A DNA stretch of 64,000 nucleotides from Polyangiaceae bacterium (GCA_050287085.1 JBNKBE010000018.1:32001-96000), one strand, 5' to 3'; shown: positions 1 through 64,000, counted from the stretch's first letter. Notes: generated from the sequence alone by a model not told the origin. Numbers and translations are program-made.

Positions 1-1564
1 GGCTCGCTTCGGCCAGAATGTCTTGGACGAAACGGCTCGCTTCGAACACGTCGAAGAGGACGAAACGCGCTTAGCGGGTCTGCCCGCGGCCGCCGTCGAC
101 GCCGCGCGAGCCGACGCTGAGAGCAAGGGCAAGGCCGGATATCGCTTCACGCTGCAAGGCCCCAGCCTGATGCCAGTCATGACTTATCTCGAGGCCCGCG
201 ACATTCGGGAGCGCGTGTGGCGAGCTTACAACACGCGCGCGAGCGGAGGCACGACCAACAATGTGCCGATTATCGAGAATATCCTACGGCTGCGGACAGA
301 GCAGGCGAAGCTACTCGGCTACGAGAACTTCGCTGAGATGGTTCTCGAAGACCGAATGGCAAAGACGGCGACACAGGCGCGTGACTTCGTCGCGGACCTG
401 AGGGACCGCAGCGAACGCGCATTTCAACGAGAAACCAACGAGCTGCACGCCTATGCACAGCAGCTCTCGCCTCCCTCTGGAGCCCCCCTGCAGCCCTGGG
501 ACGTGGGCTACTACGCCGAAAAAGAACGGAAGGCGCGCTACGATTTCGACGAGGAGCTTCTGCGCCCCTACTTTGCGATCCAAAACGTGCTTTCCGGCCT
601 CTTTGAGATCGCGACTCGTTTGTACGGCATCGCCATTTCCCCCAACAATGACCTGCCGCGCTGGCACGAGAGTGTTCAGGCATTTGATATTCACGACGAC
701 CAAAACCGACACATTGCGAGCTTCTACGCGGACTTGTACCCGCGCGAAGAAAAGCGCGGCGGGGCCTGGATGAACTACTTCATCTCCGGTGTTGTCGACG
801 AGCGGAGCGGCGAAATGAGTCCGCACTTGGGCCTCATTTGCGCCAACGTGACGCCACCGCTGGGCGACAAGCCCGCCTTGCTATCTCATGGCGAAGTCAC
901 GACGCTGTTCCATGAGTTCGGACATCTACTGCACCACTGCCTGAGTCGAGTTACGGTTCCTGCGCTGGTAGGCACGAACGTGGCTTGGGACTTCGTAGAG
1001 CTGCCGTCGCAGATCATGGAAAACTGGTGTTGGGAACGAGGCGCCCTGGACGCCTTCGCGCGACATTGGGAGAGCGGAGAAGCTGTTCCGCAGGCTCTAT
1101 TTGATAGCATGACCCGAGCTCGTACGTATCGCGCCGCTAGTGCAATGATGCGTCAGCTCAGCTTTGCCGACGTCGACCTCTCGCTGCACGTTGACTATAC
1201 CGTGGGGGGCGAAGAGGACCTGCTGGACTTCGCCCGGCGCATCATGCAGCGCTATGCGCCAACGCCCTTTCCCGACGACTACGCCATGCTGGCGAGCTTC
1301 ACGCACCTGTTCTCGAGTCCGGTTGGCTACGCAGCTGGATACTACTCATACAAGTGGGCGGAGGTGCTCGACGCAGACGCCTTCACCCGCTTCAAGACCG
1401 AAGGCATCTTCAACCGCGAAACAGGTCGTGCCTTCCTGGACTCGATTCTCGGTCGAGGCAATACCCGAGACCCCAGTGACCTGTATCGGGAGTTCATGGG
1501 GCGTGAGCCGGACTTGAATCCGCTGCTCGAGCGGAGCGGACTGGCCAGCGCAGCCTCGCTCTGA
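1..1564 (+). CDS. prlC: M3 family oligopeptidase A, 5'-truncated by window edge
   Basis: HEFGH zinc motif, WDFVELPSQIMENW, YAAGYYSYKWAEVLDADAF; the frame is open from base 2 (ARFGQNVLDET), so the true start lies upstream. Confidence 0.9.
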   Translation, partial: ARFGQNVLDETARFEHVEEDETRLAGLPAAAVDAARADAESKGKAGYRFTLQGPSLMPVMTYLEARDIRERVWRAYNTRASGGTTNNVPIIENILRLRTEQAKLLGYENFAEMVLEDRMAKTATQARDFVADLRDRSERAFQRETNELHAYAQQLSPPSGAPLQPWDVGYYAEKERKARYDFDEELLRPYFAIQNVLSGLFEIATRLYGIAISPNNDLPRWHESVQAFDIHDDQNRHIASFYADLYPREEKRGGAWMNYFISGVVDERSGEMSPHLGLICANVTPPLGDKPALLSHGEVTTLFHEFGHLLHHCLSRVTVPALVGTNVAWDFVELPSQIMENWCWERGALDAFARHWESGEAVPQALFDSMTRARTYRAASAMMRQLSFADVDLSLHVDYTVGGEEDLLDFARRIMQRYAPTPFPDDYAMLASFTHLFSSPVGYAAGYYSYKWAEVLDADAFTRFKTEGIFNRETGRAFLDSILGRGNTRDPSDLYREFMGREPDLNPLLERSGLASAASL

Positions 1565-1676
1565 GGCGCGCCGAACGGTGGGCTGGGTATTCGGCCAAGC
1601 CCAGGTGCGGGTCGTCGGACTGCAAAACTGCGCGGCGACCTACCGCATCGAGTTCGGTTGTTGAATACTTCCGGCA

Positions 1677-3449
1677 GTGAGTGCCTCCATCCGTCCCACC
1701 TCCACCCGCACCATCGGCGTCATAGCCGACTGGTACGACGAACACTACCAACACACGATTCTCTCGACGCTCGAGGAGGCAACAGCTCAGCGGGGGGTTA
1801 GCTTGAGAGCGTTCGCGTGCGGGATCCCAGGTTCAGACGTACGTCAAAGCTCACTGCGAAGCCGAGCTCTGCAGCTGGCATCACCGCACAACGTCGACGG
1901 CGTGGTGGTGCTTGCAGGCACTCTGGTCAACGAACTGGGAGTGGATGGCATCGCCGCCCTGCTTGCGCCCCTCTCCGCGGTGCCGCGCTGCGCGCTCGGA
2001 GTGGAACTCCCGGGGGTCCCCAGCATCGTCATCGACAACCAGGCCGGTGTAGATCAAGCGATGCGACACTTGGTTGAACACCACGGTTGCAAGCAGGTCG
2101 CTTTCATTCGCGGCCCCAATAAGAACACCGAGGCGGAATCGCGATTTTGCGCCTATCGCGAAGCGCTCGAGCGCGAAGCGATCGCCTACGACGAAAGACT
2201 GACGTTCCAAGGCGATTTCCTTTCGGCCTCTGGAGTCGCTGCCATTGCGCACTTTCGGGAACACGGATTGATGCCGCAAGCCATTATCGCGGCCAACGAC
2301 GTGATGGCCTTGGGCGCCCAGCAGGCGCTCGTGGCGGCGGGCGTGCGAATCCCGGAGCAAATTCGGGTCATCGGCTTCGATGATATTGCCCTCGCGCGGA
2401 GCGGCAATCCGCCACTGACCACGGTCCGTCAACCGCTGAGCGAGCTTGCGGTAGCCAGTGTGCGCACCGTCATGGATCAACTTGGGGGTCGCGAGGTGCC
2501 GCTCGTGCAGATGCTGCAAACACATCTGGTGGTCCGCGACTCATGCGGCTGCGAGATTCGGCTTACCTCCTCAGGTCGCTCGGTTCTACCGGACGAGGAA
2601 GGTCCGAGTAATAGCCACGGATTTGAATCGGAATTTCAGCGAGCGAGGCCCGCACTCCGCCGAGAGCTGGCCCGCATCGCACGAGGCGAGCTCCTATCTG
2701 TACCAGACTGGGAGAACTCCTTGATGAACGCCTTCCAGCACCAAGTTCTCACTAGCGATGAATCCTTCGCCCAAACGTTGCGTCAGTTTCTCAGTCAGAG
2801 CGCTGACACCGAAGGACGGATCGCACGCTTCCACGACATCGTCACCGCTTTTCGACGGACGGCACTCTCCTGCGCTGGGTCCGACGCCGACGCACGCAGT
2901 CGACTCGAGAACATGCTGCACGAAGCACGCCTCATCGTCGCCAGGGCGGTCGAACGCAAACACCGCGAGCAACTGATGGCCTCGCAAAGCGATATCCGTG
3001 CCGTATTGCGCTCGGCAGCAGCCGTGACGGGAGCCTTCAGCTTCGAAGCACTCCAAAAGGCCCTGATGCAGAACCTCTCATCCATCGGGGTCACGGCCTG
3101 TATCATCGTCGGTTACCTTCCGCTTCAGCTCGGCGCGTCGCGGCCGCCGAATGCTCCCCCTCCCCGCTCGCGCGTGCTCGCGGCCGTTGTGCAAGATGGC
3201 CCCGAAATCCGCACGCAGGGCATCGGAACCGAGTTCGAAACAGAAACGCTGGTGCCAAACACGCTCCTCCCTAGCGATCGCGCGCACCATGCGAGCGTGC
3301 TGCCGCTCTTTCACCGTGGAGCTGAAATGGGCTATTGTGTCGTGGAGTCGCGGCGGCGCTCGACGCCCGTTTTTGAACTGCTGAGAGAACAGCTCAGTGT
3401 AGCCGTCTACGGCTGTCTGCTCGCAAGCGAAGACGGTCTCAGCGCCTAG
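1677..3449 (+). CDS. LacI-type sugar-binding-domain sensor protein without HTH
   Basis: IDNQAG, IRGP...EAESRF, AANDVMALG, VIGFDD, PPLTTVRQP and VRDSCGC motifs; no N-terminal HTH; helical/GAF-like C-terminal half. Confidence 0.8.
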   Translation: MSASIRPTSTRTIGVIADWYDEHYQHTILSTLEEATAQRGVSLRAFACGIPGSDVRQSSLRSRALQLASPHNVDGVVVLAGTLVNELGVDGIAALLAPLSAVPRCALGVELPGVPSIVIDNQAGVDQAMRHLVEHHGCKQVAFIRGPNKNTEAESRFCAYREALEREAIAYDERLTFQGDFLSASGVAAIAHFREHGLMPQAIIAANDVMALGAQQALVAAGVRIPEQIRVIGFDDIALARSGNPPLTTVRQPLSELAVASVRTVMDQLGGREVPLVQMLQTHLVVRDSCGCEIRLTSSGRSVLPDEEGPSNSHGFESEFQRARPALRRELARIARGELLSVPDWENSLMNAFQHQVLTSDESFAQTLRQFLSQSADTEGRIARFHDIVTAFRRTALSCAGSDADARSRLENMLHEARLIVARAVERKHREQLMASQSDIRAVLRSAAAVTGAFSFEALQKALMQNLSSIGVTACIIVGYLPLQLGASRPPNAPPPRSRVLAAVVQDGPEIRTQGIGTEFETETLVPNTLLPSDRAHHASVLPLFHRGAEMGYCVVESRRRSTPVFELLREQLSVAVYGCLLASEDGLSA

Positions 3450-3476
3450 CCGTCGGTTCCCACGAGGGTGGCGGCC

Positions 3477-3540
3477 GCGCCCTGCCGCGCCTGCGCCCTG
3501 CCGCGCCTGCGCCCTGCCGCGCCTGCGCCCTGCCGCGCCT
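3477..3540. repeat. Intergenic tandem repeat, 4 perfect copies of 16-mer GCGCCCTGCCGCGCCT
   Basis: Copies at 3477, 3493, 3509 and 3525, then a partial copy. Confidence 0.95.
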
Positions 3541-3713
3541 GCGCCTGCTCTACACCCGCGCCCTCCCTGCTACGCTGGCGCCCGGCTGCGGTACTCGAAA
3601 GCTCCTCCCGCAAGACCGAATCCGCCGGCACAGCGTGGGGGCGATCCTGCTCCCAAAGGCTCAGCTCATAGCGGACTCCCCGTGACTGGCGCCACGCGGG
3701 CTGATATTGAGCA

Positions 3714-5324
3714 GTGATGCGGAGAACGTTTGTGCTGACGCTCCTTGGCTTGTTCGCATGGGTGGGTTTTGGAACCTACCTGTGGTCCCCGATGGGATTC
3801 GCACTGGGTCCGCTTGTCCTCGTCTTGCTGGTGGGTCTTGCGGACATGACCCAAACCCGCCATGCCATTCGGAGGAACTTCCCTTTCATCGGGCATGCTC
3901 GCTACCTGCTAGAAAAGGTTCGCCCGGAAATCAATCAGTACTTCGTAGAGTCCAACACGGATGGCAGACCATTTAGCCGTGAGTTGCGCTCGGTGGTCTA
4001 CCAGCGCGCGAAAGGTGAACTGGACACCGTCCCTTTTGGCACGCAGCTCGATCTGTACGAAGTGGGTGCGGAATGGCTCACGCACTCGCTCGCTCCGCGC
4101 CCAGTACCCTCCGAGGCGCCGCGCATCCTCATCGGCGAAAAGCAATGCAAGCAACCGTACAGCGCATCCATGCTGAACGTCTCCGCGATGAGCTATGGCT
4201 CGCTCAGCAAGAACGCAATACTCGCCCTGAGTCGTGGGGCAAAAGCCGGTGGCTTTGCTCACAACACCGGTGAGGGCGGAGTGAGCGACTACCACCGAGA
4301 GGGCGGCGCTGACCTCATCTGGCAGCTCGGTACTGGCTACTTCGGCTGTCGCAACGACGACGGCACTTTCAGCGAACAACTGTTTGCGGAGACCGCTCGG
4401 ACTCCGCAGATCAAGATGATAGAGATCAAGTTGTCTCAAGGTGCCAAGCCGGCCCACGGCGGCATTCTTCCGGCAAGCAAGCTGACACCAGAAATTGCGA
4501 GAATCCGCAGGGTGAAGATGGGACAGGATGTCCTCAGCCCCCCCGCACATTCAGCATTCCAGACGCCACTTCAGCTCGTTGCATTCGTCGACAAGCTGCG
4601 TGAACTGAGTGGTGGAAAGCCCGTCGGGTTGAAGATCTGTATCGGACAACGTCGTGAATTTTTCGCGCTTTGCAAGGCGATGGTCCTGACCGGAAGCCAT
4701 CCGGACTACATTCAAGTCGACGGCGCCGAGGGGGGAACGGGAGCTGCTCCCCTCGAGTTTTCGAACAGCTTGGGCATCCCGCTCACGGACGCCTTGATCT
4801 TCGTTCACAACGCATTGGTTGGCGTCGGCCTGCGCAACGACATCAAACTCATCGCCTCCGGCAAGGTATTGACCGGTTTCAACATGGCCCGACTCGCCGC
4901 AATGGGTGCCGACATGTGCCATTCGGCTCGCGCCATGATGATGGCCCTCGGATGTATCCAAGCTAGGCGCTGCAACTCCAACGATTGTCCGACTGGAGTA
5001 GCGACTCAGGATCCCGACCTGGTCTACGGCCTCGACGTTCGGGACAAGGCCGAACGCGTCGCGCGCTACCACGCCGAGACCATGCATAGCTTCTTGGAGC
5101 TCGTCGCGGCGTGTGGCGTCGACCACCCGGAACAACTCAAACCGCGGAACCTCCACCGACGCGTGAGCGCAACGGAGATTCGTACCTACGCCCAGATCTA
5201 CCACTACGTCGCTCCCGGATGCCTCGAACGCGGCGAAATCCCGGAGGATTGGAAGGGTCTTTGGGACTGGGCGAGCGCTGAGACCTTCGAACCAGTGGCG
5301 CCCGAAAACGCGCGGTCGGCCTAG
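3714..5324 (+). CDS. FMN-binding glutamate synthase family protein with N-terminal TM segments
   Basis: SAMSYGSLS, HNTGEGG, EIKLSQGAKP, DGAEGGTGAAP and GCIQARRCNSNDCPTGVATQD (3Fe-4S) motifs; start GTG 3714 or ATG 3717. Confidence 0.88.
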   Translation: MMRRTFVLTLLGLFAWVGFGTYLWSPMGFALGPLVLVLLVGLADMTQTRHAIRRNFPFIGHARYLLEKVRPEINQYFVESNTDGRPFSRELRSVVYQRAKGELDTVPFGTQLDLYEVGAEWLTHSLAPRPVPSEAPRILIGEKQCKQPYSASMLNVSAMSYGSLSKNAILALSRGAKAGGFAHNTGEGGVSDYHREGGADLIWQLGTGYFGCRNDDGTFSEQLFAETARTPQIKMIEIKLSQGAKPAHGGILPASKLTPEIARIRRVKMGQDVLSPPAHSAFQTPLQLVAFVDKLRELSGGKPVGLKICIGQRREFFALCKAMVLTGSHPDYIQVDGAEGGTGAAPLEFSNSLGIPLTDALIFVHNALVGVGLRNDIKLIASGKVLTGFNMARLAAMGADMCHSARAMMMALGCIQARRCNSNDCPTGVATQDPDLVYGLDVRDKAERVARYHAETMHSFLELVAACGVDHPEQLKPRNLHRRVSATEIRTYAQIYHYVAPGCLERGEIPEDWKGLWDWASAETFEPVAPENARSA

Positions 5325-5390
5325 GGGCCGCATGACCGAGTTGGCGCTTTTCTATGGGATGGCCCGAGCTCCACCACTAAGTTCTCGGCC

Positions 5391-7262
5391 ATGAAAGGCT
5401 ATCGCAGTCGCACTTCTACTCACGGTCGCAACATGGCCGGAGCGCGTTCCCTTTGGCGGGCAACCGGCATGACGGATGCCGATTTTGAGAAGCCGATCAT
5501 CGCCATCGCCAACAGCTTCACCCAGTTCGTCCCCGGTCACGTCCATCTGCATGAGATCGGCCAACGCGTAAAAGCCGTCATCGACTCGGTCGGTGGATAC
5601 GGAGTCGAGTTCAACACCATCGCTGTCGATGACGGCATCGCAATGGGGCATGATGGCATGCTCTACTCGTTGCCAAGTCGAGACCTCATCGCAGACAGCG
5701 TTGAATACATGGTCAATGCGCACTGCGCCGACGCATTGATCTGCATTTCCAACTGCGACAAAATTACCCCGGGCATGTTGATGGCGGCAATGCGACTCAA
5801 CATTCCGACCATCTTCGTATCCGGCGGTCCGATGGAGGCCGGCAAGATCACGGGAACACACGACGCGTCTGGTAAGGCGCTGGTAAGAAAGCTCGACTTG
5901 ATCGATGCGATGATCGCAGCGGGAGACGAAAACGTCTCCGATAGCGAACTAGGTAAGCTAGAGCGCTCCGCTTGCCCCACGTGTGGCTCTTGTTCCGGCA
6001 TGTTCACAGCCAACAGCATGAACTGCCTCAATGAAGCGCTCGGGATGGGCCTCCCAGGCAACGGCACACTGCTGGCTACCCACCGACTACGATGGGAATT
6101 GTTCGAGGCTGCTGGCAAGCGCATCGTCGAGCTCGCCCGCAGGCACTACCTCGATGAGGACACCAGCGTGCTGCCGCGCAGTATTGCTACTTTCCAAGCC
6201 TTCGAAAACGCTATGGCTCTGGACATCGCAATGGGCGGGTCAACCAATACCGTACTGCACCTGCTCGCAATAGCCCACGAGGCTGGCGTTGATTTCACAA
6301 TGGCGGATATCGATCGCTTATCGCGGCGTGTACCGAACCTATGCAAGGTGGCCCCGTCCTCTCACTACCATGTCGAAGACGTTCACCGCGCGGGGGGCAT
6401 CTTCACCATCTTGGGTGAACTCGATCGAATCGGATTGTTTCACCGCGATATTCCCTGCGTGCACGCCGCGACTATGGGCGCCGCCCTAGACGCCAATGAT
6501 TTGCGCAGCGCGGAAGCCACCGACGCCGCCCGGCGGCGTGCGCTCGCGGCTCCCGGCGGCGTTCGCACGACCGTTGCGTTCTCCCAAGACAAGTACTTCG
6601 CTGAAGTCGATGCTAACGCCGCTAGCGGCTGCATCCGAGATGGGGCCCACGCCTACAGCCAAGACGGCGGCCTAGCTGTGTTGTACGGCAACATCGCGCT
6701 GGATGGCTGTATCGTAAAGACGGCAGGCGTTGACGCCAGCATCTTGGAATTCGAAGGCCGAGCGCGCGTCTTTCACTCGCAGGACACCGCCTGCGAAGCC
6801 ATCCTGGCCGATCGCGTCGTGGCCGGCGACGTGGTCGTCATCGTCTATGAAGGCCCCAAGGGTGGTCCCGGCATGCAAGAAATGCTGTATCCAACCTCGT
6901 TTCTGAAATCCAAAGGACTTGGCAAGGCTTGCGCCCTGATCACGGATGGTCGGTTTAGTGGTGGCACAGCTGGACTGAGCATCGGACACGTTTCGCCAGA
7001 AGCGGCCGAAGGGGGCGCCATCGGATTGATCGAAGAGGGCGATCGGATCCACATCGACATCCCCCGGCGCAGCATCTCACTTGTCATCAGCGACGAGGAG
7101 CTCGCCAGCCGCAGAAGCAGAGAGATGGCTCGGGGAGCAAACGCCTTCCGCCCCAATAGGGCTCGAACCGTTTCGGTGGCGCTGCAGGCTTACGCTGCTA
7201 TGGCTACAAGCGCGGCCCGCGGCGCAGTCCGTGACATCTCGCAATTGATCAAGAGCCGCTAG
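5391..7262 (+). CDS. ilvD: Dihydroxy-acid dehydratase
   Basis: [59 protein letters not shown]. Confidence 0.97.
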
Positions 7263-7370
7263 AACGCCGTTGCCGCGTGGTGAGACAGGTGAAAACTCTG
7301 GCCACCTCGGACGCGTAGTACCCCCCGCGGGCACGAAAGGGTATCGTCACCACCGGAGAACTCCGAAGCC

Positions 7371-8798
7371 ATGAAGCACTCACGCCCGCAAGTAGCATCC
7401 CCCCCCCTCGCTGCAGCTCCTTCCACCTCGGCGCCAACGGCCCCAGCGCCCATAGCAGCCAGGTCACGTCTGGGCTCTGGGCGCGACGGCGCCCTTCCTC
7501 CTCTACTTCGCAACCCGGCGCTTGCCTCCTTGTTGCTTGCTTCCTTGCTCGGCGGCTTAACGATCGCCTGTGGTGGAGCTACCGAAGGCCAAGAAGGCAA
7601 GACAACTGACGAGGATCGGAATTCGAAGGCGGACGCAGGCAGCCCCTTTGCGGACGCAGGCAAGCCATCCACAGGTCAGTCTAGTGCTGATGAGTCTAGT
7701 GCTGATGATACGTCGGATGATGCGCCCCCAAAGGCCACGATGCCCACGGGCGTACCCAGTGAGGACACCGCCGGCATGGGAGGCACCAACTCTAGCGGAG
7801 GCCCCGCTATTCCCGGTTACCCGGATCCGCCTCAATCTATTGATGTTCCCATCGACGTTCCGGACAATTGCAAGGCCGTATTCAGCAATGTGACCACCAG
7901 CTACTGCGAATCCCACGTGGAGTGCGACGTCAGCTTCAGCGACACACATTGCTTTGAAACCACTAGGCCTGACGCCGAGGGCAAAGCTGACTGGAACTGC
8001 GACTGCATAGGTAGCACCGGAGTGGGCAGTTTCATCGTATCATCCACGACAGCGGAGGATTTGTGCCCCGCGGTAATTCAGATGTGTGCGGCGGGTGAGC
8101 TCCCAGAACCCGTCGATGCTGAGACCGAGCCAACGTGTGCACCCGAGTACAAGAGCTCCTCCCAAGAAAGCTGCAGCTATCAGCTAGACTGCAAGCAAAG
8201 CGCGTCGATAGGCGACCTGGAGGTGGACGTCGGTCAGGCCAAGGTGGCCAACTGTAACCTTGCTTCAGGCGACCAGTGGAACTGCAGCTGCTACGACGGA
8301 AACGGCGGCAGCGGCTTCGTCATTGATGATGTGGGTGATCCGTTTGACTTGTGCACAGAGGTGCGCGACCTATGTGATACCGAAACCATCGAACCGACAG
8401 GTGACATCACGTGCCGTCCTCGCCAGGTTGTTGCAGAAGACAACTTCTGCTTCGGTGCCATCAGCTGCGAACAGCAAGCAACCCTGGGCGATCGCGACGT
8501 GCTCGCGGCGGGCGAAGGCAGCGTGAACTGCGAGCTCGTCCGCGACGAGCTGCAATGCGTCTGCTACGGAGGCGCCGAAGAGATCAAGCTCTCTCTCCCC
8601 CAGGGCGACGATGTGTGGAGCTCTTGCAACGAAGCTGTCCAGATGTGCTCTGAAGCAATCGCAGAGAGCGGTGAGTTAGCGGCAGGCGGCGGGGGACAGA
8701 TGAGTGGGCCTATTATGGGAGGTCCGCCTCCGCCTCCGATACCTTTCGCCGCCACGGCGAGTGCCGCGCCCTCTGGCGGCGTTCGAACGAACCGCTAG
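7371..8798 (+). CDS. Cys-rich putative lipoprotein with three 8-Cys repeats
   Basis: Hydrophobic stretch ending LTIA-C-GG, acidic linker and three repeats with a CxC core; start uncertain. Confidence 0.7.
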   Translation: MKHSRPQVASPPLAAAPSTSAPTAPAPIAARSRLGSGRDGALPPLLRNPALASLLLASLLGGLTIACGGATEGQEGKTTDEDRNSKADAGSPFADAGKPSTGQSSADESSADDTSDDAPPKATMPTGVPSEDTAGMGGTNSSGGPAIPGYPDPPQSIDVPIDVPDNCKAVFSNVTTSYCESHVECDVSFSDTHCFETTRPDAEGKADWNCDCIGSTGVGSFIVSSTTAEDLCPAVIQMCAAGELPEPVDAETEPTCAPEYKSSSQESCSYQLDCKQSASIGDLEVDVGQAKVANCNLASGDQWNCSCYDGNGGSGFVIDDVGDPFDLCTEVRDLCDTETIEPTGDITCRPRQVVAEDNFCFGAISCEQQATLGDRDVLAAGEGSVNCELVRDELQCVCYGGAEEIKLSLPQGDDVWSSCNEAVQMCSEAIAESGELAAGGGGQMSGPIMGGPPPPPIPFAATASAAPSGGVRTNR

Positions 8799-8810
8799 GG
8801 TCCCATAGGC

Positions 8811-10337
8811 TCAAAATTGCAAACCCAAGGAGCCACCGAGCAAACGCACGTGGGCTCCCTTGTGTTGCCCCTCCATCCAACTCGCGCGCCGTAGCCAGCG
8901 CGCGGACAGCGTGAAAGTCGGACGAGGGGGATAGTTCTGAGCCTCGGCTCCAACTGCCACACCGAAATCGAGGGCTATGTCGCGGGCACGCTCATCAGCG
9001 CTCAAATCCTCTTGAGTGCGATCGAGCCCTTCGAGAGAGTTCACGTAGGAAAACGAAACATTTCCTCGCAGAAAGGCACCCGCTCCAAACAGGCCGCCAT
9101 CCAGAGAGCCAACGCCACCATAGCCATAGTAGTAGCTCTGTTTACGCAAAACACTCTTGCCCACCTCTTGAGTGGTCAGCTCGCGTACCGCGCCGTAGGC
9201 AAAGGAGCGAGCCAGGGTGAACGTTGGCGCCAACGTCACTCGCAGTCGAGCCGCTAGGGCTGCCCACTGTTGATCCGTGCCGACGTAAAGCCCCGGCAAC
9301 CGCAGTTCACTCCAGCGATCTACAAATCCCGGGAGACGGAACACTCGGTACCCGAGGCCGAGGCCGGTCGCAACCCACCCCATTCCAGCTCGCCCTCCTG
9401 CGGCTGCCGAGGACCGGTAGCCCAGCAGCGACGCGTCGGCCCCGAGCTCCAAGACGCTGCCCGCGCCACCGCCGACGCTCAGCATCATCCGGGTCCAGTC
9501 ACCGTCGAAGTACCAGCCCTCGTGCGCTGATTGCGGCGCTGAATAGAGCTCGCTGTTGAAGCTTCCCTCCCACAGATGTCCGGCACTTGACCCAACGCTC
9601 GCAACTAGAGACCGCGCATCCAGCCCCAAGTGATGCGCGGTTCGAGCGGATAACCCCAAGGCGTCTCGCGGACCAGCGCACGAGCCCCGCTCACCGTCCA
9701 GCCAGCGATGTAGCATGATGGGAAAACCCACGGTCCAGGCAAGGACCGATGCGGTCGTGACGCCACAACCGCCGCCCAGGTATTCGCCCAGACGATAAAA
9801 CGCCTCACCGAATGCGAAACCTCCCCCAGGCGTCACAAGCAGGTCATTGTAGCTCGTCCTTTCCTGAAACTCGAGCCCATACTCCCAGGCCAGCGACGTC
9901 GCGAAGCTGTAGCCTAGCGCCGACCACAGGGAGAGCCCATTGCTGCGAGCGAACTCATAATACCCCGCCCCCGCAACGGGATGTCCCAGCTGGTTGACCC
10001 AGAATTCATTGTTATCGAGACGTATTGCGCCTAGTGATAGGCGCTGCTTGAGACTCAAGCGATCCCAATCGGCCAGGTTGCGCTCGAGTTCAATCCAATA
10101 CCATAGAGCCCCAAATCCTAAGAGCCCGAGCATCTCAGCGCTGGCCCGGTAGTGATAAGGTCGCGCCTCTGGAAGGGCCTGTTCGGCGGAAGGAGATACC
10201 AGCTGCTGCGCGCCCCTGTGGCTCGCGCCCTGCCGATCTGAGTTGGGCGGGTTATCAATCCCCTGTGCAGACGCGGGCTGCCCTTGGATCAGCAGCGCCA
10301 CTGCCAGAGCTTCAGCCGTTCCGCGCCGACTCCACAT
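8811..10337 (-). CDS. DUF3943-like exported, probable outer-membrane protein
   Basis: Signal peptide; NQLGHPVAG-YYEFARSNG-WEY-E-S-NDLLVTPGGG-GE motif; C-terminal Phe; overlaps kpsS end by 26 bp. Confidence 0.7.
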   Translation of the reverse strand: MWSRRGTAEALAVALLIQGQPASAQGIDNPPNSDRQGASHRGAQQLVSPSAEQALPEARPYHYRASAEMLGLLGFGALWYWIELERNLADWDRLSLKQRLSLGAIRLDNNEFWVNQLGHPVAGAGYYEFARSNGLSLWSALGYSFATSLAWEYGLEFQERTSYNDLLVTPGGGFAFGEAFYRLGEYLGGGCGVTTASVLAWTVGFPIMLHRWLDGERGSCAGPRDALGLSARTAHHLGLDARSLVASVGSSAGHLWEGSFNSELYSAPQSAHEGWYFDGDWTRMMLSVGGGAGSVLELGADASLLGYRSSAAAGGRAGMGWVATGLGLGYRVFRLPGFVDRWSELRLPGLYVGTDQQWAALAARLRVTLAPTFTLARSFAYGAVRELTTQEVGKSVLRKQSYYYGYGGVGSLDGGLFGAGAFLRGNVSFSYVNSLEGLDRTQEDLSADERARDIALDFGVAVGAEAQNYPPRPTFTLSARWLRRASWMEGQHKGAHVRLLGGSLGLQF

Positions 10338-11568
10338 TCCAATCCTGGCCGCTCAACTCATTCTCCAGACCCGGCAAGCGACGCAGTCGTTCTTGTGCGC
10401 TAGGCGTCCAGAATCGCATCTTGTAGAACGTTCCGTTTAGCTGCGAGCCATGCTTCAACCAACGAATGTAGCGTGAAACAAGCGTCCTACTCACAGGAGC
10501 GGGCTCAGCAAAGAACGCATCCAAGTCTTGAGATGAAGTACAGGCAAGATACACGCTATCGTCCAAACACTTGACCGGAGTGCCGTGATAGAGCGACGAA
10601 ATCCCCACGGTGCTGTTGATTACGACGGTACCGAGGGCTCCTCGCAGCAGCTTTGGAAGATGAATGTCGTGCACATAGCAGATTCTTCCCTGAAGCCCCA
10701 ATTCGGATTCTAGGCTTTCAATAAATCGTCCGTAGTGACGATGACCACGGTCACGTGGATGATGCTTGAGAACCAAGACGACGTCCGGCCCTGCCGAGCG
10801 TGCAAATGCCTCTACGACTTCTCGAATGAAGTCCTTCACATCCGCAAAGCGAGAGTTGAGCACCTGGAAGTCGTCGTACACCTGAAGTGGAGCAACGAAG
10901 TACCCCCCCTTGCAACTCGCCACCCAGCGCTGAAAGCCGCGCTGCTGCCAGCCGTAGTAGAACTTCCGTCCAAAGCTCCGCCACCACACCCCTGCCTGGC
11001 GCCAGGGCTCCCAGCGCCTGTGATGCTGGTATGAAGGAAAGCCACCGGAAAAGTAGGCCAAGACCAGGGCGTAGACCATCGCGTACCACGCAGCATGGAA
11101 GAACGTATTGCCAACAGGCTCCGGCGTGGGCGCAGGCGGCAGCTCCTGACGCTGAAAGAACTCGGGAGTGCGAGGAATTGAACTGTGAAAGTTGGTGCCT
11201 CCCAGTTCGAATGTCACGTAGTCAGGTCTGAGATATCCCTCCTCGAAGCAGTGGCAGGTGATGCCGTGCTCCGCAGCCTTCTGTCTGGCAACGACGTGGT
11301 AACGCCGACTATCACCAAACATGAAAAGGGCATCAGGACGGAACTCGCTGAGCAAGCCATCCAGATATCTCGGCCATTCCTCCAGGGTTCCGCGGAACGC
11401 AACACGTTCAATGCCTCGTGAGTACCACGCATCAGCGGCATTGAGGTCCACCTTCAGAGTCGTCGCACCAGCCGCCTCGAGACCACAGGCCAACGTGCGA
11501 AAAAAAGGACCGACGGGACCTTGCAGAAGCAACACACGACGATTCGCGAATCGCTCAAAGATCGTCAT
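10312..11568 (-). CDS. kpsS: Capsule biosynthesis beta-Kdo transferase KpsS
   Basis: LLLQGPVGPFF, FEEGYLRPDYVTFE, PLQVYDD, KHHPRDRG, INSTVG; ATG 11568 lies just after the kpsC stop. Confidence 0.92.
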   Translation of the reverse strand: MTIFERFANRRVLLLQGPVGPFFRTLACGLEAAGATTLKVDLNAADAWYSRGIERVAFRGTLEEWPRYLDGLLSEFRPDALFMFGDSRRYHVVARQKAAEHGITCHCFEEGYLRPDYVTFELGGTNFHSSIPRTPEFFQRQELPPAPTPEPVGNTFFHAAWYAMVYALVLAYFSGGFPSYQHHRRWEPWRQAGVWWRSFGRKFYYGWQQRGFQRWVASCKGGYFVAPLQVYDDFQVLNSRFADVKDFIREVVEAFARSAGPDVVLVLKHHPRDRGHRHYGRFIESLESELGLQGRICYVHDIHLPKLLRGALGTVVINSTVGISSLYHGTPVKCLDDSVYLACTSSQDLDAFFAEPAPVSRTLVSRYIRWLKHGSQLNGTFYKMRFWTPSAQERLRRLPGLENELSGQDWNVESARNG

Positions 11569-11569
11569 G

Positions 11570-13663
11570 TTATCCCCAAATCTCCGCCCATGCCGCGGCA
11601 AGGTAGCGCCGCGTCCTAAGCAGCTTGTGCCCTGCGGGCCATTGAGCAATGCGGAGCGCCTGCGATCCACGTGTCACTTCGCGTTCCAGCGCCGTTACGG
11701 TCTGTTCCGGAGTCGCAAAGTAACCACTTGCAGGGTCTACGTAGTGGGGATAACGCAGTAGGACACCAGCCGCGAGCTCGTTGAGCGCCAGCACCCGCCG
11801 TCGTCGTGAGCAGCGAATCCGATCCTCGGTCAACCCCCAACCCGAGTAAAATGGCTGTCCGTAGGTGACCACACGTCGGTCGCGCAGCAGCGCTTCGAAG
11901 CCGACCAACGACGTCATGGTATGCACCTCATCGGATACCTCTATGGCATCTACCACGCTGACGTCACGAATGACACGATCACAATACTGGAGTGCCAGCG
12001 CGTCCGCCACGGACCCAGGGCGATTCCCTGCCTCCACATCGGGGTGAGGCTTGAACAAGACGAACGCATCAGGTGACGCTTTGCGAACGGCCTGCAGCAA
12101 TTCGAGATTAGTTTTCACCGCACCGGCACCGCAGCGCAGCGAGGCGTCATTTTCAACTTGCCCGGGCACCAGAATGACCGGCTTTGACGTCTGACGCGGC
12201 AACGTGAGCAACACGCGAGACCGTGGATTGTACTTGCTCAAGCGAAGACGCTTGAGGCGGGCAACGAGTCGTTCCGCCCGCTGAAGCTCTGACGATTGGA
12301 ATGAGTGCTGCGAAAGGATTACTTCCAGGTCGCTCGCCCGAGATGGATCGTAATAGACCCCCGTTCGATCGAGAACCAGCGAACGGGGCGGCGTCAGATC
12401 GGACCCAAGTCCCACTGAACGGATGAAGCCGTCTTCCATGCGCTCGAGCCGCACGCCATGGGTCCGGCACAGCTTCTCAATTGCCGTGGAGCGCCGGCTT
12501 CCCCACACGACGGCGCGCGACTGAGGCCCAAATCCGCGCCGCTCTGCCAGACGCGGCTCGCTGACAAATACCAGTTCGCCTGACGCCGATTGAAGGTAGG
12601 GACGCACGTGCGGGCGCTTCCACACCGGAAACCCAAAGCAGAAGATGCGACCGTTGTTGGCCGCCCGACAGCTCTGCTGATGTATCAAGTGGGCGACGGC
12701 CTCCAGAGCGCTGCACCTCTCGCCCGTTACGGGGTCCACATACCTCGTATAGTCCACGTAGGCCGCCGCAACGAGCTCCTCTAGAGAGCGTCGCCCCGCA
12801 CTGCGTAGCGACGCCCTGCGGTCATCGGTAAGCCCCCATCCCGCGTAGAACGGAGTGCCAAAACAAGTAACCGGCTTGCGATGAAAGAGCGCCTCCAAGC
12901 CAACCTGAGAACTCGCGACGTATACGCGAGCCGCTCGCTCGAGTAGCAGGTGCGTGTTGATGTTCTCGTGTATCCACAGGACGTCTGGGGGAATCGACCG
13001 AGCTTTGCCAATGGCCGAGCCTCCGCGGGCGCGTGCCGCCGGATGTCCCTTGATCAAGACGGCCGCCCCGGGATTTTCCGCCACCGCAGCCTCGACCATC
13101 GCCTCAAACGCTGTGCCGCCCGCTGCGCCAAGCCTAACAGACTCATCGCTTGCCACTTGATCGACTATTAGTACGAACTCGCTCGGGAGATTGGCGAGGC
13201 GAGCGTCGGCATCATAGGCCGCCGCATTGTATTTCGAGAGCCTGTGGCTGACGAGCTGTTCCACAAGCCGTCGAGCGGCGTCGAGAGTCGAAGCATCTCT
13301 TCCCTCCCGCTCTATCAGACGCTCGAGACGACTTGCCCGCGGATCGTAGTAGATACCTAGGTCGTCAATAACCAGCGACACCGACGGCTGTCGGCGCCCC
13401 GGAAAGACCGAACGGACGAATCCGTCTTCGAGCCGCAGGAGTGGAACGCCATGCTTCTTGGCGAAGCGCTCTGCCGGCAACGCAGTTCGGCGACGCCCCC
13501 AGCCTACCACATAGTCGATCCCATTTGACGAACGGGGACGAAAGGCCACCTCCCGCGCTCCTAGAAAGGTTCGGAGATGAGGGAGTTGCCAGATGCCGCT
13601 CGAGAATACGGCCGCTCTGCCCGCTAGTAGTTGATCGAGCTCAGCCGTGCTCAACAACGTCAA
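11570..13663 (-). CDS. kpsC: Capsule poly-Kdo linker transferase KpsC (two GT domains)
   Basis: Duplicated motifs LEDGFVRS/MEDGFIRS, GIYYD/GVYYD, LSKYN twice, KGHP/KPHPD, PFYAGWGLT/PFYSGWGLT. Confidence 0.93.
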   Translation of the reverse strand: MTLLSTAELDQLLAGRAAVFSSGIWQLPHLRTFLGAREVAFRPRSSNGIDYVVGWGRRRTALPAERFAKKHGVPLLRLEDGFVRSVFPGRRQPSVSLVIDDLGIYYDPRASRLERLIEREGRDASTLDAARRLVEQLVSHRLSKYNAAAYDADARLANLPSEFVLIVDQVASDESVRLGAAGGTAFEAMVEAAVAENPGAAVLIKGHPAARARGGSAIGKARSIPPDVLWIHENINTHLLLERAARVYVASSQVGLEALFHRKPVTCFGTPFYAGWGLTDDRRASLRSAGRRSLEELVAAAYVDYTRYVDPVTGERCSALEAVAHLIHQQSCRAANNGRIFCFGFPVWKRPHVRPYLQSASGELVFVSEPRLAERRGFGPQSRAVVWGSRRSTAIEKLCRTHGVRLERMEDGFIRSVGLGSDLTPPRSLVLDRTGVYYDPSRASDLEVILSQHSFQSSELQRAERLVARLKRLRLSKYNPRSRVLLTLPRQTSKPVILVPGQVENDASLRCGAGAVKTNLELLQAVRKASPDAFVLFKPHPDVEAGNRPGSVADALALQYCDRVIRDVSVVDAIEVSDEVHTMTSLVGFEALLRDRRVVTYGQPFYSGWGLTEDRIRCSRRRRVLALNELAAGVLLRYPHYVDPASGYFATPEQTVTALEREVTRGSQALRIAQWPAGHKLLRTRRYLAAAWAEIWG

Positions 13664-13672
13664 ACTCCAGAC

Positions 13673-15004
13673 TTACCCCTTGGAGGTCGCTCGTTGTTGT
13701 AGCAAACGGATAACCCGCTCGACGTCGGCCGGAACATCGACGCCGTGGCCTGGTGCTTCTTGGATCACCGTCGTGTGAATCTCAATCCCAAGTGAAAGCG
13801 CCCGGAGCTGCTCCAGCGACTCCAGCATCTCAATTGCCGAAGGAGAGGCCGTCGCAAGGCGACGAAGTGTATCAACGCGATAGCCGTAGATTCCTAGATG
13901 TCTGAAGAAGGGCGCGCCCTCCGGTAGCGAGACCACCTCCCCTTTTCCAAATACCTCGCGTGCCCATGGAATCGGCGCTCGACTGAAGTAGCGGGCCCAA
14001 CCGCGATCGTCGAGCACGACCTTGACGACGTTGGGATCGAAGACGTCCGCGGCAATACGAATCGGTGTAGCCAACGTCGCCATGCCGACTCGCGTATCCC
14101 GAGTCAGCGCGCTCGCGACGGAACTCAATAGCGCACCCGGCACGAGCGGCTCATCGCCCTGCAAGTTCACGACAATGTGTTCTGGAGCCCATCCACAAAC
14201 GTCTGCGACCTCCCACAACCGATCGGTGCCCGACGTGTGGTCGCTGCGGGTCATTTGACACTGGCCGCCGAAGCCCTCAACCGCCTTTGCCACTCGAGCA
14301 TCATCCGTTGCTACGATCACGCGTTCCGCCCCGGAGCTCAGAGCGTTTTCCACGACGCGCTCGATCATGAGCTTTCCGTCGAGATCGACCAGCGGCTTGC
14401 CGGGAAGGCGGGAGGATGCATACCGCGCCGGAATGACGACAGAAAATTTGGGCTCTGGCGGCGCCCCTCGCCCATCCACGTACGCGTGGATGAAGGCCTC
14501 AAACGACGGCACTCGAGCCCGAATCAGAGCTTCTGCAAACTCACGAACGGCGCCCTCACCACCACGCGCTTTTGCAACCCAGGTCGCTCCCGCACGCACT
14601 AGCTCATGTGCGTCGGCGACAGCGGCCGACACCCCCGCAACGCCCAACGCCGGAAGGTCAATCAGGTCGTCACCCATAAAGGCGACCTGACCCAAGGGTA
14701 TGCCGAGCTCTTCCGCCATGGCGGAAAGCGCCCTGCGCTTACCGCTCTCGCCCAGGCGCACATGGCGGATCCCGAGCTCTCGCAGACGTGTAGCAAGCGC
14801 TTGAGAGCTGCGAGCGCTAATAACCCCGACCTCGATACCGGCTGCCTGAAGCAACTTCATGCCGAGCCCATCGCGAGCGTTGAATCCTTTTAGCTGTTCA
14901 CCTTCCGCGCCATAATACAACGCACCGTTGGTCAACACACCGTCAACGTCGAAAACCGCCAAGCGGATGCCGGAAAGGGGCACCTCTGCACTGTTGCTAC
15001 TCAT
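13673..15004 (-). CDS. kdsB: Fusion of Kdo-8-P phosphatase (KdsC) and CMP-Kdo synthetase (KdsB/KpsU)
   Basis: N-half: [28 protein letters not shown]-half: [44 protein letters not shown]. One continuous frame. Confidence 0.92.
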
Positions 15005-15044
15005 GGTCAGGACCCTGCTTCGCTACTGCGCTTGCAGCCGTTGC

Positions 15045-15887
15045 TCACTTCGCGTCCAAGAGCTCTTCTACGTAGGGCGAAGCCTTCACCACCCGATCGA
15101 TCGCTATCAGCGGCTCGAGTACTTCACTCATGCGGGCGAGCGGCCACATATTGGGACCGTCGCTTGGCGCGTTGTCCGGGTCCGGGTGTGTTTCCATGAA
15201 GACCCCCGCAATTCCCGCCGCCACCGCAGCGCGCGCAAGCACTGGCACCATCTGACGTTGCCCCCCAGATGTCTTGCCCTGTCCACCAGGCTGCTGCACG
15301 GAGTGGGTCGCGTCAAATACAACGGGACAACCTGTCTGCCGCATGACGGCCAAGCCGCGCATGTCTGAAATCAAGGTGTTGTAGCCGAAGGACACGCCGC
15401 GCTCACACAACATGACGTTCGAGTTACCTGCCTGACGACACTTCTCGACCACGTTTTCCATATCCCACGGAGCCTGAAACTGGCCCTTCTTGATATTCAT
15501 GGGCTTCCCGGCACGCGCCACGCGCTGCATGAAATTGGTCTGGCGCACCAAGAAGGCGGGCGTCTGAACCACGTCCACCACCGAGGCGACTTCGTCAATA
15601 GGGGTATCTTCGTGCACGTCCGTGAGCACAGGCACCCCAATCTCCGTGCGAATCCGCTGAAGTATCTTAAGCCCCGCCTCCACCCCGGGTCCCCGAAAGG
15701 ACGAGGCTGAAGTGCGGTTTGCCTTGTCAAAGCTCGACTTGAATACGAAGTGAATACCCAGCTTCTGCGTTAGCTCTTTGAGCTGACCCGCAATCTCGAG
15801 CATGAAGGCCTCCTCTTCGATCACGCAGGGTCCCGCAATCAGAAAGAGCGGCTCACGATTGCCTATTTTGACGTCATTCAACTTCAT
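15045..15887 (-). CDS. kdsA: Kdo-8-phosphate synthase
   Basis: [44 protein letters not shown]. Confidence 0.96.
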
Positions 15888-17596
15888 CTGAACACCGGAG
15901 ATAACACGACCGCTGCGGCAACGGCCACCTGATAGATGATCTGGGTAATGTCCGCGACGTTCTGCAGATACTTGGTATCGACCTCGGGTGGAACGAGAAT
16001 TTCGTCGCCCGGCCGTATCGGAGCGTCCAGATCCCCCATATGCACTTCTGCGTTGGCTCGCAGAACAATGACTTTGCCGGTATCGGCGCGGTCCGTGAAG
16101 CCGCCACTCATCTCAACATAGTCCTCGGCGCGCAGGCCCTCCTGGTACATCACGGCCTGCGCCATCAGCACCTCCCCGCTCACGCGTACGACATTGGTCT
16201 TGGACGGGATGACGATGGTGTCGTTGGGTTCCAGAATGATGTTCTGCTGGGCGCCCCCGGCAGTTGTCACCACCCTACCTATCGGCTGGATCAACCGGGC
16301 CCGTTCGACGAACTTCCGGGTAAGATCCGCTTCTTTGACCCGAATGTCGCTCTCGCCGTTGGAGCTGGATAGGGCAAGCAACGCGCTGCGCTCTAGCCGA
16401 AACAGCCCGTCCTCGATGGAGTCCTTCTGAGCCTGTGCGACCGAGACTCGCCGGAGATGGATGGCCTTCACATCCGCCAGCGTCGGATCCACCGGAATGT
16501 GATTGAGCACGTCCACCAGGCGGGCGCCGCGCCGGACGCTGAGGGTACCCGGTCCAAGGGTTTCACCTGCAACCTTCACTGAAATCGTCTGGGCGGTGAG
16601 GTCCTGACGCACGACGATGCTGTCGCCGTCCTGTAGCTGGAAAGCGGCGAACGCCTGAATGGGCAAGGTCTGCTGAAATGGCAGTCCCCCGCGAATGCCG
16701 CTCACCGTAACGTTGGTCGCAAGCGCCGATTCGGCAATGATGCCGAGCGCGTCCGAGCCGAGGTGCGCACCCGGTTTGAATTCCACCCAGCTGGGCGTGG
16801 AAACATCGCCGCCGACCAGGACCACCGGTCCCCGCCGATGCACCAGCACGACGTCACCCTCTTGAAATTGGGCCGTATCGACCCGCCCTTCCAACAGGAA
16901 GTCATAGAGATCGATGCTTCTGACCGTTTGTCCGTCACGAAGGACATCAATGCTCCGATAACTTCCAAGTTGTGCGTCAATTCCCCCGGCTTGGTCGAGA
17001 AAGAAGAGAATCGAGTCGCTCGGCACGCCGCCATAACGCCCGGGCCGGCGTACCCCCCCAGTTACGAAGACCCCCACCGGCTTGGCGGTGATGAGGTTGG
17101 TGTAGACGCTCACGTAGCGCGTGTAAACCCGCTTGATGGCGCTCTCAACCACAGCGGTCAGCTCCGCATTGCGAACCCCAGCTAGATGAATAGGACCGAT
17201 CTCCGGAACGAAGATGTTCCCCTGGCCATCGACCACGAAGGTCTGGTTGATCTGCACCGACCCCCAGCTGTTCAGTGCCACGTGGTCACCCGGCATGATG
17301 CGGTAGTTCGCGTTGACCCCGTCCTCTCGCGCGTGGAGGAAGTTGCCCGCGAAAAGTCGACTGCCAAAGGGTAGCGGTCCGGCACCCTCCGCTTCGCTAT
17401 GCGGCGGAAGCAGCGGCCTCGTGGGCGGCGCGGGGGCAGCTGCCCGAGCCTCCTCGAAGGCGTCCGCGGCCCGGGCCGGTCCCGCCACCAACCAACAAGC
17501 CAAGGCGAGCAATCCTAGGACATGGCCCGTCGTCCCTCCACGACAAAGCGCGCGCCAAGGGCCCATACCCAGGCTAGCAAGTACTGAATCGAACAT
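15884..17596 (-). CDS. kpsD: Capsule export protein KpsD (OPX family, SLBB repeats)
   Basis: [29 protein letters not shown], beta-grasp repeats; ATGA overlap with kdsA; start moved to ATG 17596 after the kpsE stop. Confidence 0.85.
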
Positions 17597-17628
17597 GGTG
17601 CGAGCTCTCATCCCTTTCAAGTCGGCGC

Positions 17629-19149
17629 TCAGAACCGCGCGTGCTCCCGCACCGAGGCCCAAAACAAGGAAGTGACCCCAAAAGCCATCAAACTCACAAG
17701 GAAGACCGTAAGTATTCCCCAATGCGGCTTCGGCAAAGTTGCCTCATCAGCTCGAGAAGGCTTCGCGATTACCGCCAAATAACGATGCTGGCGTCCGGCG
17801 TCCGCTCGAGCGAGTTCGAGCGAAGTCAGCGCTGACCGGTAGGCTCCTTGTGCAAACTCCTTCTCCAAGATCGCTCCCTCGAAGGAAGCGATTGACGTAT
17901 TCAAGCCGTCGTCGTCGCGCTTACCCACCAAGCGCTGACTCTCGCTGCGAATTTGCGATTGCAGGGCATTCACCTCTTGCTGCAGCGCAATAACCTTGGA
18001 CGCCTGGGGCGACATATACGCCCGAGCCTGTGTCAATTCGGTGCGAGCCTTGGCCAATGCCGCCTGAAGCTGCCCGCGCACCGTCAACGTCTCGGAGGCC
18101 GTTTCCGCCGGATTAAACTCAGCGTGCTCAGCCTGAAGCTCCAACACGCTCTTTCGCGCGGCAGAAAGTCGAGCCTCCGCGACCTGAAGCTCCGCCTTGG
18201 CGAAAGCAATCTGATCCTGACGAGCTCGCTGTGAGAGATCGTTCACCTTCTTCTCGCTGTAGCCAATGATGGCCTGAGCAAACTCAGTGGCGTCGTCAGC
18301 GGAATAGCCTTGTACAGTCAGCTGCAGGACGTCCGACGTCGAATGATGCTCAACAGTTACGCGGCTGAGAAAGTACTGGTAGGCGTCTTCGAAAGACGCG
18401 TCATCGTCAAGGCGTGACAGGGAATCAAAACGTTCACCCTGAAACCGCGCACTGAAGTCGTGTTCCTCGACTAGGCGCTGCAACATGTCGCGCGACAGAA
18501 TGAAGTCGCGGACGGCGAGGGCATCCTTGGTTCCGGGAGAACTCGGCAGAACGCCTAGGAAGGCGTCCAGGCCCACGCCCCTATTGGCCTCCGCGGACTG
18601 GATGGTAAACAGCGACGTCGACTCGTAAACGTGGGATGCGAGGCCAAGATAGTAGACCGTCGAGATGAGCGTCGGCAGCAGCACGAAGGCAGCCAGCTTC
18701 GCCGCCAGACGGAAAGCACGCTGGCGTCGCAGGCGACGTACGGCATCGGCCGCGCGCGTCGCCTGCGCCTCGGCAGAGGAAGGTTCCGGCACCGGCGGGA
18801 CAACAGGAGCTTTGGCTCTTGCGGAGATCTCCGTCTCCTTGGGGCTCTCGGGCGCCGGCCTCTTGGCTTCGGCAGGGGTCTTCTCCCGAATGGCGGGCTG
18901 CGCGGCGGATTCTCCCCCACCAAGAGCGACGAGCTTCTTGTCGTTCGTTGGGCTCGGCGACCCCGTCTTGCCTTGAGGCTCCGACTTCTTCGCCTTGGAC
19001 TTGTCGCCAGTCACCGACTTCGCTTTGGGTGCACGCGCCGCATCGGACGCTACCCCCCCGGGCGAGAGCTCCGACTGCACATCCGCCGTCTCTTGTTCGA
19101 GCACCCCTGACGCGGCGTCGGCATTCCCTACTTTTGCAGGCTCAGACAT
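17629..19149 (-). CDS. kpsE: Capsule export inner-membrane adaptor KpsE with long N-terminal extension
   Basis: Two TM helices flanking a coiled-coil region; FILSRDML; C-terminal VREHARF; position after kpsT. Confidence 0.87.
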   Translation of the reverse strand: MSEPAKVGNADAASGVLEQETADVQSELSPGGVASDAARAPKAKSVTGDKSKAKKSEPQGKTGSPSPTNDKKLVALGGGESAAQPAIREKTPAEAKRPAPESPKETEISARAKAPVVPPVPEPSSAEAQATRAADAVRRLRRQRAFRLAAKLAAFVLLPTLISTVYYLGLASHVYESTSLFTIQSAEANRGVGLDAFLGVLPSSPGTKDALAVRDFILSRDMLQRLVEEHDFSARFQGERFDSLSRLDDDASFEDAYQYFLSRVTVEHHSTSDVLQLTVQGYSADDATEFAQAIIGYSEKKVNDLSQRARQDQIAFAKAELQVAEARLSAARKSVLELQAEHAEFNPAETASETLTVRGQLQAALAKARTELTQARAYMSPQASKVIALQQEVNALQSQIRSESQRLVGKRDDDGLNTSIASFEGAILEKEFAQGAYRSALTSLELARADAGRQHRYLAVIAKPSRADEATLPKPHWGILTVFLVSLMAFGVTSLFWASVREHARF

Positions 19150-19795
19150 CGAGCTCCTCATAGGCTGCCTGGGCCTCATCGATCGAGTTGTAGAGGGTCA
19201 GGGAACCGGCATTCAATATAGCGCAAGTGCTGCAGTATTCGCGAATGGTCGACATATTGTGGGACACCATGATTACTGCGGAACGTTCGCGCCGAGCGGC
19301 AAAGGCTTCCTTGCAGCGTTCCTGAAATCGCCTATCACCCACGGCGGTGACTTCGTCCACGAGGTAGAAGTCGAAGTCAACAGCCATGCTCAGGCCAAAG
19401 GCAACACGCGCCTTCATTCCGGAAGAATAGCTCTTCACCGGCTCAAAAAAGTAGTCGCCGATATCAGCGAATTCCCGTGTGAAGCCTACGACCGAGTCAA
19501 CGTCGGTGCCGTAGACGCGGGCTACAAAGCGACAGTTCTCCTCAGCCGTAAGTGAGCCGTTGAAGCCACCGGCGAAACCGATGGGCCACGAGAGACGAGA
19601 ATGACGCACAATCTCTCCGCCGTTGGGCATTTCAACGCCCGCCAGCAAGCGGAGCAAGGTCGACTTCCCGGCTCCGTTGCGTCCGAGGATGCCGACGCTG
19701 GTGAGCGGCGGAAACGTAAATGATACCCCGTTAAGGACGTAGTTTGGACCGCGGTGAGTGCGGTAGAACTTCGATACGGAGCGCAGCTCTATCAC
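19142..19795 (-). CDS. kpsT: Capsule ABC transporter ATP-binding protein KpsT
   Basis: GRNGAGKST, SWPIGFAGGF, YSSGMKARVAF, YLVDEVTAVGD; GTG 19795 overlaps the kpsM stop (GTGA). Confidence 0.93.
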   Translation of the reverse strand: MIELRSVSKFYRTHRGPNYVLNGVSFTFPPLTSVGILGRNGAGKSTLLRLLAGVEMPNGGEIVRHSRLSWPIGFAGGFNGSLTAEENCRFVARVYGTDVDSVVGFTREFADIGDYFFEPVKSYSSGMKARVAFGLSMAVDFDFYLVDEVTAVGDRRFQERCKEAFAARRERSAVIMVSHNMSTIREYCSTCAILNAGSLTLYNSIDEAQAAYEELDV

Positions 19796-20589
19796 GAGGA
19801 CCCCAGGTGATTTCGGGCAACGCGCTCCATGGCCAAACCGACCAAGATGAGTGCGGCGGCAACACTTGCTGGAAACACGAAGCTTGCGTCGCGAGCGGTA
19901 TATTCGGGGTACCAGCCGTCGCGCATCCATTCGGTACAGTGCAGCAAGGGGTTGTAGAGCAACAGCCCTTTCACGTTGGAAGGAAGCTCATTGGCCGTGA
20001 AGAAAATGCCGGAGATCCACATCAGAGGTCGCAGCACGAACCCTGCTAGCTTCTCAACGATGGGAGCCAGCGTTGCCCCGGCGCACAATACGAGGCCAAG
20101 CCCGGAGCCAAGGGCCGAGGCGAGCCCCAAGCCGCAGAGGATGTACAGCATGTTGTCGAGGGAAAGGTGCTGATTCCAGATCGATATCCCCCCGAGCAAC
20201 ACCACCGCGACGCCGAAGTAGGTGGCGACCTCGAGCAACGTCCGGGCGATAATCAAATCCAAAGTAAAAACCTGTGGATAGAACAAGAGCGCCCGATTGC
20301 CGGACACCGCAGCAGCGGTTCGGCTCGTCACCGCACGAAAGAAGAGGTAGGGCAAAAACCCAGTCGCATAATACGACAGCGTATCGGTTCCTAACGCCAC
20401 CCGACGGCCTACTATCGCCGAAGCCCCAGCGAATGTCCCGATCATCATGACCGGCTCTAGCAGCGCCCACAGGTAGCCAAGCTGCTTCGAACCGAATCGG
20501 GTGCGCGTTTCCCGCAATATGACGGCGTGGACAACCTGCCACTGAACTAACGCACCGTGAAGCCCCTCGCGCAGCCAAGCCGGGGTCAC
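19792..20589 (-). CDS. kpsM: Capsule ABC transporter permease KpsM
   Basis: RETRTRFG..LGYLWALLEP, ISGIFF, NPLLHCTEWMR; GTG 20589 overlaps the upstream stop. Confidence 0.92.
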   Translation of the reverse strand: MTPAWLREGLHGALVQWQVVHAVILRETRTRFGSKQLGYLWALLEPVMMIGTFAGASAIVGRRVALGTDTLSYYATGFLPYLFFRAVTSRTAAAVSGNRALLFYPQVFTLDLIIARTLLEVATYFGVAVVLLGGISIWNQHLSLDNMLYILCGLGLASALGSGLGLVLCAGATLAPIVEKLAGFVLRPLMWISGIFFTANELPSNVKGLLLYNPLLHCTEWMRDGWYPEYTARDASFVFPASVAAALILVGLAMERVARNHLGSS

Positions 20590-21011
20590 GGAGGCCCCGA
20601 GGCAGGCGAGCCAGACACGGCGCTCGGGGCCAGAGTCGAGTTGGCGCCGAGCTGGCCCGTTTGCTGGATGTTCGGAACGAAGAACCATTCCTCACCCTCC
20701 GAACAGGCCAAGCGCGCTTCGCCACCGGTCGGCCCGGTCAGATGCAGGTACCGACAGCTCCGGCCGCTAGCGCTTTGATAGGCCTTTGCGGCCTGTATTT
20801 GTCGCTGTCCAATCTGGGTCAGCTGCCCAACGGGAAGGTCACCCGCTCGCTGCAACACGAGGGCGTCCTCACCGTTGGATGCCGCGATGCGACTAGGTGC
20901 AATCAGTGCCGGTTCCACCGCAGCGCCGCGACCACACGCGACGCCAAACAACCCAAGAGCCAAGAGCGCCCAGCTCGCGCGCCTTGTACCCCACAGAGAG
21001 ACGACCGACAC
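20586..21011 (-). CDS. Small lipoprotein within the kps operon (tentatively DVU3141-like)
   Basis: Lipobox GVA-C; Y.SASGRSCR...LAC....W motif; fills the gap between kpsF and kpsM; start taken as GTG 21011. Confidence 0.7.
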   Translation of the reverse strand: MSVVSLWGTRRASWALLALGLFGVACGRGAAVEPALIAPSRIAASNGEDALVLQRAGDLPVGQLTQIGQRQIQAAKAYQSASGRSCRYLHLTGPTGGEARLACSEGEEWFFVPNIQQTGQLGANSTLAPSAVSGSPASGPP

Positions 21012-21015
21012 GCCC

Positions 21016-22197
21016 TTAGCGATTGTTGAATATCTCAACAATTCCGCAAATTTTGCCACTTGCATCAAGAACGACCAGTGCACTGAGCTTCAGCCGTAGC
21101 ATACGCTCCTCAGCTTCTGCCAACATTGCGTCGTCCTGAATCGTAACGGGACGCCGGCTCATGATGCATTTGACCGGACGCTGCAACAGGTCCGGATACT
21201 TCTGCATACCACGCCGCAAGTCGCCATCGGTCACGATCCCGAGCAGCTGTCCCACATCGTCCCGCACGATCAGCAGGCCTCTTTGGCCCTGGGTCATGAC
21301 TAGAAGCGCTTCTCCCAGGCCGCACTCGGGGCCAACAACGGGCAGCGGCTCGCGATGCATCGCGTCTCGAACTCGAGTCAGCAAGCGCCGACCGAGCGAG
21401 CCGCCCGGATGAAAACGAGCAAAGTCCCGGGGCTTGAAGTCCCGAGCGCGCATCAAAGCCACCGCCAAAGCATCCCCCATCGCCAGCGTCGCCAGTGTGG
21501 AATTGGTGGGTGCCAGGTTGTGGGGACAGGCTTCGCGCTCGACCGACACGTCCAAGGTCACGCTGGAAACCCGACCGAGCGACGAGCTCTCGTGGCCCAT
21601 CAGCCCGACTATTGGCACGTCGAGCTGCCGGAGGTGGGGGGCTAGCCGCGTCACTTCGTCCGTCTCTCCGCTGTAGGAGATCAACATGGCAACATCGCCA
21701 GGCGTGACCATACCCAAGTCCCCGTGAAGCGCATCCGCTGGGTGAATGAAGAAAGCTGGCGTGCCCGTGGACGCGAGCGTCGCGGCGATCTTCTGGGCGA
21801 TGAGCCCTGACTTACCCATCCCCGAGACCACAACGTGCCCCCGGCACGAAAGCATGAGTTCAACAGCCTCCGTGAAGTTGCCGTTGATGCGATCAGCCAG
21901 TGCGCTCACGGCGCGCGCTTGAGAAAGGACAACCTCTTTGGCGTCTGCAACGAGTTTTGCGGGGCTATGTCCCAAACGTTCCAACTCCTGATAACGACGC
22001 CGCGACGGCGGATTACTGGTGGGCAGCTCAATAGGGGGAGCGATCCGATGTTGCCCCGACTCACCCTCATCGCGGCGAACCGGGCGTATGTCAGAGGCTA
22101 CGCCAGCCCTGGCGGAAACAGCCTCACCTGAGTAGGGGTCCTCAGAGAGGGACTCTCGCCCCAGCGAATTCACGTCGCAGTTTTGATAGTTAAGCAT
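21016..22197 (-). CDS. kpsF: Arabinose-5-phosphate isomerase KpsF/KdsD (SIS plus 2 CBS)
   Basis: GMGKSG, ASTGTP, HGDLG, SYSGET, APTNST, FHPGGSLG, TDGDLRR; ATG 22197 preceded by GGGAGA. Confidence 0.92.
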   Translation of the reverse strand: MLNYQNCDVNSLGRESLSEDPYSGEAVSARAGVASDIRPVRRDEGESGQHRIAPPIELPTSNPPSRRRYQELERLGHSPAKLVADAKEVVLSQARAVSALADRINGNFTEAVELMLSCRGHVVVSGMGKSGLIAQKIAATLASTGTPAFFIHPADALHGDLGMVTPGDVAMLISYSGETDEVTRLAPHLRQLDVPIVGLMGHESSSLGRVSSVTLDVSVEREACPHNLAPTNSTLATLAMGDALAVALMRARDFKPRDFARFHPGGSLGRRLLTRVRDAMHREPLPVVGPECGLGEALLVMTQGQRGLLIVRDDVGQLLGIVTDGDLRRGMQKYPDLLQRPVKCIMSRRPVTIQDDAMLAEAEERMLRLKLSALVVLDASGKICGIVEIFNNR

Positions 22198-22374
22198 AAG
22201 TTTCTCCCAAGTTGGACCCCTGGAGAAGGGACCCGATAAGCGGCTATTCGCCGAAAAGAAGGACCTGTTTGACCGGCCCGCATCTCTTTGGTTGGCTTTC
22301 GACCAACCGCTGAGTTGGCCCTTTGACCCAGAGCCCTGCAACCCAACTCGCGCTGGCGCCCTATCAATTGCGGG

Positions 22375-22390
22375 TGCCACCGTTGTGCCG
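22375..22390 (-). promoter_or_regulatory. Candidate sigma54 (-24/-12) promoter of the kps operon
   Basis: Minus strand CGGCACAACGGTGGCA, i.e. GG-N10-GC, close to TGGCAC-N5-TTGCW; about 180 bp upstream of kpsF. Confidence 0.35.
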
Positions 22391-22992
22391 CTTGGCTCCG
22401 CAGCCCTGAGCGGCTGTGTCGTACTGATCGGCTCTGCAACCGCTCAGCAAAACCCGAAGAAGATGTAATGCGAAAGGGGACAGCCCCAAGATAGGATGGT
22501 GGGTAAGAACCCGCCGCTGACGAAACGCACCGAAGTTCATGCCCCGGTAGTGCAATGTCACAAGTACGCGCCGAGTAGGTGTCGGATCTTAACTTTGAGC
22601 AAGCTCTTGTCAACTTCACGCACTGTGTCACCACGGTAATTCCGACGTCGATAGAACCGGCGCGGCGGCACGGGGCAACCTGGGGGTCAGTCTGATAGAA
22701 GTCGGACATCGGAGTCATACTCGGTGCAGGAGTTTGCGGGCCCAGGCTAACAGCCGCTCCCTTCGCGCCGCTGTCGCGCTCCATCCCCTGGCATCACCAA
22801 GGCTGCTAAGCACACTCAGTGCCAGCAGCGTGATCAGCGACCACCAGCTCATCGGTCGAAAAAAAGCGCGCTTCTGGCTCCGACGTGACTGGAAGATGAG
22901 CTTCGTCGGCCGGCCCAACAAGCGAACGACTGTGACACCTTGATCATACTCGGGAAGACCACGCGCCTCTGCCGCGAGTCCCCCTCCACACG

Positions 22993-23041
22993 ACGTCAGG
23001 CGTCTGACATTTGAGCTCGTCGGGCGTCAGACACCTGACGT
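22993..23041. promoter_or_regulatory. Pair of GTCAG-N4-CTGAC palindromes that together form a 16-bp inverted repeat
   Basis: ACGTCAGGCGTCTGAC (22993-23008) and GTCAGACACCTGACGT (23026-23041). Confidence 0.5.
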
Positions 23042-23221
23042 GGCTTAACTAGCTCTACGCGTCTTCGAGGCGAACTTCGGCGCTGTCTTGCCTTCATTGA
23101 ATGGACACTTCCTACCCGCAACGACATAGAGTGAGGTTGCTCAGACGCATCTGAGCACGTTCACCATTTTCCCAGCCCTCGTGGGTCGCGCTCACGGGAG
23201 GAAAGAAGGCGCATTACCCCA

Positions 23222-24202
23222 GTGAAGATACTGTTCATCGGCGGCACCGGCATCATCAGCTCGGCCTGCTCGCGAGAAGCGATCGAGCGCGGCCACGACG
23301 TCTACCTACTATGTCGAGGGACGTCACCGCGCCCTGCGCCGGAGGGTGCAACGCTGCTGCGCGCGGATATCCGTGACGTCCAGAGCGCAAAGCGCGCCCT
23401 TGGCACTCTGACTTTCGACTGCGTCGCGCAGTTCATGGCATTCGAGCCAAGTCACGTGCGCGCTGACATCCAGCTATTTGCGAATCGCACGGCTCAATAC
23501 ATCTTCGTCAGCTCCGCCTCGGCATATAAGAAGCCCGTTGATCATTGGCCCATCACCGAGAGCACGCCTCTGAACAATCCCTTCTGGTCGTACTCCCAGA
23601 ACAAGATTGCATGCGAGATGGAGCTGATGGCTCAGTATAGGCGCGACGGGTTTCCGGTAACTCTGGTCCGACCGTCTCATACCTACGACAAGACGCTTCT
23701 CCCTTTCGATCCGTACCAAGCGGGCTACACCGTTCTTCATCGTATGCAACAAGGCAAGCCGGTCGTCGTTCACGGCGATGGGACCAGTCTTTGGGTGTTA
23801 ACCCACAATGAAGACTTTGCGCGTGGATTCATGGGGCTCGTGGGGAACCCCAAGGCCAAAGGGGAAGCGTTCCACATCACGAGCGACGAAGTGCTAACCT
23901 GGAATCAGATCTACCAGTATATCGCTGCCGCGGCCGGCGTGGAGGCAAAACTGGTTCACGTACCTTCGGAAGTCATCGCGCGACATCATCCCGAGTGGGG
24001 AGCCGCCTTGTTGGGAGACAAGGCGCACAGTGTGTTCTTCGACAATACGAAACTCAAACGCCTCGTACCGGACTACGTTGCCAGCATCCCTTTCATTCGT
24101 GGGGCAGAGCAGATCGTGGACTTCTACCAGACACACCCGTCGTTCGAACCCCTGCGCGAGGACGTAGATCGACTTATGGATCAGCTGACCCGGACAAAAT
24201 GA
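23222..24202 (+). CDS. NAD-dependent epimerase/dehydratase (extended SDR)
   Basis: IGGTGIIS, YIFVSSASAY, YSQNK (YxxxK), VRPSHTY. Confidence 0.9.
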   Translation: MKILFIGGTGIISSACSREAIERGHDVYLLCRGTSPRPAPEGATLLRADIRDVQSAKRALGTLTFDCVAQFMAFEPSHVRADIQLFANRTAQYIFVSSASAYKKPVDHWPITESTPLNNPFWSYSQNKIACEMELMAQYRRDGFPVTLVRPSHTYDKTLLPFDPYQAGYTVLHRMQQGKPVVVHGDGTSLWVLTHNEDFARGFMGLVGNPKAKGEAFHITSDEVLTWNQIYQYIAAAAGVEAKLVHVPSEVIARHHPEWGAALLGDKAHSVFFDNTKLKRLVPDYVASIPFIRGAEQIVDFYQTHPSFEPLREDVDRLMDQLTRTK

Positions 24203-24252
24203 AAACGGGCACCGCTCGCCAGAGCATTGCCCGTCTTCAATCACGTTGAGGT

Positions 24253-24750
24253 CTACTCTTCGTCGTCGTCGTCGCCCTCTTCTTCGTCTTCCTTCTCACT
24301 CCCCCACGCCTTGAGCACGGCCATATCTTGCTCGGAGAGCTTGGCCTCCATGTGCATCGGGTAGGTGTAGAACCACGGCGGCATCTCGCCCCCTTCAATC
24401 TGTTCCCAGGCCGTCTCGCGATTGAACTGCCGGTCGTCTTCATCTTCCGGCCATTCCGAGAAGTTGAAGGCCTTGCGCCCCTCAACGATGTCGCGCACCA
24501 CCAGCCAGGACATCGGCGCGACCTGCGAGTACCACGGAAAACGGATCTCGTCGGAGTGGCAATCAAAACACGCGCGCCGGAGTATCGCCGTTACGTCAGC
24601 TGGCTCGTCCCAGGTGACTTTGGCAGTGGGAATATCGAGCTTCCCCAGCGGGACGAACTGCAGCCCTACAAACACCACTGCAAAACCCGCTCCCACCTTG
24701 ATAGCTAAGTTCTTCCATTTGGCGGCCCCTGCAGTCTGCGCTTGGTTCAT
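24253..24750 (-). CDS. Haem-binding-domain c-type cytochrome
   Basis: ACFDCHS, PWYSQVAP.SW, NFSEW, EMPP; AAGGAG RBS before ATG 24750; TM anchor and acidic tail. Confidence 0.85.
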   Translation of the reverse strand: MNQAQTAGAAKWKNLAIKVGAGFAVVFVGLQFVPLGKLDIPTAKVTWDEPADVTAILRRACFDCHSDEIRFPWYSQVAPMSWLVVRDIVEGRKAFNFSEWPEDEDDRQFNRETAWEQIEGGEMPPWFYTYPMHMEAKLSEQDMAVLKAWGSEKEDEEEGDDDDEE

Positions 24751-25062
24751 CAGCTCTCTCCTTCTTGTAGCCTCTAGGCGTTCCGATAGGTCTTCTAGCG
24801 GCAGGGCTGCCGTTGGTGCAAGTGTGCGGAATCCTGCGCTGACTTCGGGCATGGCCCCATGCCCGGATCCGCCGGCATGGCGCGCATAGCGCTCCCGAGA
24901 GCGCATACTTTGCCGTCGCTTACGCGCCCAGCTCCCCAAGGGTTTCTGAGTTGGAGCGAAATTTCCGAAGGGGTGCGCTCGCAAGGCCCAGTGTGTGCTC
25001 CGGAAGAGGGCGCCCGACAGAAGCCTACATGTCACACCGTCAAAGTCCGCTAGCTTATCGGC

Positions 25063-26145
25063 ATGACGTGGTTCTCGACCCTTCGCATCGGTCTACTAGC
25101 CGGCAGTTTGCTGGGGCCGCCAGGGCTTGTCTTGGCCCAGGAAACCCACCGACTGCCCATGCCGAGCGGTACGCTCCCCTCCGATGAGGTGACGCTTGAG
25201 CTACCCGAGCCAGAGGGGGCTCGCCTGCATGCGGTCGTCCTAGCCGCTGATGATGCCCATCCGCGAGGACAGCTCTTGCTCGGGACCCAGCGTTCGAGCA
25301 GTGCTCCGCTGGTGTGGCATAGCCGCCACCAAGAACAGGAAGTGCAGACGCTCGAACTGTGCAGACAGGGTGATAGGCTCCAACTGCTCGGACGCACTGC
25401 CGATGGCCACGTTTTCGCGCGTGACTTCGTGCGAGAACGCTGGCTACCCGCCGAACCCCACATGTCCTGTCCGAAGCCAGCAAACCCACGCCCCTCAGCC
25501 GCCCGGCTAGGCGCCGCACAACGAAACCACTTCGCTCGCTGCAGGCGTCCACTGGCAGCCCTGGGACAGACGCTGCACGTTGCGGGCACGCTGGTCGATG
25601 GACGTATGGATACCCTGGTCGTAAGAGGCGAGAGACCAGATCCCGCGTTAACCCAAGAACTCAGAGGATACTCCGACTGCGCCAAGAATGCGTCGCGAAT
25701 GAGCCCCCAGCGCGGTCCATCCGGCGCATTCTTCGACGCGCTGCCTCCGCTTGTTCATGCGCCGCGACAAGTAAGGCTAGCGCTGGGGCAACACGGCAGC
25801 ACTCGCGTCGAGCTTCGTATTCCCGGCGCCGCAACCCAAGACGTCAAGCTGAGTGCCGAGACCTCCGTCCCCGGCGTGCTGGCAAGTGTTTCGGGGCGCG
25901 GGCCGACGCGTTATCTCCTCGTCAGTGCCCCTGCAAGCGGCGCAGATTTCGAAGGCACCATCATGCTTCATACCAATCTTCCGGCGGCGCCACTCGTTCC
26001 GATCCGAGTGATTGGCCAAACGTCGAAGGATTGGTTGGATACCTGGGGGAGAACTCCACTTGCGCCCCGAACCACAGCCGCATTCCGCCGGCCAACTCAA
26101 TCGCCGCACAGGACGGCAGCGCTCGACTCGCCGCCTCTCCGCTAA
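25063..26145 (+). CDS. Hypothetical exported protein
   Basis: 360-aa ORF with signal peptide (..VLA-QE); C-terminal beta-rich segment (GTIMLHTN...VPIRVIG). Confidence 0.55.
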   Translation: MTWFSTLRIGLLAGSLLGPPGLVLAQETHRLPMPSGTLPSDEVTLELPEPEGARLHAVVLAADDAHPRGQLLLGTQRSSSAPLVWHSRHQEQEVQTLELCRQGDRLQLLGRTADGHVFARDFVRERWLPAEPHMSCPKPANPRPSAARLGAAQRNHFARCRRPLAALGQTLHVAGTLVDGRMDTLVVRGERPDPALTQELRGYSDCAKNASRMSPQRGPSGAFFDALPPLVHAPRQVRLALGQHGSTRVELRIPGAATQDVKLSAETSVPGVLASVSGRGPTRYLLVSAPASGADFEGTIMLHTNLPAAPLVPIRVIGQTSKDWLDTWGRTPLAPRTTAAFRRPTQSPHRTAALDSPPLR

Positions 26146-26200
26146 GGGCACGCGATTCTCCCAATAGCCAACTCCCAATAGACAAGAAGAGTGCCGTAAC

Positions 26201-26794
26201 CTACTGGGCCACAATCGCCGCTTCCACCTCGGCACACAGCGCGTGGACGAGCATCAGGTGCCCTTCCTGAACGCGAGCTGGATCGCTGCTTGGGATGCAG
26301 AGCACCCGATCGCTGAGCTCTGCCATCGGCCCTGGCGTAGCGCCCAGAAAGCTCACTATCGTCAGGTCTCGCGTACGCGCCGCCTGACACGCAGAATGCA
26401 GGTTCGGCGATCGCCCCGAGGTACTGAACGCAACCAGGATATCCCCCGGCTGACCGAGAGCCTCAACCTGACGGGAGAAAACCGAATCGTAGCCGTAGTC
26501 GTTGGCTAACGCCGTAAGCACCGCACCATCCGCGCTCAGTGCCAGCGCTGGCAGCGCCGGACGCGGGACGGAACCGAAGCGTCCGACCCATTCCGCAGCA
26601 AGATGCTGAGCCTGAGATGCGCTTCCACCATTGCCAACGATCAATAGCTTGCGACCGGCCACAACGGCATCGCGCCAGCGCATTGCGACCCACGCGAAGT
26701 CCTCGGCAAAGCTTGTGTCGGCGGCCAAACGGGCCGTCATTTCCCGCCACGACTCGAGCGCTCGGTGCAAGGCTTGTTCCTCCGCGATAGGCAC
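26201..26794 (-). CDS. gmhA: Phosphoheptose isomerase (GmhA/DiaA SIS family)
   Basis: GNGGSA..AQHLAAE.VGRF, TALANDYGYDSVFSRQVEALG, STSGRSPN, RVQEGH. Confidence 0.85.
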   Translation of the reverse strand: MPIAEEQALHRALESWREMTARLAADTSFAEDFAWVAMRWRDAVVAGRKLLIVGNGGSASQAQHLAAEWVGRFGSVPRPALPALALSADGAVLTALANDYGYDSVFSRQVEALGQPGDILVAFSTSGRSPNLHSACQAARTRDLTIVSFLGATPGPMAELSDRVLCIPSSDPARVQEGHLMLVHALCAEVEAAIVAQ

Positions 26795-27092
26795 AGCCCA
26801 AGCCTAGCAGAACAAGCGTCTCCCTCGCGCGACTGAGTGGCTCAGAAGCACGCCCCTGTGCAATACCTGACCGTGGCGCCAGAGGGGCCCGCGGAGGGGA
26901 AAGTCAGCCGCGGGCCGGTCGAGACCGCCGCGAGGTGGGCGCGTGAGCAGCGACCGGTTCTGAGACCGAAGCGGTGGCTGTTTCTATCGCAGCGGCGGCT
27001 CCAGAAGCTAGAGCAGGCTCCAATTCAGCAGCGGGAGCGGCGCGCACACCGGACGCTCCATCAGACCCTGCAGCAGAAGTACGGGGAAGACC

Positions 27093-29453
27093 CTAGCCGG
27101 TGCTTCGCAGCTGATCGTCACTCTTCAGCGATGGCTCTAGGGCGGTGGCCAGCACCTCGTCGATATGCTCAACCAAATGAAAGCGTAGGGCGTCGCGAAC
27201 TTCAGCCGGCAGCTCATCGAGATCGTTCTCGTTGCGCCGAGGGACGATGACATCTGTGAGCCCGGCGCGATGGGCGGCCAACACCTTGTGCTTGATGCCA
27301 CCGACCGGAAGCACCTGCCCCAACAGCGTGACCTCGCCTGTCATGCCGACCGTCGCACGGACCGCGCGCTTCGTCAGCAGGCTCACGAGAGCCGTCACCA
27401 GCGTAATGCCTGCCGACGGACCGTCTTTGGGTGTAGCTCCGGCGGGGACGTGTAGATGAAAACGTCCCCCGCCGAACCGCGCCTGGGGAATGCCGAGGTC
27501 CTCACTATGAGCCCCCACGTACGACAACGCAATCCGCGCCGACTCCTGCATGACCTCACCCAGCTGCCCGGTGAGCACCAACGATGCAGCTCCGTCAGCG
27601 TCCTCCTTGCCCATACGCGACGCCTCCACGAACAGTACCTCCCCACCGGCACCCGTCACAGAAAGTCCTGTCGCCACACCGGGCTGAGCGGTACGCATAG
27701 CGCTCTCGTGATGGACTTTGGCGGGCCCGAGCGCGCGGCGCAGCTCCGCTTCGTCCAACTGAATCGGTACGGCGACAGATCTTGCGGCGATGCGTCCCGA
27801 CTGCTTGCGCATCAGCTTACCGATCTGACGTTCGAGCCCGCGTACTCCTGCCTCGCGCGTGTAGTCACGAATGAGCAAAGCAAGGGTTTCTGAAGGCACA
27901 ACAACGTCGTCCTCCATGAGGCCCGCAATGTGTCGCTGGCGCGGCAACAAGTGATCGCGCGCGATCGCAACCTTCTCGGATTCCGTGTAGCCTTCGAGAG
28001 ATAGAATCTCCATCCGATCTCGCAGAGCTGGTGGAATAGTATCTAGGACATTTGCGGTACAGATGAACACCACTTCCGACAGATCGAGCGGCACCTCCAA
28101 GTAGTGGTCCTTGAAAGCGTGGTTCTGCGCTGGGTCGAGAACCTCTAGCAGGGCGGCCGCAGGGTCGCCGCGCCAGTCGGCTCCGACCTTGTCGATTTCA
28201 TCCAACATGAATACTGGATTCATGCTGCCCGCTTCCTTGAGGCCCCGCACCAAGCGACCGGGCATCGCCCCAACGTAGGTACGACGGTGTCCGCGAATCT
28301 CCGCTTCGTCCCGCACGCCCCCCAGCGCGACGCGTGCAAAACGCCTTCCTAGCGCTCTTGCAATCGATTCACCCAGGCTCGTCTTTCCGACGCCTGGTGG
28401 CCCAACGAGGGTCAGTATGGCGCCCGCGCCGCGTCCTCGAGGCGCCTCGATACCTCGCTCTTGTCGGAGCTTCAGCACCGATAGATGCTCCATGATACGC
28501 TCCTTGACGTCGACAAGACCGCTGTGATCTTCGTCCAGAATGCGTTGGGCACGTTCGAGATCCACCTCAGCGGCGGCACGTTCACCCCAGGGGAGATCCA
28601 GAATCCAGTCTAGATAGTTGCGCAAGTACGCGTGCTCCCCGCTCTGTTCGCTGGTTCGCTCGAAGCGACGCAACTCCCGCTCGACTTGCTTCCGGACGTC
28701 CTCTGGAAGCTCTGCAGCAGCTATTCGCTTCTTGTAGCCGTCGACCAGAGATTCATCGTCGGAAACCTCACCCAGCTCCTTCTGGATGGTTTCCAACTGC
28801 TTGCGCAGTATGAACTCGCGCTGAGCCTTTCCCATATCCTCCGCAACGTCGCTGCGGATCTTGTGTTTGACCTCCACTTCAGTTGCGACCTTCTCGCATA
28901 GGGCATGAGCCAGTCGCAGACGTTCTTCCACGTCCAGCGCTTCGAGAAGCTGCAGCCGTTCTCGCACTTCGAGTTCCGGTAGATACCCGACCAGGTCCGC
29001 GAGACGCCCAGGCGCCAAGACGTCGGAGAGCGCTTCAGCCAATGGCGGCATACTACGACGTTCAAGTATGCTTTCCAGCATGCGGCGTAGGTCTTGCGCC
29101 AGGTCGAGTGCGGTGCGCGTGCTTACGTCGCTGTCAGGCTTCAGTCTCGCCTCGACCCACAAGGCGTCACCTGTTCCCGATACGCCCATTCCGATGGCAG
29201 CACGCTCTTCGACGTCCACGATCACTACGTCTGTGCCACCCGCCGTGCGGGCGCGCCCAGCAACACGCGCTACGGTCCCGATGGCCGAGTACTTGTTGTC
29301 GGGACGAGGAACGGCAACGAACCTTCCTTGGGCGTGTTCAGCGGCAAGCACGACAGCCTGCGCCTCGGGAGTTTCCAAGATCAGCGGGACACGAAGCCCC
29401 GGGAGCAGAACATTGGTCCCGAGCTGCAACATGGGAAAGAATTGCTCGTTCAT
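27093..29453 (-). CDS. lon: ATP-dependent protease La
   Basis: GPPGVGKTS, DEAEIRGHRRTYVGAMPG, LDEIDK, PKDGPSAG (catalytic Ser), GGIKHK. Confidence 0.97.
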   Translation of the reverse strand: MNEQFFPMLQLGTNVLLPGLRVPLILETPEAQAVVLAAEHAQGRFVAVPRPDNKYSAIGTVARVAGRARTAGGTDVVIVDVEERAAIGMGVSGTGDALWVEARLKPDSDVSTRTALDLAQDLRRMLESILERRSMPPLAEALSDVLAPGRLADLVGYLPELEVRERLQLLEALDVEERLRLAHALCEKVATEVEVKHKIRSDVAEDMGKAQREFILRKQLETIQKELGEVSDDESLVDGYKKRIAAAELPEDVRKQVERELRRFERTSEQSGEHAYLRNYLDWILDLPWGERAAAEVDLERAQRILDEDHSGLVDVKERIMEHLSVLKLRQERGIEAPRGRGAGAILTLVGPPGVGKTSLGESIARALGRRFARVALGGVRDEAEIRGHRRTYVGAMPGRLVRGLKEAGSMNPVFMLDEIDKVGADWRGDPAAALLEVLDPAQNHAFKDHYLEVPLDLSEVVFICTANVLDTIPPALRDRMEILSLEGYTESEKVAIARDHLLPRQRHIAGLMEDDVVVPSETLALLIRDYTREAGVRGLERQIGKLMRKQSGRIAARSVAVPIQLDEAELRRALGPAKVHHESAMRTAQPGVATGLSVTGAGGEVLFVEASRMGKEDADGAASLVLTGQLGEVMQESARIALSYVGAHSEDLGIPQARFGGGRFHLHVPAGATPKDGPSAGITLVTALVSLLTKRAVRATVGMTGEVTLLGQVLPVGGIKHKVLAAHRAGLTDVIVPRRNENDLDELPAEVRDALRFHLVEHIDEVLATALEPSLKSDDQLRSTG

Positions 29454-29813
29454 GTGCTTCGCAAGGTGGATCCGCGTTTGGAGTTCGCAACCGGCGGAGC
29501 GCAGTTTTTCTCAGCGCCCCTGCCGCTGCACAAAGACGCCCTCACCCGCTTGACACCGCCCAGACCGTGGCTAGATGTCGACATTCCAACTGCAGCACAA
29601 GGTGCTTTCAGGTTGGGCTCAATCGTCTGGCCCAGGAGCGACACTCGCCAGAGCAGTGGAGTGGCTTACCGTGGTCCGGCGCGACTGGGGCGTGGAGCTC
29701 ACCCATCAGACCCTCGACGTAGCCTTCGAGGAAGACGCTCGCCCGTGGATTCGATACAGCCCACGCAGCCTGTCCTCGACACGACCTCGCGGGAAGACTA
29801 GACCAACGCAGTT

Positions 29814-30617
29814 ATGGGCTGGTTCGATGTCCACGCACACCTCACACACGAGCGCTTCGACGCTCAACTCGAAGCCACGCTAGAGCGCGCGAGAACGTGC
29901 GGGCTCACCAGCATCATCACCAACGGGCTCAACCCAAGCGACAACGACGCGGTGAGCGCCCTGGCCGGGGAGCATCCCCTGGTTCGGCCGGCATATGGCT
30001 TCTACCCGGTAGACGCGGTGCTCGCGGACATGCTGGCGGCGGGAGAGGAATACCCCGCAACGCGACCGCCTTGTACCGCTGAAGAAGGGGTGCGCTCGGT
30101 GCGAGAGCACGTCGAGGACGCCTTCGCCGTCGGCGAAATCGGCCTGGACGGCTATTGGGTGAAAGAACGGCATTGGGGCAAGCAGGAGGACGTCTTCCGC
30201 GAGCTGGTGGAGCTCGCGATGCAAGCGCAGAAGCCAATCATCATCCACACTCGCAAACGTGAAAGGCGCACCCTAGAAGTGCTAGATGAGCTGGGAGCCC
30301 AACGGGTCAACTGGCATTGTTTCGGAGGGCGCGTCTCGCTCGCCCGTGAGATCGCAAGTCGCGGGCACTTTCTTTCGATCCCAGCAAACGCCCGACGAAG
30401 TCAGAGTTTCACGCGCATACTCGAAACCGTAGACCGCCGTCAGCTGCTCTTGGAGACTGATTGCCCCTATCTGGGGCCCACTCCCGGAAGTATCAACGAA
30501 CCCGCAAACGTCCTCGTCACGGCCGAATATATCGCTGAGCTATGGCACATGACGCTCAGCGATGTGGAAGCACAGCTGTGCGAAAACTACGAGCGACTCT
30601 TCGGCTCGCCGCCATGA
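29814..30617 (+). CDS. tatD: TatD family hydrolase
   Basis: DVHAHL, VGEIGLD, IIHTR, WHCF, LLETDCPYL. Confidence 0.9.
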   Translation: MGWFDVHAHLTHERFDAQLEATLERARTCGLTSIITNGLNPSDNDAVSALAGEHPLVRPAYGFYPVDAVLADMLAAGEEYPATRPPCTAEEGVRSVREHVEDAFAVGEIGLDGYWVKERHWGKQEDVFRELVELAMQAQKPIIIHTRKRERRTLEVLDELGAQRVNWHCFGGRVSLAREIASRGHFLSIPANARRSQSFTRILETVDRRQLLLETDCPYLGPTPGSINEPANVLVTAEYIAELWHMTLSDVEAQLCENYERLFGSPP

Positions 30618-30648
30618 CGCTGCCCTTGGTGGCCGGCGCTGCTGCCCA

Positions 30649-31263
30649 CTAGCAGCCGTCGAACTCGACGCCGGTTCCACCGAGTCCGCAATAGCCGCCC
30701 GGGTTCTTGGCTAGATACTGCTGATGATAAGCCTCAGCAAAGTAGAAGACTTGACGTTCCCGCAGCTCGGTTGTGATCGCGCCAAAACCGCGGGCCCGCA
30801 GACGCTCTTGGTAACGCTGCAACGACTCTTGTGCCGTCGCTAACTGCCCCGCATCCCCGTAGATGGTTGAACGATATTGCGTACCGCGATCGTGCCCCTG
30901 TCGCATGCCCTGCGTTGGGTCATGACTTTCCCAAAACAGCTGGAGAACGGCCTGAAGATGTTCAGCCGGGTAGGTGATCCGAACCACCTCGCTATGGCCA
31001 GTTCGACCGCTACATACCTCCTCGTAAGTTGGGTTGGGAGTCGCGCCGCCCGCGTATCCTACTGCGGTGCAACGCACGAACTCCGCTTGCCAGAACTTGC
31101 GCTCGGCGCCCCAGAAGCACCCCATACCCAGCAGGATGTTCTCCCCATCCGGGGGTGGATCGAGCGGCACTCCGAGGACATGATGGTGACCGGGAACCGG
31201 CATCGCCGAGGTGCGCCCGGCAAGCACGTGCGCGGGGACGAGAGCCGAGGAATCAAATGCCAT
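30649..31263 (-). CDS. msrA: Peptide-methionine (S)-S-oxide reductase
   Basis: [46 protein letters not shown]. Confidence 0.96.
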
Positions 31264-31339
31264 CGTCGCTCAGTTCTGCGGCCCTGAGCTGCAATGCGCA
31301 AGGCCGAAAAAGAAGCCCCCCGCGCGCGCATGGCAAAGC

Positions 31340-32902
31340 TCAGTCACGACAATTTCGCCTGACAGAGTCGAGATCGAGATCCTTGCATTCCGCGCCGGCG
31401 GGCGCCGCAAAGAGCCGCCCGCTCTCGGTACAAATGCAGGCCAGAGTGTCGTCTTGCTGCACGACGCACTCGACGCGCTCACCATCGAACGAGAGTGGGC
31501 AGACAGCTTTTGCTGGCTGGGACAGACAGGCATCAAAGACGTCGACCGGTTCTAGACCGCAGCCGGGCGCTGAAAACATGGTGCCGTCATCCATGCACTG
31601 ACACTGGGTATTGCCCGCGCGGGTGGTGCAACGAACACCAGGATACGCCTCTCGGTATAGGCAGGAAGACTCGGAACAGCTCTCGAAAAAGACCGCTTCC
31701 GCGGCGGAGTCCAGTGGATGACAAGCGTCCAGAACCATTCGCGCTTCGCCCCCGGGACAGTCGCAAAATAAGGCGTCATTGCGATAACCGTGGCAGTCCA
31801 TCTGGAGCTCCGCGAAGGAACAGGTCTCCAACAGTCCAGCAAAACGCCGACGGCTGAACCAACAGTCCGCCATGGCCCGAAAGAAGTCTGCCTGCTCCGA
31901 CGTGAGAAAGGTCTGCTCGCGAGGCGCGCAGTCTGGACACGCTGCAACACCACGCTCGCTCTGCATCACGTTGAACTCGCAGTCGCAACTTGCGACTCCG
32001 GGAGCGCTGATCGGACCGCACGCATCGTAGCGAATCATGCCGTCTTCGGGCAGATCTTCGTCGAGATGAACCGCCCCCATGATGTGTCCAAACTCATGAA
32101 CGAGCACGTTCTTGTCGGCGCCCTGGCTCAGCATGATCACGGCGCCGTCCGTTTCGTCCAGCGGTCGATCAATACCAGCGTAGCCCCCCGCCCTATGAGT
32201 CCAGTTGGAGATGCTAACCGAGAGTACACCGCCTATCGCCAGAGCGAATCCGCTCAGCTCCGCGAGTTGCTCTTCCTCTTGCTGACGACTTCGGACGACG
32301 GTGTATTCCGGACCGTCGGCGAGAAAGAACCCGAGCGACTCGAACACCGTTTCAGTGGTTCCCAGCACGGACTGCATCTCAGCGTTGAGGTGCTCCACGG
32401 CAGCAAGCGCGACGCAATCGCTCCACACTACCTGTTCTGTTTGCCGACCTTCGGTGTCGTACGCGACGCCGCGCGGGCAGCCGTCAAAGTCGTCTCCCGC
32501 CGCAAACTGGGTCACGTCCAAGGCGTAGTCGGCCATTCCGACGAAACGCACCGGGATCGGCAGCTGGGGAAATCGCCCGGACTTGCCCAGCGACTCGAGG
32601 GCAGGGGGCGTATCGTCTCCCAGCAAACGCAACGAGGACGACTCGTCATCGACCTTCGCATCCCGCCGGCGCTCGGGCACCGGCATGAGCTCAACGGTGT
32701 CGGATCCGCCATCGCGGGGCTCGTCTTTCCCACCGGAAGGCGTCGAGTCATTCTTCTCGTTGACAACGACGGCGGAAGGCGGCTCGAGGGTGCAGCCGGC
32801 ACTGCCGAATAGCAGCACCAGCACAAGCCGGCCGAGGTGCCCCACGCGATAGCCCGCGCGGCCCGGATGGCTCTGACGGTCAGGCTCACGGGAGTAGATC
32901 AC
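31340..32902 (-). CDS. Metzincin-like lipoprotein with three C-terminal Cys-rich repeats
   Basis: Lipobox SAG-C; HEFGHIMGAVH; downstream NVM Met-turn; GTGA overlap with the cimA stop. Confidence 0.75.
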   Translation of the reverse strand: MIYSREPDRQSHPGRAGYRVGHLGRLVLVLLFGSAGCTLEPPSAVVVNEKNDSTPSGGKDEPRDGGSDTVELMPVPERRRDAKVDDESSSLRLLGDDTPPALESLGKSGRFPQLPIPVRFVGMADYALDVTQFAAGDDFDGCPRGVAYDTEGRQTEQVVWSDCVALAAVEHLNAEMQSVLGTTETVFESLGFFLADGPEYTVVRSRQQEEEQLAELSGFALAIGGVLSVSISNWTHRAGGYAGIDRPLDETDGAVIMLSQGADKNVLVHEFGHIMGAVHLDEDLPEDGMIRYDACGPISAPGVASCDCEFNVMQSERGVAACPDCAPREQTFLTSEQADFFRAMADCWFSRRRFAGLLETCSFAELQMDCHGYRNDALFCDCPGGEARMVLDACHPLDSAAEAVFFESCSESSCLYREAYPGVRCTTRAGNTQCQCMDDGTMFSAPGCGLEPVDVFDACLSQPAKAVCPLSFDGERVECVVQQDDTLACICTESGRLFAAPAGAECKDLDLDSVRRNCRD

Positions 32903-34518
32903 TCTGCCTCCGATCCGTCACCTCGTTCCGTGATCTTCCGATGCACGGCGAAGTCTACGGCGTCTACCAACGCCTGCCAGCTGGCCTCGATCACATTTAC
33001 GCTAACGCCGAGGGTGGCAAAGCGCTCGCCGGCAAAGCGATGATCGACCAGGACGCGCACCTTGGCTGCGGTGCCGTCGGCAGTGTTGACAACCCGGACC
33101 TTGTAGTCTTCGAGTGTGAGCTGTGAAAGCTCTGGGAACGCCGGGACCAACGCGGACATGAGCGCATGGTTAAGGGCATCGACTGGGCCGTTGCCCTCGG
33201 CGACGCACAGGTGAATCTCTCCTTTGACGCGAACCTTCACGGTCGCCTCCACCAACGCCTCGGCGTCATTGCCAACCCCGATGCCATGAACTCGATAGTG
33301 CAACAGCTCAAACGCGGGCTGCCATTCACCCAGATGACGGCGAACCAATAAGTCGAAAGAGCCGTCCGCGCCCTCGAAGGAATAGCCAGAATTTTCCTTG
33401 TCCTGGATGTCTTCTAGAATCGGACCAACCACTTCTGGCTCGCGCAACTGAGGATAGCGATTGGCCAACTTGGCCAACAAGTTCGAGCGACCGCTCATCT
33501 CGCTGATCAGAATACGACGCGTGTTTCCCACATCCTCCGGAACGACGTGCTCGTAGGTCCGCGGGTTACGCCGCACCGCGCTGACGTGAACGCCCCCCTT
33601 GTGCGCAAACGCGGCTTGCCCAACATAGGGTTGGTTCAACGGTGCAGCTAGATTCAAACGTTCCCAAACATAGCGAGAGACGTCGCGAAGCTGTCGCAGG
33701 TTGCCCTCGGGCAAACATCGATACCCCAACTTGAGTTCAAGATTGGCTATGACTGCGGTCAAATCCACGTTTCCGCAGCGTTCCCCAACACCGTTGATGG
33801 TGCCCTGGACCTGAACACACCCGGCTTCAACTCCGGCGAGGGTATTGGCGACCGCTAGACCCCCGTCGTTGTGAACGTGAATGCCGAGAGCCCCTGCCGG
33901 AAAGCGTTCCCGAACGGTGCGCACCGCGCGCTCTACCTGGCTTGGAAGCGCTCCGCCGTTGGTGTCGCAGAGAATGACGCGCTGCGCGCCTGCCGCAAAA
34001 GCCGCGCCCACGCACTCGAGCGCGTAGCTCTGGTTGTCCAAGAAGCCGTCAAAAAAGTGTTCGGCGTCGAAGAAGACCGGGCGCGATGTGGCGCCAACCA
34101 GATAGGCGACCGATGAGCCAATCATGTCGAGGTTCTGTGCCAACGTGACCCGAAGCGCTTCGCTCACGTGGAGATCCCACGTCTTGCCGAAGATGCAACA
34201 CAAGTCGGCCCCCGAAGCGACCAATGCCGCAAGGTTGGGATCGGCCTCCGGCGCGTTCTTCACATGGCGCGTGGAGCCGAAGGCAGACACCTTCGCACGT
34301 CTCAAGGATCGCTGAAGAATCTGCTCAAAGAACGCGAGATCTTTTGGATTTGAGCCGGGCCACCCACCCTCAATAAAATCAACACCAAGTTGATCGAGTC
34401 GAGAAGCGAGCTCGAGTTTGTCGTGCAGGGAGAGGTTGACGCCAAACGCCTGCCCTCCATCTCGCAACGTCGTGTCGTAGATCTCGATGCCGGTTGGCTC
34501 GCACAAGCGGTCTGACAT
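32899..34518 (-). CDS. cimA: Citramalate synthase
   Basis: YDTTLRDG, IEGGWPGSNPKD, FDAEHFFDG, HVHNDGG, AFAHKGGVHVSAV, GNGPVDAL; start moved to ATG 34518. Confidence 0.92.
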   Translation of the reverse strand: MSDRLCEPTGIEIYDTTLRDGGQAFGVNLSLHDKLELASRLDQLGVDFIEGGWPGSNPKDLAFFEQILQRSLRRAKVSAFGSTRHVKNAPEADPNLAALVASGADLCCIFGKTWDLHVSEALRVTLAQNLDMIGSSVAYLVGATSRPVFFDAEHFFDGFLDNQSYALECVGAAFAAGAQRVILCDTNGGALPSQVERAVRTVRERFPAGALGIHVHNDGGLAVANTLAGVEAGCVQVQGTINGVGERCGNVDLTAVIANLELKLGYRCLPEGNLRQLRDVSRYVWERLNLAAPLNQPYVGQAAFAHKGGVHVSAVRRNPRTYEHVVPEDVGNTRRILISEMSGRSNLLAKLANRYPQLREPEVVGPILEDIQDKENSGYSFEGADGSFDLLVRRHLGEWQPAFELLHYRVHGIGVGNDAEALVEATVKVRVKGEIHLCVAEGNGPVDALNHALMSALVPAFPELSQLTLEDYKVRVVNTADGTAAKVRVLVDHRFAGERFATLGVSVNVIEASWQALVDAVDFAVHRKITERGDGSEAE

Positions 34519-34674
34519 TGGGGCTCCGAGCGACGAACCTACTCTCAAGCGCCCGCGCAGCCTAGAGATCAGGCCGCCCGAGCCCTGTCTCCGGCTCGGC
34601 GGCCTCCCGCTTGCCAGAACCAATAGCTCAGGGTCGGCAAAGGCCGCGGCGCATCGCCGCTCAGGGGGCGCTCA

Positions 34675-36267
34675 TCATGCCGTGGGAGCGGGCTTGTCGG
34701 CGGTGCTGTTTTCGGTAAGGGCCGCCTCAAAAGCCTCCATTTGACCCTCTTTGCCGATGCGCTCGATAGCCTTCTCGGCAAAGGTCCGAGTCTGCTCGTC
34801 CTCGGAGCGTCGGGCTGCATCCAAGCGACGCGCGACGCGCCGCTTCGTCGACTCGAACTCGGTCCGCAGAAAGGTCGCGACCAACTTGGCGTAGGAAGCG
34901 GCTTCAGCCTTGCGATCCACCTCACCCTCAGCGAGCGGAGGCATCGAAACGAACTCCTCGCCAGCTGGAGCCATCGTATCCGGCTCGGACGCAATGGCAA
35001 CTTGAGGCGGTTCGGGCACCACGGGCGCAGGAACCGACGCGGGCCGCGCTACGGCAGCCCGAGGGCTTAATTCCGGCACTTCTAGATCGTGAGCGCGATG
35101 CTGTCCGCGTCGACGGCCACCGCCGCCGGTGCTCCGAGTGGAAGTCTTGAAGAGATCGAAGTCTTCGATCTCTCCTAGGTCGAGGGTCGATATGGAGCGC
35201 TGCAGCTTGTCGCGAAGAGTGCCGCCCTCACGACGTGCGTCATTGACGATCGCCTGCACGCCCTCCGGCAGGGACTTGGTCGAGCACACCAGGCGCAACA
35301 CTGCAGCCCCATCCTCAACGGGCTTCTCCGTACGGTAGACGCCCATGTAGACGGCACCACCCCCCGTCTCGTCCTTGAGTTGCTCGTTGAGCTGCTCGTA
35401 AAATGAGAAGGGTGTACTCGAAAGGACCTCTTCGGAAGCTTCAAGAATTACGCCCATATAGGAGACTTCCTCGGCGGAAAATCCAACGGGCATTGTGGGA
35501 CTCGACTGCAGAGACTCTCGGACACTTTCAACGACCGTTTCGACGGTAAGCGCCGGCACCTTGGTTTCCGAGTAGTTCATAACGCCCGGCGCCAACAGGA
35601 GCGAGCGCAAGTCCTCACCGTCAATGGTGCGAATGGGATGCACCCCGGGGCGAGAGTTGAGGCGATTGAGCGCATCAAGCGGGTGAACGATGACCTGGTT
35701 GACGATCTCGAAGTACTTGTCGAGAGAAACCCCACCGTGCGTATGACTGAGTCGAGTGTTGTCAGCGAAGATCCAGCCGATGCCATCCAGCTTCACCAAG
35801 TCGCTCACGGCACGAACCGCGTTGACCTTGGCAATGCCGCTCTCGTATTCGTTGGGCAGCGTGGTCAACGTGATGATCGGCAGCTCCAGTTCCTTCAAGA
35901 CACGGACCAATTCGCTCACCGAAGAACCGGTCCCGCCGCCGAGTCCAGCGGTGAGAATGACGACGTCTGCCCCTTCGGAATGAGCTGCTACGGCGGTGCG
36001 AATACGCTCCGCGTTCTCGTGAATGCATTCTCGTCCGTAGTTCAGATCCGCGCCAGCGCCGTCGTACCCATCGATGCCGACATACATGCGCTGTTCAGCG
36101 GGGAGCGAGGTTGAGCTGTTGCCAGGACCCAGCGCGGACAGGTCGGTGTGAGCAGTGTTGAGCGCAATGGCGCGATAGCCTAGCCGCGCGAACTCAGCTG
36201 CCAAGTTGCCACCAGCTTGCCCAAGTCCAACTACTACCAAATCCAACGCGCGGTCTGCGGGCTTCAT
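34675..36267 (-). CDS. Divergent tubulin/FtsZ-superfamily GTPase (CetZ/TubZ-like) with C-terminal extension
   Basis: VVGLGQAGGN, LNTA..DL, GAGAD...G, signature AGLGGGTGS, LP...E...N, DN, IDGEDL; RBS GGAGGT. Confidence 0.88.
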   Translation of the reverse strand: MKPADRALDLVVVGLGQAGGNLAAEFARLGYRAIALNTAHTDLSALGPGNSSTSLPAEQRMYVGIDGYDGAGADLNYGRECIHENAERIRTAVAAHSEGADVVILTAGLGGGTGSSVSELVRVLKELELPIITLTTLPNEYESGIAKVNAVRAVSDLVKLDGIGWIFADNTRLSHTHGGVSLDKYFEIVNQVIVHPLDALNRLNSRPGVHPIRTIDGEDLRSLLLAPGVMNYSETKVPALTVETVVESVRESLQSSPTMPVGFSAEEVSYMGVILEASEEVLSSTPFSFYEQLNEQLKDETGGGAVYMGVYRTEKPVEDGAAVLRLVCSTKSLPEGVQAIVNDARREGGTLRDKLQRSISTLDLGEIEDFDLFKTSTRSTGGGGRRRGQHRAHDLEVPELSPRAAVARPASVPAPVVPEPPQVAIASEPDTMAPAGEEFVSMPPLAEGEVDRKAEAASYAKLVATFLRTEFESTKRRVARRLDAARRSEDEQTRTFAEKAIERIGKEGQMEAFEAALTENSTADKPAPTA

Positions 36268-36524
36268 TCACTACCTCCAAAGACGTCTAGCACCCGGTCG
36301 TTATATCCGCTTCTCGATCAGAATCGACCCCCAACGTCAGGGCGTTGGCACTTTTGAGCCCAGGCCTAACACCGGTTCAGTAACGGCCCACCTGCACCCA
36401 CCCAGCCATGAATGAGCCGATTCCTCGGGTCCCGGTCCGGCGACACGCCCGATAGCCCCGACACCCGACTCAAATCGAAACGGGTGTCATACGCCGACCC
36501 CGCGAACTGCCCGGCTTGCCGTCC

Positions 36525-37319
36525 TCAGCCGCCGAAGTAAAGCTCGACGCCCAACATCACGTCGACCGCATCAACGCCATTCTGAATATCGAGCGAGCGA
36601 ACGCGAGCATATAGGTCAGCGCGCCGCTCGAGCGTATAGCCCACGAAACCGCCCAGCGGCATCGCGAAGCCGGACGACTCTTCGAAGATCCGGTGAAAGC
36701 GGAGTCCGAGCTCAGGTCCTGCGTAGACCTGAGGAGTGATCTGCACGGGAAGATACGCCGGCAGGTACACGCTCAAAGCCGATCCGCTGTCGCCCAACTC
36801 GAGGTCCACAAAACCGCCCACGTCGAGGCGAACGTCATCCGCCAGCCGGAGCAGAAACGGAGCCCCCAAAGTGACAACAGATAACCCTTCCCCTCGGAAG
36901 CGAGGCTCAAGCTGAGCGAAGATCCCGTAGGCGGTAGAGCCGCTCTGCACCTGGTACAGCCCGTAGACCCTGGGATTCTCGAGCTGGAGTTGGGGCGAGA
37001 GCATGACCGGCACCACGCCTCCCAGCTCAAACTCACCGCCGATTCCGATCGAGAATCCGGGATTGAGCACGTGAAAGTCGCTCCCCAACGAATGCTTGTA
37101 CTGAGCGTCGTGGTCCGGCCAGCGCGGCCCCCCATCAAAACGCATGACGCCATCAGGCAATACCAGAGGTCGGCTCAAATAGTCGGCGCCAATGCCGGAC
37201 ACCTGGGCTAGTGCTCTTTCGGCGTGAAGGCTGACGAGCCCAACCATACCCCACAAGGCCGCGGCCACAGCACGAGCCCCCGGACGCCAGCGCAAAGACC
37301 CTTGAGGCGACAACACCAT
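36525..37319 (-). CDS. Hypothetical exported protein, probable outer-membrane beta-barrel
   Basis: Signal peptide (ALA-Q), alternating beta-strand pattern, ends GVELYFGG; start moved to ATG 37319. Confidence 0.6.
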   Translation of the reverse strand: MVLSPQGSLRWRPGARAVAAALWGMVGLVSLHAERALAQVSGIGADYLSRPLVLPDGVMRFDGGPRWPDHDAQYKHSLGSDFHVLNPGFSIGIGGEFELGGVVPVMLSPQLQLENPRVYGLYQVQSGSTAYGIFAQLEPRFRGEGLSVVTLGAPFLLRLADDVRLDVGGFVDLELGDSGSALSVYLPAYLPVQITPQVYAGPELGLRFHRIFEESSGFAMPLGGFVGYTLERRADLYARVRSLDIQNGVDAVDVMLGVELYFGG

Positions 37320-37414
37320 AGCCCGGAGCTTACACCGCCTGCCAGCGACGTCCAGCTCTGCTGCGGAGCGAAGCGCATCTGAGCGCAGTCCGTCCAGCCG
37401 AGCCCAACGCCTTC

Positions 37415-40400
37415 TCAGCGTATTGGTACCTGGTGCAAGAATGCCTTCAATACGCGACCGGTGGCAGTAGTGCGACGAGCCACCCGTGCACATGACCCCT
37501 CAGCCACAACCTGCCCGCCCTGCTCACCCGCTTCTGGTCCGAGCTCGAGAATGTAGTCGGCGCTAGCGATAACCAATGGGTGATGTTCTATCACCACCAC
37601 CGTGTCCCCGCGGGCCACCAGTTGATCCAGAACAACAAGCAAACGAGCCACGTCGGCCTGGTGCAGTCCGGTCGTCGGCTCGTCAAGTACGTACAGTGTG
37701 GGTTCGTGGCGGCTGCCAGCGCTCAGCTCGTGGGCCAACTTGAGACGCTGAGCTTCGCCGCCACTCAAAGTATGCGACCCTTGGCCTAGTTGAACATAGC
37801 CGGTTCCGAGCGCGCTGAGCGTGGCGAGCGGACGCGTTATCTTCGGATGGCTCTCGAAGAGGTCCAGCGCTTCGTCCGCACTCAGGGCAAGAACATCCCC
37901 TACGGAAAAGCCTCGGAAGCGAGGCGTCAACGTCCTTGGTTCGAAGCGTCGCCCAGAGCATACCGGACAGGGCTGAATGGCGTCCGGGAGAAAACTCATC
38001 TCGTGGGTGATTACGCCCTGACCCTGGCATTCTTCGCAGCGGCCCCCTTTGCTATTGAAGGAGAAGCGCGCAGCGCCAAAGCCTGCCGCTCGCGATTCCG
38101 GCAAGTTCGCGAATAACTGACGAACCACATCCCAGATCCCCAAGAACGTTGCCGGAACCGAACGCGGACTACGGCCAATCGGGGCTTGGTCGACGCTGAG
38201 CGCCCGCCGCAGCTCGTGGCAGTCTCCGAGGCGCTGATAACAACCGGGCTCAGGGGTCACTAGCCCCAGCTTCTGCCGCACTGCAGGCAAGAGCACGCGA
38301 TTGATAAGCGTGCTCTTGCCTGAACCGCTTACGCCGCACACGACGGTCAGGCGCTGAAGTGGAATGCTCACATCAACGTCTTTGAGGTTGTTTTCGCTCA
38401 CTCCGAACAATTCGAGGCGCGGATGCCCCTTGGGCAGCGGAAGCCCGTGTCGAGGAGTCGGAGGTTCCCGCAGGCACGCGGCCGTGGGGGAGGCTTCGAC
38501 GGCCAACACCACCTCGGGCGCGCCGCACGCAACCACTTCGCCCCCCATTCTTCCACCTGTCGGCCCCATGTCGATGAGATGATGCGCCGCTTGAATGACG
38601 TCTAGATCATGCTCGACGACAACTACGGTTGAACCGAGCGCCACGAGAGCACGCAGATTGTCAATCAGTCGCGCGGTGTCACGCGGATGAAGTCCGATGG
38701 TGGGTTCATCGAGCACGTACAGCGCCCCTGTCAGGCCAGCCCCGAGCTGCGCGGCAAGCCGCAGACGCTGCAGCTCGCCCCCGGATAGAGTGCGGGCGCT
38801 ACGAGCCAAGGTCAGGTATCCAAGTCCGACGCGCTCCAAGAACGACAGCCGCCGCTGGAGCTCGTCGACGATGGGCGTGCTGACTTTGCTGTGCCGGGGT
38901 TCGAAGCGAAGACGCGCGACCCACTCACCGACCCGCGTCACGCTCATCTGCATGACCGCGTCATAGCCTATTCCATCCAACCGCACGGCCGCCGGTATTG
39001 GGTGAAGACGCGCCCCTAAACAGGCTGGACACGGCGTTCGCTTCTCCTCCTGCTTTCCGCGCCCAACGCGCGTCACTTCTATCAGCTCCCCACTGCCTTT
39101 GCATCGCGGACACTGGCCTTGAACCGTATTGAACGAAAACCATCGCGGGTCGAGCACCGGCGCAGCGAAGCCACACTCCGGGCAACCGCTGGACGTAGCC
39201 AAACGCCGCGTTTCACCGTGCGTGGGTTGTACCAGCAGCGTACCCTTGCCCCACTCCAACGCACAGCGCAACGCGGACTCGCTCAGCTCGCGAAATGGAA
39301 TCTCCTCCGCAACGATGAGATGAATAGAGTGCTCTCGAGTCCGCGCCAGGCGCGGCGGCTGGTCCGTTTCCACGCGCTCGCCATCGACGATCGCTTCGGT
39401 AATACCGGCGCGCGACGCCGCGTTGAAGACGTCCAAGTACGTTCCCTTGCGGCCTTCCACTACCGGTGCTAGCAGCAATCCCTTACCGCGCACCTCGCGC
39501 ACTCGTTCGAACAAGGCTTCGGACGTCCCGGCGTATAGCGGCAAGCCATGAGTCGGACAATGCGGTGTTCCCAACTTGGCAAAGAGCAGCCGTAGATAGT
39601 GAGCTAGCTCGGTAACGGTCGCGACCGTTGAACTGGCCCCGCCCCGCGACAGACGCTGTTCGAGCGCGATGGCCGGTGGAACTCCCGACAGGGCGTCAAC
39701 ATCGGGCTTCGGAAGCGTTGGCAAAAAGCGGCGCGCATAGGGGCTTAGCGTTTCGAGAAAGCGCCGTTGGCCCTCGGCGAACAGCACATCAAAGATGAGA
39801 CTGCTCTTTCCGGACCCGCTTGGCCCAGTGACAACGGTTAGCGCCTGATGTGGAATGCTGACGCTCACCTGCTTCAGATTGTGCTCGCGAGCATGCGTGA
39901 TCTGAATGGCAGCAGCTTCGACTCGGGTCACAGCGGGTGCGGCGACGGGTAGCTCGAGGGCTGCCAGCGACGCCTTCAGCGCAAGACCTGTCTTGCTGTT
40001 GCTCGTCGCGATCGCTTCGGGCGGTCCAGCCGCACACAGTCGCCCTCCGTCGACGCCCGCGCCTGGGCCAAGTTCAATGATCCAGTCGGCTCCTGCGAGC
40101 AGTCGCAAGTCGTGTTCAACGACCAGCACGCTGCCGCCCCCCGTCACCACAGCTTCGAACGCGTGTCTCACGTGTTCCACCTCGTCTGCGTGCAGACCGG
40201 CGCTCGGTTCATCCACGACAAATAGCGTCCCTTTGAGCCGCTCCGAAAGCGCCCGCGCCAATTTCAGACGCTGCGCCTCACCGCCTGAAAGCGTAGAGAG
40301 CGGCTGTCCTAAGGGCAAATAGCCGAGACCTAGCCGAACCAATGGCATCAGGCCGCGCAGCACCGCCGGCGTATCTGCAAATCGTTCACACGCTTCTTCG

Positions 40401-42712
40401 ACGGTCGCCTCCAACAAGCTCCCCACCGTAAAGCCGCGACAGTTCACGCGGAGGACTTCTTCTTTGAAGCGCGCTCCGCGGCAAACTGGACACAGCAAGC
40501 TCACGTCGGCGAGAAACTGCATCTCCACCGTCTCGTAGCCTTCGCCGGAACATGCGTCGCAGCGGCCGCCAGCTACGTTGAAGGAAAAATGGGAAGCCCC
40601 AAGCCCCGATTGAGCGGCCGCCGGCTGAACTGCAAACAACTTCCGGAAGGTGTCCCACACCTTGGTATAGGTAGCGGCATTGCCGCGAGAAGTGCGACCC
40701 AGGGGCGACTGGTCGATCAGAACTACCTTCTTGACAGCCTCGGCTCCGCTGAGAGCGACTACCGCGCCCGGTCTGGCGACCCCCACGACCCGAAGGCGAC
40801 GCGCGATACTTCGGTAAACAATGTCCTCCGCCAACGTGCTCTTGCCGGAACCGCTAGGACCAGACAGCGCGCAGAAGACGCCTAGCGGAATGTCGACGTC
40901 TACCGACAAGAGATTGTGTTCGCTTGCCCCAACAACTCGCAGCCAGGCGGTGGGCTCGCGAACGCCCTTGCGTAAACTCACTGGAGCAAGGGCTCGCGCC
41001 GTCGCTCCCGAGCGTTGGACGGCGCCCGCAAGCGATCCGTCGAACGTCACTGTGCCGCCTCCAGGCCCCGCGCCCGGCCCCAGCTCGATGACGCGGTCCG
41101 CACAACGGATGAGGTCCGCGTCGTGCTCGACTAGCACGACTGAATTGCCGCGCTGCGCCAAAGACCGAATGCAACTCCGGAGCCGACCCACGTCGCTGGC
41201 GTGAAGCCCTACGCTCGGCTCATCGAGAACAAATAGCGCGTTGTGCAGCGAGGTCCCCAGCGCCGCCGTGAGGGTCACTCGCTGAGCTTCCCCGCCGGAA
41301 AGGGTGCGCGCCTGGCGGTCGAGACTCAGATATCCCAATCCGACGTCCGTCAGATACCTCAAACGGTCGGCGATCTGACCGGCAAGCAGCGCGCCTTGTG
41401 CCGTCTGAGTCTGGAGTGCTGCTACTCGCTTTCCCAACGGCTCGACGCCGAGCTGATACCAATCGACAATGCTGAGTCCGCCTACGCGGTAGTGAAGGGA
41501 CGATGGCTTCAGACGAGCCCCTGCGCATTTCGGACAAGGATCGTAGGACCGATAGCGCGCGAGCAGAACGCGGACGTGCATCTTGTAGCTCTTCGTGTTG
41601 AGCCAACGAAACCATCCCAACAGTCCCCCGTAGGCCCGAGGTGACCAATGCCCGTCACCCTCGAGAATCAGCCGTACCTGCTCGTCCGTGAGTTCCCGAA
41701 AAGGTACATCCAGCGCAATGCCCTGACGCGCACACAGCAAGCGCAGCTGCTTGCGCTCGTGGGTCGTGGACTTCCCCGTCCAGGGTCGAATAGCTCCCCC
41801 CTTCAAGGTCTTGAATGGATCGGGCACCACGCGGTCCAAGTCCACCCCCATGATGCGACCAAACCCGCGGCAAAGCTCGCACGCCCCGACCGGCGAGTTG
41901 AATGAGAAAAAGGCCAATTCCGGTTCCGGAAAACGCCGTTCGCACTCCGGGCACTGATAGCCTTCGACAACCACTTCGCTCTCCTCGCTCCGGCCATCGG
42001 CGTCGAAAACCCGGAGTGAGAGTTCGCCCCCACTCAGCCGCAAGGCGGTCTCCACGCTCTCGTGCAGGCGTGCTCTTTCCTGAGCGCCCACGACCAGGCG
42101 GTCGACGATGCTCTCGACCGAACTGGCAGCCACGGCCTGCGAGGGAGTGACATCATCGATGTCTTGAATACCGTCGAGCCAGAGCCGCCGATATCCCGCC
42201 TGCTGGAGACCATCGCGCACTGTCAGATAGTGCTCGGCGTTTCGAAGTCGCAGCCGATAGCCGAGCAGGATCCGCCTGCCAGTGAAGCGATCGATCAATC
42301 GCTCCGTCAGCGCAGCGGGTCCACCTCGCACCGCATTCACTCCATGTTCTGGACAATGCGGGACTGACTCGCGTGCGAAAAGCCCAGCAATGAGCGGTTC
42401 GAGGTCCGTCATGGTCCCCACGGTCGAACGCGAGCTCTTCGCGGGGCTGGCGCGGTCAACCGCTACCCCCGCGGGAACCGGCTCGAGACTGTCCACCGGG
42501 GGACGCTCCAAGCGCTCCAAGAACTGGCGCGCATAGGGGCTGAAGCTTTCGACGAAACGACGCTGACCCTCGGCATAGAGGGTATCGAGGGCAACGCTGC
42601 TCTTGCCGGCACCCGAAACCCCCGTCAGCGCGACCACTTCGGCAGGGCGAAGCGACAAATCGACACCGCGCAGGTTGTGAATCCGCGCACCGCGCAACTC
42701 AAGGGGAAGCAT
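37415..42712 (-). CDS. uvrA: Excinuclease ABC subunit A, tandem-duplicated (4 ABC domains)
   Basis: Four Walker A motifs (GVSGAGKSS, GPSGSGKST, GPSGSGKSS, GVSGSGKST), four LSGGE signatures, AEGQRRF twice, multiple CxxC fingers. Confidence 0.93.
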   Translation of the reverse strand: MLPLELRGARIHNLRGVDLSLRPAEVVALTGVSGAGKSSVALDTLYAEGQRRFVESFSPYARQFLERLERPPVDSLEPVPAGVAVDRASPAKSSRSTVGTMTDLEPLIAGLFARESVPHCPEHGVNAVRGGPAALTERLIDRFTGRRILLGYRLRLRNAEHYLTVRDGLQQAGYRRLWLDGIQDIDDVTPSQAVAASSVESIVDRLVVGAQERARLHESVETALRLSGGELSLRVFDADGRSEESEVVVEGYQCPECERRFPEPELAFFSFNSPVGACELCRGFGRIMGVDLDRVVPDPFKTLKGGAIRPWTGKSTTHERKQLRLLCARQGIALDVPFRELTDEQVRLILEGDGHWSPRAYGGLLGWFRWLNTKSYKMHVRVLLARYRSYDPCPKCAGARLKPSSLHYRVGGLSIVDWYQLGVEPLGKRVAALQTQTAQGALLAGQIADRLRYLTDVGLGYLSLDRQARTLSGGEAQRVTLTAALGTSLHNALFVLDEPSVGLHASDVGRLRSCIRSLAQRGNSVVLVEHDADLIRCADRVIELGPGAGPGGGTVTFDGSLAGAVQRSGATARALAPVSLRKGVREPTAWLRVVGASEHNLLSVDVDIPLGVFCALSGPSGSGKSTLAEDIVYRSIARRLRVVGVARPGAVVALSGAEAVKKVVLIDQSPLGRTSRGNAATYTKVWDTFRKLFAVQPAAAQSGLGASHFSFNVAGGRCDACSGEGYETVEMQFLADVSLLCPVCRGARFKEEVLRVNCRGFTVGSLLEATVEEACERFADTPAVLRGLMPLVRLGLGYLPLGQPLSTLSGGEAQRLKLARALSERLKGTLFVVDEPSAGLHADEVEHVRHAFEAVVTGGGSVLVVEHDLRLLAGADWIIELGPGAGVDGGRLCAAGPPEAIATSNSKTGLALKASLAALELPVAAPAVTRVEAAAIQITHAREHNLKQVSVSIPHQALTVVTGPSGSGKSSLIFDVLFAEGQRRFLETLSPYARRFLPTLPKPDVDALSGVPPAIALEQRLSRGGASSTVATVTELAHYLRLLFAKLGTPHCPTHGLPLYAGTSEALFERVREVRGKGLLLAPVVEGRKGTYLDVFNAASRAGITEAIVDGERVETDQPPRLARTREHSIHLIVAEEIPFRELSESALRCALEWGKGTLLVQPTHGETRRLATSSGCPECGFAAPVLDPRWFSFNTVQGQCPRCKGSGELIEVTRVGRGKQEEKRTPCPACLGARLHPIPAAVRLDGIGYDAVMQMSVTRVGEWVARLRFEPRHSKVSTPIVDELQRRLSFLERVGLGYLTLARSARTLSGGELQRLRLAAQLGAGLTGALYVLDEPTIGLHPRDTARLIDNLRALVALGSTVVVVEHDLDVIQAAHHLIDMGPTGGRMGGEVVACGAPEVVLAVEASPTAACLREPPTPRHGLPLPKGHPRLELFGVSENNLKDVDVSIPLQRLTVVCGVSGSGKSTLINRVLLPAVRQKLGLVTPEPGCYQRLGDCHELRRALSVDQAPIGRSPRSVPATFLGIWDVVRQLFANLPESRAAGFGAARFSFNSKGGRCEECQGQGVITHEMSFLPDAIQPCPVCSGRRFEPRTLTPRFRGFSVGDVLALSADEALDLFESHPKITRPLATLSALGTGYVQLGQGSHTLSGGEAQRLKLAHELSAGSRHEPTLYVLDEPTTGLHQADVARLLVVLDQLVARGDTVVVIEHHPLVIASADYILELGPEAGEQGGQVVAEGSCARVARRTTATGRVLKAFLHQVPIR

Positions 42713-42834
42713 GGGCTCACGTTACCCTGGGCTTCAGCGCCCGCGCAGCGTCAATCCACACTCGACAGCCGCCATTCATCCGAACGGCACAGTCCCCTTG
42801 CGTTTGTGCCCCGAGACGACGTAAGGACGGTGCC

Positions 42835-43335
42835 ATGGCCGGCAAGGCGAACAAAGGCAAGAAGCAGGTCGACTACACAGACCGACTGGTTGCCCGCAAT
42901 CGCCGGGCCAGTTTCGACTACGAGTTGGGTGACTCCTACGAGGCCGGCATGGTGTTGATCGGCAGCGAGGTGCGAGCCTTGCGCGAGCACACAGCGGATC
43001 TGACCGATGCCTGGATAGAAATCCGTTCGGGCGAAGCCTTTGTTAAGGGACTGCGCATTCCGGCACTCAAGCATGCCGCCTTTGGTCACAGTGAGAAACG
43101 CGAGCGCAAGCTACTGCTCCACCAGCACCAGATAGAAGAACTGCGCGCTGCACAAGAGCGAGATCGGATGGCGCTGGTTGCGACCAAGCTGTACTTCAAG
43201 GGAGGCCGCGCGAAACTCGAAATCGCCGTCGCAAAAGGCAAGAAGCAACATGACAAGCGCAACACCCTGCGCGAAAGAGACGCCGCCAAGGAAGCTCGGG
43301 AGGCTATCCGCAAGGGCAAAGCCAACTACAGCTAG
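42835..43335 (+). CDS. smpB: SsrA-binding protein
   Basis: NRRASFDY, EAGMVLIGSEV, RERKLLLH, KGKKQHDKR. Confidence 0.96.
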   Translation: MAGKANKGKKQVDYTDRLVARNRRASFDYELGDSYEAGMVLIGSEVRALREHTADLTDAWIEIRSGEAFVKGLRIPALKHAAFGHSEKRERKLLLHQHQIEELRAAQERDRMALVATKLYFKGGRAKLEIAVAKGKKQHDKRNTLRERDAAKEAREAIRKGKANYS

Positions 43336-43384
43336 CGGAGAGTTCGAAGCGCCGGCGCCGCCTTATCCACCGAAGACCTAGACA

Positions 43385-43672
43385 ATGAGCATAGCCAGTC
43401 CTGTCACTCGTGTTACTTGGACCCGCGGAGGTACCGCCGTATTGCAGCGTACCGATGGCCACTACGCCACCTGGCTGTCCACCGCCGCAGCGCCTCCCGG
43501 GACGCCACTCTCCGGAACGAGCGACCAAGGATTGCTCTTACAGCTCAAGGTGCGCTCCTGCCGTCGCATTTCCGAGGAGCCCGCGCAATATGCGATCGAA
43601 GGACGCTTCTTCAATCTCCAAAGGGCGGAGCGCGAAAGTCTCGTATCCACCGAAGAGGTCACCGCGCTCTAG
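43385..43672 (+). CDS. Small hypothetical protein (possible PilZ-like beta-barrel)
   Basis: Fills the gap after smpB; PPGTPL..LKVRSCRR...IEGRFFNL pattern; fold is a guess. Confidence 0.55.
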   Translation: MSIASPVTRVTWTRGGTAVLQRTDGHYATWLSTAAAPPGTPLSGTSDQGLLLQLKVRSCRRISEEPAQYAIEGRFFNLQRAERESLVSTEEVTAL

Positions 43673-43699
43673 GACACTTTCTGGAGTCTGAATACGCCG

Positions 43700-44698
43700 T
43701 CAAAGCGCACTCAAATTCATTCGGAGGCCGAGTTCCGCACCGGCAAAGGTCCAACCCAGGCGAGGCGCTGCAGGCACGTCGGCGACGGGCACGTCTCGCA
43801 GCAGCACTCCTCCCTTCAGACCGCAGCTGAGGTCCAACCAGGATGATACGCGCAGGCCGTAGTGTCCGGTAAGGGCTACGCGTGGGACGATTTCGCGGGT
43901 GGTCCGCTGCGTGAGCAGTTCGCTGCCTGTGCGCCCAAATGTCACCACGCCTACGGCGGCTTCCATCCCAGTGTCCAGGCGGTGTCTGCGCCAGGTGAAG
44001 GCGCGAGTGGTGGTAAGCAGAAGGTCCTGGCTCTGGAGCCATCCCACATATTTCGAATTCGGGATTGCGCCCGCGTGAACACCTACCCCCAGCCCCACGA
44101 ACACAACGCGATCAAAAGCAAGCCCGCCACTCACCGCACCGCCCAGCAGCCACGCGCCACGTCCAAGCTGATGTGCCTGCAAGTCCGAATGGGTCTCCCA
44201 AGCTGCGAAGATGGGAACACCTCGCTGCTGTTCGCTTCGCCTGCGAGCCTGGGCCTGCAGTTTGGCCACAGCCCGCGCCTGTCGCTCACGGCGGCGCGCC
44301 AAATGCCGCAGCAGTTCGGCCGAAACCAAGGCGATACGACGCGCCAAGACGCGCTGCGAGCTGCTGCCGCTCACCGTGCGCCGTCCCTCAAATACCCCGC
44401 GGTGCCACAACTCCACCTCCAAGTCCGCGCCTGCTCCAGTGGCGAGCACTCGCACATAAGCGGGCGTGGTACGCAGTGAGGAACCGCGTAGCGCAGGTGG
44501 AGGCACGCTGATTTCTGCAAGCTCCAGCGCAATGAGACGCGCTACCAAGCGGCGCTCCACCATCTCCGAGGGCCCTTCCCCGATCTCTACCGCAACGGAC
44601 GAGGCATCCCCAGCCGCGTGGGCGCCCGGCGCCAGACTAGCGAGCGCTAGGCTCAACGCCAGGAGCAGAAGCGCTCGAACCCGCTGGTCTAGATTCAC
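43700..44698 (-). CDS. Exported protein of the ECF cluster, C-terminal beta-barrel-like
   Basis: Signal peptide (LLLLALSLALASLAPGAHA); overlaps the upstream gene; start estimated at GTG 44698. Confidence 0.65.
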   Translation of the reverse strand: MNLDQRVRALLLLALSLALASLAPGAHAAGDASSVAVEIGEGPSEMVERRLVARLIALELAEISVPPPALRGSSLRTTPAYVRVLATGAGADLEVELWHRGVFEGRRTVSGSSSQRVLARRIALVSAELLRHLARRRERQARAVAKLQAQARRRSEQQRGVPIFAAWETHSDLQAHQLGRGAWLLGGAVSGGLAFDRVVFVGLGVGVHAGAIPNSKYVGWLQSQDLLLTTTRAFTWRRHRLDTGMEAAVGVVTFGRTGSELLTQRTTREIVPRVALTGHYGLRVSSWLDLSCGLKGGVLLRDVPVADVPAAPRLGWTFAGAELGLRMNLSAL

Positions 44699-45866
44699 CG
44701 GACGGCTCGATGACACCCTTGTCGATCGCTTCGTCATCGTGTGGGCTTCCGGCATCCGCGTCGCTGGTTCCCGTTGCAGACAGCCTGCTCAAGAGCAACT
44801 CGACCTCGTCAGCACCCTCGCTATTGGGGAACGACGCCTCATACTGCCTGGCGAGTTCATACGCCAGCGCCACATCGCGACGCGAAACCGCAACCCGCAC
44901 CTGACGCAATAACGCATCGGCCGCAAAGTCACCCTCAGGTGAAAGTCGACGATAAATGGCAAACGCCTGCTCAGCACCCACCGCATCACCGGATTTTTCG
45001 AGCAAGTTGGCAAGGCTCCACGCGGCCAAAGGGGCGACCGGATCTGTCGCGAAGACCCCAAGCACCCGCCTCAGCGCGGCCGCCGCACGCTCTGGCTGCC
45101 CGGTGGCACGAGCCACATCCGCAAGCAACATCAGTTGCTCCGCCGATGCTTTGGCCAGACCAAACTCGTAGCCCCCGAGTTCCGCCAGCGCCATCATCGC
45201 AGCTTGATACTCACCTCGGTTGGCCATGTGCTGCCACTCCGGCACCTCGACAACGGCCGCGCTCGGTTCGTTTCTCTGCTCGCCCCCCGATTCCGCCTCG
45301 AACTCCGGAACCGTCACCCCCTTCTCCTCTGTGTGGGGCTGCGGCACAGCGGTTGGAAGCGCGCTCGCGCGTGGGACTCGCCTCGACGTGAGCCCTTGGG
45401 GCCGCTCCGCCGGAACCACAGGTGATACGACACGCGCCCTCGCGCTTCGTTTGCCACGCTCACCCGCCGACGTCGCGCGCTCTTCCCGACCGAAGCGGTC
45501 GGCTCGCCCCACATCTCCACCCGACAAGGACCGCGGCAAAAGAGTTTCGTCCGCCATTCTACGAGCCACAAACGCCGGCTCAGGAGCCACGGCCAAGGGC
45601 TCGGGCGTCAAACGCCTTCCTACTGAAATGCCGGCCACGAATATCCCACACGCGACCGCACCCCGCACCAACAAGGGCCCCCACGCTCCCGCGCCCGAGC
45701 GCCCGCCCGCCTGCGGCAAGTGCCCCTCCAGGCGGCGCCAAATGCGAGCCTTCGCGTCCTCAGACAACACCTGCGCAGAATGCACGACGCTCTCTTTGGG
45801 GACGGCGCTCTGGTTCCGTACGCCGCGACCAAATCCGCCGTCGCGAGTTGGATCCAATCGCTCCAT
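44637..45866 (-). CDS. Putative anti-sigma factor (single TM, linker, C-terminal TPR-like repeats)
   Basis: TGATG coupling to the sigma gene; RIWRRL helix, then TM; LLADVARATG and ARQYEASFPNS TPR-like segments. Confidence 0.65.
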   Translation of the reverse strand: MERLDPTRDGGFGRGVRNQSAVPKESVVHSAQVLSEDAKARIWRRLEGHLPQAGGRSGAGAWGPLLVRGAVACGIFVAGISVGRRLTPEPLAVAPEPAFVARRMADETLLPRSLSGGDVGRADRFGREERATSAGERGKRSARARVVSPVVPAERPQGLTSRRVPRASALPTAVPQPHTEEKGVTVPEFEAESGGEQRNEPSAAVVEVPEWQHMANRGEYQAAMMALAELGGYEFGLAKASAEQLMLLADVARATGQPERAAAALRRVLGVFATDPVAPLAAWSLANLLEKSGDAVGAEQAFAIYRRLSPEGDFAADALLRQVRVAVSRRDVALAYELARQYEASFPNSEGADEVELLLSRLSATGTSDADAGSPHDDEAIDKGVIEPSGESRPAGSSASAPGVEPSAR

Positions 45867-46633
45867 CACCGTCCGCTTTCCGCGCCGGCTTCCGGCGCCA
45901 CGTAGTATTGATCCAGAAAGCTCTGAGCTCGGACGATTCGCCGCTTGGCCGTCGCCAAAGAGCAATCGCAGAGACTCGCCACATCTTCGAGACGATGGCG
46001 TTCCACATGGCGCAGAGTCCAGGCGACCCGTTCATCCGGCGCCAGCAGACGCAGCAGTCCGTAGAGTTGAGCCAGCTCTGCTCGCAGCTCGGGCCCCGCA
46101 TCCGGCGAGGCGACGCCATCCATCTCCACCGGTTCGACCGCACTCAAGCCCAGGCCGCGCAAGACCCGCCTGCGGCGGAAACGAGTACGAACGAGTCGAA
46201 CGATGATCGTGCCAAGCCAAGCACGGAAGGCCCGCGGCTCCCGCAAACGCGACAGCTCCTGGTGCGCCTTGAGAAACGCGTCGTGGACCAAGTCCTCTGC
46301 GTCGAGCCGGCTACCCTGCAAGCGCACAACCATAGAAAACGCGAAGTCGGCGTGAGTCCGATACAGCTGCTCGAAGGCTTGGAGCGTTCCCGAGAGCGCT
46401 TGATTCACCCAGAGTTCGTCCTGCAAGCGCTCCGCGCTCGGAGCCGCTGGCACGCGCTCCGCCGCTGGCACGCGCTCCGCCGCTGGTATGCGCTCCGCCG
46501 CTGGTATGCGCTCCGCTCTGGACACGGGAGCCTGCTCCGAGTCAAACTCGCCCGCTACCGCGGCGCCCTCGACCGAGTTCGAATCGACATGCGTCTTGGA
46601 GACAACTAGGCGCAGGGCGGGCAACTGGGACAT
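45866..46633 (-). CDS. ECF RNA polymerase sigma factor
   Basis: AFEQLYRTH, DAEDLVHDAF, FRAWL; region 4 LEDVASLCDCSLATAKRRI. Confidence 0.9.
   Translation of the reverse strand: MSQLPALRLVVSKTHVDSNSVEGAAVAGEFDSEQAPVSRAERIPAAERIPAAERVPAAERVPAAPSAERLQDELWVNQALSGTLQAFEQLYRTHADFAFSMVVRLQGSRLDAEDLVHDAFLKAHQELSRLREPRAFRAWLGTIIVRLVRTRFRRRRVLRGLGLSAVEPVEMDGVASPDAGPELRAELAQLYGLLRLLAPDERVAWTLRHVERHRLEDVASLCDCSLATAKRRIVRAQSFLDQYYVAPEAGAESGR
46443..46514. repeat. In-frame 18-bp tandem repeat x4 encoding AER(I/V)PA in the ECF N-terminus
   Basis: GCCGCTGGCACGCGCTCC twice, then GCCGCTGGTATGCGCTCC twice. Confidence 0.92.
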
Positions 46634-46832
46634 CGACTACGGAGCTTGGGGGGATCGGGGGTTGGACGCAATCGCTGGTGCTTTCGGCTCATGGCGAGGG
46701 CGCTGCGCAAATCCTCGACCTATCAGCCAACCAAAGAACGAATACGGTTGAGCCGAAAACGCTCATCGGTGCATCTAGCCGACATCCGGTGAGATCCGGG
46801 CAGAACAGGGATCATCCCAGGAGAACAAGTAA

Positions 46833-47051
46833 ATGAAGATTGTTGCAATTATTTCCGCCGTTTCCGTAGCTTTCGCCGTTGCCTGTGGTGGCAGCACCCC
46901 CGAGGCTGAGACGCCCGCAGACGAGTCGGCAGCAACCGAAGAAGCTCCCGCAGAAGAAGCTGCTGAAGAGGCAGCTGAGGAAGCTCCGGCTGAGGAAGCT
47001 GCTGAGGAAGCTGCTCCGGCTGAGGAAGCTGCTGAAGAGAGCGCAGAGTAA
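46833..47051 (+). CDS. Small acidic Ala/Glu-repeat lipoprotein
   Basis: AGGAGA RBS; signal peptide with AVA-C-GG; EEAAEEAPA repeats. Confidence 0.85.
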   Translation: MKIVAIISAVSVAFAVACGGSTPEAETPADESAATEEAPAEEAAEEAAEEAPAEEAAEEAAPAEEAAEESAE

Positions 47052-47125
47052 TAGAGCCATTAGGCCAAGCTCGCCGATGATTGGCGAGTCGCTCGTCGGA
47101 CAGGGATCTCTGCTCGACGAGCCCA

Positions 47126-47162
47126 GGAAAGGCGTTCCACTCGGGGCGCCTTTCCCCGTTTG
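47126..47162 (+). terminator. Putative intrinsic terminator after the lipoprotein gene
   Basis: GGAAAGGCG...CGCCTTTCC stem followed by CCGTTTG; lies between convergent genes. Confidence 0.5.
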
Positions 47163-47214
47163 TGGGGCTGGCTCGGCTATGTGGGGCTGGCTTGGCTTGT
47201 GGGGCTGGCTTTGG
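47161..47214. repeat. Three direct repeats with core TGTGGGGCTGGCT (18-19 bp period)
   Basis: Cores at 47161, 47180 and 47198. Confidence 0.85.
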
Positions 47215-47220
47215 AAGGTA

Positions 47221-48726
47221 TCAGCGAGGCGGTGGCGGTGGCGGTGGCGTTGGGGCCACCGAGTCGCGATTCACTTTGAGCGATAGGCGTGTTCTGCCGA
47301 CCAATAGCTGATCACCATCCCGGAGCTCATATTCACCTTCTATTCTCACAAACAAGCCCGAGCGAGAGCCCAAGTCGGTGAGCACGATCGTTCCGGCTTG
47401 CTCGTCCACCACACAGTGTTGTTCGTCCACCAGCGGATCATTGGCGAATACGAGATCCCCCACCGCGGAACCAATCTGCAGCGTATGCCCACGAGCCACC
47501 GCGCAAGCTCCAATCGCACCGCCCTCCAACAATTGGGTGATGCGAAAAGAAGAGGACCACTTGGGCGACGAATAGAAGTAGGTAGGCGCAGGATCTGGAC
47601 CATCTCGCGGCTCCGGATTGCGATCCACCCGCAGTAGCTGATCGCCAACGATGAACTCCGCACCGTGTTCCACTTCAATCGGAGTTCTGATGCGGAGAAA
47701 GACGCCGTTGCCCCCCTCGAGATCTTCCAGAAATAGGCGGCCACTGCGCAGCGTAATGACCGCCTCCTCGGGATGACAGAAGCGCTCGCCATCCAGCTGA
47801 ATGTGTCCGGCTGAACCGATGATCGCGACGTCCGTCGTCACGCTATAGCGTGCTGGCCCGCCGCTAAGACTGCGCATGACCGACAACCCATAGAGCTCTT
47901 TGGGCGGCGGGGGTTGAACGGACGGCTCGGCTTTTTTCTGCGCCGCCAGTTCGGGGGGAGGCTCCACACGCCGCTCCGCATTCCCTTCCTGCCCACGAGA
48001 AGGGGCATTGAGCGACGGTCCATTGAGCGGTGGGCTGCGCCGGTGCAGGGTTTCATTCGCACGGCGACGCCCGACTTTGATGCGCTTGACGATGTCGTCC
48101 TTCGGCGGGTCGAGCAGCTCCTCCATGCCACCTATGGCACGCCCAGCAATGACCTCATCGAAGCGCCCCTCTCGCAGCGCGAGCACCATCTCCATGTGCT
48201 GCGCTTTCATGAGATTGCGCACGAAGTCTCCGATGCCATCTCCCTCGCGTTCGATGGCCTCGGCGTAGAAGCGCTTATGACTCTTGATCACCCGTCCGCC
48301 GTCCGCGAACAGATGGGTGATGATGTGGGGCGCGTCCAGGCCCGAGTCCTCGGTCTGGACATGAAAGACCTGACCGTGGCTCTTGATGTTGTTGTTGAAG
48401 CCCATCTGGGCTCGGCGGAAGTTCGGGCGACGAGTTCCAGCGTCCAACTCCCGCAGACGCGCCTCATCGTAATAAGCGATGGCCTCCAGCAAAGGACGAT
48501 GTTGGCCAGCTATGCCTTCCATGCGCTCAAACGCGCACTGAGCCTCTATGGAACTCGGATCGACCCGCAGCGCGGCGGCTAGCAGTTCCTGTCCCTCCGG
48601 GTCGTTCGGGCCATTCGCCGCCCAAGCCGCCAGCAGCAACACCGCTTCGTCCGGGCGCTGGTGCTCCACAAGCCAGTCGGCGATACGCCGCGCCCTGGCG
48701 CGATTTGCCACCACCGTCTCACTCAT
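47221..48726 (-). CDS. Tandem FHA-like domain protein
   Basis: LEDLEGGNGVFLRI and LTDLGSRSGLFVRI; N-terminal helical part and a FHVQTEDSG domain; Pro-rich linker. Confidence 0.75.
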   Translation of the reverse strand: MSETVVANRARARRIADWLVEHQRPDEAVLLLAAWAANGPNDPEGQELLAAALRVDPSSIEAQCAFERMEGIAGQHRPLLEAIAYYDEARLRELDAGTRRPNFRRAQMGFNNNIKSHGQVFHVQTEDSGLDAPHIITHLFADGGRVIKSHKRFYAEAIEREGDGIGDFVRNLMKAQHMEMVLALREGRFDEVIAGRAIGGMEELLDPPKDDIVKRIKVGRRRANETLHRRSPPLNGPSLNAPSRGQEGNAERRVEPPPELAAQKKAEPSVQPPPPKELYGLSVMRSLSGGPARYSVTTDVAIIGSAGHIQLDGERFCHPEEAVITLRSGRLFLEDLEGGNGVFLRIRTPIEVEHGAEFIVGDQLLRVDRNPEPRDGPDPAPTYFYSSPKWSSSFRITQLLEGGAIGACAVARGHTLQIGSAVGDLVFANDPLVDEQHCVVDEQAGTIVLTDLGSRSGLFVRIEGEYELRDGDQLLVGRTRLSLKVNRDSVAPTPPPPPPPR

Positions 48727-48925
48727 TGCTTCCCATCATTTCCGTTCAGTGCAGCCAAGGCAAGGCATTTTGCCATCGCCTCCGGGAAGACGCCGCGCCT
48801 CAATCCCAAATTCGTTCGCGGCGAGCGGGCAACGCGCGCTGCAACAAGTTCCGAATTCACCGAGCGCCAAAAACCCGATGCCTCCTGCAAAGCCGCGCCC
48901 AGTCCCGACGTCATGCAGGCCGGTC

Positions 48926-50929
48926 TCAATCGGTGTAGCGCGTGTTCTCCAATAGAATAACGTTGGTGCGGGAACGCGTCTCCCCGGCGCTCGTGACGTA
49001 TACGGCAGGTTGGTCGACCACAGGACACACGTGCTCACAAGCACCGCAACCGATACAAAGGCTGGGGTCGACGTGAGGTCGCTTGACCGTCACCCGTTCC
49101 ATCGCTGGCGACGCCCCGTCTTCTGGCGCGATGGCCGAACGTTTTGAGACTTCAACTTCTTCGACCCAGATGGCCTTTGGTGAAGTCGGACAGAACTCCT
49201 CGCAAACGATGCAAGGCGTAGCCATGGCCCACGGAAGACACCTGCCGTGATCAAACATCGCAGTCCCGATCGAAACCGGACGACGGCCAAGTCCGAGTTT
49301 GGCGGCTTCATCGATCTTCGCGATCGCACCGGTGGGACATACTTGGCCACAAAGAACACACGAGTGCTCACAATAACCCACCCGTGGGATTAGAATTGGC
49401 GCCCACAACCCTTCTGGCCCGGCCTCGAAGAATCCGGGATGCAAAGCGTTGTTCGGACACACCTTCATGCACTCGGCGCAGCGAATACAACGCTCAAGAA
49501 ATTCCTTCTCTTCGACGGCCCCAGGCGGTCGGATCACTCTCGGATGGTAGGCCCCCCCCGGCCAATTGGAGATCCGCATCCCGGGGATAGCCACGATGGC
49601 CGCCGCTGTGGTGGCCAAAGTTGTGCGCCGGCTGAGGGACGGCTTTTCGCGCCGGCTCCGTTTCGTGGGCAGGAAGCGAAACCGAATCACGTCCTCCGGA
49701 CAAGCGTCTACGCAATTGAAGCACAGATGACACTCCGCCTGCTCATGCTTAACCCCTCCCTGCGGGTTGTCCGCGCCCTGGCAGTGGAGCAAGCATAGGT
49801 TGCAGTCCGTACACTTCTCGTGCTGCTTTTCCATTCCCAACAACGAGAACCGCGACAGCACACCTAGCAGCCCGCCCAGGGGACATAACGCGCGACACCA
49901 GAAGCGCGGAACGACTCGATTGAGCGCCAGGACCAAGACGAAGGTCGAGAGCACGAACCACGCGTGATGAAAGTGGTGGGGATTCGGACCAAATACGGCG
50001 TCTGCCAGTTGATCGGAGGCCCAATCCCCGGTGCGCTGCACTACTCCGATATTGCTCGCCGCCAACTCGAAACTGAACGCTGCAGCCGCATACTGAGCAA
50101 GCGGCATTACTGACAGCCCAATCGACCGCACGGCAACGCACATAGGATCGAGCGCGCCCCCGATGGCACTGCCCACGAGCGCCGCAGCCAGGGAGCCCCA
50201 CAATACGTAGTACTTGAGAGCCTGCCACCCTTGTGTCTGATTGATCGCCACTCGTCGTTTGGAGCGGATGTAACGAGAAGGCGCTAGCCAAGCGGTAACA
50301 TGATGTAGGGTTCCGAAAGGGCAGATCCAACCGCAGAACGCACGCCCAACGAGCAGCGTAAGAGCGAGTATGCCCAGACTCCACGCGAGGCCCCGATAGA
50401 CACTGTGTGTCGAAAGCAGAGTAATGGCCGCAATGTAGGGATCGGCAAGGATGAAAGCCTCAACCGGATAGCGCATACGCACCGCGGCACTACCGTCGAA
50501 GGCGCCACGAAACGTAGTGGCTACCAAGAGCCAGACAAAGAGCCCCAAGAAGAAAGCCTGACTGATGCGCCGAAGCCAGACCAACTGACGCGCGGACCGC
50601 TGTCTCTGAGTGCGCGTAGCTGGCGGCGCGAAGAAGCGCTGAAAGCGATCCCTCATATGCGAGAGACCTGAGCGCAATGCCACGAGACGCATCGCCCCAG
50701 CCTTGAACTCGGGCTGCGCTCGATCGCCCGTTTCGGCTGAGCCACGATTGGAACGTCGTCTTGCGACGGGTGACCAGGCCCAAACCGGCCCAGCCGCTTT
50801 GTGGGCACGGACGGCGGCGAGCTGAACAGCCTTGGCTTTGACGCGGAGCTCCACCCCAGGCGGCTCAGATACGTCGAGCCTGGGTACCGGCCCGGGTCGC
50901 GTCAACCAGGAAAGAGGTTCCGGAAGCAT
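48926..50929 (-). CDS. Membrane polyferredoxin (NapH/MauN-like fused to NapG/MauM-like)
   Basis: FCGWICPFG, WCRALCPLG, RPPGA and several CxxCxxCxxxCP motifs; TGATG coupling to the DUF362 gene. Confidence 0.85.
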   Translation of the reverse strand: MLPEPLSWLTRPGPVPRLDVSEPPGVELRVKAKAVQLAAVRAHKAAGPVWAWSPVARRRSNRGSAETGDRAQPEFKAGAMRLVALRSGLSHMRDRFQRFFAPPATRTQRQRSARQLVWLRRISQAFFLGLFVWLLVATTFRGAFDGSAAVRMRYPVEAFILADPYIAAITLLSTHSVYRGLAWSLGILALTLLVGRAFCGWICPFGTLHHVTAWLAPSRYIRSKRRVAINQTQGWQALKYYVLWGSLAAALVGSAIGGALDPMCVAVRSIGLSVMPLAQYAAAAFSFELAASNIGVVQRTGDWASDQLADAVFGPNPHHFHHAWFVLSTFVLVLALNRVVPRFWCRALCPLGGLLGVLSRFSLLGMEKQHEKCTDCNLCLLHCQGADNPQGGVKHEQAECHLCFNCVDACPEDVIRFRFLPTKRSRREKPSLSRRTTLATTAAAIVAIPGMRISNWPGGAYHPRVIRPPGAVEEKEFLERCIRCAECMKVCPNNALHPGFFEAGPEGLWAPILIPRVGYCEHSCVLCGQVCPTGAIAKIDEAAKLGLGRRPVSIGTAMFDHGRCLPWAMATPCIVCEEFCPTSPKAIWVEEVEVSKRSAIAPEDGASPAMERVTVKRPHVDPSLCIGCGACEHVCPVVDQPAVYVTSAGETRSRTNVILLENTRYTD

Positions 50930-51948
50930 CAGACCACCGTCCAACGCAAACGCGTATGATCGCTCACTCCGAGCCCTCGCTGCTCAGCGAGACGCATATA
51001 GCCTACGGCTTCGGGTTTCACTCCGATCAGTTGACACGCGTAGGCGTCGGCTGCGACCTGATCGACAGAAGCAACCACTTGATGCATCGCACGTGCGTCG
51101 TCCAAGTTTCCGCCCTGCGGTCCGTTTCGCACCAACACGCGGGTGGCATCCAGCACCGTCAAGGTGGGGCGCATGAACGTTGCCAAGTCGGCGATCGACA
51201 CGTGAATATTCTGATGCAAGCGGTTGCGACGACCCCCAAGCAATCCGTACCAATTCTTCATCGCACCGGTGTAGGCGCACAGATTGTGCTGCTTCGCGAC
51301 CGGTACGTTGATGACTTTGTCTGCCTCGAGCAAAGGCGTATAGACGGGCCAGCTATCGAGCAACTCTCCCTGAATGCGGAGCTCGCGAAAACGATGCTGA
51401 GCCGGCAATACGACCTTTGCCCCTGCCTCGTGGGCGCTCTTCCAGATCCCGCTGCGAAGAAACGACCGCCGCGCGTCGTTGCAAGACGCGTCCGTCACCA
51501 CAACGTGGCGGGCGCCTGCGCTCACACACGCTTCGACCACGGCCCGGACGACCTCGGGGTTGGTATTGGCCGCATGGACCGGCAAACGGTCCCAACCGAT
51601 GTTCGGTTTGATTGCCACCACGTCTCCCGGCGCGACGAAGCGCTCCATGCCGCCGAGAGCCGCCAGGGCCAGCCGAACGAGTTCCGCAGGAGATTCGCTG
51701 GAGGTCGCCACGGCAAGCTCGACGGGCAAGTCCGCACGCTTGGCCGCCGTGAAGTCGCGAACCTGCTGCACCCCCGAGTCCCGCGCCTGTTGCCCGCCTG
51801 CATCAAAACGCAGCGCCGCAAGCGCCCCGGCCCCGCCCAATATGCACGTGGCTCGGGCGATGCGCACCAGCGCGTCTCGCCTCGCGACGATCTCGGAAGA
51901 CTCCTTTGGGGGCAGACGCACGCCACGCCACCTTTTCAAGGTCTGCAT
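50929..51948 (-). CDS. DUF362 domain protein with twin-Arg-like leader
   Basis: LGGMERFV..GD.VAIKPNIGWD, ANTNP, INVPVAKQH, AMKNWYG, D.VAADA; RRDAL leader. Confidence 0.85.
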   Translation of the reverse strand: MQTLKRWRGVRLPPKESSEIVARRDALVRIARATCILGGAGALAALRFDAGGQQARDSGVQQVRDFTAAKRADLPVELAVATSSESPAELVRLALAALGGMERFVAPGDVVAIKPNIGWDRLPVHAANTNPEVVRAVVEACVSAGARHVVVTDASCNDARRSFLRSGIWKSAHEAGAKVVLPAQHRFRELRIQGELLDSWPVYTPLLEADKVINVPVAKQHNLCAYTGAMKNWYGLLGGRRNRLHQNIHVSIADLATFMRPTLTVLDATRVLVRNGPQGGNLDDARAMHQVVASVDQVAADAYACQLIGVKPEAVGYMRLAEQRGLGVSDHTRLRWTVV

Positions 51949-52117
51949 TCACCGGTCAAGTGCTGTGTCTTCGCCCGCGCTCGAAGCGCCGTGCTGGATT
52001 CGGCCAGCGCCGGTCGCTTCACTGCGAACTCCGCCACAACTTCGTAGGCACTGAATGCACGAGCAGACTTGGACCCCGAGCGGCGATATCCGACCCAACA
52101 AAAAGCGAAACACACCC

Positions 52118-52146
52118 TTGATGCTCAGCGCATCGGGTATTAGTTT
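52118..52146 (+). promoter_or_regulatory. Sigma70-like promoter for rpmE
   Basis: TTGATG-N17-TAGTTT ending 35 bp before the rpmE ATG. Confidence 0.5.
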
Positions 52147-52181
52147 CCCGCCTCCCTCGCTCTCGCGCGGAAAGTGGCACC

Positions 52182-52388
52182 ATGAAACCGGAAACCCATC
52201 CCAAGTACGAAGTCGTCGACGCGCGCTGCGCCTGCGGCAGCAAGTTTTCCACGCGTTCTACGCTTTGCTCCGAGCTAACTGTCGATATTTGCTCGGAGTG
52301 CCATCCGTTCTACACAGGCAAGCAGCGCCTCGTGGACACGGCCGGTCGCATTGAGCGCTTCCGCAAGAAGTTCAATCTGCCGACCTAG
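52182..52388 (+). CDS. rpmE: 50S ribosomal protein L31 (Zn-binding type)
   Basis: [34 protein letters not shown]. Confidence 0.97.
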
Positions 52389-52481
52389 CACCAAGAGGGA
52401 ACCGGCTTTCGAAGCGTCACAGGCTGCGAGCATCATCCGGGTGCCTGCCGCCGACGCCGCAGAAATGAAAGTCCAGGTTCC

Positions 52482-52512
52482 AGAGGGCAATTCGTTGGAG
52501 TTGCCCTCTTTC
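52482..52512 (+). terminator. Hairpin between rpmE and prfA, possible terminator
   Basis: AGAGGGCAATTC-GTTG-GAGTTGCCCTCT followed by a short T run. Confidence 0.5.
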
Positions 52513-52692
52513 CGCAGCATGTGCTGCATCAGCCGTCCAGCATCGAGCCGACTCCGGCGCGGGCTGAGACGGCTTTGTGCGTTTCGCCGCGTTGCCCCTC
52601 ACAACCTACCTATCGGCCCCCAGAGCCCGTGTGGTGTGCTGTTCAGACAGTTTGAGGCGGCCGCTCTGAAAACCAGATAAGCTGAGCATCCG

Positions 52693-53766
52693 ATGATCCC
52701 CGTCGAAAAACTCGAAGCCTTGAGCCGCCGGCAGGCAGAGCTCGAGCAGCTAATGTGCGATCCCGGCGTGATCGCCAATCCCAAGAAGCTCCAAGACATG
52801 AATCGCGAGCGGCAGCACCTGCTTCCGATCGCACAGGCGTTTGAACGCTGGCAAGACTTGAGCAAACAGATCGCCGACGACCGCGCCGCGCTCGATGACC
52901 CCGAGCTCGGCGAGCTCGCCGCCGAGGAGCTCCCCGAGCTAGAGCGCTCCCAGGCCGACCTGGAGCGAGAAATCCAGTTCCTCCTGCTGCCGAAGGACCC
53001 CAACGACGGCAAGAACGTTGTGCTCGAGATCCGAGCGGGGACCGGTGGCGAGGAAGCTGCACTATTCGCCGCGGATCTGTTTCGAATGTATGCTCGCTAC
53101 GCGGAATCAAGACGTTGGAAGCTGGAGATCTTGAGCAGCAGCGAAGCTGCCGCAGGTGGCTATAAGGAAGTGATCGCGCTGGTTTCGGGTGACCGTGCCT
53201 ATTCGGGCCTCAAGTTCGAAAGCGGCGTCCACCGAGTGCAGCGCGTTCCTGCGACCGAGGCGCAAGGCCGGGTACATACATCAACGGCTACCGTTGCGGT
53301 GATGCCGGAGGCGGAGGATATCGAACTCGAGATCCCCGACAAGGATCTACGCTTCGACATCGCGATGGCGGGGGGCCCCGGTGGACAGGGCGTCAACACG
53401 ACTTATAGCGCCGTGCAGGTGACTCACCTACCAACGGGCATGATCGTCAAGTGTCAGGACGAGCGCAGTCAAATCAAGAACAAGGCTCGAGCTCTCAAAG
53501 TACTCAAGAGTCGACTGCTGGCATTGGAGCAGCAGAAGGCTGCAGACGAAGCCCGTGACGAACGACGCGGTATGGTGGGCAGCGGTGAACGTTCTGAAAA
53601 GATCAGGACGTACAACTTCCCGCAGAATCGCATCACCGACCATCGCATTGGGCTGACGCTGCACCGACTGGATCAAGTTATCCAGGGTGACTTGGAAGAA
53701 CTGATCGCAGCGGTTGTCTCCTCGTACCAGGCAGAGCAGTTGCGAGGTCACGAAAAGGACTTCTGA
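52693..53766 (+). CDS. prfA: Peptide chain release factor 1
   Basis: EIRAGTGGEEAALFA, HRVQRVPATE (PxT), GPGGQ, RTYNFPQNRITDHRI. Confidence 0.97.
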   Translation: MIPVEKLEALSRRQAELEQLMCDPGVIANPKKLQDMNRERQHLLPIAQAFERWQDLSKQIADDRAALDDPELGELAAEELPELERSQADLEREIQFLLLPKDPNDGKNVVLEIRAGTGGEEAALFAADLFRMYARYAESRRWKLEILSSSEAAAGGYKEVIALVSGDRAYSGLKFESGVHRVQRVPATEAQGRVHTSTATVAVMPEAEDIELEIPDKDLRFDIAMAGGPGGQGVNTTYSAVQVTHLPTGMIVKCQDERSQIKNKARALKVLKSRLLALEQQKAADEARDERRGMVGSGERSEKIRTYNFPQNRITDHRIGLTLHRLDQVIQGDLEELIAAVVSSYQAEQLRGHEKDF

Positions 53767-54203
53767 TGACGAGCGGGGGCGAAGCAAACGCAGACGCAGC
53801 GGGTGTGGCTCATCTGAGTCCTGATGCTGTATTGTGCGCCTTGGTACTGCTACCCACCGCACTTTCCAGAAACCGATTCTTCGCGCTATACGAGGACCCG
53901 GCGCTGCGCCGGGTCCGTAAGCGCGCCGCTCGCCTGCGAGCGCTTATCCGACAGATTCTGGGACAGGGACGCGAGCCCGCCCAAATCGTGGGAGAACAGG
54001 AAGTCGATGATCGCGTGCTGCTGCGCATGCAGATCCCGTCGCTCGGCTACCGCCGGACGACCTCACTCACGGTCCTGGAAGCGTCGATCTTGCGCTACGC
54101 GCTTTCACGCAAGCGCGGCGACCCACTGCGCGGTCAAGACCGTGCTCGCGTAGAAAGGGCGCTCGGTCATTGGGGTGCGACCCTGGGCGCCGCGGCCGTT
54201 TAG
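53766..54203 (+). CDS. Hypothetical protein coupled to prfA
   Basis: TGATG overlap with the prfA stop; 145 aa, basic. Confidence 0.65.
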   Translation: MTSGGEANADAAGVAHLSPDAVLCALVLLPTALSRNRFFALYEDPALRRVRKRAARLRALIRQILGQGREPAQIVGEQEVDDRVLLRMQIPSLGYRRTTSLTVLEASILRYALSRKRGDPLRGQDRARVERALGHWGATLGAAAV

Positions 54204-54330
54204 GGGGAGCGCTCGGGTGGGCACAGTCTGAACCGCTCCGCCCCGGCACTTGTCCCGACAGCCGGATGCGACCACGCTCCCGGCGTGGCGTGGGTACACA
54301 GCCGGCCCAAGAGACTGCTATGCCAGCAAC

Positions 54331-54723
54331 GTGAGAAGCAAGGCCACAGCGATATTCGCAATTGTCGTCTGCAGCGCCGCGGCCTGCGGCGGGACGCCCC
54401 GCGGCGGAAACGCCACCCACCCTCGAGACGTCCCTTCGCAAGCCGTCCCAAGCGAAGAGCCCAGCGAGTCGTTGCTGCTTGAGGGTGATCCCGCACCTCC
54501 AAGCGAAGAGCCCCAGGTGACGGCCACCACCTGTGACGGATCGATGTGCAACCCCTGTGGCGACGCCCTTTGCCCCACCGGCTTTCTGTGCGAGGAGGCC
54601 CAGTCGAGCTGCATGTGGTTACCCCAATGCGGGGAGTCCCCCTCGTGTGCCTGCGTGAAGCAGCAATTGCCAGACTGCAGCTGCAACGAACGTCAGGGGC
54701 AACCCATCATCCGCTGCGAGTAG
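54331..54723 (+). CDS. Small Cys-rich putative lipoprotein
   Basis: GTG start; AIFAIVVCSAAA-C-GG; Cys-dense C-terminal domain. Confidence 0.65.
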   Translation: MRSKATAIFAIVVCSAAACGGTPRGGNATHPRDVPSQAVPSEEPSESLLLEGDPAPPSEEPQVTATTCDGSMCNPCGDALCPTGFLCEEAQSSCMWLPQCGESPSCACVKQQLPDCSCNERQGQPIIRCE

Positions 54724-54745
54724 CTGCGTGCCGACGGGTTCCGGT

Positions 54746-56899
54746 TTACGGCTTGGTCACCAGCACAATCAAGTGCGGCGAGCTAGCACCAAAAAAGACC
54801 CCCGGAGTCGCAACCTGACCGGTCACTTCCGCCACTCGAAATCCAACCTGGTGCAGAAGGCGGCCCAATTCATGCAAACCGTAGAGCCGCATGGCGTAGA
54901 CGAACTCTCGATTGTGTCCGTCGTCAAACATCATGGTCCGCTTGACAACCATGCGACTGGTGATGAAGTCGAGATGCATGTCGTCCATACAGACGCAGCC
55001 GTCCCCCTCAAACCAAGCTTGGCTCGGTTGATGAAGCGCCACCCTGTCGCGATTGGGCACGTCTAAGAGAAACGACCCTCCCGGCTTGAGTGCACGAAAA
55101 ATGCTCTCAAGCACCGCCAGATTGCGCTCTTCATCAAAGTAGCCAAACGTTGCGTTCCAACACAACACTCCATCGAACGCGTCGCTATAGGGGAGGTCAC
55201 GCATGTCTCCCTGCTCGAATGCAACACCGGGCTGCTCAAGGGCTCGCTCGTTGGCTCGAGCTAGCATCGCGGTGGAATAGTCAAGCCCTACAACGCTCAA
55301 GCCACGCTGCGCCAGACCTGCCGCATATCGGCCATCCCCGCACCCCAGGTCCAAGACCCTCGCCCCCGCCTCGAGTCCCAGGGATTCTTCGATGAAGTCG
55401 AGTTCGGTCTCCAATTGCGCTGCCGTTAGGGGCAGTGAAGCGCGCGCAAACTCCTCGGTGAAGAAGTCCTCCCACCACTGCCGGCGACGCTCGCCCTCCG
55501 CCAATGGCTGTGTGTCGCCACCGCGTTGACCGGAGCGGGGTGAACGACGGGGAGGAGCCGGGCGCTGATCCAGCGCGTCCTGCCCCCTGACTTCAGCATT
55601 GGATGTCGGTGTGGGCTCCAGCTCAACCTCGTCGTCGTCGAGATGAGTCACAACCGGAATGCCTGTGGGAGGCGTAAGCACCGGCTCGAGGCTGAGCGCC
55701 ACCTCATCGTCAAAGCCGTCAAAGTCGATGTCCACGTCGGCCGCCCCAGTCTGGCGCCGGGCGGCGGTGACCGAGCGCAGTTCCGGATCGGGCGCGGCAG
55801 GCGTCGCGGCCGCACTCGCTCCGGAGGACATGGCGCCTGCTGGCGATTCAACCTGCCCGGCAGAGCCCCCGGGCTCCTTCCCTCCAAGACCGCTCATTTC
55901 TTCGGGACGCACCGCCGGAACCTCAAGCGGAGTAGGCGATTCTGAGCGACGAGGTTGCTGGAGCTGGGTGCGCTCTTCGAGCTCGCGCGCCGCGTACACC
56001 GATTGCTCGGCGGAAGCGCTGACTACATCCCCGGGAGGTGGGCGCAGCGGCGCCGCCGGCTCCGGAACGGTGGATACCGTTGAAGAGCTCCCCGCAGCGA
56101 CCGATGGGGCAGCACCATAGTCCATTGGTTCGGGGCCCGCTACCGGAGGAAATGAATCCGGAACGTCCGCGTCGTAGGCTTCATCAAGCCCTGGCTCGGC
56201 GAATGGAGCCGCCGGTACACTTGGCGCAGCCGCCCCACCCACCGCCCCCGACGCGAGCGCAGCGGTGTCCCAGCTTGCGCTCACTGCCTGCTGTGGCATT
56301 ACACCGTCAGCGCTTTGGACGGGTAGCCCCGCGTGAGGCGCTGTCCCAGGCTCCGAAGACGGCACAACCTGCGTCGGGGACTCATCTTCGACGACAGGCA
56401 CGAGAGCCGGCAATGACGCTCGCGCAGGTGAAACCGTCGCAGGTGACACCGACGCGGGAATGGCCAGCCCGGGTAGAGCAGGTGGTGGTCCCTTGGCTCC
56501 CCCGCCCACCTCAATGATGCGCATGGGCATCACCGCTGAGCCAAAAGAAGGGGAACGCGCGGAGCCGGGCTTCGGAGGTGGTGGTGCAGAACGACCGAGG
56601 GGTCGCAAGGACGTTCTATCGCCCATAGGCGGTGGCATGGGCGGAGCTGCAACCGATGTCGTAAGGGCGTCCGCGCCGGTCAAGTCTGAGGCGGACTCGA
56701 ACGCATCGCGTGCCTGGGACGGGCTCTTAAATCCGCCGGCTTGCCCGTCAGCGTCTTGCACCGCGTCGAGCGAGTCATCGCTCGGATGGGGAACGCGAAA
56801 CGACGGTGCCCCGTCGGCAGGTGCCGGATTCGACGAACGACGCGGCAGTACCGCGTGCAGCCCATCTAGTTCGGGCGCTTTGGGATCGTCCTCTGTCAT
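54746..56899 (-). CDS. Class I SAM methyltransferase with long Pro/Ala/acidic N-terminal region
   Basis: VLDLGCGDG, GLDYS, QGDMR, LKPGG in the last ~250 aa; TGATG coupling to psd. Confidence 0.85.
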   Translation of the reverse strand: MTEDDPKAPELDGLHAVLPRRSSNPAPADGAPSFRVPHPSDDSLDAVQDADGQAGGFKSPSQARDAFESASDLTGADALTTSVAAPPMPPPMGDRTSLRPLGRSAPPPPKPGSARSPSFGSAVMPMRIIEVGGGAKGPPPALPGLAIPASVSPATVSPARASLPALVPVVEDESPTQVVPSSEPGTAPHAGLPVQSADGVMPQQAVSASWDTAALASGAVGGAAAPSVPAAPFAEPGLDEAYDADVPDSFPPVAGPEPMDYGAAPSVAAGSSSTVSTVPEPAAPLRPPPGDVVSASAEQSVYAARELEERTQLQQPRRSESPTPLEVPAVRPEEMSGLGGKEPGGSAGQVESPAGAMSSGASAAATPAAPDPELRSVTAARRQTGAADVDIDFDGFDDEVALSLEPVLTPPTGIPVVTHLDDDEVELEPTPTSNAEVRGQDALDQRPAPPRRSPRSGQRGGDTQPLAEGERRRQWWEDFFTEEFARASLPLTAAQLETELDFIEESLGLEAGARVLDLGCGDGRYAAGLAQRGLSVVGLDYSTAMLARANERALEQPGVAFEQGDMRDLPYSDAFDGVLCWNATFGYFDEERNLAVLESIFRALKPGGSFLLDVPNRDRVALHQPSQAWFEGDGCVCMDDMHLDFITSRMVVKRTMMFDDGHNREFVYAMRLYGLHELGRLLHQVGFRVAEVTGQVATPGVFFGASSPHLIVLVTKP

Positions 56900-57720
56900 C
56901 AGTCCCGCCCGAGGCTTTCTCCGTACAAGATGGGACCCGTCGCCCGAGACAGCCGCCCTCGTTTTTCAAAGAACGCCACCACCGTTGAACCGAGGTGAAA
57001 GGTTCCGATCTCGTCGCCTTGCGCGACAGCAAGGGGGGGTTCGATCGGGTGGTCTCCGACGGGAACCGCCGGAGCATCGATGGCCGTCACCGAAATACGC
57101 CCCACGATCGTCGCACCGACCATCACGACAGTAACGCGACCCAGATCCGGAGTATCGATCACAATGGCCACGCGCTGGTTGCGTACAAACAAGCCCGGAA
57201 CGTGCCGCTCACCGATGGAGTTCACCGGGTAGAGATCCCCTGGCAGCGAACGAATGGTGCTCACCTGCCCCGCCACGGGCGCGTGCACGCGGTGGTAATC
57301 CCGGGGATGCAGGTAGATGACAATGAACTCGCCATCACTGTAGCGCGGCGCATCATCTTGAGAGCCCACCAACTCGGCCACGCCATAGTCCCGACCCTTG
57401 ACGCGAATGCTGGTGCCGTCGTGCACGTCTCCCACAGCCACGACCTTGCCGTCAGAAGGACTGATCACCGGAGCGTCGTCGAGTGGACGCGCCCCCGAAC
57501 GGAGCCGACGCGTAAAGAACTCGTCAAATGTACGGTACGGACCCGCCTGAGGTTCGGCCTCTTCCAAATCGACGCGGTAAGCACGCGCGTAGATGCGGGA
57601 GGCAACCTCAGAAAGAACCGGGGGGATCTCCTGCTCGCACAGGCGGCCGACAGCGCGACTCAGTTTGACGCGGGGAATGAGCCTGACGAGTTGAGCGGCG
57701 GCGTAGGATGAAACGGTCAA
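56899..57720 (-). CDS. psd: Phosphatidylserine decarboxylase proenzyme
   Basis: FFTRRL..GARP, SPSDG, YLHPRDYHRVHAP, FHLGSTVV self-cleavage motif. Confidence 0.93.
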   Translation of the reverse strand: MTVSSYAAAQLVRLIPRVKLSRAVGRLCEQEIPPVLSEVASRIYARAYRVDLEEAEPQAGPYRTFDEFFTRRLRSGARPLDDAPVISPSDGKVVAVGDVHDGTSIRVKGRDYGVAELVGSQDDAPRYSDGEFIVIYLHPRDYHRVHAPVAGQVSTIRSLPGDLYPVNSIGERHVPGLFVRNQRVAIVIDTPDLGRVTVVMVGATIVGRISVTAIDAPAVPVGDHPIEPPLAVAQGDEIGTFHLGSTVVAFFEKRGRLSRATGPILYGESLGRD

Positions 57721-57774
57721 GGGGGTCCTCTGAAGAGATATCCCATCAATCGTAGGGCGGAAGTCGCCTACGGG

Positions 57775-59400
57775 TCAATCATCGAGCCGGCGCCGAGCCG
57801 CATTGCAGAGTTTGCGTCGCACCGGGTCGGCGGGTAGAGAAAGCGGCCCGTCGGCGCGCTCATTGGGTGCAGAATCCTGGGAAGCGCCGGCGTCCGCGAC
57901 GGGCATCGACACAAGCGAGCGGGTGTCTTGGCTATGCCCCTCACAAGCGGCGGCCTCCCCCAGCGGATCAACGGCGATCGCCAACTCAAGAAGACCCTCG
58001 CTAGGGGCCCCGCGTTCCTGGGCAAGCCGGCCGCGCAGTCCGAGCCACGCGCCGTGCAAACGTTCCACTTCGTCAATCGTCCCCAAGCGTTCGTCCACTT
58101 CCGACCGGGCCAGGGCCATTGCCAAAGCCGCTACACGATAGCGCACCGCCGGAATGCGAGGGGCTGAGCGCGAGGCGTCATCATAATAGCTAAGCGCCAG
58201 CTCCGCTTGTTCTGCCTCCCGGAGCAGATCACCCAGGCGTACGGATTGTATCACCGGCCTCTTGGCCGCATGAGCTTCCGGCACCTCCTCGACCGAAGGT
58301 GGCTTGTCGGGAGCGGAAAGCAGATGGCGCTGCCATTCGACGATCCAGAACGCGAGTGGATAACCCGTCACCGCTTGCATCGCAAGATTCGCATCCCGCG
58401 TGGCCAACCCGCGCAGGTCCGCGAGCAGTAGTGTGAGCGCTGCGCGGCCATTGCGCGCGATCCAATAGCCCATGAAGCTCTCCACCTCGGCGTACGAGAT
58501 CCCCGCAGCCTCCGGTGTGGGCAACATGGCGATGGACGGCCCGATGCGATCGACGCCCACCGAAGTCCCCTGAAGTAGGGCATTGCGCGCGATGTCGTCG
58601 GCTACACGCTCCTCGTCAAAGGGGCGCGCCGGACGCCAGCGCGTTTCTTCGCGCTTAGCAACGCCTTCCTGCAACCACAACGGCGCAAAGTCCCCGCTGC
58701 CGCGACTGAGCACCAGGTGAGTGATTTCGTGGGCGAGGGTGTCCTGCCACGGGTAGCCGTGAAGCGCTGCCCGCGGCGACAGCATGGTCACCCGGCCCCA
58801 ACGCGCCACGGCGACCGTACCGGTGGTTTCAGCAGCTTCCACCGGGAGCCCACTGACACTTGCCAACGAATAAAGATCGCGGACGAGATCGATCCTGAGC
58901 GGTCTCGGCAAAGTGATTCCGAGGTCGCGCTGCAACGTTTCGCGAGCAGCTACGGCCACCGCGGCAAGCGGTTCAGCCAGCACCTCGTCGCGACTATCTT
59001 GGAAGCGCAACCAAACGCCCCGCGCGCTGTCTTCAACGACGGTAGCGCCGGCCGTCGCGCGCGCACAAGTTCGGGCCAATTCCGCCAGTTGCTGCGTCTC
59101 CACCGACGGTGCAACGGCACCGAGAATCGCCTCCGCCGTGTCGCAATCACCGACGTAGATGGCCAATCTGGCGCGCTGCAAGGCAAGACCTGGGGAATCA
59201 CCGCGCATGCGCTCGATCAAGGCTTTGGCCAACTCGACGTCGAGTTCCGTGATGGCACTCGCGATGGCCGACACCCCGCCCCCTTCGGCCGCGGATGGAA
59301 CTAGCTCCGCCCGAGCTCTCGCGGGCAAGCCCATAACCCAGAGGGCCACGAGCAGCCACGAAAGGTGGCGCAAGAGGAGACCGATCGCCTGCGGTGTCAC
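57775..59400 (-). CDS. Exported peptidase MA-like metallopeptidase with TPR-like segments
   Basis: Signal peptide; TLAHEITH...PLWLQEGVA; GTGA overlap with the upstream gene. Confidence 0.75.
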   Translation of the reverse strand: MTPQAIGLLLRHLSWLLVALWVMGLPARARAELVPSAAEGGGVSAIASAITELDVELAKALIERMRGDSPGLALQRARLAIYVGDCDTAEAILGAVAPSVETQQLAELARTCARATAGATVVEDSARGVWLRFQDSRDEVLAEPLAAVAVAARETLQRDLGITLPRPLRIDLVRDLYSLASVSGLPVEAAETTGTVAVARWGRVTMLSPRAALHGYPWQDTLAHEITHLVLSRGSGDFAPLWLQEGVAKREETRWRPARPFDEERVADDIARNALLQGTSVGVDRIGPSIAMLPTPEAAGISYAEVESFMGYWIARNGRAALTLLLADLRGLATRDANLAMQAVTGYPLAFWIVEWQRHLLSAPDKPPSVEEVPEAHAAKRPVIQSVRLGDLLREAEQAELALSYYDDASRSAPRIPAVRYRVAALAMALARSEVDERLGTIDEVERLHGAWLGLRGRLAQERGAPSEGLLELAIAVDPLGEAAACEGHSQDTRSLVSMPVADAGASQDSAPNERADGPLSLPADPVRRKLCNAARRRLDD

Positions 59401-62222
59401 TGCAGTAGCCCTTCCGCGTAGCGGCGTACCGCCGGTGATAGCTTATTGCCCTCCGCGCGCCCAAGACCTCGCAACACTCGCTTGCGAAACGCCTCCGCCG
59501 GGTTCTCTGCCTCTGCCCCCGGCACAGTCCCGCCTTGCGCCGGGTGGGCGCCCTCCGCTCCCTCCGACGCCGAATCGCTCGAGTCGCCAGGCTCCTCCTC
59601 AGCTTGCTCTGGATCGCTATCCTCGAGCAAACGCTGGGCAGAGCGCTGAATGTCGAGCGCGCTCTCCCCCTCCCCGCTGCGCAAGCGACGGGCCGCGTCC
59701 CGCATCAACTGCTCTGCCTGTTGCAGGCGCTGCACCGTGTCTTCCGGGAGCCCATTTGCGTCTTCGGAAGGTTGCCCAAGACGTTCCGTGCGTTCCGCGA
59801 GCTCACGCTCAAACTCCCCCACCTTCTGGAGTTGCTCGCGCGCAGCTTGTTGCCTCAACGCACGGCGACGCTCCGCCATTTCACGCGTCCAGGCGAGTTG
59901 CTCAGCGAGCTGCTCTCGCGCCGCGCGCAGCGCGTCCTGCAGGCGGGGAGATAGGTCACCGCTACGCTCCGCCGCATCCAACGCAGACAGCGCTCTTCGA
60001 CCGCTTTCGACCGCTTCGTCCAGGCCTAAGCGACCGAGCTCGTGGGCCATTGCCCCGGCGTGTTCTCGCACCAGCGACGCGGAGGCTTCACCCGTGCCCG
60101 GCGCGGCGCCTGGTGCCGGCAAGCTAGCAACACTCTGCCTCAGCGCTTCGGCTCGGGCCTCGGCTTCCTGACGAAGGTCGTCCAGGGGCACGGCGTCTTC
60201 CGCTTCTTTCAGGGCTGACGAGGTCCGGGCAACGGACTCCGCATGTTCCTGTGCAAGTCGCTGCAATTCGCCCAGCGCGCGCTCAAACTCTCCGGGTGCG
60301 TCTGACGCGTCCCCTTCGGCTTCGCCACCGCTGCCGCCCCCCATACCGGGCCCGGCTTCAACGCCGCCGCCCCCGCTGCCTCCCTTGGCTCCAAAACTCG
60401 GGTTGGGGCGATGCAAGCGAGCTGCCATGTGCAGCAAAGCGAGCTCGGCGTGGAAGATATCGACCTTGGCCTGGGCGGCCAGCACTCGTCCGAGGTCCCC
60501 CTGCGCAACGCTGCCCACGTCGCTCCCTAGAAGCCCGAGCTGCTTCAACTCGACAATGCCCAGTTTCAATACCCCAAGAGCCGCTTGCAGCCGCCGCTCC
60601 CCCTCTGAGCGCTGCTCCAAGCTTTGCGCCATCCGCGCCGCCAGCGCGCCTTCCTCGGCGACGTCTCCCAGCTGTTTGGAGACGCGGCGCGCATCGCCCT
60701 CGACCAATGCCTCAACGCCGCGATCGAATGCCAATAAGAAGACTTCCGTGGCTCGCACCTCGTCGCGCCGACGCTGGTAGGCCTGACGCAAGCTGTCAAG
60801 CTGCCCACGAGCAAATGCGCTCCACCGAGCGGGCACCGACAAGCCGGAATAGCTCTGGTTCGCCGCGCTCAAGGTCTCCGTCCGCATCGCCTCAAAGCGC
60901 ATGCTGAAAGCCTCCCGCTCGCGACGTGTGGGGCGTTCTCCCAGCCGGACGCGGGCCGCCAAGAGCTCAGCCCAGTGCCGCCGGACCGCTGCCAACGCGC
61001 GATAGCGTTCGAGGGCCGGCGCCCCAACTCCCGGTGGCCGCACCGTGATCGCAGCGCTCTTACCCCACTTATTGCCCACCCGCGGATCGTTGTCACGCGC
61101 CTCGATGGTGACCTCAGCGGGTAGGAACAAGCGGCGAAAGAACGGATCCCGTCCCCGCAACACGTGTCCACCGCTGGCAAAACGCTTGTCGCTGGGGTAA
61201 CGCTCCAGCGGTCGTCGTTCCTCTCGGCCCGCTGAGCGGAGCACAAGATCCACCTGCACCAGGTTGTGATCATCCCGCGCCGACCAAGCCAGGGACAACT
61301 CGCGCAAAGACTGGAGTTCAACGGTCTTGGGCGCTTCCGCCAACTTCACCTCAGGCGGGAGATCGGGCAGTGCATGAAGCTCGATAGCCCGTACGCCCGG
61401 GATCAGCACATCACCCAAACGAGCCGCAACAATCAGGCCCCCGCTTCGCTCTAGCTCCCAACGCGCGACCCAATCCCCCGAGCCTTCGGCAGAAAAAGGA
61501 ACTTCCCGCTGGCCGTCGGTCAGCACCAAATGCCGGCCCCGGGCGAGGGGTTTGCCGCGCACTGTGATCACCGTCCCTTCCGGGAGCGCCACCCCCGACT
61601 GCATGGTGAGCCGCAGCGACGACATCCCAAGATAACTCGGCGGTTCGGCATCAACTGCCACGCGGTCGAGCCACGGTATGGGGAACGCACCATATCCGTC
61701 CCGAGCAAACAAGACGTCCGCCCCCTCCAAGACGCGCAGAGGTGCGTACACAGCCGCCAGGGTTGTCAATGCGAAGCATGCGACTGCGAAACGACGTATC
61801 AAACGAGCTCGCTCGCGTACCAATCGTTCGACCAGGGAAGGATCGACAGCGGCGAGCGTCTGCGCATAGTGCAACTCCACCAAGGCCCGGCTTTGCTCGT
61901 GCGAAGCAACGTGACGGAGTCGGTAGGCCCTCAATAAGCGCCCACCGCGCGCAGGCTGCGAGCCCACGACCACCCGGCGTATCAAGCCTTCCGGATCACG
62001 GCGCGCGCGCCGTCGATAAACGCTCCACAACACAAGCCCGACACCGACTCCCACGATCAGCAGCACCGCGGTGATGCGCGCCCGCTCGGTACCGGCTCGC
62101 GCCACATGGAGCGCGCCCAAGCCAGTGGCGAGCAGGAGCGCGATGGAGGCCAAGCGCTGAGCGCGCCGAACCGTACGCGCCTCGACGGCCAAGAGGGGTG
62201 CGAGATCCGGAGGAAACGCCAT
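59397..62222 (-). CDS. DUF4175-like membrane protein with coiled coils
   Basis: N-terminal TMs, PPSY and ARDDH.L, IEARDND motifs; long coiled coil; ends VRRYAEGLL. Confidence 0.7.
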   Translation of the reverse strand: MAFPPDLAPLLAVEARTVRRAQRLASIALLLATGLGALHVARAGTERARITAVLLIVGVGVGLVLWSVYRRRARRDPEGLIRRVVVGSQPARGGRLLRAYRLRHVASHEQSRALVELHYAQTLAAVDPSLVERLVRERARLIRRFAVACFALTTLAAVYAPLRVLEGADVLFARDGYGAFPIPWLDRVAVDAEPPSYLGMSSLRLTMQSGVALPEGTVITVRGKPLARGRHLVLTDGQREVPFSAEGSGDWVARWELERSGGLIVAARLGDVLIPGVRAIELHALPDLPPEVKLAEAPKTVELQSLRELSLAWSARDDHNLVQVDLVLRSAGREERRPLERYPSDKRFASGGHVLRGRDPFFRRLFLPAEVTIEARDNDPRVGNKWGKSAAITVRPPGVGAPALERYRALAAVRRHWAELLAARVRLGERPTRREREAFSMRFEAMRTETLSAANQSYSGLSVPARWSAFARGQLDSLRQAYQRRRDEVRATEVFLLAFDRGVEALVEGDARRVSKQLGDVAEEGALAARMAQSLEQRSEGERRLQAALGVLKLGIVELKQLGLLGSDVGSVAQGDLGRVLAAQAKVDIFHAELALLHMAARLHRPNPSFGAKGGSGGGGVEAGPGMGGGSGGEAEGDASDAPGEFERALGELQRLAQEHAESVARTSSALKEAEDAVPLDDLRQEAEARAEALRQSVASLPAPGAAPGTGEASASLVREHAGAMAHELGRLGLDEAVESGRRALSALDAAERSGDLSPRLQDALRAAREQLAEQLAWTREMAERRRALRQQAAREQLQKVGEFERELAERTERLGQPSEDANGLPEDTVQRLQQAEQLMRDAARRLRSGEGESALDIQRSAQRLLEDSDPEQAEEEPGDSSDSASEGAEGAHPAQGGTVPGAEAENPAEAFRKRVLRGLGRAEGNKLSPAVRRYAEGLLQ

Positions 62223-62731
62223 GACAATCCAAGCGAAGGCTGAGCAACCGCTCCTAAATGCGTCCCCGTCGCCCGGCTCGAGGCGGGGGGGCGGCGCAAT
62301 TCGACACCACCACGTGCGACTGGTTCTGCTTGTGTTCCATCATCGTTGCTGAATCATCGATCTCTTTGGACCGTCTTTGGGGGAGTGTTGCCGCTCGCTT
62401 GTCCCTTCCGATCTAGCAGACAATGCCGTGAAGATGAGCCCCACGATGGACCAATTTGCTCGCCCCACCCCCGAACGGGACGGAGAAGCCGACGAACGCC
62501 GCTCGTTGATGTAGAGGCGAAGGCCCACCGGTTCAAGCGCCACTCGCCATTTCGCCCGACGGGCGGGTGGATAGCGGCGCACGCCAGCCCTCGCCCCTCA
62601 CCGACTCCGCCGCTACCTATCCGGTGTATGACGCAGCAGAAGTGCTGACCCGAGCCCCCTCGCAGCAACCCGCTACCCGGCCCCGGCAAGTCCCTTCCCT
62701 CGGATCGCTCGAGTGATATGATTCGGGTGCG

Positions 62732-63493
62732 ATGATCGACCTTGCGGGACGTCTTCGAGCCCTGCCGCAGCCAGGGCTCCGTCTGCGTTGGTTTGTAGAT
62801 TGGTCGCGACGCGCGGGCGCTGAAAGAGCCGCTTTGGCGATCGAAGTCTTGCTGAGCGCCGCCGACTCCTTCACCCCGAGCGCAACCCCAGGGCTCATCA
62901 CGCTTGCCGCATGGCAGGGCAGCGCGTGTGATGAGCCCACGCTCCACCAGATCTGCCAAGTGGCCCAAGGCAACGCGCTGCCGCACACGGAGGAGCTCAC
63001 GCGCGGCATCGAGAGCTCTTCCCAAGACCTGGCGCGCGAACTGCTCCAGCCAGTGCCGGACTACGGTCGCGGTCGCAACTTGACCCTCGGAGAGCGCAAG
63101 AGTCTCGCGCGCAGAATGGGCCGGGGGGAAATCGACCGTTGGCTCCGCGACCCGCACCCGCAGGTCATCAAGCAGTTGCTCATCAATCCACGCCTCAAGG
63201 AATCGGATGTGGTGCGCCTCGCTACTCTGAAACCCGCCTCACCTTCGGCGCTAACTCATCTTTTTCGTGACACACGCTGGTTGATGGCGCCACGGGTCCG
63301 CAGCGGGATTCTTCTCAACACTTCAGTTGTCGTGTGGCAGGCGCGTCCCCTACTCTGGTTATGTACTCGTCCGGAGCTGGAGCGCGTCAGCGCCAGTCCC
63401 AATCTGGGCGACGACCTCAGGAGCTCCGCCCGTCACCGACTGTCCTTGCTCCCCCCCATCGCGCGAGCCCGCACGCACGCGACCGTTCACTGA
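62732..63493 (+). CDS. Hypothetical helical-repeat protein
   Basis: LTLGERKSLAR, RDPHPQVIKQLLINPRL.E.DVVRLA segments; 253-aa ORF. Confidence 0.7.
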   Translation: MIDLAGRLRALPQPGLRLRWFVDWSRRAGAERAALAIEVLLSAADSFTPSATPGLITLAAWQGSACDEPTLHQICQVAQGNALPHTEELTRGIESSSQDLARELLQPVPDYGRGRNLTLGERKSLARRMGRGEIDRWLRDPHPQVIKQLLINPRLKESDVVRLATLKPASPSALTHLFRDTRWLMAPRVRSGILLNTSVVVWQARPLLWLCTRPELERVSASPNLGDDLRSSARHRLSLLPPIARARTHATVH

Positions 63494-63499
63494 ACCACT

Positions 63500-64000
63500 G
63501 TGTCATCCCCCCCGCCTTCAGGGCGCCCCCGACTCAACGAATTCGATGTGCTGCGAGCCATCGCCATCACCCTGGTGGTGTTGGCTCATTCGGTGGTGCA
63601 TCGCCCGAGCTTCCCGGCCCTTCTCCGCAATCTCATCGCGGGCGGCACCTGCGTATTTGTGTTCATCTCGGGCTACTTCTTTCGCGAGGTTTTCTGTTTT
63701 CGCTACACTGCCTCGCGCTTCTGGATGAAACGGGCCCGCGCGTTGGTGCCGCCATTTCTCACGGTTTCCGCAATCGGTGCCGGATTGATCATCGTTGGGC
63801 GCATGCGAGACGGCGCCCCGCCAATCACCGCAGCCAGCGACGTTCTGCTGGCTGCGGTGCGGCGCGGATACGTCTTGCATCCCCACTGGTATATCGGCTT
63901 TGCGCTCTTGCTCTTTGCACTTGCCCCGCTCTTCACGCGCTTCGCCAAGGCTCCGCTCCGCGGACAATGGGGAGTATTCGCGCTCGCGACTCTTGTCGCC
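63500..64000 (+). CDS. Acyltransferase family 3 membrane protein, 3'-truncated (absent from the ORF track)
   Basis: Manual translation from GTG 63500: EFDVLRAIAITLVVLAH, FVFISGY, KRARALVPP, HWYI; no stop before the window end. Confidence 0.88.
   Translation, partial: MSSPPPSGRPRLNEFDVLRAIAITLVVLAHSVVHRPSFPALLRNLIAGGTCVFVFISGYFFREVFCFRYTASRFWMKRARALVPPFLTVSAIGAGLIIVGRMRDGAPPITAASDVLLAAVRRGYVLHPHWYIGFALLLFALAPLFTRFAKAPLRGQWGVFALATLVA

Follow-up and report, generated by a model that had tools for sequence, protein, structure and literature searches.

Why does a bacterium of the Polyangiaceae keep a second tubulin-like gene besides its ftsZ, and what kind of tubulin does this gene encode? The gene lies on the minus strand of a 64,000-nt stretch of DNA, hereafter the window, and a first-pass annotation made from the sequence alone had described it as a stand-alone CetZ/TubZ-like tubulin homolog on a probable myxobacterial chromosome. 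The open reading frame specifies 530 aa with no internal stops, its codon-position GC resembles that of its neighbours (GC3 0.69 versus 0.67-0.70), and the product is predicted to be soluble. All the motifs that the annotation had quoted are present in the minus-strand translation, including LNTAHTDL and DGAGADLNYG, LPEGVQAIVNDARREG, and LDLGEIEDFDLF, which makes up aa 362-373. The strong GGAGGT ribosome-binding site and the ~260-bp upstream gap noted then are there as well, the gap measuring 257 bp and the GGAG being kept in most relatives. The features are as follows.

34675..36267, minus strand: gene for a TubZ-related tubulin-superfamily GTPase of 530 aa (ORF, Pfam, model, fold and tree)
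35266..36267, minus strand: tubulin/FtsZ core, aa 1-334, with GTPase domain, H7 and activation domain (PF00091, Pfam Tubulin, 58 bits against a cut-off of 33)
36208..36228, minus strand: T1 loop GLGQAGG, aa 14-20 (translation)
35923..35940, minus strand: T4 signature GGGTGS, aa 110-115 (translation, alignment)
35608..35634, minus strand: T7 loop IRTIDGEDL, aa 212-220 (alignment with FtsZ DFAD and TubZ DASE)
35191..35265, minus strand: predicted TubZ/CetZ-type C-terminal helix H11, aa 335-359 (model, fold comparison)
35149..35190, minus strand: acidic-hydrophobic tail, aa 360-373 (conservation)
34933..35148, minus strand: Gly/Arg patch and Pro/Ala linker, predicted disordered, aa 374-445 (pLDDT mostly <50)
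34699..34929, minus strand: predicted four-helix degenerate HEAT-like domain, aa 447-523 (model, family profile)
36273..36278, minus strand: ribosome-binding site GGAGGT, 5 nt before the ATG
36300..36328, minus strand: predicted sigma-70-type promoter GTCGAT-17 nt-TATAAC (9-locus upstream alignment; pattern fitted afterwards)
32899..34623, minus strand: cimA (citramalate synthase), downstream (TIGR00977, 639 bits, cut-off 450)
36525..37493, minus strand: upstream gene, no family (synteny in the genus)

The protein is not an FtsZ. It scores 75 bits against the TIGR00065 ftsZ model, whose cut-off is 295, and has no match to PF12327 (FtsZ_C), for which the FtsZ of the same genome scores 111; its C-terminus bears no FtsZ-type peptide, in keeping with the earlier observation that a DIPxFL motif is missing. 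The genome holds two PF00091 matches, the window gene and a canonical ftsZ on contig C2, which follows murD-ftsW-murG-murC, ftsQ and ftsA-like ORFs and whose product terminates in DVPTF; the names of these dcw neighbours are our reading of the ORFs, ftsA being matched weakly, by the MreB model. Together with the low FtsZ score and the topology test given below (AU p = 0.003), this separate dcw-cluster ftsZ bears out the proposal of a second, non-FtsZ tubulin homolog on a myxobacterial chromosome. A high-scoring FtsZ-type gene is likewise found in 10/10 other carriers tested, and family members are often mislabelled in databases as 'cell division GTPase FtsZ'. What the family has in common with FtsZ is the GTPase fold, the GGGTG signature and both T7 aspartates; it differs in having a T1 Gln, H11 and a locus outside the dcw cluster, and in having neither FtsZ_C nor the terminal peptide.

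The position of the family among the other tubulins comes from a maximum-likelihood tree (IQ-TREE, LG+C20, 46 rows, 351 columns), with references taken from annotated plasmids, annotated phages and metagenome loci, and with the labels of 18 rows checked by their Pfam C-terminal domains; PhuZ was left out because of its long branch, and the set is without eukaryotic tubulin or BtubA/B sequences. The 15 family rows form one clade (support 100/99), nested in a larger clade (99/96) that also takes in every one of the 9 TubZ rows and 6 unassigned ones, separate from CetZ plus CetZ-like (100/98) and from FtsZ (100/100). AU tests reject grouping of the family with CetZ (p = 0.006) and with FtsZ. A 124-row FastTree, from which L004, L038, L077 and P0187 are absent as duplicates or short cores, agrees with the smaller tree; P0198, initially taken as a family member, falls outside the clade in it. 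We conclude that the protein belongs to a distinct clade inside the TubZ plasmid/phage radiation and is neither FtsZ nor CetZ. The earlier label of CetZ/TubZ-like therefore holds for its TubZ half and fails for its CetZ half. The sister group consists of RepX and phage-like rows with weak support (88/83), and the TubZ branches are long; the TubZ rows are paraphyletic around the family, an arrangement that fits domestication from a mobile element without proving it.

Profile comparisons run in the same order. The family profile matches RepX/TubZ at 4e-35, CetZ2 at 8e-23 and FtsZ at 9e-20; TubZ-like_C (PF22453) is matched by 20/30 members at E <= 0.1, although not by the window protein itself, while CetZ_C (PF21011), which all 8/8 CetZ/CetZ-like references match, and FtsZ_C are matched by 0/30. 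The suggestion of a possibly undescribed subfamily fares well in that the clade fits no described family, and the family, related to TubZ, is apparently undescribed. In the open-access literature we found no description of it and nothing joining Polyangia with tubulin, FtsZ or the cytoskeleton; in the main text of PMC9871819 the only bacteria named as having CetZ/TubZ-like groups are Chloroflexota and Firmicutes, and neither 'myxo' nor 'deltaproteo' occurs there; its supplements may hold unlabelled members. In the ESM Atlas the best match, a cluster of 56 'hypothetical' proteins mostly from Myxococcota, is probably the family itself; TubZ-like clusters from Bacillota and viruses rank next. Two further groups deserve mention: a large phage-like TubZ group with N-terminal extensions near the family (L021, on a 301-kb viral contig, P0206-P0267 and P0323), two proteins of which are fused to a glycosyltransferase, and Chloroflexota-type CetZ-like loci (L081, L078, L112, L128, L134, L142) that often hold two tubulin paralogs within a few kb.

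In an AlphaFold2 model built from 69 sequences (mean pLDDT 87; 93-98 over aa 11-330) the tubulin core is followed by the long H11 at 335-359, disorder from about 370 to 445 and four helices at 447-523, very much the post-core helix, linker and charged helical domain anticipated from the sequence. Its closest fold is B. cereus TubZ (Z 37.6, rmsd 2.8, 341 aligned, model aa 5-356), followed by B. thuringiensis TubZ (Z 35.6), CetZ2 (34.2), CetZ1 (32.2) and c-st TubZ (31.1), with the best FtsZ at 28.9 and tubulins and BtubA at 27.5; the protein has no Pfam Tubulin_C match. By Foldseek E-value, one CetZ and TubZ stand about equal at the top. The first-pass statement that a T1 Gln and an extra C-terminal helix typify tubulin, CetZ and TubZ is upheld for the helix, which is of the TubZ/CetZ type in model and fold comparison, but not for the Gln as a general mark of TubZ: Q17 is found in 64/69 aligned family members, whereas the position is Met in B. 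cereus RepX, Ala in pBM400 TubZ and Gly in phiKZ PhuZ.

How, then, does the family compare with each of the known tubulins? With TubZ/RepX of Bacillus plasmids and TubZ of the clostridial phage c-st (type III partition, TubZRC; PDB 4ei7, 2xka, 3v3t) it shares fold, profile and side of the tree, as well as H11, a T7 D-x-x-D/E and a tail after H11, with TubZ-like_C detectable in relatives; it differs in its ~20% identity, in being chromosomal, lineage-stable and found in Gram-negative phyla, in standing without an adjacent tubR or tubC-like repeats, and in a tail that, unlike that of TubZ, runs on through a long linker to a folded module, HEAT-like or of another kind. PhuZ of phiKZ-like jumbo phages also has H11 followed by a short acidic-hydrophobic segment, a likeness of position and composition without significant similarity, and like the family it has no TubR; in contrast, it is phage-encoded, sits on a very distant long branch and ends at this segment, the knuckle, without an appended domain. 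Archaeal CetZ and the Chloroflexota CetZ-like proteins share the T1 Gln, H11 and the situation of a chromosomal non-division gene beside FtsZ, and CetZ, with its links to shape and motility machinery, is the best functional analogy; the fold match is lower (Z 32-34), CetZ has no appended domain and the family has no CetZ_C. Finally, FtsZl1/FtsZl2 and the GAP1-system tubulins, as parts of PMC2875224 and PMC7159879 describe them, are likewise extra tubulin genes beside FtsZ. FtsZl1/FtsZl2 are marked by Tubulin_2, by a lost T6-H7 or an alpha/beta tail of 300 aa, and by a vWA operon, none of which applies here: T6-H7-T7 is intact, Tubulin_2 is not matched, and no vWA, GTPase or HSP70 operon was found at the window locus. 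Matches to GAAD (E 0.03) and to MoCF were dropped, both being below cut-off with unsupportive context.

Are the residues of a filament-forming GTPase in place? Judged by alignment, the GTP-binding loops and the T7 residues are kept. D216 and D219 of T7 align with both acidic residues of FtsZ DFAD and TubZ DASE, and occur in 67/69 and 62/69 aligned members, respectively, with Glu at the second position in 4 more; in a broader set of 46 they occur in 38 and 33. The FtsZ T7 Asn position is T214 here and S/T/A/G across the family. Among the window gene and 8 close relatives (36 pairs, uncorrected, with synonymous sites near saturation), H11 with the acidic tail has 92% identity and a pN/pS of 0.075, compared with 79% and 0.21 for the core, 0.74 for the linker at aa 395-445 and 0.38 for the helical domain, and linker length differs widely between relatives. 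H11 and the acidic tail are thus the most conserved segment and, on these sequence comparisons, are under the strongest selection; within the tail, L362, L372 and F373 are found in 64/69, 57/69 and 50/69 members. According to portions of PMC3678025 and PMC5322520, assembly of PhuZ and TubZ requires the tail that follows H11, by which each subunit holds on to its neighbour, and the tip of the TubZ tail binds TubR. By analogy, we infer that aa 360-373 may be the counterpart of the PhuZ/TubZ 'knuckle'.

These residues bear on the idea that the protein is a GTP-sensing switch or a static scaffold instead of a dynamic filament, its tail serving as signalling output. Such a reading would suit the HD-GYP and degenerate MinD-like fusions considered below, as well as the kinase or regulator genes seen near 7/26 loci, genes that are common in myxobacteria anyway. 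It would also suit the persistence of two catalytically degenerate members (L018:892-2670 in G355 and L019:1081-2925 in G380), which have lost the T3/T7 motifs, so that catalysis would not be needed by all members. However, the T7 aspartates work exclusively in trans, between adjoining subunits, and their retention in nearly all aligned members, along with H11 and the acidic tail being the most conserved segment, makes a switch or static scaffold quite improbable in our estimation. In L018 and L019, T1 is eroded as well and the HEAT tail is intact; G355 and G380 also hold a short second FtsZ paralog (L158 and L170, frames of 362 and 347 aa), both of which fall with FtsZ on a long branch.

If the protein is TubZ-like, does it still move DNA? 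A TubZ-type motor could be moving a chromosomal region, a plasmid or a prophage, with an adaptor encoded at a distance binding the HEAT-like tail. That the family nests in the TubZ radiation with TubZ as its closest structure speaks for this, as does the fact that all characterised TubZ/PhuZ proteins position DNA, in the accounts given in parts of PMC5322520 and PMC3678025. The locus points elsewhere. In agreement with the earlier remark that no tubR or tubC is adjacent, the 257-bp upstream gap contains no same-strand ORF of TubR size, only one of 35 aa, while each of five plasmid/phage TubZ controls has a gene of 81-115 aa directly upstream. No iteron array was found in 34400-36700; of 33 repeat families, the 20 largest are two-copy and at chance level. 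Besides, ParB is over its cut-off in 5/5 carriers, as is MreB, none of the observed fusions carries a DNA-binding domain, and plasmids, phages and viral contigs have no close member. Taken together, we regard a surviving role in DNA positioning as unlikely.

The surrounding genes do not reveal a dedicated partner either. The downstream gene is cimA, as first proposed, and the gene order in the genus is smpB-uvrA-unknown-tubulin-cimA-msrA, with cimA in 9/11 genome loci and the upstream gene in 8/11; cimA is not beside the distant members, and since this synteny is confined to the genus we rejected both neighbours as partners. A scan of 26 more distant loci, of which 3 fall outside the clade, showed no specific recurring neighbour; its ORF minimum of 90 aa would miss shorter genes. 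Neither Pfam nor NCBIfam assigns the upstream gene to a family; its product, called outer-membrane-like at first, has an aromatic C-terminus as in outer-membrane barrels. Beyond cimA, 31340-32902 on the minus strand encodes a product of 520 aa, probably a lipoprotein, that contains the zinc motif HExxHxxGxxH and has a Cys-rich tail; its matches to reprolysin and fragilysin lie far under cut-off.

Upstream of the tubulin gene, a GT(A/C)GAT-17-TATAAC element is kept in close relatives at a distance of ~30 nt, with GTAGAT-N16-18-TATAAC exact in 5/11 genome loci (L003-L013), which suggests that the gene has its own housekeeping-type promoter. A consensus promoter/terminator scan missed this element and called no terminator after the gene; a GC-rich hairpin at 34573-34603, after the stop codon, has no T-run and was not counted as one. 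A second element, AGGCCGG(T/C)GGGTT-like, stands upstream of the predicted -35 in L004/L005/L006/L009/L010/L011, is weak in the window, and is possibly a regulator site.

The gene is chromosomal and its distribution patchy. Of 7,999 candidates scored in a family search, 516 proteins reach E <= 0.001, and 100 clusters (50% identity) reach E <= 1e-30. The gene is present in single copy in 16/17 congeners, the one miss being an 87% complete genome, and is carried by 25/201 genomes of the order, whose lineages are mostly all-or-none (11/11, 3/3, 5/22, 2/59, 0/59, 0/20). At the level of the class at least 14/401 genomes matched, the weakest match (G585/L048) lying outside the clade, and at the level of the phylum 7/401 carry the gene. 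Homologs thus occur in Myxococcota, where a survey had been advised, but the family is not confined to that phylum: named members come from Latescibacteria, Fibrobacterota and Zixibacteria. Housekeeping neighbours and a carrier whose genome is a single 4.0-Mb contig (G761) show that the gene is chromosomal; it is retained even in genomes of 2.7-2.9 Mb within the order, and the tail profile finds no second copy in the genome of the window. There were 10 matches in plasmids and 2 in phages, weak and partial and none covering 80%, and 14 in viral contigs at <=28% identity; none of the three holds a close member.

This pattern also weighs on the notion that the gene was captured from a phage and retained as a decoy for defence, its product co-polymerising with the tubulin spindle of a jumbo phage and poisoning it. 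The patchy distribution would suit such a decoy, and one nearest outside group includes the tubulin on the 301-kb viral contig (L021). Defence genes, however, usually turn over fast, whereas this gene is near-fixed and single-copy within lineages (the genus, and 11/11 in another family), is surrounded by housekeeping genes and has a conserved housekeeping-type promoter. We consider a decoy function very improbable.

What the filament might carry is perhaps best approached from the C-terminal domain. The tail of the family profile matches alphaRep HEAT repeats, and HEAT_2 is over cut-off in three relatives (P0163, P0170, P0145); the window protein alone gives no HEAT match in Pfam and is without the last half-repeat of these relatives, and one subclade has no HEAT-like domain. 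The isolated tail has no Foldseek match at E <= 0.001, and its best Z of 8.0, to HEAT/ARM solenoids and designed repeats, is a level common for helical bundles. We therefore describe aa 447-523 as degenerate HEAT-like according to the model, and infer that it may serve as a docking module.

The C-terminal module is exchangeable within the family, judging by the architecture of its members. Seven distant proteins (P0182, P0184, P0187, P0192, P0194, P0217 and P0321; one cluster member is named from Zixibacteria) carry no HEAT domain and continue instead through an acidic linker and one transmembrane helix (hydropathy 2.2-3.0 in 7/7) to a module that matches Bdellovibrio Bd1075 (PDB 7O21, E 1e-38), Csd6 and Pgp2, with an NTF2-like Cds6_C over cut-off in 6/7. 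Bd1075 is presented in parts of PMC8938487 as a curvature-generating wall enzyme targeted by its own NTF2 domain. In the fusions the catalytic Cys column is lost in 7/7 and the His kept in 1/7, so the module is likely a wall-binding pseudo-enzyme, and these proteins would possibly make a direct link from filament to wall. PilM is fused to two family proteins, over cut-off (163 bits versus 133), and there is one fusion each to HD-GYP and to a MinD/FlhG-like ATPase whose P-loop is degenerate and whose match is under cut-off (the PilM, MinD-like and HD-GYP fusion proteins being P0169, P0308, P0248 and P0202). P0182 and P0169 fall within the family clade in the 46-row tree, and P0194, P0202 and P0248 in the 124-row tree. 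A family match at G786:C187:2687-3826, in a 1270-aa open frame, is possibly another fusion. The fused relatives are only ~24-35% identical to the window protein and come from other phyla where named, so that the envelope role they suggest may not transfer to it, and a search of its own genome with P0187 found no Bd1075-like match.

The same fusions would be compatible with a division accessory acting at the septum alongside FtsZ, where it might, for example, guide wall trimming or mark the division site: wall-enzyme folds and MinD-like ATPases fit division too, and PilM has an FtsA-like actin fold. Yet in the loci that we read the gene is never inside the dcw cluster, the FtsZ terminal peptide is missing, and the gene was not found in whole families of the order (0/59, 0/20); we think a division role rather unlikely.

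Our preferred reading, which we hold to be probable while keeping considerable reservation, is that of a domesticated TubZ-lineage, GTP-driven filament that positions protein cargo at the cell envelope by means of a tethered HEAT-like domain. After domestication from a plasmid or phage, the core would assemble head-to-tail with GTP into dynamic filaments, in which D216/D219 of T7 complete the active site of the neighbouring subunit for hydrolysis in trans, and H11 with the acidic tail would clamp the adjoining subunit in the manner of PhuZ/TubZ. In place of the TubZ segment that binds the TubR-centromere complex, the protein would have acquired the linker and docking domain, from which we take the cargo to be protein, not DNA, and the filament would display the tethered domain and carry its cargo at the envelope. 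The envelope in this scheme is borrowed from the distant members fused to a membrane anchor and a wall-binding shape-enzyme fold, or to PilM. The protein would then have a motor like that of TubZ and a purpose perhaps like that of CetZ, being of the TubZ lineage but outside the TubZRC systems.

The known bacterial tubulins are FtsZ for division, TubZ/PhuZ for mobile DNA, and the rare BtubA/B. If the reading above is true, one more cytoskeletal system would join them, a TubZ derivative that is chromosomal, stable within lineages and fitted with interchangeable cargo domains, and a DNA-partition motor would have been rewired for protein cargo. In its widest form, which we offer tentatively and consider doubtful, this would mean that bacteria have a third tubulin cytoskeleton, derived by domestication from the partition motor of a plasmid or phage and comparable to archaeal CetZ. 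In myxobacteria and in several phyla without cultured members, its plug-in C-terminal modules (HEAT dock, membrane-anchored wall-binding shape enzyme, PilM, MinD-like ATPase) would put the machinery for cell shape or pili in place.
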